Part shown: positions 1 to 43,665 of the stretch, in pieces
Layout: every line of letters begins with the position of its first letter
Numbering within the stretch: position 1 is the stretch's first letter
IMG/VR virus record: IMGVR_UViG_3300010226_000010
Coordinates: 1 to 43,665 of that record
DNA from: a virus
Taxonomy: Duplodnaviria; Caudoviricetes
DNA length: 43,665 nt
Reading direction: 5' to 3' (one strand)
Program-made: the position numbers and the translations under genes
Notes under the pieces: generated by a model
What the model saw: the letters and a program-made list of their open reading frames with translations, nothing else
Told to the model about the DNA's origin: nothing
The model's database searches: none

Positions 1-127
1 TGGTCTCCTGCTTGGGCCAGCACTTTCCTTCCTCGTCAGCATAGTTCGCGAGGCAAAGCAGCACGACCTTGCCGGCGGCCGATCCTGTCTTCTGGTCAAT
101 AGCCCATGCTACAGCCTGAATGCTCAT
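1..127 (-). CDS. Phage replication initiator, N-terminal part (HTH_36-like); continues at 43665
   Basis: ATG at 127 overlaps the DnaB stop; reads MSIQAVAWAIDQKTGSAAGKVVLLCLANYADEEGKCWPKQET, a typical start of phage wHTH initiators; open to base 1. Confidence 0.85.
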   Translation of the reverse strand, partial: MSIQAVAWAIDQKTGSAAGKVVLLCLANYADEEGKCWPKQET

Positions 128-1554
128 GCTCGCGCTCCGTTCCTGATTGCCGCGCAACCCATGTCCGCGAACAGATCGACGGTCGCCAGCGGGCCGTTGC
201 GCTGCTTGGCGATGATCAGTTCAAGCTTGTTCTGGCAGTCGGTCAGCCTTTCGGCGCGCTCCAACTCTTTCTCGTGACCGCCGCCCTTTTCGCGTTCCAA
301 GTAGTAGGCTTCGCGGTACAGGAACATGATCGTGTCCGCGTCCTGCTCTATGGCGCCGGAGTCGCGAAGGTCCGAAAGCTGCGGGCGCTTGTTGTCCCTG
401 CCTTCGACCGCGCGATTGAGCTGGGAGAGCAGGACGACGGCGATGTCGTATTCCCGCGCCAGTCCCTTGAGCAACCCGGTCATTTCCGTGATCTCATGGA
501 CACGGTTGCCCGAGTATCGCGACGATGCCCGGATCAGGCCAAGGTGATCGATGAACAGCGCGCCGAGCGGCGTTCCCGCCTGCTGGCACTGCTCCATCAT
601 GATTTCGGTCTTGACGCGAATGTCTGTGATCGAGAGGCCGGACTGGTCCTCGATCATGAGAGGCAGACCGCGCATGTTTTCCGTGGCCGCTTCAAGGGCG
701 GACAGTGCCTGGTCATCGACCTTGCCGCGAATGATGTCGGCGTAGGGAATCTTCAACCCGCGATCAAAAGCCAAGTCAGATATGCCGCGCGCCGCGAGCT
801 TGTCGGCATCCATTTCCAGGGAGATGAACCCGACGCCGACCTTTGAGCCGGCGGCATTCAAGCCGACCGACAGACCCAGCGTCGTCTTGCCCATCGAGGG
901 GCGAGCGCCGATCAAGGTCAGGTCACGGCGCTGGATGCCGCCAGTGAGGCGGTTTACATCCGTGAGGCCCCATGTGATGCCGGTAAGCCCTGCCCCACGT
1001 TGACGGGCCTGCTCTGCCGCCGAGAAGGCGTTTCCTGCTGCTTCCGCGAACGCCACGCGCGTCTTGCGCTTTGGTCCGGCCCGAACGTCGGAAGCGATGT
1101 CATCGAACGTGCGCCCGCAGGACGTGATAAGCTGCATGGGGTCGCTGTTCGGGTCCGCTGCGGCTTCCGCCAGCAACTTCGCCTCAGCGGCGATCCTAAG
1201 CCTCCCTGCTTGCTCAACGACCTTGCGGGCGCTGCGCTCGAGGAAGCGACCACCGGAAATGCAGCCCGCTACAAGATTGGCGAGGTAGGCGGACATGCTG
1301 ATGTCCAGCCGCGCCTCCCATGCCCGCCGATCTTCCTCCGGTATCAGCTTGTAGATGACCGGAGGCGTGACCGAGCCGAAGCGCTCGAATGCCGTCTGGA
1401 AATAGCCGAACAGGAAGGCATGGACCGGCTCAACGAAATGATCGGCGCGAACGATTCCGATGATGCGAGGGAGTTCGCCGGACTGCATGATTGAGCCGAG
1501 CAGGTCTTGCTCTATCTCGACCACGAAGCTCTCGGGTTTCGGCATCTCGCTCAT
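124..1554 (-). CDS. dnaB: Replicative DNA helicase DnaB-like
   Basis: Walker A GARPSMGKT, FISLEM, IDHLGL, LLSQLNR, LSDLRDSGAIEQDAD, IIAKQRNG. Confidence 0.97.
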   Translation of the reverse strand: MSEMPKPESFVVEIEQDLLGSIMQSGELPRIIGIVRADHFVEPVHAFLFGYFQTAFERFGSVTPPVIYKLIPEEDRRAWEARLDISMSAYLANLVAGCISGGRFLERSARKVVEQAGRLRIAAEAKLLAEAAADPNSDPMQLITSCGRTFDDIASDVRAGPKRKTRVAFAEAAGNAFSAAEQARQRGAGLTGITWGLTDVNRLTGGIQRRDLTLIGARPSMGKTTLGLSVGLNAAGSKVGVGFISLEMDADKLAARGISDLAFDRGLKIPYADIIRGKVDDQALSALEAATENMRGLPLMIEDQSGLSITDIRVKTEIMMEQCQQAGTPLGALFIDHLGLIRASSRYSGNRVHEITEMTGLLKGLAREYDIAVVLLSQLNRAVEGRDNKRPQLSDLRDSGAIEQDADTIMFLYREAYYLEREKGGGHEKELERAERLTDCQNKLELIIAKQRNGPLATVDLFADMGCAAIRNGARA

Positions 1555-1985
1555 GCCGCGCCTCGCTGTTGTGTCGGGATCGCGGCGAACACGCGCGCCA
1601 GGACATCACCGAAGGCGTCCCAAGTATCTGACGCCTGCTGCACGATGACGGTGCAAGGTTCGCCTTCGTCGGTCCACTCGACAAAATGCGAACGCACGAC
1701 GCCGTTGCTGTCGTCTGGAATGACGCCATGTGCTACAAGTAGATCGATGACGGCTTTCGCGTAATTGTCGCTATCGCGCCGCCTCCGGTCGGGAGAGACA
1801 AGGCGGATGAATAGCCGCACCGGGCCATCGAACGAAGGAACCGACTGGCGATTGAGAAGCAGACCAGCATGGTCACGCCAAGCCTTGTATTCGGGCGATA
1901 TGTCGCCTTTCCAGCGCCCGCCACGATACAGACCATGCACAGAAGGCGGGAACGGAAGATCAACGCGGGCTGTGCGCGACTGCAT
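1551..1985 (-). CDS. rusA: RusA-family Holliday junction resolvase
   Basis: LPFPPSV, RRRDSDNYAKAVIDLL..G.IPDDS acidic motif. Confidence 0.9.
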   Translation of the reverse strand: MQSRTARVDLPFPPSVHGLYRGGRWKGDISPEYKAWRDHAGLLLNRQSVPSFDGPVRLFIRLVSPDRRRRDSDNYAKAVIDLLVAHGVIPDDSNGVVRSHFVEWTDEGEPCTVIVQQASDTWDAFGDVLARVFAAIPTQQRGAA

Positions 1986-1988
1986 TCC

Positions 1989-2123
1989 CTAAAGCCCCCA
2001 CCAAGCAAGCAGCCCGCACGCGATAGCGACGGCTACGAGAGCGGCGATGAACAGAGCATCGTCGTATTCATCGTCTGGTTCGGGATCAGGCCCGCGAAGC
2101 TCGTCGGAGAAGTCGTGTTCCAT
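1989..2123 (-). CDS. 44-aa small membrane protein (below ORF-track cutoff)
   Basis: MEHDFSDELRGPDPEPDDEYDDALFIAALVAVAIACGLLAWWGL; start coupled to the upstream stop (TGATG), fills the gap. Confidence 0.65.
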   Translation of the reverse strand: MEHDFSDELRGPDPEPDDEYDDALFIAALVAVAIACGLLAWWGL

Positions 2124-2776
2124 CACGCGGCCTCCATGCTTTGGAGAGAGACGGAGCGGGCCATGCGGATGAGCAGGTCGCGGAAGAGTTCCGGCGTGTG
2201 AATGCGAGGCGTGCTGTTCTGCCCGCCACCGCGCGACCCAACTTCGCCTAAACGTTTGGCGCGTTTCAGGCCCATGCGCTCGACAACAGCCGGATCCAGT
2301 CTAGGTTCTCCTATGCCCCAATCCAGTTCCGGCAACTCGCAACGATATGCTAGCAGTAGAGTCGGCTTTCGGGCGTAGTGGCCGTATCGGCCCTGCTCGA
2401 CACAGCTGGTCCAGCCGCCATAGAAGTCAGCCATTATCCATCCGCCTTCGCGTGGTGGTTTATTCAACCCGAAATGAGGCCATGCGTGGCTACCCCAAGG
2501 ATGCTCAAGAACGCCGCCCCATTTGCGGACGGCAGCGAGGGCGGCTGCAAAGCATCCGCCGTCGTCGCCCTTGATTTTCCGTTCACCGGTACGCTTGATC
2601 CAGAGCGGCTGGCCGGCCCACAGCTTGCCCCACCGCTGGCATGGGCTGTGGCAGATGACCGGATACGGCCCGGCGTACTTGCGCGCGTCCCTGGCCTCAT
2701 CCCACGGATCGACGCCGGGTAATCCATAATAGGCCCCGTCCTTCTCGACATAGAGGGCGGCGACGGTCTGCATCAC
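2123..2776 (-). CDS. Short C5-cytosine DNA methyltransferase-like protein
   Basis: HSPC (motif IV-like), VLEHP (motif VI-like), Q..YGH..RKPT (motif VIII-like); motif I degenerate. Confidence 0.6.
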   Translation of the reverse strand: MMQTVAALYVEKDGAYYGLPGVDPWDEARDARKYAGPYPVICHSPCQRWGKLWAGQPLWIKRTGERKIKGDDGGCFAAALAAVRKWGGVLEHPWGSHAWPHFGLNKPPREGGWIMADFYGGWTSCVEQGRYGHYARKPTLLLAYRCELPELDWGIGEPRLDPAVVERMGLKRAKRLGEVGSRGGGQNSTPRIHTPELFRDLLIRMARSVSLQSMEAA

Positions 2777-3084
2777 GCCTCCAGCCTCTTGAGCGCCTTG
2801 GACTTGCGCGCGGGAGGGTCGATGCCTTCTTCTATCTGCTTCTGTGCAGGCTCGAATGCACCGATGATGATGAGAGCCTGGCGGCGGCGTTCCTGCGCGT
2901 CCGCGATGATCCTGTCCGCGATGCCCACTTCCTCATGGGCCTGTTTCAGCACGGCGTCGGTCGCCGATGCAGCACGGTCCAGAAGCGACGGAGGAAGGGC
3001 CGGCGATGCTTCGATAGCCGCTGCCAGTTCCTCGGTGATAGGATCGCGCTTGCCGCGCCATGGGATGATTTCGGCCAAGCTCAT
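2773..3084 (-). CDS. Hypothetical phage protein
   Basis: RBS-preceded ATG, overlaps the next gene, helical composition. Confidence 0.7.
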   Translation of the reverse strand: MSLAEIIPWRGKRDPITEELAAAIEASPALPPSLLDRAASATDAVLKQAHEEVGIADRIIADAQERRRQALIIIGAFEPAQKQIEEGIDPPARKSKALKRLEA

Positions 3085-3101
3085 TTCAGTCTTCCTCCGC
3101 T

Positions 3102-3518
3102 CTAAAGATCAGCGATGCGCCCAAGCCCGTCAGTCGCCCCCCGCAACGCATCAGCATCCGGCCCGTAGAAATCTGGATCGATTTCCAGAAGGCGCGCAGC
3201 AAGGACCGCCGCGCGGCGTTGCGCGATGAAGGCTTCGTGTTTTGCACGGCTCAGGCTTTCTTGATTGTGGCGCTCGACGGCTTCGCGGACTGCATCCGCA
3301 ATGTCGGCGGGAACGCGCTTGATTTTCTTCCACCGCAGCCGCTCGACCACGGTATGGGACAGACGCGCCGCGCGCGCCGCCCGGTTGACCTGCTCGAGCG
3401 CCGAGCCATTCCCGCCCAGCACCCGAACGGCAGACGCCATTTCGGAAACAATCAACTCGCTACGCATTTCCGTCTCGCGCCGTGAGATTTCCCGGTCGCG
3501 CCCTGTGTTTTCCGCCAT
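3102..3518 (-). CDS. CII-like / HTH transcription regulator (putative)
   Basis: Downstream of cro; AARAARLSHTVVERLRWKK resembles an HTH; AAGGA RBS. Confidence 0.55.
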   Translation of the reverse strand: MAENTGRDREISRRETEMRSELIVSEMASAVRVLGGNGSALEQVNRAARAARLSHTVVERLRWKKIKRVPADIADAVREAVERHNQESLSRAKHEAFIAQRRAAVLAARLLEIDPDFYGPDADALRGATDGLGRIADL

Positions 3519-3529
3519 TTGGAAATTTC

Positions 3530-4060
3530 CTTTCGCTAGCTTCGTGGCGTTCGAAGCAAGCGACTAAGCCGGTCGAACCGGCGGAAAGGTTGAAGTGGAA
3601 CGACTGTTCGATGGTCCGGCGCGACGTGTCCTGGCAGACTGTAGGCGCGCTATGGACGAGAACAGGGAAGCGAGTTCGGGCGGCTCGATAAACGCGCCCG
3701 AGAAATTGAAAGAGCCGGAAGGGAGCGCCCAACGCACTCGACCTTCCGGCAATCACCGCAGCGGGGAGGGGTTCGCTGCGGACCACGCTGCCGGCAGCGA
3801 CAGCGCGATGGAATGCGGGCCGGGTTACAGTGCTATCGAAAGTGACGGGGAAAGCCCCCGGTCCTTTTTCCAGTCCACCGATGCGCCGGCCCGCGTAACC
3901 GACGCGGATTCGAACCAGTGGAGCTTTCACGACGATCAGGTGATGAGGGCCACCGTGATCGACGCGCGCCGGTTGTTCAGAATGGGCGGCGGGAATGTCC
4001 CTGCATCCGTCGCCTGCGGGCCGGGAGCTACGATCCTCGCGTATCCCGGCCCGCGTTTCC
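3530..4060. ncRNA. Hairpin-dense putative structured RNA in the early leftward transcript
   Basis: About ten stem-loops by eye, e.g. GCCGGAAGG/CCTTCCGGC (3714-3750), CGCAGCG/CGCTGCG (3757-3780), GCGGGCCGGGA/TCCCGGCCCGC (4016-4054); GGTTCGAATCC T-loop-like motif on the minus strand. Confidence 0.45.
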
Positions 4061-4085
4061 ATGTCCGCCGCATGGGTTGAGAGGG

Positions 4086-4700
4086 TCATGCAGCCCTCGC
4101 CTGCACAGTTTCATCGAGGAAGGCAGGCAGACTCCGGTCCGTCATATGCGGATCGAAAAACCATTCTCCTGAAATGCGAAGATCGGACCAGTTCTTGTGC
4201 CACCAATGCTCATCGGCCAGCGTGCCGACGCGGCTTTCTCCATGGCGCAGTTCGATCCTAGCCTTTATCTTGCTCTCGATATCATCAAGGCGCTCGCGCA
4301 CACGGCGCGAAAAGCCGATCTTCACGACATGGGGATGGCTGACGCACCGGGCGAAATACAGATGCCCTACGTTCCAAGCTTGCATCGGCCCTACGTCGAG
4401 CAGTGGCTTGGCGACGATATGCTTGTAGCCCCAATCCCATGCGAGCGCCGCATCAAGGCCAAGCCGCCTAATCTTCCCCAGTCGGTATCCTGCGCCGCCA
4501 CGGGTGCATCCGGTGATGCGGTCAACGACAGGAAATGTCCGTTCATTGAGGAAGGTCTTCACCTCCCCGCCTCTCGTGGTCTGCTTGTAGCTGGCGCGGT
4601 CAAAGCAGTATTCCCAACGCTCCTTTGCAGGCGTGATCTTCTCCGCAAACGCGGCGGCGCTATCGGCAAGTTCGGCTTCAGAGTACGGAACGGACGCCAT
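4086..4700 (-). CDS. T5orf172/MUG113 (GIY-YIG-like) domain protein
   Basis: LYFA...VKIGFSRRVRERL...E..WH...RISGEWF. Confidence 0.8.
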   Translation of the reverse strand: MASVPYSEAELADSAAAFAEKITPAKERWEYCFDRASYKQTTRGGEVKTFLNERTFPVVDRITGCTRGGAGYRLGKIRRLGLDAALAWDWGYKHIVAKPLLDVGPMQAWNVGHLYFARCVSHPHVVKIGFSRRVRERLDDIESKIKARIELRHGESRVGTLADEHWWHKNWSDLRISGEWFFDPHMTDRSLPAFLDETVQARAA

Positions 4701-4793
4701 CTACCTCGCCCTCCACATGAAGAGCGCGCCGATAGCCATGCCGGCGAAGAAATAGATGATGTCAGGCCAGGTGAGGAATCCGAGGTCGGTCAT
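4701..4793 (-). CDS. 30-aa membrane peptide (below ORF-track cutoff)
   Basis: MTDLGFLTWPDIIYFFAGMAIGALFMWRAR; ATGA overlap with the cro stop, ends adjacent to the next ATG. Confidence 0.6.
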   Translation of the reverse strand: MTDLGFLTWPDIIYFFAGMAIGALFMWRAR

Positions 4794-5023
4794 GCCGCTG
4801 TCTCCGGGGAGGACGAGGCGCGAGCGGGCTTTGCGACAACCAGCCGCTCAAGCGTCACACCAGCGATCCGCCGACGCTTGGCGCCTTCCAAAACAGCCGA
4901 CCAATAGTCAGGAGGGATGGAGGCACGTCTCCGCATGGCCTTCGCCGTACCGTATGCAACCGACAGGTCAGCCGCGAAGTCAGAGAGCGACGGCCAGAGA
5001 TTTATGATTTCATCGTGCGTCAT
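4790..5023 (-). CDS. cro: Cro-like repressor
   Basis: 77 aa, FAADLSVAYGTAKAMRRRASIPP; divergent from the repressor. Confidence 0.8.
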   Translation of the reverse strand: MTHDEIINLWPSLSDFAADLSVAYGTAKAMRRRASIPPDYWSAVLEGAKRRRIAGVTLERLVVAKPARASSSPETAA

Positions 5024-5031
5024 AGCTCGAC

Positions 5032-5108
5032 AAGGTACAAATCATACCCGCTTATGTCAAGCGACAAGGATATGATTTGTACCCTGAGGCTCGGGTATTT
5101 TTCATACC
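5032..5108. promoter_or_regulatory. Genetic switch: leftward promoter (TTGACA-17-TACCTT) and three operators GGTA-N7-TACC
   Basis: Operators at 5034-5048, 5069-5083 (GATA variant) and 5094-5108; -35 at 5060-5055 and -10 at 5037-5032 on the minus strand. Confidence 0.85.
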
Positions 5109-5552
5109 ATGGCTAGCGATGAAGAAAAATTCGACAAGCAGCAACGCGCGGAGCGCCTGAAAGTGGCTCGAATACGCGCAGGCCTGTCAGGGCCGAAAGC
5201 CGTTTACGATGCGTCTGAAGGCGCAATCGACATCAACCTTTACAAAGGTCACGAGTCTGGCCGGAACGGTTTCTCGGTGAGCGAGGGGCGGCGCTACGCT
5301 GACCTGTTTGGTGTTCCTATGACTTGGCTGTATCTCGGCATTGGTACGGAACGAGATGCCGACTTGCCGGGCGCTACGCCTGAGTTACGTCGAGCCTTCG
5401 CTGGCGTTGTTGGGGCGCCAGAGGCGATCCAGACGACAGTGATCAATTTCGTCAATTTCCAGCTAAAAAATCCCGCGCGATTGCAATCAGGCCGATCTCC
5501 GGTTCAAATTGAATCCGCCAATCTCCCCCCTGAGAAAGAGCCAGCAAGGTAG
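5109..5552 (+). CDS. CI-like XRE/HTH repressor lacking an S24 autopeptidase domain
   Basis: RLKVARIRAG...YKGHESGRNG...YADLFGVPMTWLYLG; only 147 aa. Confidence 0.85.
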   Translation: MASDEEKFDKQQRAERLKVARIRAGLSGPKAVYDASEGAIDINLYKGHESGRNGFSVSEGRRYADLFGVPMTWLYLGIGTERDADLPGATPELRRAFAGVVGAPEAIQTTVINFVNFQLKNPARLQSGRSPVQIESANLPPEKEPAR

Positions 5553-5703
5553 CGGCTTCTGCTATTTTCCGTTTCGCAGCCATAACCGGATCGACCGGCG
5601 GCCCTGCTCCAGCCGCATCCCGCAGCTTCGCAACGATTTCGTGATTTTTCGACGGATAGCGCCTGATCTGATGCTTGATGCCCAATTTTGTCTCCCAAGC
5701 CAA
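5452..5703 (-). CDS. Small protein convergent with and overlapping the repressor; candidate SOS-controlled antirepressor
   Basis: 83 aa, TTG start; upstream TTGACT abuts a LexA box; function is inference. Confidence 0.55.
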   Translation of the reverse strand: MAWETKLGIKHQIRRYPSKNHEIVAKLRDAAGAGPPVDPVMAAKRKIAEAATLLALSQGGDWRIQFEPEIGLIAIARDFLAGN

Positions 5704-5737
5704 AGCCTAGGAAAATACTCCTTCGCCCAAGAGTCAA

Positions 5738-5752
5738 GAACGAATGGGGAAC
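5738..5752. promoter_or_regulatory. Alphaproteobacterial LexA (SOS) box
   Basis: GAAC-GAATGGG-GAAC = GTTC-N7-GTTC on the minus strand, intergenic. Confidence 0.75.
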
Positions 5753-5797
5753 ATGGTTGCCGCTTGAGACGGGAGGGGAAAGGTGCTTGGATCGGGC

Positions 5798-5983
5798 ATG
5801 CCGAAGAAGGTCCAAACCGACTGGGAGAAAGCAGCTCGGGCGCTTTGCCGACATGCCGGCCAGCCCGAGAATACCCTGATGAACGGTCGCCCTATGTGGA
5901 TGAGCTACCTTGGCGAGGCAAAGGCCGTGCTGGTGGCGATAGGACGGTTCGATGAGCCGGACGAGCCGGAGGGGAATGCGTAG
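5798..5983 (+). CDS. Hypothetical phage protein
   Basis: MPKKVQTDWEKAARALC...PMWMSYL; purine-rich sequence upstream. Confidence 0.6.
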   Translation: MPKKVQTDWEKAARALCRHAGQPENTLMNGRPMWMSYLGEAKAVLVAIGRFDEPDEPEGNA

Positions 5984-6030
5984 GGCGCGATCACATTTTC
6001 GCGCCGGAACAAATCACCTCTTGTTAAGTT

Positions 6031-6046
6031 GTAGCCTGTAGGCTAC
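6031..6046. promoter_or_regulatory. Palindromic TA operator
   Basis: GTAGCCT-GT-AGGCTAC directly before the toxin ATG. Confidence 0.7.
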
Positions 6047-6054
6047 GTAATCGC

Positions 6055-6351
6055 ATGATCGATGTTCGCAAGACAGACGAATATCTCGAATGGTTCGACA
6101 GCTTAAAATCGCCGCAGGTCCGCGCCAAAGTCATGGTTCGGATAAGGCGTCTTTCGCTTGGTAATCCGGGGGATGTTGAGCCTGTCGGAGAGGGTGTCAG
6201 CGAGCTTCGTATCCACTACGGCCCAGGATATCGGGTCTATTTTGCTCGTAAAGGAAACACCGTCGTCATTCTGCTAGGCGGCGGGGACAAGAGTACGCAG
6301 AAGGAGGATATAGCTGCGGCCAAGGCTTTGGCTCGCCAGCTAAAGGAGTAA
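6055..6351 (+). CDS. Type II toxin, RelE/ParE superfamily (addiction module killer protein)
   Basis: GNPGDVEPVGEGVSELRIHYGPGYRVYF...LLGGGDKSTQKEDI. Confidence 0.95.
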   Translation: MIDVRKTDEYLEWFDSLKSPQVRAKVMVRIRRLSLGNPGDVEPVGEGVSELRIHYGPGYRVYFARKGNTVVILLGGGDKSTQKEDIAAAKALARQLKE

Positions 6352-6356
6352 ATACC

Positions 6357-6671
6357 ATGGCAATAAGAACAACCGCATGGGACGCATCCGAACACCTCGA
6401 TGACGAGGAAATGATTTTCGCCTATATGAACGCCGCATTCGAAGATGGCGACCCCGCGCTAGTCACGGCGGCACTCGGTGACATCGCCCGCGCTCGCGGG
6501 ATGACACAAATCGCCAAGGTAGCCGGCGTGTCTCGCGAGAGCCTTTACAGGGCTCTAAGCACAGACGGGAATCCCGAGTTCGGCACTATCATGAAAGTGA
6601 TGAGAGCGATGGGGCTGCAATTATCAATTGAACCAGCCCCAAAACAGCCGGATGAATGCGAGCCCGCCTAA
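6357..6671 (+). CDS. Addiction module antidote protein (HTH, HI1420/HigA-like)
   Basis: WDASEHL...ALGDIARARGMTQIAKVAGVSRESLYRALSTDGNPEFGTI. Confidence 0.95.
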   Translation: MAIRTTAWDASEHLDDEEMIFAYMNAAFEDGDPALVTAALGDIARARGMTQIAKVAGVSRESLYRALSTDGNPEFGTIMKVMRAMGLQLSIEPAPKQPDECEPA

Positions 6672-6691
6672 TCTCCCTCTCCCAGCGATAA

Positions 6692-6720
6692 ACGAAGCCG
6701 CCTTCGGGCGGCTTTTTCGT
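6692..6720 (+). terminator. Rho-independent terminator
   Basis: AAGCCGCC-TTCG-GGCGGCTT followed by TTT. Confidence 0.85.
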
Positions 6721-6729
6721 GTCCTCCCC

Positions 6730-6756
6730 AACCCCGGCTCACCACCGGGGTTTTTT
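6730..6756 (+). terminator. Second tandem terminator
   Basis: AACCCCGG-loop-CCGGGGTT plus T run. Confidence 0.75.
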
Positions 6757-6812
6757 GTTGCCTGCGATACCTTGGCTGTGGTGAGATCAGCACGGGTTTA
6801 AGGGAGGGAAGT

Positions 6813-7097
6813 ATGGCAAACTCGTCCGGCCGCACGAGCGAGGCCGAGATCGCTGACGTTGTGGTGTCGATACTCAAGCAAACACCTGGCGGGCAAGCCA
6901 GCTACGCCGATCTGGTCCGGGAGATACCGAAACACATCAAACTGACGCCTGCCGACTTGGCTCAGTCGAAGTCGCGCCCAAATGAGGCCGTATGGGAGCA
7001 GCGTTTGCGGAACATTACGTCGCACAAGAACGCCGAGGGGAACTTCATTTGCGAGGGTACTCTGAAAGAGATTCCCGGCGGCCTTGCGTTGGCGTAA
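6813..7097 (+). CDS. Stand-alone winged-helix protein resembling Mrr/restriction-enzyme N-terminal domains
   Basis: GG.AS...L...I...LTPADL..S.SRPNE..WEQRLRNI pattern; GGGAGG RBS. Confidence 0.6.
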   Translation: MANSSGRTSEAEIADVVVSILKQTPGGQASYADLVREIPKHIKLTPADLAQSKSRPNEAVWEQRLRNITSHKNAEGNFICEGTLKEIPGGLALA

Positions 7098-7110
7098 CGC
7101 AACACGCCGG

Positions 7111-7725
7111 CTATCGGTAGTCCCCTGCCCGCTCCAGATCGCGCCGGCAGGGCGGCACCCATGCCAGCCGTGGAGCGCCGGCATCATTCATCCGCCAGAT
7201 GAACCAGGCATAGCCGGTGGCGGTTGACGCCTTCGGATCGACGCGCCCCTTGACCATGGGGACGCGCTCGGAAAACTGAGCGAAGATCGACGGCGGCTGC
7301 TCGCTGAAAATGTTCTCATAGCGCCCGACGCTTTCGAGGAAGACGGTGCGGGCGAGGATCGCAACGCCCTTTCTGGCCACGACAAGCGCACGCTCGATAA
7401 ATTCCTCCGCCAATCGGAACGGCGGGTTGGTGATGACCCAATCGTGCGATTTCGCCTCATAGGGATAGGTCAGGAAGTCGCGCACGGGGCCGAAGCCGTA
7501 ATGATAGGCGTCGGCGGCGTCGACCTTGCCGAAGTATTCCGCCAGCGGCTTCGCCATGTACCCGCGACCGCAGGCCGGCTCCAGGCACGATAGGGCGCGC
7601 ACGTTATCCGCGCCTATCAAATGCTCAATGAGCGCCCTCGTCGCCCACGGCGGCGTCGGGAAGTCGTCCGGGCTGTCAGCGGCTTCGTGCCGCTGCGCCA
7701 TGACCGCATGTGACGTGTTCTGCAT
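7111..7725 (-). CDS. Orphan DNA adenine (N6) methyltransferase
   Basis: FPTPPW (motif X), LEPACGRG (motif I), ITNPPF (motif IV); start taken at MQNTSH. Confidence 0.9.
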   Translation of the reverse strand: MQNTSHAVMAQRHEAADSPDDFPTPPWATRALIEHLIGADNVRALSCLEPACGRGYMAKPLAEYFGKVDAADAYHYGFGPVRDFLTYPYEAKSHDWVITNPPFRLAEEFIERALVVARKGVAILARTVFLESVGRYENIFSEQPPSIFAQFSERVPMVKGRVDPKASTATGYAWFIWRMNDAGAPRLAWVPPCRRDLERAGDYR

Positions 7726-7803
7726 GGGCTGATCCTGCGCCAGGAACCTTGCCTGAGCGTTACCCCTGATTCGCACATCGCGGGCGCGGTGTCAAAAATA
7801 AAA

Positions 7804-7855
7804 GGTATTTTCTGTACCTTTTTAGATTGACAGCATCGGGTACATATCGTACCTT
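7804..7855 (+). promoter_or_regulatory. Rightward early promoter (TTGACA-17-TACCTT) with two GGTA-N7-TACC operators
   Basis: Operators at 7804-7818 and 7839-7853; -35 at 7827-7832, -10 at 7850-7855; same architecture as the cro promoter. Confidence 0.85.
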
Positions 7856-7891
7856 CTCCCCATCAGCCAACCACTGGCACCCGCTACGGCG

Positions 7892-8083
7892 ATGGAGGGA
7901 ATGATGGCAGCGAAGCAGAACACCGCCCGCGATGAATACGCGATGCGCTTCAACATCGCGATGGACGGCAACGAGACTTGGTTCGTTTTCGACATGGATA
8001 CCGGCGAGCGTGTTGCCGAGGGCTACGAGCACCGATCATCCGCTTTGGCTGATTGCCGGTTCCGCAACCAGCAGGAGGCCTGA
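7892..8083 (+). CDS. Hypothetical protein, first gene of the rightward early operon
   Basis: GGAGG RBS, directly downstream of the promoter. Confidence 0.65.
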   Translation: MEGMMAAKQNTARDEYAMRFNIAMDGNETWFVFDMDTGERVAEGYEHRSSALADCRFRNQQEA

Positions 8084-8086
8084 CCG

Positions 8087-8617
8087 ATGACCTCCCCCAC
8101 CAAGGAACAGGCGCATACGGCGGCGATCCAGAGTGAGATTGAGCGCTTCGAGGATCAATATATCCCCGAGCCGAACTCAGGATGCTGGATTTGGATCGGG
8201 TCTCTATTCAGCAGCAAAGTCGCCAAGTATGCGCGGGGAAAGGTCAGGATTGCGGGGAAAGAGCAGGTTGCCAGCCGCTTTTCATTCCAATTGTTCAAGG
8301 GCGAAATCCCGACAGGCCTATTCGTTTGCCATCGGTGCGATACTCCCCTTTGCGTCAATCCGGATCATCTGTGGCTTGGCACTCATGCCGACAACATGGC
8401 GGATATGATCGCCAAAAATCGCTATCGCCCCAGGGGTAAGGCAAAATCTGCCTATAATCGAGGCAATCTCAATCCTAGAGCTAAACTGACCGAAGAGGTT
8501 GTGCGGGAAATCCGCATATCCGGAATGAAAGCCAGCACTTTGGCTGCTCGGTACGGTGTCTCTCTATGGACAATTCGTAACGTGTTGGCACGGCGCGTTT
8601 GGAGTCATGCCAAATGA
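8087..8617 (+). CDS. HNH homing endonuclease with C-terminal HTH
   Basis: PEPNSGCWIW, VCHRCDTPLCVNPDHLWLGTHADN, NPRAKLTEEVVREIR. Confidence 0.93.
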   Translation: MTSPTKEQAHTAAIQSEIERFEDQYIPEPNSGCWIWIGSLFSSKVAKYARGKVRIAGKEQVASRFSFQLFKGEIPTGLFVCHRCDTPLCVNPDHLWLGTHADNMADMIAKNRYRPRGKAKSAYNRGNLNPRAKLTEEVVREIRISGMKASTLAARYGVSLWTIRNVLARRVWSHAK

Positions 8618-8922
8618 CCTCCCCCGCTCTTGCCAAGATCATGCAGGAAGTCGACCGGCAGGCCGACGAGGCGCAGTCCAAGGCCGCGAAGGTCCACGTC
8701 TGCACGACGGTCCACGGCGCTCCCGGCGGCCCCCGCTACACGGTCCTGATCGACGGCGAATACTATGTCGTCAACCACCCGCTGCTGATTGCGCTTCGTC
8801 GCGGTCGTTCTCCTGCAGATCTCGAACTTGAACCCGCCGAGCCGGAAGAAGCCGCCGACGATGCTTTTGGCATTCCGTCGCCGGACAGCCTTCGCCGCTG
8901 GCACCATACGCGGGTGCTGTGA
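8614..8922 (+). CDS. Hypothetical protein
   Basis: ATGA overlap with the HNH stop; starts MTSP like the HNH gene. Confidence 0.65.
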   Translation: MTSPALAKIMQEVDRQADEAQSKAAKVHVCTTVHGAPGGPRYTVLIDGEYYVVNHPLLIALRRGRSPADLELEPAEPEEAADDAFGIPSPDSLRRWHHTRVL

Positions 8923-9092
8923 TGCGCAAGATCGTCACCAGCCACATCAACCCGCCGATCCCTTTTCGCGGCTGCGATTGGGAAGCGATTTTCGATGGCG
9001 ATGAAGGCGACGAGTTCGCCCCGCGTGGTTTCGGTTCGACCGAGGCCGAAGCCCGCCAGGATTTGATCGACAACTACGAAGGGGAAGTCTGA
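8922..9092 (+). CDS. 56-aa phage protein (below ORF-track cutoff)
   Basis: MRKIVTSHINPPIPFRGCDWEAIFDGDE...GFGSTEAEARQDL; TGATG coupling on both sides. Confidence 0.7.
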   Translation: MRKIVTSHINPPIPFRGCDWEAIFDGDEGDEFAPRGFGSTEAEARQDLIDNYEGEV

Positions 9093-9319
9093 TGGCCAGC
9101 TACGCCAGTTTCCACTACGCCCACAAGATCAAGGCCCGCGCGGGCGGCAGTATCGGTGCGCCTCTGGTAATCAACATCGACAGCGACAGGCACGGTGACC
9201 TTGGCGACGAGTTGACGCTGTTCACCGACGACCACGAGCTTTCCCGCAAGCTCGCTGACGCCATCAACGCGGCGGTTGCCGAACACAACGCGGCACGAGC
9301 CGAGCGTGAGGCCGCGTAA
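9092..9319 (+). CDS. Hypothetical protein
   Basis: Translationally coupled 75-aa ORF. Confidence 0.7.
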   Translation: MASYASFHYAHKIKARAGGSIGAPLVINIDSDRHGDLGDELTLFTDDHELSRKLADAINAAVAEHNAARAEREAA

Positions 9320-9444
9320 TGCGCACCGCCGACACCCTTCTCGACGCTGCCTGCAATTGGGCTGCCGACCGCCCATGGCTCCTATGCTGCATCATTTGTG
9401 CCGCCATTCTGATCGGGGCGGCTGTGGATGGAGGGGCCGCATGA
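9319..9444 (+). CDS. 41-aa membrane peptide
   Basis: MRTADTLLDAACNWAADRPWLLCCIICAAILIGAAVDGGAA; coupled on both sides. Confidence 0.55.
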   Translation: MRTADTLLDAACNWAADRPWLLCCIICAAILIGAAVDGGAA

Positions 9445-9620
9445 CCCTCGCTCCCCACTCCCATGCGGGCAGGCGGGAACATGCTCGCCTTTCCGCAAAC
9501 TTCGAGCGCTGGATCGGCATCTGCCTCCGCGCTGGCGAACCCCTCCATGCAGAACAGTGCCGAGCCGATGCCGAGCTTCATGCCCGGCTGGCGGCAGAAC
9601 CAGAAAGGAAAGTGGCATGA
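9441..9620 (+). CDS. Hypothetical protein
   Basis: MTLAPHSH...; ATGA overlaps on both sides. Confidence 0.55.
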   Translation: MTLAPHSHAGRREHARLSANFERWIGICLRAGEPLHAEQCRADAELHARLAAEPERKVA

Positions 9621-10636
9621 GCACCGAATGGTACTTCAAGGCGCTGGAACTCGGCAATGGCCATCGCCTGACCCGCGAACAGATGCAGGAGCTTGGGGTT
9701 TCCGAGAGCGACCCGAAGCCAGGCTTCTACCGCAAGCGGAACAAGGGCGGCACAGACCTGCCAACCGCCATTTGGCATGATGGCGAGAAGATGATTGCCA
9801 TCGTCGGCAAGGGAAATATCTGCGACGTGACCGACCCGATTGAAATCTGGTCGTGGGTTTGTTCTTGGCCGATCAGCGAGGAAGTCTATCGCGACGTTGC
9901 CGAGAACGGCAAGTCATGGCCGGACGAACCGCCGGTTGCTGAGGCCAAGATCGGCCACAACCTGCCCGACGATCCGCACGACGCACTCCGGCTTGAATTT
10001 GAAGCCGAGAAGGAACTGGCCGAGAAATTCCTGTCAGCAGCGATCACGACGCAGGAACAGGCCGATCAAGCCGCCGTGTGGGCCAAGAAAATTGCGGCCA
10101 TCGCCAAGAAGGCAACCGACTTGCACAAGGTCGAGAAGCAGCCGCACCTCGACGCGGGCCGCGCCGTCGATGACAAGTGGCGCCCGCTCAAGGACGAACC
10201 CGCCGCTCTTTCGACCCGGCTCAAGCGCCATCTGGACGTGTTCCTTCTCGACCAGCAGCGCAAGGAGCGCGAGCGGCAGGAAGCCGCGCGGCGCGAGGAA
10301 GAGCGGCTGCGCCGCGAAGCCGAGGAGGCCGCCAAGGCCGCCGCTCCAGACGATAGCGAGGCGCAGGCCGAAGCGGAGCGTCTACAGCGCGAGGCCGAAG
10401 CCAAGGCCAAGGAAGCGGAAGCCCGCAATTCGCAGGCCGGCAGGCCGGGCGCAAAGGTCGCGCTCCGCACGTTCGTCAGCGCCCGCGTCACCGATTACGA
10501 GGCCGCCGCGTCCGCGCTTCTCAAGATGAACCATGCCGACCTGAAAGCCTGCATCGACCAGCTTGCGAACCGCGCCATCCGAGCCGGTGTCGACCTGGCT
10601 GGCGTCGAGAAGATCGAAGAGCAGAGGGCTGCTTGA
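9617..10636 (+). CDS. Coiled-coil recombination-module protein (Gam/gp157-like, putative)
   Basis: Start MSTEWYF after AAGGA; IGHN.P, EKQPHL..GRAVD..W motifs; precedes the RecT-like gene. Confidence 0.65.
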   Translation: MSTEWYFKALELGNGHRLTREQMQELGVSESDPKPGFYRKRNKGGTDLPTAIWHDGEKMIAIVGKGNICDVTDPIEIWSWVCSWPISEEVYRDVAENGKSWPDEPPVAEAKIGHNLPDDPHDALRLEFEAEKELAEKFLSAAITTQEQADQAAVWAKKIAAIAKKATDLHKVEKQPHLDAGRAVDDKWRPLKDEPAALSTRLKRHLDVFLLDQQRKERERQEAARREEERLRREAEEAAKAAAPDDSEAQAEAERLQREAEAKAKEAEARNSQAGRPGAKVALRTFVSARVTDYEAAASALLKMNHADLKACIDQLANRAIRAGVDLAGVEKIEEQRAA

Positions 10637-10637
10637 A

Positions 10638-11645
10638 ATGAACGCTGTTGTCGAAATGCCGAACCGCGCCCCCGCACTGATGGCGGGCGCGCAGGTCGGG
10701 GCGATCATTCCTAGATCCATTGAGGAAATGTGGCGCGTATCCACAATGGTAGTGCAGGCTGGCCTTGCGCCGTCCGCGCTGATTTCCAACAAGTCAGGCA
10801 ACGACGCGGTTTCCGCCGTCGCCGTCGCCATCATGTCGGGCGCAGAACTCGGCATGAAGCCCATGGCTGCGCTCCGCAGCTTTACCGTCATCAACGGTAA
10901 GCCCGCGCTCTATGGAGACGGCCTTATCAACGTTATCCGCGCTTCCGGTAAAGCGGCATACCTGCGCACCGGGTGCGAGGAACACGACGGCAAATTGACT
11001 GGATGGTGCGAGGCCAAACGGTCGGACACTGGCGAAGAAAAGCGTATCGAGTTTTCGCAAGACGACGCCGTTCGCGCCGGCCTGTGGCAGACAGCCGCCG
11101 TGGTCACCAAGTGGAACAAGTTCAAGAGCCAGAACGAGCAGAAGCCGAACGATAGCCCCTGGTATCGCTATCCGAAGCGGATGCTGGCATGGCGCGCGGC
11201 TGGCTACTGCCTGCGGGAACTGTTCGCTGACGTGCTTGGCGGCATCTCGGATGAGTTCGAGGCGCGGGAAGTTGCCGCGCATGACGAGCCCGTCACCATA
11301 TCGCCGCCGTCCATGCGTCCGCCATCGCTGGCGAAGCCATCTGATCCGGCTGAGGAAGCCGAAACCGTCGAGCACACCGAGATTGTCGATGAAACGCGCG
11401 AAGCAATTGAGGCGGTGCAGGATGATGAGCCGTTCGACCTTGACGCTTTTCTGTCCGAACTCGACGTGTCGATGGCCGCAGGCAAGACGCATGACGAGGT
11501 TATCGAGGTTTGGGACGGCTATGACGTAGAGGCCACCCTGACCGGCGATGACGAAGCGTTGCAGCGGGCTTTCGATCTTCGCAAGCCGCATATCGCCCGT
11601 GTTCTTCGCGCTGAAATTGCCTCACATCCGGTCAATGCGGGGTGA
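10638..11645 (+). CDS. RecT/Redbeta-like single-strand annealing protein
   Basis: GAELGMKPMAAL...VINGKP, FSQDDAVRAGL, PWYRYPKRMLAWRA...LRELFADVLGG. Confidence 0.82.
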   Translation: MNAVVEMPNRAPALMAGAQVGAIIPRSIEEMWRVSTMVVQAGLAPSALISNKSGNDAVSAVAVAIMSGAELGMKPMAALRSFTVINGKPALYGDGLINVIRASGKAAYLRTGCEEHDGKLTGWCEAKRSDTGEEKRIEFSQDDAVRAGLWQTAAVVTKWNKFKSQNEQKPNDSPWYRYPKRMLAWRAAGYCLRELFADVLGGISDEFEAREVAAHDEPVTISPPSMRPPSLAKPSDPAEEAETVEHTEIVDETREAIEAVQDDEPFDLDAFLSELDVSMAAGKTHDEVIEVWDGYDVEATLTGDDEALQRAFDLRKPHIARVLRAEIASHPVNAG

Positions 11646-11648
11646 GTC

Positions 11649-12071
11649 ATGATCGAGTTCTACGCCACGCGCACCTCGAGGGGCATCACGCCGGAACTGG
11701 CGATGGATGCCGACAAATTCGCGGACGTGCCTTTCGGCAAGCGCATCAAGGTCAGCGTGTCATTTCCTCGCAACCGGAAGCGGGACGGCCTGTATTGGGC
11801 CGTCCTGCGGGAGGTCTGCCGCGCGACCGACCGCTGGCCGTCCGACAAGCATCTGCACGAGGATTTGCTCATCACCTTGGGGTTTTGGGTGAAGGTCGTT
11901 TCGCTCGCCGGCGAGGTCCGCCTCATGCGCGACAGCACGGCTCACGACAAGATGACGGACCCGGAATTCGCCGCCTATTTCAATCGGGCGATGGCCCTGC
12001 TTGCGCAGGAGATCGGATACGACCCGCTTGCCGAGTACGAGGCCAAATACGGGAAAGCGAGGGCAGCATGA
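11649..12071 (+). CDS. NinB/DUF1367-like recombination accessory protein
   Basis: PRN....LYWAVL, LHEDL, STAHDKM...EFAAYF. Confidence 0.65.
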   Translation: MIEFYATRTSRGITPELAMDADKFADVPFGKRIKVSVSFPRNRKRDGLYWAVLREVCRATDRWPSDKHLHEDLLITLGFWVKVVSLAGEVRLMRDSTAHDKMTDPEFAAYFNRAMALLAQEIGYDPLAEYEAKYGKARAA

Positions 12072-12241
12072 CCACAGCATCAGAACACGCTCGACGCTAT
12101 CCGAATTGCCGGTCCGCCACGCTCGCGCACCTGATCGCCAAAGAGCGCACGACCGACCAACTTCGCCGTGAGGTAGCGGCCAAGCGCAATCCTCTCCTGC
12201 GTGTCTGGTTCGCCCTCCGCTCACATTTGAAGGGGGCGTGA
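12068..12241 (+). CDS. Hypothetical protein
   Basis: MTTASEHARRYPNC...; ATGA overlap. Confidence 0.55.
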   Translation: MTTASEHARRYPNCRSATLAHLIAKERTTDQLRREVAAKRNPLLRVWFALRSHLKGA

Positions 12242-12244
12242 GAC

Positions 12245-12652
12245 ATGGCGCGTCGTGAGTTCCCCCGAGACGTATACGCGCAGATCGTCCGCCGGGCGAT
12301 GCTCCCGACCGGCGAGATAGCCTGCGAAGGCTGCGGCCTCATCCTCGGCAAGAAGAAATACCACGTCGATCACACGATCCCCGACGCCCTGTTTCTAGAC
12401 AAGAAGCGGAAGCTGACGGTGGACGACGGCAAGCTTCTCGGCGTCGAGTGCTGCCATGCCCCCAAGACAAAGATCGACGTTGCCGTGATCGCGGAAGCCA
12501 AGCGCCGTGAGGCGAGGAACCTGGGCTTCGAGCGCCGGAAGCAGAAAATCCCGACCCGCCCCAAATCTCCCCCGAAACAGACGCGGATAGACAAGAGCGC
12601 ATTGCCTGCGCTCCCGCCGCCCCGCCTTATGAGGAGCGCCCGCAATGCCTGA
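12245..12652 (+). CDS. Zn-binding HNH-type nuclease
   Basis: RREF, CEGCG, HVDHTIP, ECCHAPKT. Confidence 0.8.
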   Translation: MARREFPRDVYAQIVRRAMLPTGEIACEGCGLILGKKKYHVDHTIPDALFLDKKRKLTVDDGKLLGVECCHAPKTKIDVAVIAEAKRREARNLGFERRKQKIPTRPKSPPKQTRIDKSALPALPPPRLMRSARNA

Positions 12653-13013
12653 GACAGACCTGATCGAGCGGTTGAACGAACGCGCAACCATGATTGGGCT
12701 TCGCGGCAATGAGTTATCCGAGGCCCTCATGCGCGAAGCCGCCACAGCCCTATCCGAGAACATTGAGACGATTAACGGACAGGCGATGGACTTGGCCACC
12801 CTCCGCGCCCGTCTCGCCTCCTGTGAGGCGGAAAGGGAGAAAGCCATCGAATTGATCGACGAAGGCCTCGGAATACTCGTCAGCCTCATCGACAACGTGA
12901 CGCGGCATGGCAACTACAGCCCGGAGTCCACCTGCACTTTCATCGATCAGGCTGGCGGGTCTTTCCGAGCCGCCCACGCCGCTCTCACCAAGGGAGGCGA
13001 GGATGCGCAGTGA
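12645..13013 (+). CDS. Hypothetical protein
   Basis: GAGGAG RBS; DLIERL start typical of early accessory genes. Confidence 0.65.
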   Translation: MPETDLIERLNERATMIGLRGNELSEALMREAATALSENIETINGQAMDLATLRARLASCEAEREKAIELIDEGLGILVSLIDNVTRHGNYSPESTCTFIDQAGGSFRAAHAALTKGGEDAQ

Positions 13014-14325
13014 GTTGAAGCCTTGCCCGTTCTGTGGCTCCCGAAATGTGGCGCAGGGTGCATCCGGCGACCGTATCTCTGTTTGGTGCTTCTGCGGTGC
13101 GCGCGGTCCTGATGTTGCGTTCCCTGAATACAGCATTGAGCCGGCCAAGCCGATCAAGGAATGCTACGAACTTTGGAACCGCCGCACCATCGAAGCACCC
13201 CCTCCCGGCTGGCCTGATCCTCTCGAAAGCCCACAGGCCAAAGCGATCCGCAATGGCAAGATGGACGACACGGAAATCCGCAACCTGTTCGATACGATGG
13301 AGCGTGAGTTGCGGCTGCATCGGGAGCGGGCGGGCGAAGCGAGGCCGGTGGCCGTGAAGGCGCTGGAGTGGATCGCCGAGGGCGACGCATCGTTCGCAGC
13401 TAAATCACTCGCTGGCAGCTATGTTATCGGCAAAGACGAGAAGGGCGGCAAGGGCTGGCAGTGGGGATTTGTTGGCGATGCGCGCGACTGGACCATAAGT
13501 GAGTTCTTTGACACATCCGACGAGGCCAAAGCCGCCGCCCAAGCCGATTACGAGCGCCGCATCCTCTCCTGCCTCGACGCCCCTGTCCTCGCTACACCAG
13601 CGCAGGGGGTGACGGATGATGCTCGGCGCGCGCTGAAATACTGGATTGACGGCACCGAGATCGTCGAAGGATGTCTTAAGAAGGCTCACAACGCCAAGCC
13701 GGAAGATGCGCCTTTCGGAATGGATCGCGGCGAAGCAAAGATATGGCATGAAGCGCAGGAAAGTGCGTATCAACATGCGCTTGAAATGATGGGTGTGCCA
13801 GTGGCAAGCGGGCCGATGATCCTCACCGCTGCCCTCCTCCCCGCAACCGACACCGCCCGCCCTCTGAATAGCGGGGAGGTGGAGGACCTGATCGCTCGGA
13901 TCACGCCGGGCAACTTCCACCATTTCCGCGAAGCGGGCGACCTGATCGGTTGGTGTGAGCGGCTTAGGGAAGACCTTTCCGCCGCCCTCTCGTCCGCCCC
14001 ATCCACACCGGAGGGGTGGCGGTCGAAGGCCGCAGGCGATGTGCTTGCCGAACGGAAGCGGCAAGTCGATGCCGAAGGTTGGACGCCAGAACATGATGAC
14101 AAGTATGTAGATGGCCAACTTGCCGCAGCCGCTACTTGCTATGCTTTCACGGCGGCGAGATCGGCCCACCACCTCTATAATTATGTTTGGCCGTGGTCAT
14201 CCGATTGGTGGAAGCCAGACGGAAAGCGCCGTAACCTTGTCAAAGCCGGTGCGCTTATCCTCGCTGAAATCGAACGGCTCGACCGTCTCCCCACCCCTCC
14301 CGCAGGAGGCTCTAGCGATGCGTAA
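13003..14325 (+). CDS. Multidomain protein with N-terminal Lar-family restriction-alleviation Zn finger
   Basis: ELKPCPFCGS...WCFCGA.GP...WNRR; C-terminal ERKRQVDAEGWTPEHDD...NLVKAGALILAEIERLDR domain. Confidence 0.75.
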   Translation: MRSELKPCPFCGSRNVAQGASGDRISVWCFCGARGPDVAFPEYSIEPAKPIKECYELWNRRTIEAPPPGWPDPLESPQAKAIRNGKMDDTEIRNLFDTMERELRLHRERAGEARPVAVKALEWIAEGDASFAAKSLAGSYVIGKDEKGGKGWQWGFVGDARDWTISEFFDTSDEAKAAAQADYERRILSCLDAPVLATPAQGVTDDARRALKYWIDGTEIVEGCLKKAHNAKPEDAPFGMDRGEAKIWHEAQESAYQHALEMMGVPVASGPMILTAALLPATDTARPLNSGEVEDLIARITPGNFHHFREAGDLIGWCERLREDLSAALSSAPSTPEGWRSKAAGDVLAERKRQVDAEGWTPEHDDKYVDGQLAAAATCYAFTAARSAHHLYNYVWPWSSDWWKPDGKRRNLVKAGALILAEIERLDRLPTPPAGGSSDA

Positions 14326-14515
14326 GTTGACGATCTTTGAGCGCGAAGTCCTCGAAATGGTGGCCGAGATACGGCCATGGACAGGCTGGGGTGCGTGGCT
14401 GGGTGCTTGTCTCGACAGCCTTTACGGCTCTGGTCTCATCACAGCCTACGTCGGCGCAACCCCGCGCCTGACCGAAGCCGGCCGTTCCGCACTCGCAGAG
14501 GGGGAGAAGCGGTGA
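14318..14515 (+). CDS. Hypothetical small wHTH-like protein
   Basis: AGGAGG RBS; L.GSGLI...LTEAGR. Confidence 0.6.
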   Translation: MRKLTIFEREVLEMVAEIRPWTGWGAWLGACLDSLYGSGLITAYVGATPRLTEAGRSALAEGEKR

Positions 14516-14730
14516 GCCGGCCCGGAATTAACCCATTCGCCGGACTGGCATTGGCCGCCGCTCTTGGCGGCTCCCTCGCCAATGCCTCCATTGACCAGTT
14601 CGGTTATGAGGACGGCCGCGAAATACTGCCTCGTGCCAGCAGGCCGAAGAAGCGAGTTGCCGACCCGGCGAAGAAAGCCGCCCGCAAGCGCCAGAAGAAA
14701 GCCCGCCATACTCAGCGGAGGAACCCATGA
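14512..14730 (+). CDS. Hypothetical basic protein
   Basis: GTGA overlap; K/R-rich tail. Confidence 0.5.
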   Translation: MSRPGINPFAGLALAAALGGSLANASIDQFGYEDGREILPRASRPKKRVADPAKKAARKRQKKARHTQRRNP

Positions 14731-15023
14731 CCCAGGACATCGACAAGCTGGTGGCGCGCGCCAAAGAGGTCGCCGCCCAACGGGAAACGATCTCTCATGA
14801 CGCCTATGGCGCACAGAAGGCGCTCCGTTTGCTTAACGAACGTGACGAATTGATCGCCACCCTCGCCAAGAGGCTGGAGGAAGCGGAGGCCGTGATCCGG
14901 CCGTTTGCGGAGGCGGCTGCGAGCTACGATCCTCCTGAAGGCGATGACCAACACACAGCTTGGGCGCACGATTTTCCAATAGGGTCGCTTCGCGCCGCCC
15001 GCCGCTGGATGGAGGACAAGTAG
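14727..15023 (+). CDS. Hypothetical protein (ead-like)
   Basis: GGAGG RBS, coupled ORF. Confidence 0.6.
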   Translation: MTQDIDKLVARAKEVAAQRETISHDAYGAQKALRLLNERDELIATLAKRLEEAEAVIRPFAEAAASYDPPEGDDQHTAWAHDFPIGSLRAARRWMEDK

Positions 15024-15482
15024 ATGGTTGGTTTCTCGATTGGTCCGAAAATCGATCTGGACGGCAATAACTCATGCCGCATCGTATCATGGCCAGACGG
15101 ATCGTGTCGGCCTGCGCACGAAACGGAGATTGCTTTGTGGGCAGAAAACGAATCCCTCCGCGCCGAGCTTGAGGCGGTGAAGGTACATAGCCGCAAGCAA
15201 GCCGAAGACATCATGAAGCTTGGCCCGATGGTCTACGACGACAGCGCACAGCCTGTTGAATGGAAAGCCCGCGCCGAAGCCGCCGAATCCGAACTCGCGC
15301 GCCTGAAAGACCGCGTGGCGGAAGTGCGTGGGCATTTCCGTGTCGAATACGCGGGGATCGGTGGCCGCCCGTCCATCGGCTACGACAGCGAGGCACTTCC
15401 GAAGGTTATCGCTATTCTGGAAGCCGCCCTCACCACAGACAATCCTGGCGGGGACACGGCGCGGGAGGGTGGGGATGTCTGA
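15024..15482 (+). CDS. Hypothetical protein
   Basis: GGAGG RBS, abuts the upstream stop. Confidence 0.6.
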   Translation: MVGFSIGPKIDLDGNNSCRIVSWPDGSCRPAHETEIALWAENESLRAELEAVKVHSRKQAEDIMKLGPMVYDDSAQPVEWKARAEAAESELARLKDRVAEVRGHFRVEYAGIGGRPSIGYDSEALPKVIAILEAALTTDNPGGDTAREGGDV

Positions 15483-15717
15483 GGCTTGGTTCCAACTTCC
15501 CGAACGCTGCGTATCGTGCGGCAAGTTCCTCCGTTTTGAGCCGGGAGTGTCGTGGGCGCAGTCATGGTCCTACTCCATGGATGGAACGCCGTACCTGTAC
15601 GAGCCCCGCTTTCAATGCAAAGCTTGCACCGACACTAACGGGCCACTCGATACCAACTGTGCGCACCCTGAGCGATATTCCGGCATCATTCGTGAGGAGT
15701 CCTCTCATGACCGCTGA
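15475..15717 (+). CDS. Small Cys-rich Zn-ribbon protein
   Basis: CVSCGK...CKAC. Confidence 0.6.
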   Translation: MSEAWFQLPERCVSCGKFLRFEPGVSWAQSWSYSMDGTPYLYEPRFQCKACTDTNGPLDTNCAHPERYSGIIREESSHDR

Positions 15718-15934
15718 TCTACCAGAATGGGCGATGGAGAAGGCGCGGCAGGCAGCGCCACATGCGCCGCGATATCATAATGCCATCGCCACCGCCCTCG
15801 TCTCCATAGCCAAGGCAGAGCGGGAACGGGCGGCGGGGATTGCGCGGGCATACCGACACGTGAACCCGTTTCCCACATTGCAAGATGCTATCGCCACCGC
15901 CATCCTTGCCGATGGAGGCCCCGATGCCGGCTGA
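15707..15934 (+). CDS. Hypothetical protein
   Basis: GAGGAG RBS; MTADLPEWA...AERERAAGIA. Confidence 0.55.
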   Translation: MTADLPEWAMEKARQAAPHAPRYHNAIATALVSIAKAERERAAGIARAYRHVNPFPTLQDAIATAILADGGPDAG

Positions 15935-16319
15935 GCGCAAGGAGGCGGTACCGGTTCGCGTCCAGCTTTCGCGCAAGAAAGGCTGGAAGATGCCCCCGAA
16001 TACCGTGAAGGTGACGCGCCCGTCAAAATGGGGGAACCCATTCGTCGTCACGGATAAAGTGCGGCCCGGAACGGAGTTTAAGGGGGCGGCTTATGGCTGC
16101 ATCGCAGTCCCGACCGTTGAAGATGCTGTCGAGTGCTTTCGAGAGATGATGGACTGCGCCGGCGATCATGCCGATGATTTGCGGGCCTCGCTCCACGAAC
16201 TTCGCGGCAAGAACCTCGCCTGCTGGTGCAAAATCGTTGATCAGCATGGTAATGCTGTTCCATGTCATGCCGATGTTCTGCTGGAGTTGGCAAACCGCCC
16301 TCTGGACGGTGAGCCATGA
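15924..16319 (+). CDS. DUF4326 family protein
   Basis: VTRPSKWGNPF, LRGKNLACWC, PCHADVLLELAN. Confidence 0.88.
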   Translation: MPAERKEAVPVRVQLSRKKGWKMPPNTVKVTRPSKWGNPFVVTDKVRPGTEFKGAAYGCIAVPTVEDAVECFREMMDCAGDHADDLRASLHELRGKNLACWCKIVDQHGNAVPCHADVLLELANRPLDGEP

Positions 16320-16678
16320 GCAGGGCGTTGCCAGCATGGACAGCCGATCTGGTCCCTGTGGATATGGACGGGGCCGCGAAGCTGCTCGGCATCTCCCGCC
16401 GCTTCCTGGTGGACGTGCTCCAATCTCACAAGCATTATGAGCCGCGCGGGAACCGGAAGGTTTTCTATCCAGAACACATCGCCGCGCTGAGGGAAGCACT
16501 ATGCCACTCGAAATCGATGACAGAGACGGGAAAGGCATCTGGTACGTCGTTGGCACCTTCGACGGAAAGCGCATTCGAAGAAGCCTTAAAACTCGCGACC
16601 GGAAAACAGCCCTTGAGCAATGCGCGATCTTCGAGGCGAAACTCTGGAAACGTCATTCCTATGGCGAAGAGGCCGTAA
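16316..16678 (+). CDS. xis: Excisionase-like HTH protein
   Basis: DGAAKLLGISRRFL HTH, immediately upstream of and overlapping the integrase. Confidence 0.7.
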   Translation: MSRALPAWTADLVPVDMDGAAKLLGISRRFLVDVLQSHKHYEPRGNRKVFYPEHIAALREALCHSKSMTETGKASGTSLAPSTESAFEEALKLATGKQPLSNARSSRRNSGNVIPMAKRP

Positions 16679-17535
16679 GGACGTTTGAAGAGGCGGCGTT
16701 GCACTACATGCAGCAGGGCGGCGAGCGCCGCTACCTTCCAAAGCTGATCCGAAAGTTCAAAGGCCGGGCGCTGGCGACACTGAAGCCGGGAGAAATTCGA
16801 GGCGCGGCGACGGAACTCTATCCGAAGGCATCCGGGGCGACGAAGAACCGGCAGGCAATAACCCCGGCGAAGGCCGTCATCAATCACGCGCATGATCTGG
16901 GCTGGTGCGCGCCGATCAAGATCAAGCCGTTCGAGGAAGCCAAGCCGGTCGCGAAAAAGCCCGTCGATCAGGAATGGCTGGACGCCTTCCTGAAACAGGC
17001 GGACGCCATGAGACTGCCGCACCTGTCTGGCATCGTCCTGTTCATGCACGACACCGCCGCGCGCGTCTCGGAAGCCATGCGGGTTTGCGGCAAGCATGTG
17101 GATCTAGCCTCGAGAACATGCCTGCTCGAAAAGACGAAGACGGATGAGAATGTCGTCTGCGCCCTCACCTCCGAACTGGTTTTGCGCATTGCCCAGTTGA
17201 ACGCCGGGCCGGAGGAAAGGGTTTTCTCCTATACCAACCGCGTAGCGGTGAACCAGCGCATTGCAGCCGTGTGCGAGAAGGCCGGGATCGAGTACCGGAG
17301 CACTCATGCCTTGGGCCGGCACACCTTCGCGACCGACGCCATAGCGGACGGGATCGACGTGAAATCGGCTATGGAAGCCGGCCGGTGGAAGTCGGTGGCG
17401 ATCTTCATGGGGAGATATGTGCACACCGACGACGCAGCGGCGAAAGTGGCTTCCGTCATCGACAAGAAGCGCGGCCTTGTTGGCACACAGGAGACACAGG
17501 CCGGGAAGCGAATGAGGCATCGCTTTGGAAAATAA
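16501..17535 (+). CDS. int: Tyrosine recombinase / phage integrase
   Basis: TAARVSEA (R), KTK (K), HALGRHTFAT (HxxR), GRW, RYVH (Y). Confidence 0.95.
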   Translation: MPLEIDDRDGKGIWYVVGTFDGKRIRRSLKTRDRKTALEQCAIFEAKLWKRHSYGEEAVRTFEEAALHYMQQGGERRYLPKLIRKFKGRALATLKPGEIRGAATELYPKASGATKNRQAITPAKAVINHAHDLGWCAPIKIKPFEEAKPVAKKPVDQEWLDAFLKQADAMRLPHLSGIVLFMHDTAARVSEAMRVCGKHVDLASRTCLLEKTKTDENVVCALTSELVLRIAQLNAGPEERVFSYTNRVAVNQRIAAVCEKAGIEYRSTHALGRHTFATDAIADGIDVKSAMEAGRWKSVAIFMGRYVHTDDAAAKVASVIDKKRGLVGTQETQAGKRMRHRFGK

Positions 17536-17700
17536 GGGGAACTTGATTTGACATTCAACCGGAAATCGGGAGAGTGGATTTAGGTGAAGTGGCGCAAACC
17601 CAAGGAAAACCGGCCTAAAAACCAGTGCCTTGGGTTAGAGCCGCGCAAAGGAATGCAGGGCTGAGCGCAGGTGTGTGGCACGAATTTGCCACACAGCACG
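17480..17700. other. Probable intact attP region
   Basis: Non-coding gap after int, flanked by arm-like repeats TGGCAC..ACACAG (near 17481 and 17676) with an inverted repeat AACCCAAGG/CCTTGGGTT; core not identified. Confidence 0.5.
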
Positions 17701-17708
17701 CGCAGTCT

Positions 17709-17723
17709 GTTCCCTACCCGTTC
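17709..17723 (+). promoter_or_regulatory. LexA (SOS) box
   Basis: GTTC-CCTACCC-GTTC, 18 bp before the HNH ATG. Confidence 0.65.
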
Positions 17724-17741
17724 TTGTTACAGGGCAAACCG

Positions 17742-18245
17742 ATGAAGATACTGCTCGACACCGCCACCGACGCTGTAATCACCATTGATGATGACGACTT
17801 GGCTTTGTTCTCAACAGTGTCTTGGAATGTGCAGCCGCGAGGAGCGACACAATATGTCCAAGGGCGGCTGAACGGAGGTAGGGTTTACCTGCATCGCCTG
17901 CTCTTGAACCCGCCTGCCGGAATGGTCGTGGACCACATAGACGGTAACGGGTTGAACAATTCTCGCGCTAACTTGCGGATCGTGACGCAACAGCAAAATC
18001 TATGGAACAAACGTCGAAGACCTTTGGGCCGCCAGCAGGGGTATTACCGCGTGACCATGCGCGTTGATGGCGGGCGGCGAATTCATCTTGGGCTATTTGA
18101 CGATGAAGTCACAGCCAAGCAAGCCCGCGTCTATGTGGAGCAGATAATCCGTGGGGATTTTGCCGTTAATGACGGCGTTGATCTTTCTGGCTTCAACCCA
18201 ATCAACCTTTCAGCGTCGGCGCGGAAGTATTTGGCGGAACGTTGA
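17742..18245 (+). CDS. HNH endonuclease with AP2-like C-terminal domain
   Basis: YLHRLL, VVDHIDGNGLNNSRANLRIVTQQQN, RIHLGLFDDEVTA. Confidence 0.92.
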   Translation: MKILLDTATDAVITIDDDDLALFSTVSWNVQPRGATQYVQGRLNGGRVYLHRLLLNPPAGMVVDHIDGNGLNNSRANLRIVTQQQNLWNKRRRPLGRQQGYYRVTMRVDGGRRIHLGLFDDEVTAKQARVYVEQIIRGDFAVNDGVDLSGFNPINLSASARKYLAER

Positions 18246-18257
18246 TGCCCACAGCCT

Positions 18258-18272
18258 GTTCACGGAGTGTTC
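18258..18272 (+). promoter_or_regulatory. LexA (SOS) box
   Basis: GTTC-ACGGAGT-GTTC immediately before an AGGAGG RBS. Confidence 0.7.
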
Positions 18273-18286
18273 CAGGAGGCAAACGG

Positions 18287-18496
18287 ATGGCAGAGACAGA
18301 CCGATGGGGGCAGACGGCCATGGGGCAGGCGTTTGCAATGGCGCTGGCGGCGGACGATAGCGCCAAGAAGATGGGCGAGTATCTGTACGAAAAGCCCTGG
18401 GCAGAAATAGACGATTTGCAGAGACGTGAATTGCTATGGTCAGCCATGGCCAACTTGGGATTTGCGGTCGTTAAATTGGCGAAGGGAGCCAAGTGA
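18287..18496 (+). CDS. Hypothetical protein
   Basis: AGGAGG RBS; MAETDRWGQ... Confidence 0.65.
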   Translation: MAETDRWGQTAMGQAFAMALAADDSAKKMGEYLYEKPWAEIDDLQRRELLWSAMANLGFAVVKLAKGAK

Positions 18497-18621
18497 TGGC
18501 AGAGACACCGCTCCCCGTCGAGTGCGGATCCTGCGGATGGACCGGGAGGCGCAAGCCAGGCAATATCGTGACCTGCCCGAAATGCGGATCGATAGCGGGG
18601 TTTCAATGCGAGCGCGCTTAA
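18496..18621 (+). CDS. 41-aa Zn-ribbon protein (below ORF-track cutoff)
   Basis: MAETPLPVECGSCGWTGRRKPGNIVTCPKCGSIAGFQCERA; two CxxC; TGATG coupling. Confidence 0.65.
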   Translation: MAETPLPVECGSCGWTGRRKPGNIVTCPKCGSIAGFQCERA

Positions 18622-18716
18622 GCCAGAAGGTCGTCAACGCTCTCCTGCCGGTGATGCTGGTCTATATGGCGCTGTGTAGCCTCTGGTCCATCATCAGGCC
18701 GTGGACGGGCTACTGA
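18606..18716 (+). CDS. 36-aa membrane peptide
   Basis: MRARLSQKVVNALLPVMLVYMALCSLWSIIRPWTGY. Confidence 0.45.
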   Translation: MRARLSQKVVNALLPVMLVYMALCSLWSIIRPWTGY

Positions 18717-18740
18717 CCGCGAGACGCCTTTCGGCCTTGC

Positions 18741-19178
18741 TCACTGCCGGCGCGTTTCCAGTTCGGCGCGTTTCTCAGGCGTCAGGGCGTCGATCTTCTG
18801 GGAGAGCACTTCGACCTTGGTGGAGAGAGAGTTCACCCGGTCGCTCACCCCGTCGATCTTCGTCCCCAGCGTTTGAAGATACTGATCGACGCGCTGGTTG
18901 GTGGCAAGCAGCCCCTGCTCGACGATGCCCATGCGATAGGGCAGGTTTGATAGCGGCTGAAGTTGGGCCTGCATCTGGTCGAAGCCCTTGTCGATCATCG
19001 CTGATCGCGCCTGCCGGTTCTCCTCGATCTTGTCGACCTTGGAAGCGAGGCCTTGAACATACATGGCGATGATGACGCCAGTGCCGACGATGGCCGCGAC
19101 CGATGGCACGTTGATTCTTAGCCAGTTGATATTCACTTCCCGGCTTTGCGGCATCGCCTCGTCTCCGTCATCCGCCAT
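18741..19178 (-). CDS. Membrane-anchored coiled-coil protein at the end of the lysis cassette
   Basis: One N-terminal TM (VAAIVGTGVIIAMYV) followed by heptad repeats. Confidence 0.75.
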   Translation of the reverse strand: MADDGDEAMPQSREVNINWLRINVPSVAAIVGTGVIIAMYVQGLASKVDKIEENRQARSAMIDKGFDQMQAQLQPLSNLPYRMGIVEQGLLATNQRVDQYLQTLGTKIDGVSDRVNSLSTKVEVLSQKIDALTPEKRAELETRRQ

Positions 19179-19212
19179 CGTCCCCTAGCCGCCCTTTCCA
19201 TGCACCGCTATT

Positions 19213-19446
19213 TCAAGGCATCCAGCCGCAAAGGGCCTGCCCGCGTTTGTTGTGCGCCAGCAACGCCGCCACTTCGGTATCGGTCATGTCCGCGATAGTC
19301 TGCTGGCCTGGCCTGATCGGCTTGGCGATGGCGCAGAATGACCCGCCACTGGTCGTGCATGCCGTCGCGCCGACAAGGAAGATCAGGAGCATCAGCAGCC
19401 ACGCCAGCATGTCGACGATTCGCCGTTTCATGGCTTCCGGCCCCAC
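19213..19446 (-). CDS. o-spanin-like lipoprotein
   Basis: Signal with lipobox ATAC; SFC.IAKPI...ILAHN-like...CGW; overlaps the upstream gene. Confidence 0.75.
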   Translation of the reverse strand: MGPEAMKRRIVDMLAWLLMLLIFLVGATACTTSGGSFCAIAKPIRPGQQTIADMTDTEVAALLAHNKRGQALCGWMP

Positions 19447-19676
19447 TTGCCGAGTTCGGTTCGGTTGGCATCGGGCGACCTGCCGGCCACGGCGTCGTCG
19501 ATCTCGTCCGCGATAGACTTGGCCTTTGCTTCGGAAGCCGCCTGCCTGTCGCGCTCGAGCGTGGCCCCTGAAATCCGCCCTTTGACATAGGTGGCCACAA
19601 ACGCCGCGATGACGACGCCCGCGCCGACGAGGTACGTCCCGGCCTTGCTTGCGAGCATGGCGATTATCGCGCTCAT
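19428..19676 (-). CDS. i-spanin-like protein
   Basis: N-terminal TM, then YVKGR and a short helical periplasmic part. Confidence 0.72.
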   Translation of the reverse strand: MSAIIAMLASKAGTYLVGAGVVIAAFVATYVKGRISGATLERDRQAASEAKAKSIADEIDDAVAGRSPDANRTELGKWGRKP

Positions 19677-19885
19677 AGGTCGGTCGCCCGGCGGCGGCGC
19701 GCCCATTCGGTTATCAGCCCCCACACGATCAGGAACGCACCAAACCAGCGCTCCCCGATCAAAGATTGGAACTGGTAGGGATCGATCGCCGGAAGGACGA
19801 TCCAGAGAAGGCCGGATAGGGCTTGTAAGCGAGCGAGGAAGATTGTCTCGCTATCCAAGAAAAATTGCTTCACGCGCTTCCACAT
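19673..19885 (-). CDS. Putative holin (2 TM), intact copy
   Basis: 70 aa, two hydrophobic segments, basic C-terminus RRRR, between endolysin and spanins. Confidence 0.7.
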   Translation of the reverse strand: MWKRVKQFFLDSETIFLARLQALSGLLWIVLPAIDPYQFQSLIGERWFGAFLIVWGLITEWARRRRATDL

Positions 19886-19985
19886 GATTGGTTTCCTTCG
19901 GGTTTTTGTGATACAAAATGCGAACGCGCCGGATGCTGGTCACATCACGGCGCGCTCTAACCAGCCAACACATGCGAGGTGTCAG

Positions 19986-20579
19986 ATGGCTACGAAATCC
20001 TTATGTTCTATTCCTGATTGCGACAAGCCAGCGCGGAGACGTGGATGGTGCGAAATGCATTACGCCCGTTGGAAAAGGAACGGCAATCCAGTTGCTTATT
20101 ACGTCTCTCAGCCGCTGCAATTCGTCCAGAGCGCCATAGCGCATGTTAGCAACAGTGAATGTTTGTTCTGGCCTTTCGCCAAAGGCGCTCATGGGTACGG
20201 TCAGCTAAAGTTTGAGAACAACTACTACAGGGCACACCGATTGGTCTGTGAGCGAGCGCATGGCGCGCCACCATCTCCAAAGCATCAAGCCGCCCACTCC
20301 TGCGGTAATAGGCTGTGCGTCAACCCACACCACCTGCGATGGGCAACCCAATTGGAGAACGAATCCGACAAGCTTCTCCACGGCACCACGAACACCGGAG
20401 AAAGGAATGGGCACGCGAAGCTAACGATGGAGGACGTGCGGAGGATTCGCCTTCTTAGCGGCAAGATATCCCAAGACGCACTCGGTGAAATATTCGGGGT
20501 TAGCCAATCGTCCATCAGTCTCATTGTCTTGGGGAAGATATGGAAAGACAGCGGCGACATGACGGCCGGATCGATGTAG
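19986..20579 (+). CDS. HNH homing endonuclease, antisense within the lysis cassette
   Basis: CSIPDC...GWCEMHYARW, AHRLVC, AAHSCGNRLCVNPHHLRWAT..EN, NGHAKLT; GAGGT RBS. Confidence 0.93.
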   Translation: MATKSLCSIPDCDKPARRRGWCEMHYARWKRNGNPVAYYVSQPLQFVQSAIAHVSNSECLFWPFAKGAHGYGQLKFENNYYRAHRLVCERAHGAPPSPKHQAAHSCGNRLCVNPHHLRWATQLENESDKLLHGTTNTGERNGHAKLTMEDVRRIRLLSGKISQDALGEIFGVSQSSISLIVLGKIWKDSGDMTAGSM

Positions 20580-20674
20580 GTGAGGACGAGGGCGAGAAAG
20601 CCGAGGGCAGACTGGATACGCGCCCAAGCGATCGTCTCCGACCCGGCGCAGAACTTCTTGATCTTGGCCCACAC
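20549..20674 (-). pseudogene. 5' remnant of a second holin copy truncated by the HNH insertion
   Basis: MWAKIKKFCAGSETIAWARIQSALGFLALVLTYIDP aligns without gaps to the intact holin MWKRVKQFFLDSETIFLARLQALSGLLWIVLPAIDP; AGGAGG RBS. Confidence 0.8.
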
Positions 20675-20683
20675 GGGAACCTC

Positions 20684-21514
20684 CTATCGACAGAACAGCC
20701 CAAACCAATCGCATGGCGCAGCAGCGATCCACGCCCATGCGACGCCCAGCCCGGCACCGATCAGCGCGAAGAACATGGCAAGGCCGGTTTTCGGCGGGGC
20801 AGAGGGAGCGGCAGGCGGGGCCGCTGGTGCGGGTTGAGCCTTCGGAGGCTCGGGCGTGGCGGGAACGGGCTTGGGCGCTTCCACGGGCGCGGGAGACGGG
20901 GAAACAGGCAGGCTGGCCGCTACCATCGCAGCAGCCTTCCTGTAGGCCGCCGCCAGCTTCTTGTCGTAGCCGTTCTTCGCGTACCCTGCCCCGTTGTAGA
21001 GCCGTGCGAACGCCGGCCAGTCATGAGCCTTGAGCGCGACCCGCATCTTCGGGCTTGCGGTGATGAAGCAGATCATCGCCTCGACCTGGTTCTTCTCCGA
21101 AACGGCCATGGACTTGACCATTTCGAGAGCGGAGCCGAAACCCGCCGCCTTGAAGTTCTCGCCAAGCAGCTGCGGCAGGCCCCATGAGGTCGCGAGGCAG
21201 GCGACTTCCTCCCCTGCGATCTTCGCGCACAGGTCGATCCGGGGATAAGACGATTTCGGATAGGGCTTCGCGCCCCACTTCTGATAGGCGATGCCGGCCT
21301 TCACCAGCGCGTTGCGGATCGTGCCGGACGTGTTGCGATAGGCGACATGCGGCTCATAGAGGCACGTCACGGCACCCGCTGAGGTGAAGCCCTTGCCGTT
21401 CGTCTCGACGGCGATGACGGCGCGTATGGCCGCCTGCTCGACGCCATGCTTGGCGCAAAGCAAGGCAATATCGCTATCGGCAAGCGGGATCGCCGCTCCG
21501 ATGTAGAACGTCAT
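20684..21514 (-). CDS. Endolysin, N-acetylmuramidase (DUF3380) family with Pro/Ala linker and C-terminal TM
   Basis: AVIAVET, LYEPH, ATSWGLPQLLGENF...GF, FARLYNG.GY..N.YDKKLA. Confidence 0.9.
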   Translation of the reverse strand: MTFYIGAAIPLADSDIALLCAKHGVEQAAIRAVIAVETNGKGFTSAGAVTCLYEPHVAYRNTSGTIRNALVKAGIAYQKWGAKPYPKSSYPRIDLCAKIAGEEVACLATSWGLPQLLGENFKAAGFGSALEMVKSMAVSEKNQVEAMICFITASPKMRVALKAHDWPAFARLYNGAGYAKNGYDKKLAAAYRKAAAMVAASLPVSPSPAPVEAPKPVPATPEPPKAQPAPAAPPAAPSAPPKTGLAMFFALIGAGLGVAWAWIAAAPCDWFGLFCR

Positions 21515-21640
21515 GGTCTGTCCTTTCGATGATTGTCAGTCAGGCCGCAGCGGGCCTATGCTGCCAGCACCCGGCTACCACCCATTGCCGGGCAAGCGAT
21601 GGCCCGGTCGCTCCACCCATAGGCGGCCGGGTCGTTTTGG

Positions 21641-22042
21641 CTACAGCGAGGCCGCCGCCGTGAAGAAGGCGTCGATCTGGTCCGAGGTGAAGCCGAGAGC
21701 GGTGAACCCCGACTGCATCATCGGCTCGGCCCTGACGAATTCGCCGCTTTCATTGAAGGCGATCTGGACGAGGGCGGACTGAGACGCAACCCAGTCGCTG
21801 ACAAGGGAAGCGAGGCCCGAGATTTCCAACTGCATCTTGAACTGCCGGCGCGAAACACGGTCGGGAGCAGGCGGCGGCTCAGGCGGCATCTCCACCCATG
21901 CCCCATCCTGCCAGTCATAGTCCGCGCCGGGCTTCAACGGCACTTCAATGGTGCCATCTGGATATGTCGGCAGGAGCGTTTCGGCATCTCCGGCGATTGC
22001 CTGCCAGTAACCCCAATCTTCGTGATAAAAGCCGAGTTCCAT
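21641..22042 (-). CDS. Tail-fibre-associated / assembly protein
   Basis: GFYHE..GYWQ, EVPLKPG, VSRRQFKMQL, QIDAFF.AA; coupled to the fibre gene. Confidence 0.7.
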   Translation of the reverse strand: MELGFYHEDWGYWQAIAGDAETLLPTYPDGTIEVPLKPGADYDWQDGAWVEMPPEPPPAPDRVSRRQFKMQLEISGLASLVSDWVASQSALVQIAFNESGEFVRAEPMMQSGFTALGFTSDQIDAFFTAAASL

Positions 22043-22953
22043 TACCTTAGCTCCATCCATGCGTCGATCGTGGACTCGCTACCGACCGATCTTTCGATCT
22101 TATAGTAATGACCGGGTGGAACGATTGCGAAAAAGTATGCCGTTGTACTCGATGTTGACGTGGCTCCTATCGCCACGGTTACATAGGTCAATCCGTCTGC
22201 CGACACTCGAAAACGCTGCGTGGAGTTTGACCCCTTTACCGATATGGCGACTTGGATTTGCTTGCCGGTCGTATTTTGATACGCGGTTTGGGCCGCCCGG
22301 CTAGACGAAACATCCTGCCACGTCTGCCCTATGCCGATACCTCTGGCATCAACGTATTGCTTCGGCACCGCCATAAGATCAGTCGTCGGGTCGCCCTTGA
22401 GCGTCAGGTCGCCGGTCATCGTGCCGCCAGCCTTCGGCAGCGCCCCGGTGATCCGGCTGTCGTCGCCTGCCGCAACAGTGCCGGCGGTGGTGCCGACATC
22501 GAGGCCAGCCGCATTGCCGAGGGTATCGCTGTCGAACGGCGCGTTGAAGATGACGGCCCGGAATGCCGTCGCCGTGCAGATGATCAGCGCCGAATTGCCA
22601 TCCTCAAGAGACAGCGTGGACGCCCCGTTGATCTGCTCTGAACTAGCTGGGTCGATGGTCGCCGTCGCCCCGTCAGCCATCACCCACAGGCACCAGCCTG
22701 CCGTCAGCGTGGCGGCGGCGGTCAGGTTGATCGTTGCCGCGCCGGTGACGCGCCACATCTGATTGTGATCGCTCTTCGCTGCGGTATATGATCCCGCCGT
22801 TTTGTCGGCGACCCTGGTGACGGCGGCCCGTGTGTCGGCCATCATCTGGCGCATCGCGTCGTCGCCGTTCTTGATTGAGTCGGAACCGGCTATCCCGATC
22901 CCTCCTATCGCCGTGTTAGACGACGGCGTGGTGCTGTAGTCCAGAACGCCCAT
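22042..22953 (-). CDS. Tail fibre protein
   Basis: DAMRQMMAD head, VGTTAGTVAAGDDSRI, GGTMTGDL, KQYVD, GIGQTWQDV...VPPGHYY tip. Confidence 0.85.
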   Translation of the reverse strand: MGVLDYSTTPSSNTAIGGIGIAGSDSIKNGDDAMRQMMADTRAAVTRVADKTAGSYTAAKSDHNQMWRVTGAATINLTAAATLTAGWCLWVMADGATATIDPASSEQINGASTLSLEDGNSALIICTATAFRAVIFNAPFDSDTLGNAAGLDVGTTAGTVAAGDDSRITGALPKAGGTMTGDLTLKGDPTTDLMAVPKQYVDARGIGIGQTWQDVSSSRAAQTAYQNTTGKQIQVAISVKGSNSTQRFRVSADGLTYVTVAIGATSTSSTTAYFFAIVPPGHYYKIERSVGSESTIDAWMELR

Positions 22954-22966
22954 TTGCTGCCTTCCT

Positions 22967-24661
22967 TCAGTAAAGCCCGCCTTGGCCGCGTGAGATAGCG
23001 GACGCCGCGCCGGGCGAAATGCTTCTCATGCCGGCCATCGAATTGTTGGACTGCGATCCGCCGAGAGCGCCGCGCATGGTCGGCGCGGTCGGGAACTGCC
23101 CGCCGGAACGTGGCGCGACTGCGGTGATGTTTCCGAATGCCGGCGTGGCATAGGTGACGCGGTTGCCGGTCAGCGCGTCGAACGGGTTCTTTCCCTGCAC
23201 GATGGACTTGCCGATGGCCGCACCGATGATCGACCCGATAGGCCCGGCGAACGAACCGAGCGCGCTGCCGGCCATTGCTCCGGTAAAGCCGCGCGCCAGG
23301 TTGCCTGTTTCCGTCTGCGCAGGCTGGATGCCGAATAAGCCGCCCTGCTTCGTGGTGATGCCGCCTGCACCGAGAGGTCCGTCAATCGACGGCGCGCTCG
23401 GGAACGACGATGACGGAAGCGACGATGCGGGAGACGGAGCCTTGCCGTAGGATACTGTCATTTGCCCGCTGGGGAGCGTCGTTGTGGTCGCGCCGTACTT
23501 GTTGGTGATGGAGACGTTGCCGAACCGGTCGCGGGAAACCATGCTGCCGTCGTTGGCGCGGCCAAGGTTCGCCTGCCCGTTGTACACGTCCATGGCCGAA
23601 GGCATGGAAGGCCGTTGCGGTGCAGACGGAAAGGCGTTGCTGGTTGCCTGTCTGGGGACGGATACCGGTGGTGCGACTGGTGCGACCGGAGCGGCAACTG
23701 GAGGGGCGACGGGCTGCGCCATGGCGGTGAAAGTGGGCTGTACCGGCGTCTGCGGGGAGAATGTCTGTGCCGGCCCCATGAGGCTGGGCGAGGTCAGCGC
23801 TGACGGGACCGAAGGAACGGCAGGCGCTACACTGGGCAGGTTTGTCGTGGCGTAGGCTGCGGAAGGCGCGATGGCCGGCGCGGAAGGACGCGGCGACGGC
23901 AGGTTGGTGGTGGCATACGCACTCGACGGCGGTACAGACGGTGCCGAACGCGGGGACGGGAGATTGGTGGTCGCATAGGCGCTGGAGGGAACAGACGGCG
24001 GCGATGGCCGGGGAGACGGCAAGTTGGTCGTGGCGTATGCGCTCGAACCGGGCGATGGGAGTGCGGACCTCTCCACCTTTCCAAGCGGTGCTGAATATGA
24101 CGCATTGCCCACGTTGGCGAGGCGCATGGCCGCCTGCATCGTCTGCGCCGTGGGCGCTACCGTCGAAGCGGCTACCGGCTGATAGCGCTGCGGCGGTGCC
24201 TGCATCTGGTCGGGGAGAGAAGCGCCAATGGCGGCGTCTATGTGATTATTCGCCGCGCTCAGTTTCTTGTCGTAGTCGGCATCGGTCGCGTAACCGCCCG
24301 GCTGGTTGGCTCTAAGTGCGGCGACCGCCTCTTTGAACGTTGAGGCCGTCAGGACGCCCGGCCACCGTCTTGCAACGACTTTTGCCCAATCTCGGAAAGC
24401 CTCCGCAGGCGAAGAATAGACCCGGAAATTGTCTTTGACGCGGACCATTTTCCCGCCAATGTTTTCCTTCGTCCAAAGCCTTTGGACGGGGCCGGTCCAG
24501 CTTGACCCCGCTTTGATCCCATAGAAATTATTCCCCGGCGCGGACTTCCCGTAACCGGATTCCAACCCCGCCTGGGCCGCCGCAACTCGGGCTGCTGCAT
24601 CTGACAGCCCGGCTTGCCGGGCCATTGCGTACGCATTCGATAGGAAGGTTTGCCTACCCAT
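22967..24661 (-). CDS. Virion protein with N-terminal FlgJ-like glucosaminidase domain and Pro/Ser-rich repeats (probable ejection protein)
   Basis: AAQAGLESGYG, NNFYGIKA, FRVYSS, GYATDADY. Confidence 0.82.
   Translation of the reverse strand: MGRQTFLSNAYAMARQAGLSDAAARVAAAQAGLESGYGKSAPGNNFYGIKAGSSWTGPVQRLWTKENIGGKMVRVKDNFRVYSSPAEAFRDWAKVVARRWPGVLTASTFKEAVAALRANQPGGYATDADYDKKLSAANNHIDAAIGASLPDQMQAPPQRYQPVAASTVAPTAQTMQAAMRLANVGNASYSAPLGKVERSALPSPGSSAYATTNLPSPRPSPPSVPSSAYATTNLPSPRSAPSVPPSSAYATTNLPSPRPSAPAIAPSAAYATTNLPSVAPAVPSVPSALTSPSLMGPAQTFSPQTPVQPTFTAMAQPVAPPVAAPVAPVAPPVSVPRQATSNAFPSAPQRPSMPSAMDVYNGQANLGRANDGSMVSRDRFGNVSITNKYGATTTTLPSGQMTVSYGKAPSPASSLPSSSFPSAPSIDGPLGAGGITTKQGGLFGIQPAQTETGNLARGFTGAMAGSALGSFAGPIGSIIGAAIGKSIVQGKNPFDALTGNRVTYATPAFGNITAVAPRSGGQFPTAPTMRGALGGSQSNNSMAGMRSISPGAASAISRGQGGLY
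23831..24046 (-). repeat. Four coding tandem repeats, AYATTNLPS core (~20-aa unit)
   Basis: Peptide core identical while synonymous positions differ. Confidence 0.9.
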
Positions 24662-24694
24662 TGACGGACCTCGGACGACGATTATTTTAGAGGG

Positions 24695-24970
24695 ATGAAA
24701 AACGTTCTCGTACTGCTCGCACTACTCGCCGCATGGCCCGCTTGGGCTTATTCAACTGGTGACGAGTACCAGCCCGATTTCGAGAAGGCCCGCGAGTGCA
24801 AGCCAATCGACGGGCGGAAGGTATGGGCGGGCAAGGACGCCTATTACATTCAGGCTAACATGTTTCAGACGGGTCAGTCCGGTTTACTTGATGACGATGC
24901 GGTATCCACCGTTCCCATTAAGGACAACGACAAGGTGGCGCTCGAGGCTTTCGAGAAAGCCTGCAACTGA
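24695..24970 (+). CDS. Secreted moron protein
   Basis: Signal peptide MKNVLVLLALLAAWPAWA, two Cys; TTGACG..TATTTT promoter-like sequence upstream. Confidence 0.75.
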   Translation: MKNVLVLLALLAAWPAWAYSTGDEYQPDFEKARECKPIDGRKVWAGKDAYYIQANMFQTGQSGLLDDDAVSTVPIKDNDKVALEAFEKACN

Positions 24971-25021
24971 CTTGCGCACCGCTGCGCTTCGACTGATTAT
25001 CCCCTTCCTTGGGAGGGGGAG

Positions 25022-25351
25022 ATGGCAACGATACCCGTATTGGTCGGTGTGATGGTGGAAGGTCGGCTATCCGTCATCACTGGAATTGAGCATGAAGGCG
25101 AGCCGCTAGCCGTCGTGCAGTGGATCGGAAACCCGTCGATAGGACAACGAAAGCCAGTCTACGTGCTTCCGATAAGGTCAGTCCGTCATCAATTCCACGA
25201 CGACCCGAAAGCCCCGTTCCGATACCATATAACCGATCCACTACCAGGATTTCTGTTTGACGGCACCGTGACACAGAAACAGCGAGAACAGTACGGCGTT
25301 CGCAAGGGACCGGACGTAAGTCTTCCAATGGAACCCATCCGCCTACAGTAG
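25022..25351 (+). CDS. Hypothetical moron protein
   Basis: GGGAGG RBS, antisense to the late operon. Confidence 0.7.
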   Translation: MATIPVLVGVMVEGRLSVITGIEHEGEPLAVVQWIGNPSIGQRKPVYVLPIRSVRHQFHDDPKAPFRYHITDPLPGFLFDGTVTQKQREQYGVRKGPDVSLPMEPIRLQ

Positions 25352-25392
25352 CGTCCATGGCATTTTCCCTTCCGGTCCTGTAAAGTCGGGTG

Positions 25393-25629
25393 ATGACCGA
25401 ACCGCCCACCATCGAGCACAACCCGGACGAACGCCGCGAGCCGAAATGGCTTTGGAAGGCCGCTTTTGCGTTCGTTGCCTTTTTCTGGCTGCTGCAATGG
25501 AACGACGGCTTCCAATGGGACCAAATCGCATTAGGCGGTATCAGCGGGCTACTCCTCGGGCTGTGGTCCATGGAAAAGACCGGCGGCGAAGTCCCGGAAT
25601 CATGGCGCAAGGCGGCTCGCCGTCGCTGA
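25393..25629 (+). CDS. Two-TM membrane moron protein
   Basis: Trp-rich, two hydrophobic helices. Confidence 0.7.
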   Translation: MTEPPTIEHNPDERREPKWLWKAAFAFVAFFWLLQWNDGFQWDQIALGGISGLLLGLWSMEKTGGEVPESWRKAARRR

Positions 25630-27360
25630 TCCACCATATGTCAGCACCGCATTGACCAGAGCGCGTTTCTCGGCCGTCAGCGGCCCATTCCTGAGCAACT
25701 GGTTCGCAAGATACTTCTGCCCCGTCTTGCTCATCATCAGCCGCCCAATGGCCCTTGGCGCGACGAAGCCGGCAAGTGCGCCGGTCAGCGCTCCTTGAAG
25801 CCCGCCGCCGTCCTGCGCGCCGTATGCCCCGCCAGCGCCGGCACCGATCACCGAGGGCGCCATGGTGCCGAGATTGCGCACCGCCAGCCTCGATGCCGTC
25901 CCTGAATTGGGCAGCGGCGTCATGACAGCCTGCCCGGCCTTGGCGAGGTCGGCAAAATCGTTCGCGCCCGTAGCGAAGGCGTCCCGGTTGCCCGACGATG
26001 CCGCCATGCGCAGGCGAGCCGGTGAGATGACACCAAGCGCCGCTTCCTCGCCGCCGCCGCCGGAAGCGCGCGTGAGCGTTTTGAAGTTCCCGTACTGCTT
26101 GCGCAGCTGCGCCCATGCGCCTTTGTCCGCCGGCTGGATCGATCGTTCCATGCCGTTGTCCAGCGCATTGCGAAGACCGCGAATGGCGTCCGCGAACTCG
26201 CCGTCCCTCTGTCGATAGTTCTGCGCCATGCGGGTAAGGCGAGAGCGGATCGTCTGGTAATCCTTGCCCGTCATGGACCCTTTGCCGGCCTTGAAGCGCG
26301 CTGCAATGTCGTCCGCAAGGCCCTTGAAAATCTGCTTCTGCTCGACCGGCAGCACTCGGGCATATTCCTGCGCCGTAGCATTGAAGTCGTTCACCATGGC
26401 CTGGTCCACGCGAAGCGAATTGCGGGACGCGAGATATTCGAAATTCTTCCCCAACTTATCCTTGAGCGCGGCCAGATTGCCCGGTTCGGCAAGCCCGCTG
26501 CCGCCTGCCCTGCGCATTGCGGCGTCGGTAAAGGCCCTGCCCTGATCGTCCATGATCTGCGCCGCCCGGTCGCCGCCAATTTCGCTTTCGGCGTAACGGA
26601 GGGATTTGCTGCCGGTCTTCTGGCCTGCCGTGAGGGGGACGCCCTCGCGCTCTAGAACGCCGACCGCCGCCGACCGCTCGGGAGACGTGGTGAAGGGCGA
26701 AATAACCTTCTGCGCGCCTTTGGAAAGACCAGCAAGCGCAACCGGGGTGGCTGCCCCTACAAAAGCGCCAGTCACCCCGCCGGACTTCGCCTGCGCAAGC
26801 CGGTCGCTCATTCCCTGCCCGCCGCCGAAGCCCTGCGCCGCGCCGATTGCCGCACCTTCCGCTCCGGAAGCCAACGCAACCGCCGGCAGCCTGTAGCCAG
26901 CACGGATCGCATTCGCGGTCGGCGACATGCCAGCCTTGGCCAGCCCCGAACCGCCGGTCAATGCGCCGGCGACCTCACCCGCCAGACGATATCCGCCACG
27001 ATTTTCGGCGTCGGCCTGATCGGTCATGCGCTCGCGGGAAAGCGCCTTGTCATAATCGCCAAGATAGCCGAAACCAGTGCCGAGGCCGGCAGCAATCTCG
27101 TCTGCCGTGCCGAACGTCATCATGTCGGCCGCGCCCCGCATGGCGCTATCGATCTTGCCGATCATGCTGTTGCGATTGCTGTCGGCGCTCTTGTCCATCC
27201 CCCGCGTGATGGCCGACATGTCGGAGGCGGCGTCCTGATAGGCTTGCGAGCGCGGGACGGCCTGCGGGAACTTGGTGGCGATCAGCCCCTTGATCTGTTC
27301 TGCCGGCATGTCGTCGGGGAATGCGACGACCGTGCCGTCTGGCATACGGACTTGAGGCAT
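25600..27360 (-). CDS. DNA ejection / internal virion protein
   Basis: MPDGTVVAFPDDMP start, FGTADEIAAG, GVPLTAGQKTG, PNSGTASR; position. Confidence 0.78.
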   Translation of the reverse strand: MPQVRMPDGTVVAFPDDMPAEQIKGLIATKFPQAVPRSQAYQDAASDMSAITRGMDKSADSNRNSMIGKIDSAMRGAADMMTFGTADEIAAGLGTGFGYLGDYDKALSRERMTDQADAENRGGYRLAGEVAGALTGGSGLAKAGMSPTANAIRAGYRLPAVALASGAEGAAIGAAQGFGGGQGMSDRLAQAKSGGVTGAFVGAATPVALAGLSKGAQKVISPFTTSPERSAAVGVLEREGVPLTAGQKTGSKSLRYAESEIGGDRAAQIMDDQGRAFTDAAMRRAGGSGLAEPGNLAALKDKLGKNFEYLASRNSLRVDQAMVNDFNATAQEYARVLPVEQKQIFKGLADDIAARFKAGKGSMTGKDYQTIRSRLTRMAQNYRQRDGEFADAIRGLRNALDNGMERSIQPADKGAWAQLRKQYGNFKTLTRASGGGGEEAALGVISPARLRMAASSGNRDAFATGANDFADLAKAGQAVMTPLPNSGTASRLAVRNLGTMAPSVIGAGAGGAYGAQDGGGLQGALTGALAGFVAPRAIGRLMMSKTGQKYLANQLLRNGPLTAEKRALVNAVLTYGGSATASRLAP

Positions 27361-28382
27361 TACTGCCCTCCGAAATAATCGCGATAGTCCACGACGCCGC
27401 CAGAGCCGCCGCCTTGCTGTGGGAGCGGGCCACTGCCGAGCCGATGCTGCTCCGCCTGAGACTGCAATTTCTGCAAGCCCTGCTGGATGTAATAGTTGAA
27501 CTCGTCGAGCGCTGACTGGAAGTCCTGGAGGTTCTGCGCCTGGTTCAACCGGGCGTAGGCTTCCTCCGCCTTCTTGCCCTCGTAGTCAGTTATCGCGCCG
27601 CCGCCCTTGAGCATCTGGCGAGCCTGTAGGAACGCCCCGCTCTGCAGCTGGTTGATCTTGCCCTGCACCCGAGCCGCGTCCGACGTGAAGTTTGGAAGGC
27701 GCCCATAGACCGGGCCGACCATGTTCGGCAGATACGGATCGCTTTTCAGCTCATCGACCTGCTTGGCGACATTCGTGGCGAGCTGCGTTGCTCCGGGGAG
27801 CGAGCCGGCCGCTTCACCCACAACCTTGCCTTCAGCCGTGCCGCGCGAGCCTTCGAAATTCTTCTGGTAAGGGCTGACGGGCGTTAAGCCTTCCGGCATC
27901 TGCGAACGGATGATCTTGCCGTCCTTGGTCGCCTGCCCGAGAACCGGGTTGCCGTTCTCGTCCTGCAACCAGACGGGAGTAAGGCCAGCAACCGATTCGA
28001 CGCCGCCGCCGGGAGCGGACACCCATTCGCCCGTATCGGTGTTGAACAGGTTCCCGCCGCCGGCATTGATGTAGCCCTGCCCTTTTGGCGTCTGCGCATA
28101 GCGCTGCCTGGTGTACGTCTGCCACGCCTCGTTGATCGGCATTCCAGCTTCCACCATCTGCGCAAATTCGGGCGCGTTCTGCCGGAAATAGTCCAGCGTC
28201 TTGTTCTTGCCACGCATTTGCGCCTGAGCCTGGCCGTAGGCTCCGAACGCATTGCCGAAGTTCGCAGCATTCCCCTGCTGCCCCATGAGGGCGGCCGCAA
28301 TAGGCATCGCGACTTCCGGGGCGAGAAGCTGCTGGAGAAAGCCGCCGCCCTGGTTCCCGGGCGTCTGTGCAAGCTGTGCCAT
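27360..28382 (-). CDS. DNA ejection / transfer protein
   Basis: Q/G-rich, FLQARQMLKGGGAITDYEGKKAE; position. Confidence 0.75.
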   Translation of the reverse strand: MAQLAQTPGNQGGGFLQQLLAPEVAMPIAAALMGQQGNAANFGNAFGAYGQAQAQMRGKNKTLDYFRQNAPEFAQMVEAGMPINEAWQTYTRQRYAQTPKGQGYINAGGGNLFNTDTGEWVSAPGGGVESVAGLTPVWLQDENGNPVLGQATKDGKIIRSQMPEGLTPVSPYQKNFEGSRGTAEGKVVGEAAGSLPGATQLATNVAKQVDELKSDPYLPNMVGPVYGRLPNFTSDAARVQGKINQLQSGAFLQARQMLKGGGAITDYEGKKAEEAYARLNQAQNLQDFQSALDEFNYYIQQGLQKLQSQAEQHRLGSGPLPQQGGGSGGVVDYRDYFGGQ

Positions 28383-28383
28383 G

Positions 28384-28632
28384 CTATTTGCCCTTCTCCA
28401 TCACCGGGCCGGCGTTCGGCGCGTAGTTCGGCAGCTGCATCGGCTGATAATACTGGTTCATCAGCGCCAGAAGATCGGCGGGTTGGCCACCGAAACCCGC
28501 CGCCAACTGCTGCGACAGCGCGTCCAGTTGTCCGGGCATCGCGGCAGGAACCTGCGTCATCGGCCTGATGGCGGCGTTGGAAACGTCCTTCTGCGCCGTC
28601 GTGGTGGTCTTCTTCCCGCTGCTGCCGCCCAT
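28384..28632 (-). CDS. Small virion protein with MGGS..KTTT N-terminus
   Basis: TAATG coupling; N-terminus resembles that of the upstream gene. Confidence 0.65.
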   Translation of the reverse strand: MGGSSGKKTTTTAQKDVSNAAIRPMTQVPAAMPGQLDALSQQLAAGFGGQPADLLALMNQYYQPMQLPNYAPNAGPVMEKGK

Positions 28633-29465
28633 TATAGCTTGCTCCCGCCATTCGTGCCCATGCTCATGGCCCCGAGGCCAGCCCCGGCGATGTTCGAAAG
28701 GGTGTTGCTCGGGCCTTGCGCGGTCTGCGTGTTGGTCGAATACTGGCCCCCGCCGTTGGCGGCGGCGAGAAGCGCCTGGATATTGCTGAGCGGCGCGTTG
28801 GACTGCTCGTTCGCGATCCGAAGCTGATCGTTCAGCACCCGGCCATAAAGGTCTTCGTTCATGCTGCCGACGCCCATCAGCGTCTTTGCCGGATCCTGCA
28901 TCCCCTCATACGCAGTGCCAAGGTTGGCCTGTCCCTGCTGACCGGCGTTGAACAACTGCGTTTGCGCCGCGTCCCTGCGATTCTGCCAGTCCTGGTATTG
29001 CCGGGCGCCGAGGTCGCCCAGCTCCCGCGTCATCACCTCGTCATGCGTTCCTGAACCGTATCGCCCAAGGCCGGCGGCGTTCTGGTTCACCGCATCCCTG
29101 GTCGAGTTCATGACCTGCTGGAAGGCAGGATCGGCGTTGATGTCGAACGTGCTGTTGGCTGTATCGCGGATACCCTGCAAGGCCGACTGCTGGTCCTGAT
29201 TGTAACCGCCCGAATCGATGATGCCCTGCAACTGGCCTGACAGCCCGTTGCCGCCCATGTTGTTCTGGGCGATGTTCTGGAGGTCGCCCATGCCGGCCGT
29301 CGTCTGCTGCGCGTACGGCACCACCGTGGACATTGTGTTCGGCTGGACGAGATTGCCGTCTTTATACAGCTTTAACGCATCGCCCATGCCCTGTTTCAAC
29401 AGAGGCTCCGAAGCCGCGTATGGCTTCGCGCTACTTGTCGTCGTGGTCTTATTACTGCCGCCCAT
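28632..29465 (-). CDS. Pilot/DNA transfer protein (P22 gp7-like position)
   Basis: MGGSNKTTTTSS start after GAGGAG; Q/N/G-rich, GRYGSG. Confidence 0.72.
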   Translation of the reverse strand: MGGSNKTTTTSSAKPYAASEPLLKQGMGDALKLYKDGNLVQPNTMSTVVPYAQQTTAGMGDLQNIAQNNMGGNGLSGQLQGIIDSGGYNQDQQSALQGIRDTANSTFDINADPAFQQVMNSTRDAVNQNAAGLGRYGSGTHDEVMTRELGDLGARQYQDWQNRRDAAQTQLFNAGQQGQANLGTAYEGMQDPAKTLMGVGSMNEDLYGRVLNDQLRIANEQSNAPLSNIQALLAAANGGGQYSTNTQTAQGPSNTLSNIAGAGLGAMSMGTNGGSKL

Positions 29466-29868
29466 GGATCGGCTCCTCGTAGACAGCCCGGAGAACCCGT
29501 GCGTTCCTGAAAATCTTCTTCCAGCCGACGCGGCCTTCCGACATGAGCGCCGTCGCGCCGCAAAGGATTGCCGTCTGGCGCACCCTTTCGTGCAGATCAT
29601 CGATCCAGTCGGCCATGCCCTTGCCGAATAGCGCCAGGCAGCGGAATTTCGGGCCGCTGCCCCATTGTTCCGGCCGCCATGCCGTCGCCGCGACGATTTC
29701 CTTCTCGTCGTGCACCACAAACAAGAACGCATTGCCCGACCGGCACATCTGCCAGAGTTCACCAACGGTCAGGTCGCCGCCGAAGCGCCGCGAAGCCCGC
29801 TGGAAGCCTACCGTCACGCTGGGCCATACATTGTCGACCATGTGCTGCGGAACGAGCGTCACCATCAT
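29452..29868 (-). CDS. GNAT-like virion assembly protein (P22 gp14-like position)
   Basis: G.GM.DW, EGRVGWKK motif; position before the pilot gene. Confidence 0.6.
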   Translation of the reverse strand: MMVTLVPQHMVDNVWPSVTVGFQRASRRFGGDLTVGELWQMCRSGNAFLFVVHDEKEIVAATAWRPEQWGSGPKFRCLALFGKGMADWIDDLHERVRQTAILCGATALMSEGRVGWKKIFRNARVLRAVYEEPIHGRQ

Positions 29869-30239
29869 GACGGCGCTCGCTGGTTCGCCAGCGTCGAAAT
29901 CACCGTCACCGTCACCACGGAGGCTTTCGCCGCCTGCGCCTTGATCTTCTTGGCTTTCGCCTTGGTGTAGAGCACTATGGGCGCATCGAGCGCGACCGTG
30001 ACCGTCTCGTTGGCCGGCACCGATCTTTCGAACAACACGAAATCGCCCGTCCCGTCATTCCACCAGAGAGTGACTTTCTGCGCCGCGTTGTCCTGGTTGA
30101 CGATGACAATCGCCACCACGGTCACGATGCCGCCCGTCGTATCCACCGACAGGGAGAGCACGTCGTTGACGGCCGTATCAGGCAAGAGCAGCGAAGTCGG
30201 CTGCTGGAGGTTGCCCTGCACCGGTATGACGACGCTCAC
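29865..30239 (-). CDS. Small beta-rich tail protein
   Basis: GTGA overlap; beta-strand pattern. Confidence 0.6.
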   Translation of the reverse strand: MSVVIPVQGNLQQPTSLLLPDTAVNDVLSLSVDTTGGIVTVVAIVIVNQDNAAQKVTLWWNDGTGDFVLFERSVPANETVTVALDAPIVLYTKAKAKKIKAQAAKASVVTVTVISTLANQRAPS

Positions 30240-31681
30240 CGCCTGCCCTCCGGCTGGTAATCCACATCAACACCGATTGAATGCGACCACGCCGCCGCCT
30301 GCGGAATGTCCATCTTGAGCGCGTGAAGCAGCCCGCTTGACCGGAAGTGGCACATGCCTGTCGCCGCATAGGGCGAGACCGGAATGCCTTCCGACCGGCT
30401 ACCGCCATGCTTGTCGCTGGTGATCGCCGTCAGCGTGAAATCGGTGCAGTCCGTCGTCACCCGCGCTCCTTGCACGAAAGCACGCGATCCGGCGCTCAAC
30501 TGCACGTCCGCCGTGGTCAGGCTCGCCGCCCTCGGAAGCCCGGTGAAGAACCCAAGCCTGTTGTCTGTGGTGAACGCCGCGAACCGAAGCGCACCGCCGG
30601 ACAGGGCCGCGCTGTCCCATGGAATGTCCGCATCATCCCAATCGCCGTAAAGCGCCTCGACGCCGTCCCACGTTATGCCGGGCGTCGCCATGATGCACAT
30701 TTCGCCAACGTCGAAGTCTGCATAGCACCAGCGGTCCAGTTGCCAGTGGTAGCCGATCATGAACCGACTGCCGCCGGTCTGCTGCGCCTGAAACCATGCG
30801 ATCTTGCGGAACGGGTCGGGAAATCCCCGCACGTCCTTGACGTAAAGGCTATCCGCCTTCTCCTGAAACCACATATCGACGCGCTCGGCCCCGATTGGCT
30901 GGCCTTGCACGTTCATGAAGAAGCCGTCGCGGGCGTAGTAAACGAACTGCCCCGGCCCGATCGGAACGACGGAGAGCGGCGCATAGACGCCGCGTGACGG
31001 GTTGAGAACCTGCGTCGTGAACGAATAATCGCCACCGGTGGTCAACGCCACTTCCGTGAACGCGGTGCGGTGCGATATGATCGCGCCACGCTCGCCGCCC
31101 TGGATGTTGACGATTTCCTCGCCGTCCGCGAAATCCTGCAAATCGCAGCCGCGCTCGCCGAGCGTCCAGAAGCCCGCGTCTCCGATGCCCGAGAGCATGA
31201 AGCGGTTCGGATAACCGTCATGGTAGCCGAGCGCCACGTACTCGCCTATCGTGGCGCAGTAACGGGCTTTCGGAGGGCTGCCTGGAAGATCGGCGAACGC
31301 GGTTCCCGTGTCGATATCGATGTATTGAGGGTTGTCGCCGAGGTTGCACAGGATGAGCTTCTGGCCGTATTTCGTCGCGCTCCATCTGTCCCCGGCAGGG
31401 ACGGAATAGGGCGCCGAAGGGCCTGCGATGCTGGCCCATGAATAGTCGGTGCCGTCCAGTTCGAGGATATCCGTCGCGGTCGCCGCGATGATGCGATAGG
31501 TTCCGTCCTGCTTCCGCAACGACCACGCGCCGAGGCATGGGGCGTCGAGCGCCTGCGTGATCGGCACAAGGTCGGGCAGCGGTCCCCACCCATCCTTGAC
31601 CGGAATGGCGTTGACCTGCTCCCGAGCCGCGTCCATCGCATAGCGCGTTCGATCCGGCTCGAATGGCGCGAAGGGGATCAT
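30236..31681 (-). CDS. Tail hub/nozzle (P22 gp10-like) protein
   Basis: MIPFAPFEPD start, beta-propeller-like composition, QPIGAERVD; follows the adaptor. Confidence 0.75.
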   Translation of the reverse strand: MIPFAPFEPDRTRYAMDAAREQVNAIPVKDGWGPLPDLVPITQALDAPCLGAWSLRKQDGTYRIIAATATDILELDGTDYSWASIAGPSAPYSVPAGDRWSATKYGQKLILCNLGDNPQYIDIDTGTAFADLPGSPPKARYCATIGEYVALGYHDGYPNRFMLSGIGDAGFWTLGERGCDLQDFADGEEIVNIQGGERGAIISHRTAFTEVALTTGGDYSFTTQVLNPSRGVYAPLSVVPIGPGQFVYYARDGFFMNVQGQPIGAERVDMWFQEKADSLYVKDVRGFPDPFRKIAWFQAQQTGGSRFMIGYHWQLDRWCYADFDVGEMCIMATPGITWDGVEALYGDWDDADIPWDSAALSGGALRFAAFTTDNRLGFFTGLPRAASLTTADVQLSAGSRAFVQGARVTTDCTDFTLTAITSDKHGGSRSEGIPVSPYAATGMCHFRSSGLLHALKMDIPQAAAWSHSIGVDVDYQPEGRR

Positions 31682-32301
31682 GAGCGGCAGCGCCGGTTCG
31701 CAGACAGCGCGGGATCGACCATCAGGACGCCGCGCTTCGATTGCGCGATCACGCTCCTGATGCTCGGGATCATCTCGCCCAGCACGGCCTTGAAGCTGGC
31801 CGCGTAATTGCCGTTCTGGATGAACACGCCCCCCCAGACGAGTGAAGCTGCGAGATAGAGGTCAGGGTGATTTTCCAGCAGCCAGTTCGTCGGGGCCGCA
31901 TCGGAGAGAGCAAACCTCTCCTGATACCGGAGTCGGAAGGAATAGGCGCTGTCGCAGGGCCGGTCGAAAACGATGCTGGCCCCGTCGATGGCCCATATCT
32001 TCGGCTGGCCGTTATCCTCCATGAAGGGAAACGTGCCATCGGCGCGCGGCAGCATGACCGCCTCGCCGCCCGTCAAGGTGATGAACATGGCAATGGGCTT
32101 GACCATCGCCAGAGACGAAATGTCGATGATACGAGAACCTGTCGCTCCCGTCAGAGGGGCATCGGTTTCGACCGGGTTGAGCGCGCGATTGAGACCGGCC
32201 TCGCCAAGCGCGATGAAATCCTCGACGTTGCCGAGGACATCAGCGCGCGCCATCCAGTCGGACACGGCCTGCTTAAGCTGGGTATAGTTGGAAATCGGCA
32301 T
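31678..32301 (-). CDS. Head-tail adaptor
   Basis: NYTQLKQAVSDW.AR.D, FIALGEA.LNR, TNWLL..HPDLYL. Confidence 0.8.
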   Translation of the reverse strand: MPISNYTQLKQAVSDWMARADVLGNVEDFIALGEAGLNRALNPVETDAPLTGATGSRIIDISSLAMVKPIAMFITLTGGEAVMLPRADGTFPFMEDNGQPKIWAIDGASIVFDRPCDSAYSFRLRYQERFALSDAAPTNWLLENHPDLYLAASLVWGGVFIQNGNYAASFKAVLGEMIPSIRSVIAQSKRGVLMVDPALSANRRCRS

Positions 32302-32315
32302 CGCTCACCCCGGAT

Positions 32316-32348
32316 AAAGAGAATGGGGCCAGCCCGAAGGCCGGCCCC
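32316..32348 (-). terminator. Terminator after the major capsid gene
   Basis: GGGGCCGGCC-TTCG-GGCTGGCCCC then ATTCTCTTT. Confidence 0.75.
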
Positions 32349-32356
32349 GATCCGTG

Positions 32357-33601
32357 TTATGCGGCGCCCGAGTGGCGTGTCGCCAGACGCGGGTCGATGG
32401 TCTTGGCGCCGAACAGGATGTCGCAGCGCCATGCCGACTTGTCATTCGTGCCGTCGTAGACGGGAATGATGCGGACGCTCGTGCCCTTGTAAGACTGCCG
32501 GGACACGTCAACCGCGCCGGGAGGCGAGACCAGCGGGACCATCGCTAGCGCGAAGGCATTGCGGTGGAACATCAAGTTCTGCCTGTAGCCGGTGCCGCCA
32601 GTGCCCATCACCGTGATGTTGGCGCTGTCGGACGGGACCGCCGAACAGTTCTGGAACGCGCCGCTGGCGATGATCGGCGGGCTGATCGTCAGCGTTGCCG
32701 GGCCGGTCGAGGCACCCGAGTCGGCGTCGGCCATCACCACGAACTGCTTAGGGAACGGCAGCGTGGCCTTGGTGACGGGATTGACCGCGTACACGCCAGC
32801 GATGGTGAACACGTCGCCCTTCTTCAGGATGCCGGTCGTGGAGTTCGTCCAGCCCTTGGTGACAAGGCTCTGGGTGCCGGTGTCCTTCACGTCGGCGTAG
32901 GTCGACCCCTGAGTGCCGCCATCGACCTTCGGCGTGCCGGTGGCAACACCGACCGTGTGGGTCTTGATGTTCTGCGACATATAGGTGTCGACGCCGCCGA
33001 TCATGCCGAGCTTGCCCGAACGATAGGCATCTTTGGCCGCCGCCTGGATGTAGAGCGAGGTCTGCGAGCCGAGCAGGCCAGCCTCGTCCGCCGGGGACAG
33101 GACGGAAGCAAGATTGTCGGTCGGGGCCGCGCCTTCCATCAGGCGTTCCTTGGCGGCGTAGAAATCCGAGAAAGAATCGATGGTCTGGCCCGGAGTGCCA
33201 ACCCAGTTCGGGACCTCGGCATAGAGGCCGGTCAGGTAGGTATCGACCGAGTTGGCAAGCTGGACCATGGCCGGCTTGATGACGCGTTCGGAAAGCTCGC
33301 CGATCTTCAAGGTCAGGTCTTGCGACGTGAACTCGAAATCGACGCCGCGCCGCTGGTTGACGGTGAGGCTGGTCTTGCCTTCCGTCACGTCCTGCGCCGA
33401 CATGGTGGCGACGGTGCGAACGGTGAAGTCGGTCGGCTTGCGGATCGAGATCGTCTCGCCGACCGTATAGCCGTTGACCTTCTTGTCGAATTCGTTCTCG
33501 TAGCCGCGAAACACCTTCTTGGCCATCACGAGTTCGTTGTCGAGGATCATCACCGCTTCCTTGGCGATGATGTCCGCAGTCAGGGTAGTGTTGGTGGACA
33601 T
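32357..33601 (-). CDS. Major capsid protein, P22 coat family
   Basis: GETISIRKP, IKPAMVQLAN.VD, GDVFTIAGV.AVNP, NLMFHRNAFALA, RCDILFG. Confidence 0.93.
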   Translation of the reverse strand: MSTNTTLTADIIAKEAVMILDNELVMAKKVFRGYENEFDKKVNGYTVGETISIRKPTDFTVRTVATMSAQDVTEGKTSLTVNQRRGVDFEFTSQDLTLKIGELSERVIKPAMVQLANSVDTYLTGLYAEVPNWVGTPGQTIDSFSDFYAAKERLMEGAAPTDNLASVLSPADEAGLLGSQTSLYIQAAAKDAYRSGKLGMIGGVDTYMSQNIKTHTVGVATGTPKVDGGTQGSTYADVKDTGTQSLVTKGWTNSTTGILKKGDVFTIAGVYAVNPVTKATLPFPKQFVVMADADSGASTGPATLTISPPIIASGAFQNCSAVPSDSANITVMGTGGTGYRQNLMFHRNAFALAMVPLVSPPGAVDVSRQSYKGTSVRIIPVYDGTNDKSAWRCDILFGAKTIDPRLATRHSGAA

Positions 33602-33672
33602 GGTAGGCTCCATCGGGCGGCCTTGGCCGCGCTGGGACTGGACGTCATCCGACGTTCAATCGGTTGGGGTGC

Positions 33673-34539
33673 TTAGCCCCGGCCTGCCTTGCGGGCGGCC
33701 ACGTATTCGTCCATCGACATTTCGGCGAGGGACTTGCGGGCGCCGGGCGTAGCGCGTCCGCCGACCGTCCTGGACGGCTGCGGCTGGGCGGCTGGCTTCT
33801 GTGCCGGGGCGGGTTTGGAAAGGGCGTTCTGACCGATCCGGGCGAGATAAAGCATCTCGTAGACCAGCGGGTTCATCATGCCCTGCATCTGCTCTCTGGT
33901 CACACCCTTGGAGAGCGCAAAGTCGATCACCTGCTTGTCGGTTTCCGGGGTCCAGCCCTTGAGATTGGCTTTCACATGGTCGTGCGTTTCCTGCATGCGC
34001 TTGGCAATTTCCTGCTGCGCCTCGGCAGTGCGACGGCCTTCGTGCTGCTGGATTTGGGCCTCCAACTGGCCTTTCTGTGCACGAAGATGCTGCGCGTAGT
34101 TCCACGCCTCATCCGCGCTGAGCGGGTCGGTAAGGCGATGTTGCTGGTACGTTGACCAGTCGTAATCCTTGAACCGCTCCAACTCCTTAGCAACGCCGCG
34201 AAGATCGGCGCGCGCGTCGAGATATTCGTCACTCGCTGCGAATTGCTGGTCGAGCCGCTGGGCGCGGGCTTCCAGTTCCTTGCGAGTGTTGGCAACCTCC
34301 TGCGTTTTCTTGGTGTAATCGGCCTGCATCATCAGGCCGTCCTTGAGGCCTTTCGGCCCCTTTACCTTCTTCCCGTTCCAGTCGAATTCCTCAAGCTCTT
34401 CTTCCGGTTCGGGCTGTTGTTCGACTTCCGTCTCGTCGCCGGTTTCATCGAGATTTTCAGGCTCATCAGCCCCCATTTCCGGTTCGACTGCCGGGGTTCC
34501 CGGTTCTACTTCGGCAATGGCTTCCTGTTCGCCGTCCAT
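33673..34539 (-). CDS. Scaffolding protein
   Basis: Acidic N-terminus, MQADYTKKTQEVA, C-terminal MSMDEYVAARK. Confidence 0.88.
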   Translation of the reverse strand: MDGEQEAIAEVEPGTPAVEPEMGADEPENLDETGDETEVEQQPEPEEELEEFDWNGKKVKGPKGLKDGLMMQADYTKKTQEVANTRKELEARAQRLDQQFAASDEYLDARADLRGVAKELERFKDYDWSTYQQHRLTDPLSADEAWNYAQHLRAQKGQLEAQIQQHEGRRTAEAQQEIAKRMQETHDHVKANLKGWTPETDKQVIDFALSKGVTREQMQGMMNPLVYEMLYLARIGQNALSKPAPAQKPAAQPQPSRTVGGRATPGARKSLAEMSMDEYVAARKAGRG

Positions 34540-34616
34540 GTGCGCACTTCCTTTCGAGATTGGTGCTTGTGCGCCGTTACGTGGCGCGGACGATTACCGA
34601 TCGCTCGGAATTAGTG

Positions 34617-35048
34617 TCATGCCCACACACGAGCGCGATGGCTCACCGCGCCAGCCTCGTAGATCTTCATGCCGCTGGTGCCGACCCACGCCGCCGGAAC
34701 GCCGTCTTCAGCCGGGACCTCTTCCATGTGGCCGAGCAGCGGGAATATGCCGGCCCAACCGCCGCCGGCATCGAGCATGTCCGCCAGTGCTCCGTAGGCG
34801 ACGAGGTTGACGTGCCAGCCCTCGACGACGACGGCGGGCGTGATCTCGTTGCCTTCGTAGTCTAGTTCGGCATCCACCTTGACCACCGGGCCGATCTCGG
34901 CGATGCGCACCCAATCGGACGGGACGAGGCCGCCCGTTTCGGTATCGACCGACGCCAGCGGAGTGCCGGTGACCGGGTTGACCAGCGCCGACATGGTGGC
35001 GACGAAGGTTTCGCGGTCGGGGGACCAGGACAGGTATTCGATGATCAT
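34617..35048 (-). CDS. Fibre-associated hypothetical protein
   Basis: IGPV, GWHVNL, ARVWA C-terminus; follows the head fibre. Confidence 0.7.
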   Translation of the reverse strand: MIIEYLSWSPDRETFVATMSALVNPVTGTPLASVDTETGGLVPSDWVRIAEIGPVVKVDAELDYEGNEITPAVVVEGWHVNLVAYGALADMLDAGGGWAGIFPLLGHMEEVPAEDGVPAAWVGTSGMKIYEAGAVSHRARVWA

Positions 35049-36046
35049 GCCGGCACCCACGTCAGCGTCTTGAGATGGGTAGCACTTGCTGCGGCCACCA
35101 TCGCGTCAATATCGAGCGCGTCGGATGCGCCGTTGAGGATCGGCGTCACGGTCGCGCCGTTGAGCTTGAGCGTGCCGGAACCGCCGTTCCATGGGAAATC
35201 GGCCAGCGGCAGGGTGATGTCGTCGGCGGCGCGATCGGCAGCGCTGGCGACTGCCGAGATATGCGATGATGCCTGGGGCCGGTCGAATAGATCAGCACCC
35301 CAAAGGGTGAGGGCGCGGCTGTCGGCCACCGCGTACCGGCTGTAGTAAAGCGCCAGCGAGTCGCCGTTCGAGATTCCCGTCGGCTGACTTATGCTGATCC
35401 GCCAGAATCCGTTTCCGGCCGGCTCCACGATCCCCGTCCCGCCCGAAACTGCGCCGGTCGTCAGATTCACGTCGACGGAATTTAGACTGGTCGCTGTGGT
35501 CGCGTTTCGGACAAGGAAGCTCCAGGTGCCGTTGTAGCCGGATTTGGCATAGAGGCAGAAACATATGCCGCCGACGAACGAAGCGACGGTGACACTGCGA
35601 TAGAGGGTGCTGAATGGGCCGGTAAACATCACCGCGCCGTTTGACCCGTCGGGCGCAAGTTGACCGCCGGTCACTGTCGCTGTGCCTTTCGGCCAGACCG
35701 CGTTGGAAAAGTCGTCCGATCTCGAGAACAGGTTCGTCGCCTGTTCCGTCTCGATCCTCACCCCGAGTGCATCGCCCGTCGCGGGATCGTACTCGCACCG
35801 CAGGGCCGTGCCGCTTTCCAGCACCCCGGCCTTGTTGACGATCCACTTCGTCGACGGGGCGGCGTAGGTCAGAAGGTCGTTCATGTTGCCGGACCAGTTA
35901 AGACCGGGCGATCTGACCACCGCCCTCAAACTTGGGCCATCAATGGCAAGCCCTTCCGCGTTCGTTCCGAGCAAGGCCAAGGCCGGGTCAAGCGACCGAA
36001 GCCCTAGGCCAAACCCAAGATCGGCCGAAAGCGACAAAAGCTGCAT
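35045..36046 (-). CDS. Head spike fibre-like protein with carbohydrate-binding-like domain
   Basis: REYDP-like..G.RIE...TNL...S.DF....W, APDG, GFWRIS, RAAD motifs; follows the spike-base gene. Confidence 0.7.
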   Translation of the reverse strand: MQLLSLSADLGFGLGLRSLDPALALLGTNAEGLAIDGPSLRAVVRSPGLNWSGNMNDLLTYAAPSTKWIVNKAGVLESGTALRCEYDPATGDALGVRIETEQATNLFSRSDDFSNAVWPKGTATVTGGQLAPDGSNGAVMFTGPFSTLYRSVTVASFVGGICFCLYAKSGYNGTWSFLVRNATTATSLNSVDVNLTTGAVSGGTGIVEPAGNGFWRISISQPTGISNGDSLALYYSRYAVADSRALTLWGADLFDRPQASSHISAVASAADRAADDITLPLADFPWNGGSGTLKLNGATVTPILNGASDALDIDAMVAAASATHLKTLTWVPA

Positions 36047-36047
36047 G

Positions 36048-36287
36048 TCAGTAGGTCAGACCGACAATATCGTCCGCCGTAGTCGCAGAAGCGACCTTCT
36101 GGACGATTACCGGGAGGATCGTCCCCGCCAGGACGTTCTTGAACGTCACTGACTCGCCGCCCTCCATCGTAACCGCCACGTCGCCGCCTGTTCCGATATA
36201 CAGCGCGCGGGCGAAAATGATTTTCGTGTCGCTGGGCGTCACGTCGAACGCGCTACGGGCCGTGCCCGTCTGGACTTCGTTAGCCAT
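36048..36287 (-). CDS. Head spike base protein (RcGTA rcc01079-like)
   Basis: VTPSD...RALYIGTGGDV.V......VTF...AGTILPV...V....TA..IVG. Confidence 0.8.
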   Translation of the reverse strand: MANEVQTGTARSAFDVTPSDTKIIFARALYIGTGGDVAVTMEGGESVTFKNVLAGTILPVIVQKVASATTADDIVGLTY

Positions 36288-38391
36288 GTCCTGCCTCCGT
36301 GGATGGGCGCACAATCGGCCTTGACGCCATTGTCGCCGCGTTCAACTGCGCCTTGTAAGCCTCGATTTCCTTCTGCGCGTCGATCTTGATGCGCTCGATC
36401 TCCATTTCGGCCTGTATCTTCATGACCGCGATCTGCTTGTCCGCCTCGATCTTGGCCGCCGCCTGCTGCTGGTCGGCCTGCAACTTCATCGCGCTCGCCT
36501 GCTGGTCGGACTTGAGGTTCTGGTTCTCCTCGGCGAGCTGCTGCAATTTCTGCTTGCCTTGTTCGATCTGCTTCTGCACTTCCGGCGGAAGCTGGCCCTC
36601 CGCGACCTTCTCCATCTTCTCCGCGATTTTGTCGGCGCCCGGCCAATCGAGATTCTTCGCCAGTTCCGGCCCGATGATAGGGGCCGCCTGCGGAAAGGCG
36701 CGAATCATATCCGTCATCTGTGCCGCCGCCTCCTCGCGCTGCGTCGTGTAGCTCGGGCCGGTCGTCACGGTCAGGTCGTACTTGCCCACGGTCAGGTCAT
36801 GCAGCGCCGTCACCGTTTTCATGATCGGGTTGCCGTTCGGGTCTTGAAGGGGCTGTCCATCCTGCCCCATGGCCGGCTGCTGCATCGGCTGGCCCGTCTT
36901 CGGATCGCGCACCTGATACGGCGCGTTGACCTGCTTGGCCTCCTGCGTTCCGTCTTCGCCGATCACGCGCACGATCCGCTCGGCGCTGTAGACATGCGGT
37001 ATCAGGTCGATCAGGATACGGCCCGTATGCCGGATGGCCCGCGCGAGGTTGTCGATGAAATGGAAGGTCGAAACATCGCCCTCCCTTTGCCGCGCGAGGA
37101 TCGCCTTGCCGCTGGTTTCGTTCGACCGCGCCCCCAGGGAAGCATCATACATGCCGATGATCGCCTTCATGTCGTCCGATGCGTTCAATGCTTCCTGCAA
37201 GGCGCCTGCCGCCACGCCAACGTCAAGCGGCTGGCGCTGCGGAGGAACGTTGCCGGCGGAAGGAACAGGATCGTATTCGAGGAACGCATGGCTGCGCGTA
37301 TTCGCCGTCTGCCAGCGTTCGATATCGCTGTCGAAAGCGCCTTTTGGCCCGATGAACGGAACGCGCGGGGCGAGTGCCACCAGTTCCGTCGCCGACGAGC
37401 GCCAATAGTTGAAATTTCGCTGCGGGTCTTTCGCGTCGTGCACCAGCGAGCGGAAATAACGCTTGCCCTGCACATCGAACTCGTCGCCGTAGACCGGAAC
37501 GATGGGAATGTACCTCCCAGCCCACTGCACCGTTTCCAGCACCTCGGCTGCGGTCATGATATGCTGCACGACCTTGTGGGTCTTCGTCGTGCGCTGCGCC
37601 TTGAATTCAAGGAACTGCTGCGCCGCCTGGAAATCCGCATCCTTCTCGATCTGGTCCTTGCCATAGACCAGCATCGAGCCGTCGCGCGCGTCCCGGAACA
37701 TCAGTATTTCGCGCTCGACCTCCGTGCGCTTCCAGTATTCGGCGACCATCACCTCGTTTTCAGTGCGCCACGGCTCGCCGGCGGATGACCAGAGGCTATC
37801 GTCCCAATCAACCTTCGCCTTGTCGCCATATTGCGCCTTGAAGGCTGATTTCGTCATGCGGTCGACGACAAATGCCGTATTCCAATCGCTGCTGTCCGCC
37901 GCCGTAGAATAGGGGTCGCCATAGACCGCGAAGGGGTTGATCACCCGCTGTATCTGCAAATCCATGTCAAAGGTGTCGTCATAGGCATAATCGATGCCGA
38001 CGCGCCAATATCCGAACCCTCCTGTCACCGCGCACTCGACGCCGGTGTCATAGGCAACATCGGCGCTCGACGTGTATTCGATGTTGCGGATCAGGCCATT
38101 GATGACCTCCGCCGTCTCGGGATCGCTCTTGCTGTCTACCGGATGGACGTGGATCGCAGGCTTGTTCTGGCGCGCGTCGTTGACCACCTGACGGATGAAT
38201 GCCGGAAGTTTGTTGATGGTGAGACAGGGGCGGCCTTCACGTTCCCGCTGTTTGACGATCTTGTCCGGCCACTGCTCGGCAAGGCGCGAGAAGCGGATAT
38301 CATCGAGCGCGGCCTGCCTGTTCTGGTCGGACGCATCGGCGCTTTCGGTGAAGGCGTCCTTGGCTTCCTGAAGGATATCGTCGTCAGCCAT
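36280..38391 (-). CDS. Portal protein, P22-like
   Basis: 703 aa; RPCLTINKL, GGFGYWRV, YIPIVPVYG, SGKAILARQREGD, GKYDLTV.TGPSY.TQR; C-terminal coiled coil. Confidence 0.95.
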   Translation of the reverse strand: MADDDILQEAKDAFTESADASDQNRQAALDDIRFSRLAEQWPDKIVKQREREGRPCLTINKLPAFIRQVVNDARQNKPAIHVHPVDSKSDPETAEVINGLIRNIEYTSSADVAYDTGVECAVTGGFGYWRVGIDYAYDDTFDMDLQIQRVINPFAVYGDPYSTAADSSDWNTAFVVDRMTKSAFKAQYGDKAKVDWDDSLWSSAGEPWRTENEVMVAEYWKRTEVEREILMFRDARDGSMLVYGKDQIEKDADFQAAQQFLEFKAQRTTKTHKVVQHIMTAAEVLETVQWAGRYIPIVPVYGDEFDVQGKRYFRSLVHDAKDPQRNFNYWRSSATELVALAPRVPFIGPKGAFDSDIERWQTANTRSHAFLEYDPVPSAGNVPPQRQPLDVGVAAGALQEALNASDDMKAIIGMYDASLGARSNETSGKAILARQREGDVSTFHFIDNLARAIRHTGRILIDLIPHVYSAERIVRVIGEDGTQEAKQVNAPYQVRDPKTGQPMQQPAMGQDGQPLQDPNGNPIMKTVTALHDLTVGKYDLTVTTGPSYTTQREEAAAQMTDMIRAFPQAAPIIGPELAKNLDWPGADKIAEKMEKVAEGQLPPEVQKQIEQGKQKLQQLAEENQNLKSDQQASAMKLQADQQQAAAKIEADKQIAVMKIQAEMEIERIKIDAQKEIEAYKAQLNAATMASRPIVRPSTEAGHG

Positions 38392-39707
38392 CAGCCCATC
38401 CAGCTTCCAGCCCCGCCGTGCGACACGGAAGGACGCGCTACCGGTTTTGCCGGGGTTTCATAGGCCACGCACATCAGCCCGAAGGCATCGGCACCATGGC
38501 TCGACCAATCGTGTTCGGGACCAAGGCCGATGTTGCGGGCCTCGTCCATTTTCTCGTGATACCAGCCGATCGCATCGATGCCGGCTGAACATTTAGAGGC
38601 ATTGAACCAGATCGACGGGAACGCCTTTCGCGCCGCCTCAACCCGCTTCATCGCCGCGCCCTTGCCCTGATTTGGGACAGTTCTGACCGAAAAGCCGGCC
38701 GCCCTTATGTGATCTTCGAACCGGATCGCGGTAATCGCGTCTTCCCTCGCGCCGTCATGTGGCAGGACGCACTCTGCGGTCGCATAGCCATTCGACCGCA
38801 ACCATTCCAGATGCGTCGCCAGCGGCTGCCCGACCGCCTCGTAATAATCCAACGCCCGGATTTCACGCCCGACGAACTGCGCTATCCATATGGCGGTCGC
38901 GTCCCGTACGCCGATGTCCCAAAACGCCTTGACCGGCAGGTTCGGATCGCGGGCAACGTTGCCGACCCGCCCTTCCCTCCTTGCGTCGATCAGGGCGCGC
39001 GCATAGTAGGCCCCGCTCAGAACCGTCGCGTATCCGCCTTCCCAAATGTGATCGTATTGGTCGGGCGTCTTGTTGAGGCAATCCTGCCGTTCCTGCTCCA
39101 GAACGCTGGGGAACCACGGGTTGTCCGACCAGTTGGACCGCACCACTTTCGCCCCGGTCGGGATCGCATCGCTGCGCAGCATCAGGTCAACCGCATCGGT
39201 CTTGCGCAGCGGGTTCCAACTCCACCACATTTCCGATTGCAAGCCGCGATTCCTGTCTTCCCATCGGATCGTCGGGCGCACCAGCCCAATCGACCTAGAC
39301 GAAATCGAGTGCGCTTCCTCACCCCACAGCCGGTGAAAGCCCTCGAAAGACTTGATCGAGTCCGCCGTGTGATCCTGGAGGCCCTGGAAGATCAGGATGC
39401 CGTCGCCTGGCGTCGCGATCCTGTCGTTGTAGACCTTGAAGCCGTCCGCCTCGCCAACCTTGAACTCGGCGAGCTTGCTTTCGATCAGGTGCTTCGCCGA
39501 ATCCTTGAGCGACTTCTGTATTTCGCGGGCGCAAATGCCGCGAAGCCCCTCCCCAGCCTCGCCGGGGAAACGCAATGCGTCTTCCACCATCAGCCCCGCG
39601 AAAAAATGAGACTTCCCCGAGCCGCGACCGCCCCATGCCCCCTTGTCGCGCGCCGGCTCAAGCAGCGGCAGGAATACCTCAGCCGTCTCGATTTGCAGCC
39701 CGGACAA
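38391..39707 (-). CDS. terL: Terminase large subunit
   Basis: GGRGSGKS, WGEEA, WNP, WDIG..D, HDWSSHGADAF; start (TTG) uncertain. Confidence 0.95.
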   Translation of the reverse strand: MSGLQIETAEVFLPLLEPARDKGAWGGRGSGKSHFFAGLMVEDALRFPGEAGEGLRGICAREIQKSLKDSAKHLIESKLAEFKVGEADGFKVYNDRIATPGDGILIFQGLQDHTADSIKSFEGFHRLWGEEAHSISSRSIGLVRPTIRWEDRNRGLQSEMWWSWNPLRKTDAVDLMLRSDAIPTGAKVVRSNWSDNPWFPSVLEQERQDCLNKTPDQYDHIWEGGYATVLSGAYYARALIDARREGRVGNVARDPNLPVKAFWDIGVRDATAIWIAQFVGREIRALDYYEAVGQPLATHLEWLRSNGYATAECVLPHDGAREDAITAIRFEDHIRAAGFSVRTVPNQGKGAAMKRVEAARKAFPSIWFNASKCSAGIDAIGWYHEKMDEARNIGLGPEHDWSSHGADAFGLMCVAYETPAKPVARPSVSHGGAGSWMG

Positions 39708-39978
39708 TGATGCGCTCGATCTTGTGGACGAGATTGATTGCCCCGTCCTCGCCTTCGCCGGCCACCGGCTGGACCGGCTTGCCCCATCCGCGATCAAGAA
39801 TGGCCGTCGCTGCCGAGACTTTTGCAGCGGCGGGCGACTTGCCGTTTTCCATCACGCGAACAAGCGTGGCGATGGCGTTTTCGGTCTGTGCCTGAGCGAG
39901 TTCCCGGAGGCGGGCATCAAGTTTTGGCCGACCGCCTGGATTGCCAGAGCGGCCTTTTTCAAAAGGCTTGCCAACCAT
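39679..39978 (-). CDS. terS: Terminase small subunit (DUF5681-like)
   Basis: FEKGRSGNPGGRPK, AATAILDRGWGKPVQ. Confidence 0.85.
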   Translation of the reverse strand: MVGKPFEKGRSGNPGGRPKLDARLRELAQAQTENAIATLVRVMENGKSPAAAKVSAATAILDRGWGKPVQPVAGEGEDGAINLVHKIERIIVRAANRDG

Positions 39979-40025
39979 GTTGTTACTCCGCTGTTCTCAG
40001 CGTATTGTCCGCCGCCCTTCCGCGC

Positions 40026-40253
40026 TCAGTCATCGGACTCTCCGAACACGATCAGGCGCTTGGCCTTCTCCATCAGGACGAGCGTCTCGCCGCCGTTGGC
40101 ATTGCCGGCCACATAGAGTTCGCCGGCCTCTGTCTCTCCGAGAATGGCCACGCGGTCGAAGTTCCTGGCCTTCGCCGCCTCAAGGATTTCGCTCGCATCG
40201 AAGCGGTAGCCCTCGCCGACCAGCGCAGGCTTGAACTGAACGACCTCAGCCAT
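40026..40253 (-). CDS. Hypothetical protein
   Basis: GGAGG RBS; MAEVVQF...LMEKAK. Confidence 0.7.
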   Translation of the reverse strand: MAEVVQFKPALVGEGYRFDASEILEAAKARNFDRVAILGETEAGELYVAGNANGGETLVLMEKAKRLIVFGESDD

Positions 40254-40265
40254 TGGGCCTCCGAT

Positions 40266-40292
40266 AAGAAAAGGCCCGCCGTGAGCGAGCCT
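40266..40292 (-). terminator. Rho-independent terminator
   Basis: AGGCTCGC-TCACG-GCGGGCCT-TTTCTT. Confidence 0.75.
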
Positions 40293-40539
40293 GTTTGCCT
40301 CTATGGCTTGGGATGCGGCGATTGGGTTCGGGGCTGCCCGGCAAACCAAATCTGCCGGACCCGTCGAGCTTTCATGTCAGGCACTCGATCTCGCCTTGGG
40401 CCGATGCCCGCCTCGCATCTGTTCCCGTCATGGACGGGGGAATGAATCGCCCCCGCTGCTTTCCGGTTGGGATCGGCTTTCAAGCAGCATATTCCGATCC
40501 GTGCCGACGTGGGCGAACTCTATCCGCTCTCGTGGGAAC
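40293..40539 (-). ncRNA. Unknown structured RNA with H-type pseudoknot, directly 3' of the tRNA CCA
   Basis: GTTCCC/GGGAAC closing helix; GGATCGG/CCGATCC crossed with GCTGCTT/AAGCAGC; GGGGG/CCCCC, TCGAG/CTCGA and CCGGCAGA/TTTGCCGG helices. Confidence 0.55.
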
Positions 40540-40595
40540 TGGTTGCACAGGAACGATTCGAACGTTCGACCTTCTGGTTCGTCTGGCACTGTGCT
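40540..40595 (-). tRNA. 3' half of a tRNA-fMet-like gene / 56-nt D-armless mini-tRNA
   Basis: AA-CCAGA-AGGTC-GAACG-TTCGAAT-CGTTC-CTGTGCA-A-CCA; local GCACAG (40594-40589) pairs with CTGTGC. Confidence 0.8.
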
Positions 40596-40618
40596 GAACG
40601 ATCTGTTACCATACCAGC

Positions 40619-41011
40619 ATGAACACGAAGGCTGTCGGCGAACTAAGCGAAGCGATCATCTTGGCTCATTTGATGCGCCGGGGATGGGCAGTGTCTCTAC
40701 CCTTCGGGAACAACCAACGCTACGACATGCTCGTTGACACAGGTGAGAAAATCCTTCGAGCACAATGCAAGACTGGCAGATGGCTCAACGGCTGCGTTGA
40801 GTTTGCCAGTTCCAGCAAGAACGGCTTTACGGGGGTCCGCACGTCATACGCGGGCCAGATTGACGTGTTCCTCATCTATAGTCCGAAGACCGAGCAGGTT
40901 TACATGTTCCCCGGTGAATTGGCTGGCCCCACATTCGTCCGGCTTCGCGTCGACCCAAATCGCGGCGGGGCCACTTCGGGCATTAGGTGGGCGGCTGAGT
41001 ATATCGTATGA
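40619..41011 (+). CDS. PD-(D/E)XK homing endonuclease, I-Ssp6803I / PDDEXK_5-like
   Basis: MNTKAVGELSE...GW.V..P.G....YD...D......Q.K...Y....D....Y......Y.FP follows the I-Ssp6803I pattern as recalled; TG-n-TACCAT extended -10 at 40604-40612. Confidence 0.85.
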   Translation: MNTKAVGELSEAIILAHLMRRGWAVSLPFGNNQRYDMLVDTGEKILRAQCKTGRWLNGCVEFASSSKNGFTGVRTSYAGQIDVFLIYSPKTEQVYMFPGELAGPTFVRLRVDPNRGGATSGIRWAAEYIV

Positions 41012-41044
41012 GCCAAGCGAGCTACCGGACTGCTCCACACCGAC
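41008..41044 (-). tRNA. 5' half of a tRNA-Met(CAT), initiator-like, interrupted after the anticodon
   Basis: GTCGGTG-TG-GAGC-AGTCCGGTA-GCTC-G-CTTGG-CT-CAT; D-arm nearly identical to alphaproteobacterial tRNA-fMet. Confidence 0.8.
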
Positions 41045-41051
41045 AAGAATC

Positions 41052-41130
41052 AGAAAGGCCGCCGAAGCAGCCCCTCAGGCGCAAAGCGCCAACCTGCGAA
41101 CAACATGCCAAACTCGGTTACCGTAGTCAA
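41052..41130 (-). promoter_or_regulatory. Late promoter followed by a terminator-like hairpin (pR'/tR'-like)
   Basis: TTGACT (41130-41125)-17-CATGTT (41107-41102); GGGCTGC-TTCG-GCGGCCT-TTCT at 41074-41052. Confidence 0.6.
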
Positions 41131-41750
41131 TCGGTTTTCGCACGACGCTCACGCTTTGTTGTGCGTCCTTTGTAGAGCGCCAGATCATGTTTGGAAGGCA
41201 TCTGATACTTCGTCACGGGCTTGCTGGACGCCTTTACGGCGATGCCCCATATCCTGGCTAGGTCATCGAGCGAAGCGCGCAGATTGTCCGTTGCGGTCAG
41301 CCTGTCGCGTTTCTCGGTGAAGATTTCCGTCATGGCTGCACCTTCCCCGCATACCCTGCGAACCAGTTCATAATTCCGCACGCCCAGCACTCGCTCGGCT
41401 TCTGCAAGTCTCCGAGCCGCCTGCATCTGCATCACATCGATAGGGTCCGCGATTTGGCCGCCGTCCACCTTGTCGCGGCTGTAATCCATGGCTTGTGCCC
41501 CTGCTCCACCTGTCGCTTCCCAATGCTTGCGAAACCGCGTTGCCGCCTCGGCCTGCCCTTCATCGATCAGTTTCCGAGCGGCGAGCGTCCCAACCGCGCT
41601 CTCGCGGACATTCACCGCAGCCCTGATCTTGCGCGGGATGCTGGATTCGCCTTCAAGGTCGGGACGCCAATACGGATTGTCGACATAGGCCGGTTGCAAT
41701 TCCATCTTCCCGAATGTCAGTGGATCGCGCTTCCGCCGCTTCTTTGCCAT
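41127..41750 (-). CDS. Putative late-gene regulator/antiterminator (DUF6456-like)
   Basis: NVRESAV..L..R..I...Q..AA.RF, AMDYSRDKVDGG, VCGEG, LR..LDDLA..WG; sits at the Q position. Confidence 0.7.
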   Translation of the reverse strand: MAKKRRKRDPLTFGKMELQPAYVDNPYWRPDLEGESSIPRKIRAAVNVRESAVGTLAARKLIDEGQAEAATRFRKHWEATGGAGAQAMDYSRDKVDGGQIADPIDVMQMQAARRLAEAERVLGVRNYELVRRVCGEGAAMTEIFTEKRDRLTATDNLRASLDDLARIWGIAVKASSKPVTKYQMPSKHDLALYKGRTTKRERRAKTD

Positions 41751-42003
41751 CTGCTTTCCTCGTAAACAGCCGCTCCGCTGCGGCTCTTGCGTTTTCTGCC
41801 ACCGTGCAGCCGTCCCGTCTCATGAGCGTGGTGAGATGCGCTGTCATCGCCCGCCATGCGGCTCGCTCGGCTTCCGCTTCCGTGGCGAATAGGATCGGCT
41901 CTCCGTCCTTGCAGACTGTTTCGTAATCAGCCTTGTGGACGCGACGAAAGCGGCCGATGAACTGGCCCCGTTGCGGGACTGCGCGGGCGTCGATCTGGTT
42001 CAC
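41653..42003 (-). CDS. Hypothetical protein
   Basis: GTGA overlap; GEPILFATEAEAE. Confidence 0.6.
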   Translation of the reverse strand: MNQIDARAVPQRGQFIGRFRRVHKADYETVCKDGEPILFATEAEAERAAWRAMTAHLTTLMRRDGCTVAENARAAAERLFTRKADGKEAAEARSTDIREDGIATGLCRQSVLASRP

Positions 42004-42290
42004 CGCCCCTCCTTGGATTCGAGAGCGGAGCGGTTGTCATCATGGTGAACGCGGATGCCCTGGATCGAAAAGGCCCCTCGTGTCGGACTAAAATCATCCA
42101 ACACGGTTTCCACCAGATGGCGGATATGTCGAGGCTCCCTAACGCCAAGCGTCAGGAAGTTTTTGACGATGTTCCAGCCATATTCGTGGATTAGCTCGCG
42201 GTGCGCCGGCGACAGACTATCTATCTCGCGAAAACGATTTACTCGCTTGCGATCCACCATGCTCTGGAAATCGTCGGGATCGCGGATCAT
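42000..42290 (-). CDS. Hypothetical protein
   Basis: MIRDPDDFQ...IDSLSP..RELIHEYG; GAGG RBS. Confidence 0.6.
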   Translation of the reverse strand: MIRDPDDFQSMVDRKRVNRFREIDSLSPAHRELIHEYGWNIVKNFLTLGVREPRHIRHLVETVLDDFSPTRGAFSIQGIRVHHDDNRSALESKEGR

Positions 42291-42292
42291 CC

Positions 42293-42682
42293 TCACCCCT
42301 CCCGCTGGATGGAGAGAAACGGCAGCGACACATATCCGCCCTCGCCCTTCGCCGTCATCGGAGCGCTGCCAAGCGCCGTCCGGTTCGGCACCCATTGGCG
42401 GTAGACCTTAATGCCGGAGGAGGTCACGAACGGGCCGGTGTCAGGCTCATCCACCTTGGTCGGCTCGGGCGTCGGATCGACGTGCCGGACGTGATCGCGC
42501 TTGCCGAGAGAATGCGTCGTTTCCCGCGCGGCATTGATCTGCGCCCTGCGCCTTTCCAGCCATGCAGGGTCCAGCTTAGACCGAGCCACGTAGTAACTGA
42601 CGCCGAACGCGCTTCCGATTTCAGCGAAGCCCATGCCTTTAGCCTTGAGGAGCCGCGCTTCTTCCTCGCTCCAGGGTTTCAT
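42293..42682 (-). CDS. GcrA-like/HTH protein (putative)
   Basis: W.......L...GMGFAEIG..FGVS HTH. Confidence 0.6.
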   Translation of the reverse strand: MKPWSEEEARLLKAKGMGFAEIGSAFGVSYYVARSKLDPAWLERRRAQINAARETTHSLGKRDHVRHVDPTPEPTKVDEPDTGPFVTSSGIKVYRQWVPNRTALGSAPMTAKGEGGYVSLPFLSIQREG

Positions 42683-42912
42683 GATTTCACCTCATAGGGG
42701 TTGGGGAGGCCGAGCCGCTTGCACCGCTCCCGCGTGATCCAGCGCTCAACGAGATTTTCCTGCACGTCGAGCGCCGTTGCGATCTGCGTCGTGTCCTTGC
42801 CGCTCTTGAACATCTTGCAGGCCGCAGACCTTTTTCCATTCCGGGACAGTGGGACGATCGCGCTACTCCCGAAAGGCTTGTCCGATAAATCCTGCCCTGC
42901 GTAGGGGACCAT
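42679..42912 (-). CDS. Small HTH protein
   Basis: MFKSGKDTTQIATALDVQENLVERWI. Confidence 0.65.
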   Translation of the reverse strand: MVPYAGQDLSDKPFGSSAIVPLSRNGKRSAACKMFKSGKDTTQIATALDVQENLVERWITRERCKRLGLPNPYEVKS

Positions 42913-43665
42913 TATGCTGCCTCCGGGTGCTTTTCTTCGAACCAGTCTCGGGTGAGATCGCGATCCTCAAGCAGATCGGGAGGAACACGGCATCCAGGCT
43001 GTCCGGGAGGTGGCCCCCACAGCCAAGTTTTCCAGTTGTCTCGAGGGCGGGCCATGCTGAGGGTCTTGGCCCACTTGACGCGCTGTTCGACCGGCGGGAG
43101 ATGCTGCTCCCATTGGCCGGCGACGATGTTTGCTGGCTTCGGCTTGCTGATGCCCCTGCCTGCTGCAATGCGCTGCTCGTAAGCTTCGCGGATCGGCTGG
43201 ACGAAATAGGCCCATGAGCCGGCAGGCCGCGCCATCTTCGCCGCCCGGGCCCTGATCGTCGGCAGAATATCGGTTTCGAGGTCGCAGCCGGCATCGAGCA
43301 AGCCGAGAATGGGAGCTAGGACGATGGCGCCGTGAGGCTGGATTTTGTCTCTGGCCGCCTCGAGCAGCCGTTCCGTCAGGCTTTCGAGGTCAGATTTTCC
43401 GCGCGCGGCTGCTGCTGACGGTTCCTTTGACGGTTCGAACGAAGTGGGCGCGGCAACTGGTTCCGGTAAACTTGGCGCCAGTTGCCGGTGAGATTGGTCC
43501 TTACCGGCAGATTTTGCCGGTTGGTTTTTGAAGGCCAAACGGATCAAATCGGACGCTCGATAGCCGTCATCGCGGCGGCGTTTTTCGCGAGAAATGAGGC
43601 CGGCATCTTCAAGCTTCTGAAGCCACTCACGCACCGATCGCTCAGATAGTTCCGTCTCTGCGGCG
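42912..43665 (-). CDS. Phage replication initiator, C-terminal part (continuation of 1..127)
   Basis: AAETELSERSVREWLQKLEDAGLISREKRRRDDGYRASD wHTH wing; EPSKEP linker. Confidence 0.85.
   Translation of the reverse strand, partial: AAETELSERSVREWLQKLEDAGLISREKRRRDDGYRASDLIRLAFKNQPAKSAGKDQSHRQLAPSLPEPVAAPTSFEPSKEPSAAAARGKSDLESLTERLLEAARDKIQPHGAIVLAPILGLLDAGCDLETDILPTIRARAAKMARPAGSWAYFVQPIREAYEQRIAAGRGISKPKPANIVAGQWEQHLPPVEQRVKWAKTLSMARPRDNWKTWLWGPPPGQPGCRVPPDLLEDRDLTRDWFEEKHPEAA
43451..43522. repeat. Iteron-like repeats inside the initiator gene (candidate origin)
   Basis: ACCGG(C/A)A repeats in both orientations, including ACCGGCA-GATTT-TGCCGGT. Confidence 0.55.

Follow-up and report, generated by a model that had tools for sequence, protein, structure and literature searches.

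An intron-less I-Ssp6803I-like endonuclease gene in the anticodon of a chimeric phage tRNA-fMet-type gene, probably placed by homing

The homing endonuclease I-Ssp6803I, encoded in a group I intron of the Synechocystis tRNA-fMet gene, recognises a target that the available part of PMC3384342 describes as a 23-bp pseudo-palindrome. Other phage endonuclease genes do without an intron, and for the type represented by mobE of Aeh1, mobA of T4 and SegB of T4 the accessible portions of PMC2988022 and PMC3984707 describe spread by break repair with co-conversion. A form of self-control is known from I-TevI of the T4 td intron which, as far as the text at hand of PMC2988022 goes, binds a target-like site in its own promoter region, cuts it poorly and represses itself through it. 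Finally, the tRNA genes of Lak megaphages contain highly conserved introns that belong to no Rfam class and some of which hold another tRNA, and no earlier report of introns in phage tRNA genes existed, according to the part of PMC6784885 that was available. Our literature search, outside which most subscription papers lay, returned no description of an intron-less I-Ssp6803I-like gene in a phage tRNA gene.

Here we describe such an arrangement in the virus record IMGVR_UViG_3300010226_000010 (Caudoviricetes), which was analysed over its whole length (positions 1-43,665, hereafter the window). The phage is likely a temperate podovirus since Pfam and PHROGs identified an integrase, a P22-like portal, a terminase and ejection proteins. 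As the best phage matches of its tRNA are found in Caulobacter phages and in Sinorhizobium phage phiLM21, we infer an alphaproteobacterial host. Three HNH endonuclease ORFs are present elsewhere in the phage (8087-8617, 17625-18245 and 19884-20579).

The split tRNA gene, its nuclease and a predicted promoter

The tRNA-fMet-like gene is located on the minus strand. Its 5′ half (nt 1-36; 41008..41044, 37 nt in coordinates) belongs to the resident gene and ends in U33-C34-A35-U36, and its 3′ half (nt 37-76; 40540..40579, 40 nt) has an intact T arm and ends in CCA. The two are separated by an insert of 428 nt (40580-41007) that directly follows the anticodon and of which only 39 bases are outside an antisense nuclease ORF. 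The TGA stop codon of this ORF (41009-41011) is the complement of tRNA residues U33-C34-A35. We re-read the coordinates, the halves and the stop overlap that had been given in an earlier note on this DNA, and all were confirmed. That note had also stated that removal of the insert restores a 7-nt loop. This is the case, but the product is not a normal tRNA: the rejoined halves form three of seven acceptor pairs, four of five anticodon-stem pairs with one wobble, and all five pairs of the T stem. Since A is the first base of the insert as well as of the 3′ half, the insert can be placed at 36/37 or at 37/38, which leaves its borders uncertain by one base. Positions 1-2 of the acceptor stem are an unusual unpaired G-T in the window (41044-41043), and the same was observed in phage locus L008 and in phiLM21 (L136).

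ARAGORN at default settings called no tRNA in the window; with the threshold lowered to 70% it detected the rejoined gene, in a distorted fold, and a low-threshold run allowing long introns gave 164 calls that were mostly due to chance and were set aside. The halves were located by a stem-pairing script, since a half-tRNA profile based on 420 phage tRNAs missed the 5′ half of the window. Split tRNA genes of this type escape standard tRNA finders entirely.

The nuclease ORF (40619..41011, plus strand) encodes 130 amino acids and matches PF11645 (PDDEXK_5) over residues 1-128 with an E-value of 1.8e-30 and 106 bits, the curated Pfam cut-off being 26.1. Its only sequence match in the PDB is 2OST, the structure of I-Ssp6803I (E 9.4e-6). 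Residues E8, E11, D36, Q49 and K51, which we take to be the catalytic positions of a PD-(D/E)XK-type motif, have counterparts in the alignment with 2OST and do not vary among 49 aligned homologues. By these matches the protein is a full-length PDDEXK_5 family member with an intact motif; an I-Ssp6803I-like PD-(D/E)XK ORF had been proposed from the letters of the DNA. Its closest protein relatives are 67-87% identical, and the only one of them with DNA context is L001 (76%), with which it shares 99 of 130 identical residues at a pN of 0.18 and a pS of 0.77. By this comparison the ORF is under purifying selection. At the L001 locus (2418-2905), which is upstream of terminase genes, the tRNA remnant is differently deleted: the D arm and the anticodon are gone, and what is left is the acceptor strand with U8 at one end and, at the other, the stem strand with the T arm and CCA.

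The nuclease is likely transcribed from its own, leaderless promoter, as the earlier note had predicted. Our reading of the sequence places this promoter at 40583..40618 on the plus strand, with a weak -35-like hexamer and a TG-extended -10-like site (TG at 40604-05, hexamer at 40607-12) separated from the ATG by 6 nt. L001 and L045 share this register, and the layout of L043 is the same apart from its longer leader; a consensus promoter scanner did not call the extended -10-like site. In loci of a tRNA-Asn clade of the family (L019, L090) the broken anticodon loop itself reads as a perfect -35 hexamer, about 20-43 nt upstream of the ORF.

A 23-bp look-alike of tRNA-fMet anticodon-arm DNA (40579..40601, plus strand) overlaps the -35 region. 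It is a 9-5-9 pseudo-palindrome, of which the left arm equals nt 24-32 of a putative donor-type allele in all nine bases (run X10, see below; compared by eye), of Rhizobiaceae tRNA-fMet in eight and of the resident allele in seven, while the right arm agrees at 6/9 and the centre differs from the anticodon loop. With a matrix of ten fMet-like arms the site ranked fifth among the 23-mers of the window (p ∼0.0035 for the upstream region). Against the window's own halves it has 13/18 arm matches, and 9 of 413 control tRNA arms score as high; the corresponding sites of L043 and L050 have 14/18 matches to their own tRNA arms, reached by none of the 413 control arms in either case, the register for these comparisons having been chosen after inspection of the window and L043. 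Under the shared matrix the upstream sites of L043, L050 and L001 were not significant, and in L001 the left arm is the 3′ half itself, so that it would be circular as operator evidence. An operator common to the whole family was considered and rejected, as an unconstrained scan for the own target gave p≤0.05 in 4 of 48 loci (binomial p 0.22). For the window we put the odds that the look-alike serves as an operator for autorepression at about even.

Two tRNA alleles and relatives with an empty site

When viral contigs were scanned for the 5′ half, six loci were found, all with an intact tRNA-Met. One of these, L008 on record G001, is syntenic with the window, with 90.6% identity over 36335-40044 (portal to terminase) and 100% identity over 41007-41077, and 21 of 25 bases directly after the CCA are identical. 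Its tRNA-Met gene is uninterrupted and has a 5′ half identical to that of the window, and no PF11645 match was found in G001, a record that is 82% complete. The alignment to related phages thus revealed an empty site at this very locus, and in the absence of any ribozyme match (see below) the nuclease is, as claimed before, a free-standing and intron-less one in a destroyed tRNA-fMet-type gene.

The 3′ half tells a different story: 27 of its 40 bases are identical to L008 and 13 differ. As the T stem keeps all five pairs despite these 13 differences, the 3′ half is that of a different working tRNA-Met allele rather than a product of decay. Joined to the same 5′ half, the 3′ half of L008 gives five of seven acceptor pairs and complete anticodon and T stems (5/5 each). 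A donor-type allele does exist: one contig from run X10 agrees with the window's 3′ half at 39 of 44 positions and then reads on into a tRNA-Met that has no insert and whose stem matches. A second X10 contig matches 41007-41150 with two differences and departs from the window at the insertion point. Likewise, in five of eight public runs, contigs matching the 5′ half continue into other sequence at 41007, and in at least four of these runs the consensus of the loose ends gives a 3′ half without interruption. None of the eight runs covered the insert or contained a joint across it. A search for donors by T-arm pattern was abandoned, as it led to nine viral loci that all carried intact tRNA-Arg or tRNA-Asn genes and no nuclease; the T arm alone is insufficient for this purpose.

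Judged by these comparisons, the halves are a chimera of two alleles, a resident 5′ half and a foreign 3′ half. Because they come from two alleles, excision of the insert would not restore the tRNA, and the rejoined tRNA is most likely dead at this locus. In the simplest history an L008-like gene was invaded, with crossovers inside nt 29-36 and near nt 70, and transfer would have run from donor to resident. The chimera could also stem from a later recombination instead of from homing itself. The gene appears to be dispensable: three related phage loci that share the upstream gene have no tRNA call, and the available part of PMC12429752 reports a tRNA gene for some but not all phiLM21-like prophages.

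The insertion also removed the presumed target from the carrier. The best 23-mer of the window has 16/23 identities to the intact arm of L008 or of Rhizobiaceae. Rhizobiaceae tRNA-fMet arms are identical to the window's junction in 19 of 23 positions.

The split tRNA gene is located between a DUF6456 gene (41127-41750) and the terminase genes, a slot that in phiLM21 holds an intact tRNA-Met. After the DUF6456 gene, at 41053-41125, we observed a promoter-like site and a terminator-like hairpin. The hairpin (41053..41076, minus strand) is directly upstream of the tRNA 5′ half and is part of the resident context, as it falls in the 71-nt block identical to L008. In the place of this gene, promoter and hairpin region, phiLM21 has a NusG-like antiterminator; the three elements are possibly a late-gene control unit. 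Downstream of the tRNA, the non-coding stretch 40294-40437 has near-identical counterparts among the contigs of three public runs, and L008 retains part of it; it has no Rfam match, and the region 40290-40450 folds no better than shuffles (z -1.1).

Nuclease clades, their tRNA neighbours and the layouts of their loci

Family scans yielded 29 viral loci, the best 80 of 103 metagenome loci and one partial match in a genome collection, and a plasmid search gave four weak haloarchaeal matches. With the metagenome loci limited to these best 80, there were 87 loci with distinct proteins, and 70 could be labelled by the neighbouring tRNA gene or half. In a quick tree, the clade of the window (SH-aLRT 96) comprised 47 rows, namely the window, nine proteins without context and 37 loci. 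Counting the best 80 of the 103 metagenome loci, tRNA-Met was the neighbour in 17 of the 37 loci inside the clade and in one of the 50 outside, and tRNA-Asn in one of 37 and 17 of 50, respectively; some of the tRNA labels had been assigned manually, and loci that are related do not count as independent. This distribution suggests that nuclease clades have tRNA-specific targets, and it supports tRNA-Met as the likely target of the window nuclease.

The loci follow four layouts. In the majority, which includes Kuttervirus and My1 records, the nuclease gene is located beside an intact tRNA. In a second layout a split tRNA encloses the nuclease together with a spare tRNA (L019, L023, L025, L200, L223), and a third has an antisense nuclease with a replacement 5′ half (L048/L050). 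In the fourth the nuclease alone follows nt 36, antisense in L043 and in sense orientation in L051, L073 and L206. L043 and L048/L050, whose proteins are about 50% identical to that of the window, have its exact antisense junction, with the stop codon on U33-C34-A35; a relative sharing this junction comes from an unrelated phage. In the sense inserts of L051 and L073 the anticodon is overlapped by the start codon and nt 36-38 by the stop codon. Both insert ends carry the anticodon triplet, which is what a staggered cut of 3 bases would produce.

A pattern scan for fMet-like 5′ halves with an unusual continuation gave at least 138 loci, of which at least 86 look like tRNA halves. The nuclease follows directly after nt 36 in at least four loci, and at the same site there are at least two distinct inserts without a nuclease, of 23 and 80 nt. 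The shorter was observed in L211 and L270 and the longer in L187 and L233, in each case after the match at 701-719, and the tRNA halves of the two loci that were examined, L211 and L187, are fully paired. Nine other loci split at 36/37 have 6-7 of seven acceptor pairs and complete anticodon stems (5/5), and the window is the exception among them. At L002:2392-2492 and L003:220-322 a sense nuclease gene is located directly behind a tRNA-Met with a hairpin-like insert of 25-26 nt in the anticodon loop, possibly a partnership of a nuclease with a mini-intron. Intact tRNA-Met genes beside the nuclease often have C33 (L040, L041, L048/L050), and many phage tRNA-Met genes have bases other than A at 37-38. 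It is possible that such variants are cleavage-resistant alleles.

Intron-less homing, its rivals and its relation to known systems

We consider it probable that the locus arose by intron-less homing into the anticodon of a tRNA-fMet-type gene, with one-sided co-conversion that left the tRNA dead and with a nuclease that represses itself. According to this model, the nuclease would attack a co-infecting or resident phage by cutting its anticodon-arm DNA where this has no insert, and break repair from the carrier would copy the cassette into the cut tRNA gene. In the present copy, a crossover would have occurred within about 8 bases on the 5′ side and about 30 bases into the 3′ side, so that a resident 5′ half faces a donor 3′ half. 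The carrier would be protected because insertion destroys the target. Predicted to be made from its own leaderless promoter, the nuclease may repress this promoter by binding the target look-alike, of which the centre is changed. Self-repression would matter since host-type tRNA-fMet genes resemble the target; with host-type arms being 19/23 identical to the window's junction, cutting of the host tRNA gene is a plausible hazard for the lysogen and reason for repression.

Conceivably, the insert could be an intron after all. The closest characterised relative of the nuclease is intron-encoded, and one of the two border placements has a U before the insert and a G at its end. The earlier note had matched the borders to the anticodon-3′ group I intron position known from Azoarcus tRNA-Ile and Agrobacterium tRNA-Arg. 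This argument fails because the border slides by one base and because the last insert base in the eight other split loci is T in seven and C in one, but never G. Moreover, no Rfam family reached its gathering score in the whole window, no group I model matched 39900-41300 at E≤10, and no group I family was among 28 Rfam matches in eight related loci. The earlier note was right that there is no room for a ribozyme core, the non-coding bases numbering 39, and that P1 guide pairing is lacking, the longest perfect helix between the insert ends having 5 bp. Since the ORF is, in addition, antisense to the tRNA, the idea of a group I homing intron that has lost its ribozyme is largely refuted by these comparisons, and we regard it as very improbable. 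The insert might instead belong to a ribozyme-less class of tRNA introns excised by protein, the window holding a damaged copy with exons mismatched by recombination. In favour of this are the nuclease-bearing nt-36 inserts with well-paired halves in L043, L051, L073, L200, L206 and L223, the nuclease-free inserts of L211 (23 nt) and L187 (80 nt), the 25-26-nt inserts one base earlier in L002 and L003, a 9-bp helix in L043 between the anticodon loop and the end of the insert, and the tRNA introns of Lak phages, whose handling is left unexplained in the part of PMC6784885 at hand. However, paired halves would also be expected after a recent insertion, the 5-bp helix is short, and the product in the window would have no acceptor stem. 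A bulge-helix-bulge or an end helix as in archaeal or eukaryal anticodon introns was not found in the window, a structured RNA in the insert was dismissed because shuffled versions of the whole region fold equally well (z -1.3), and PHROGs detected no RNA ligase or splicing nuclease family in the 39 window ORFs, short ORFs being excluded. We therefore judge this reading unlikely. A broader version is rather unlikely as well: phages would carry undescribed ribozyme-less tRNA-Met introns, removed by protein and ranging from 23-base forms without a nuclease to forms of 400-500 bases with a self-repressing one, the window would be a fresh homing product with its exon pairing broken by co-conversion, and intron-encoded I-Ssp6803I would have arisen from this pool.

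Two further explanations accept the nuclease as free-standing. The cassette could have combined the nuclease with a replacement tRNA that has since decayed, in which case 40595-40540 would be a second tRNA lacking its D arm and anticodon. The 39-nt spacer indeed contains a 6-base partner of the 3′ acceptor strand (chance of a single test ∼0.001-0.002), and next to it come T and a purine, in the manner of tRNA positions 8-9; furthermore, the antisense layout is also that of L048/L050, where the replacement 5′ half is complete, and intact tRNAs are present inside the split tRNAs of L019, L023, L025, L200 and L223. Yet the operator-like site accounts for the partner bases, which make up its centre and the first bases of its arm, the same seven bases occur in L043 where no acceptor strand matches them, and the pattern was one of several searched in only 39 available bases. 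An inversion scar is another possible origin of the look-alike and acceptor-partner bases. We hold the decayed spare tRNA to be an improbable reading, which would alter the history of the locus and not the mechanism of homing. More improbable still, the nuclease might be a weapon against tRNA-fMet genes of the host or of rival phages and not mainly selfish. The arms of Rhizobiaceae tRNA-fMet match the operator-like site at 8/9 and 6/9 as well as the junction, and the ORF is under purifying selection. Against this, the phage has an integrase and is thus temperate, its closest relative found lacks the nuclease gene, and the cassette is located exactly in its target, as homing predicts.

With intron-less homing as the preferred reading, the locus is a new variant of that process rather than an intron. 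Beyond what the earlier note had noticed, it has a foreign 3′ half and a target-like site on the nuclease promoter, and it can be read as a homing event with a donor side and a recipient side. It shows that a nuclease of the I-Ssp6803I family can live without the intron that was thought to render it harmless, in an accessory phage tRNA gene that can seemingly be lost. Since a precise 23-bp target and a candidate non-cleavable operator can now be named, both are one assay away. As clades track different tRNAs (Met/Ile versus Asn/Lys), they may be a source of small site-specific nucleases that differ naturally in specificity, and clade-specific targeting is a possible reason for the variability of phage tRNA anticodon arms. 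The locus furthermore belongs to a wider, unexplained class of phage tRNA inserts.

Among the known systems, I-Ssp6803I (2OST, PF11645) of the Synechocystis tRNA-fMet group I intron shares the family, the motif positions and the kind of target gene, and its target, of 23 bp in the available text of PMC3384342, is as long as the look-alike in the window. In contrast to I-Ssp6803I, the window nuclease is phage-borne, lacks a ribozyme, is encoded antisense and has its own predicted promoter, and its tRNA gene is broken and chimeric. Like the window nuclease, mobE in nrdA of Aeh1, mobA in gene 60 of T4 and T4 SegB are intron-less and located in or beside their targets, but they come from lytic T4-like phages and are of the HNH or GIY-YIG type, whereas the window encodes a PD-(D/E)XK enzyme. 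SegB is located between tRNA genes and cuts an intergenic site; the window nuclease is located in the anticodon and appears to kill the gene. I-TevI is a GIY-YIG intron enzyme, and the operator of the window nuclease, a PD-(D/E)XK protein, is a prediction drawn from three loci. For the Lak introns, the part of PMC6784885 that was available mentions no nuclease ORF, and unlike those introns the insert in the window is flanked by exons that no longer match.
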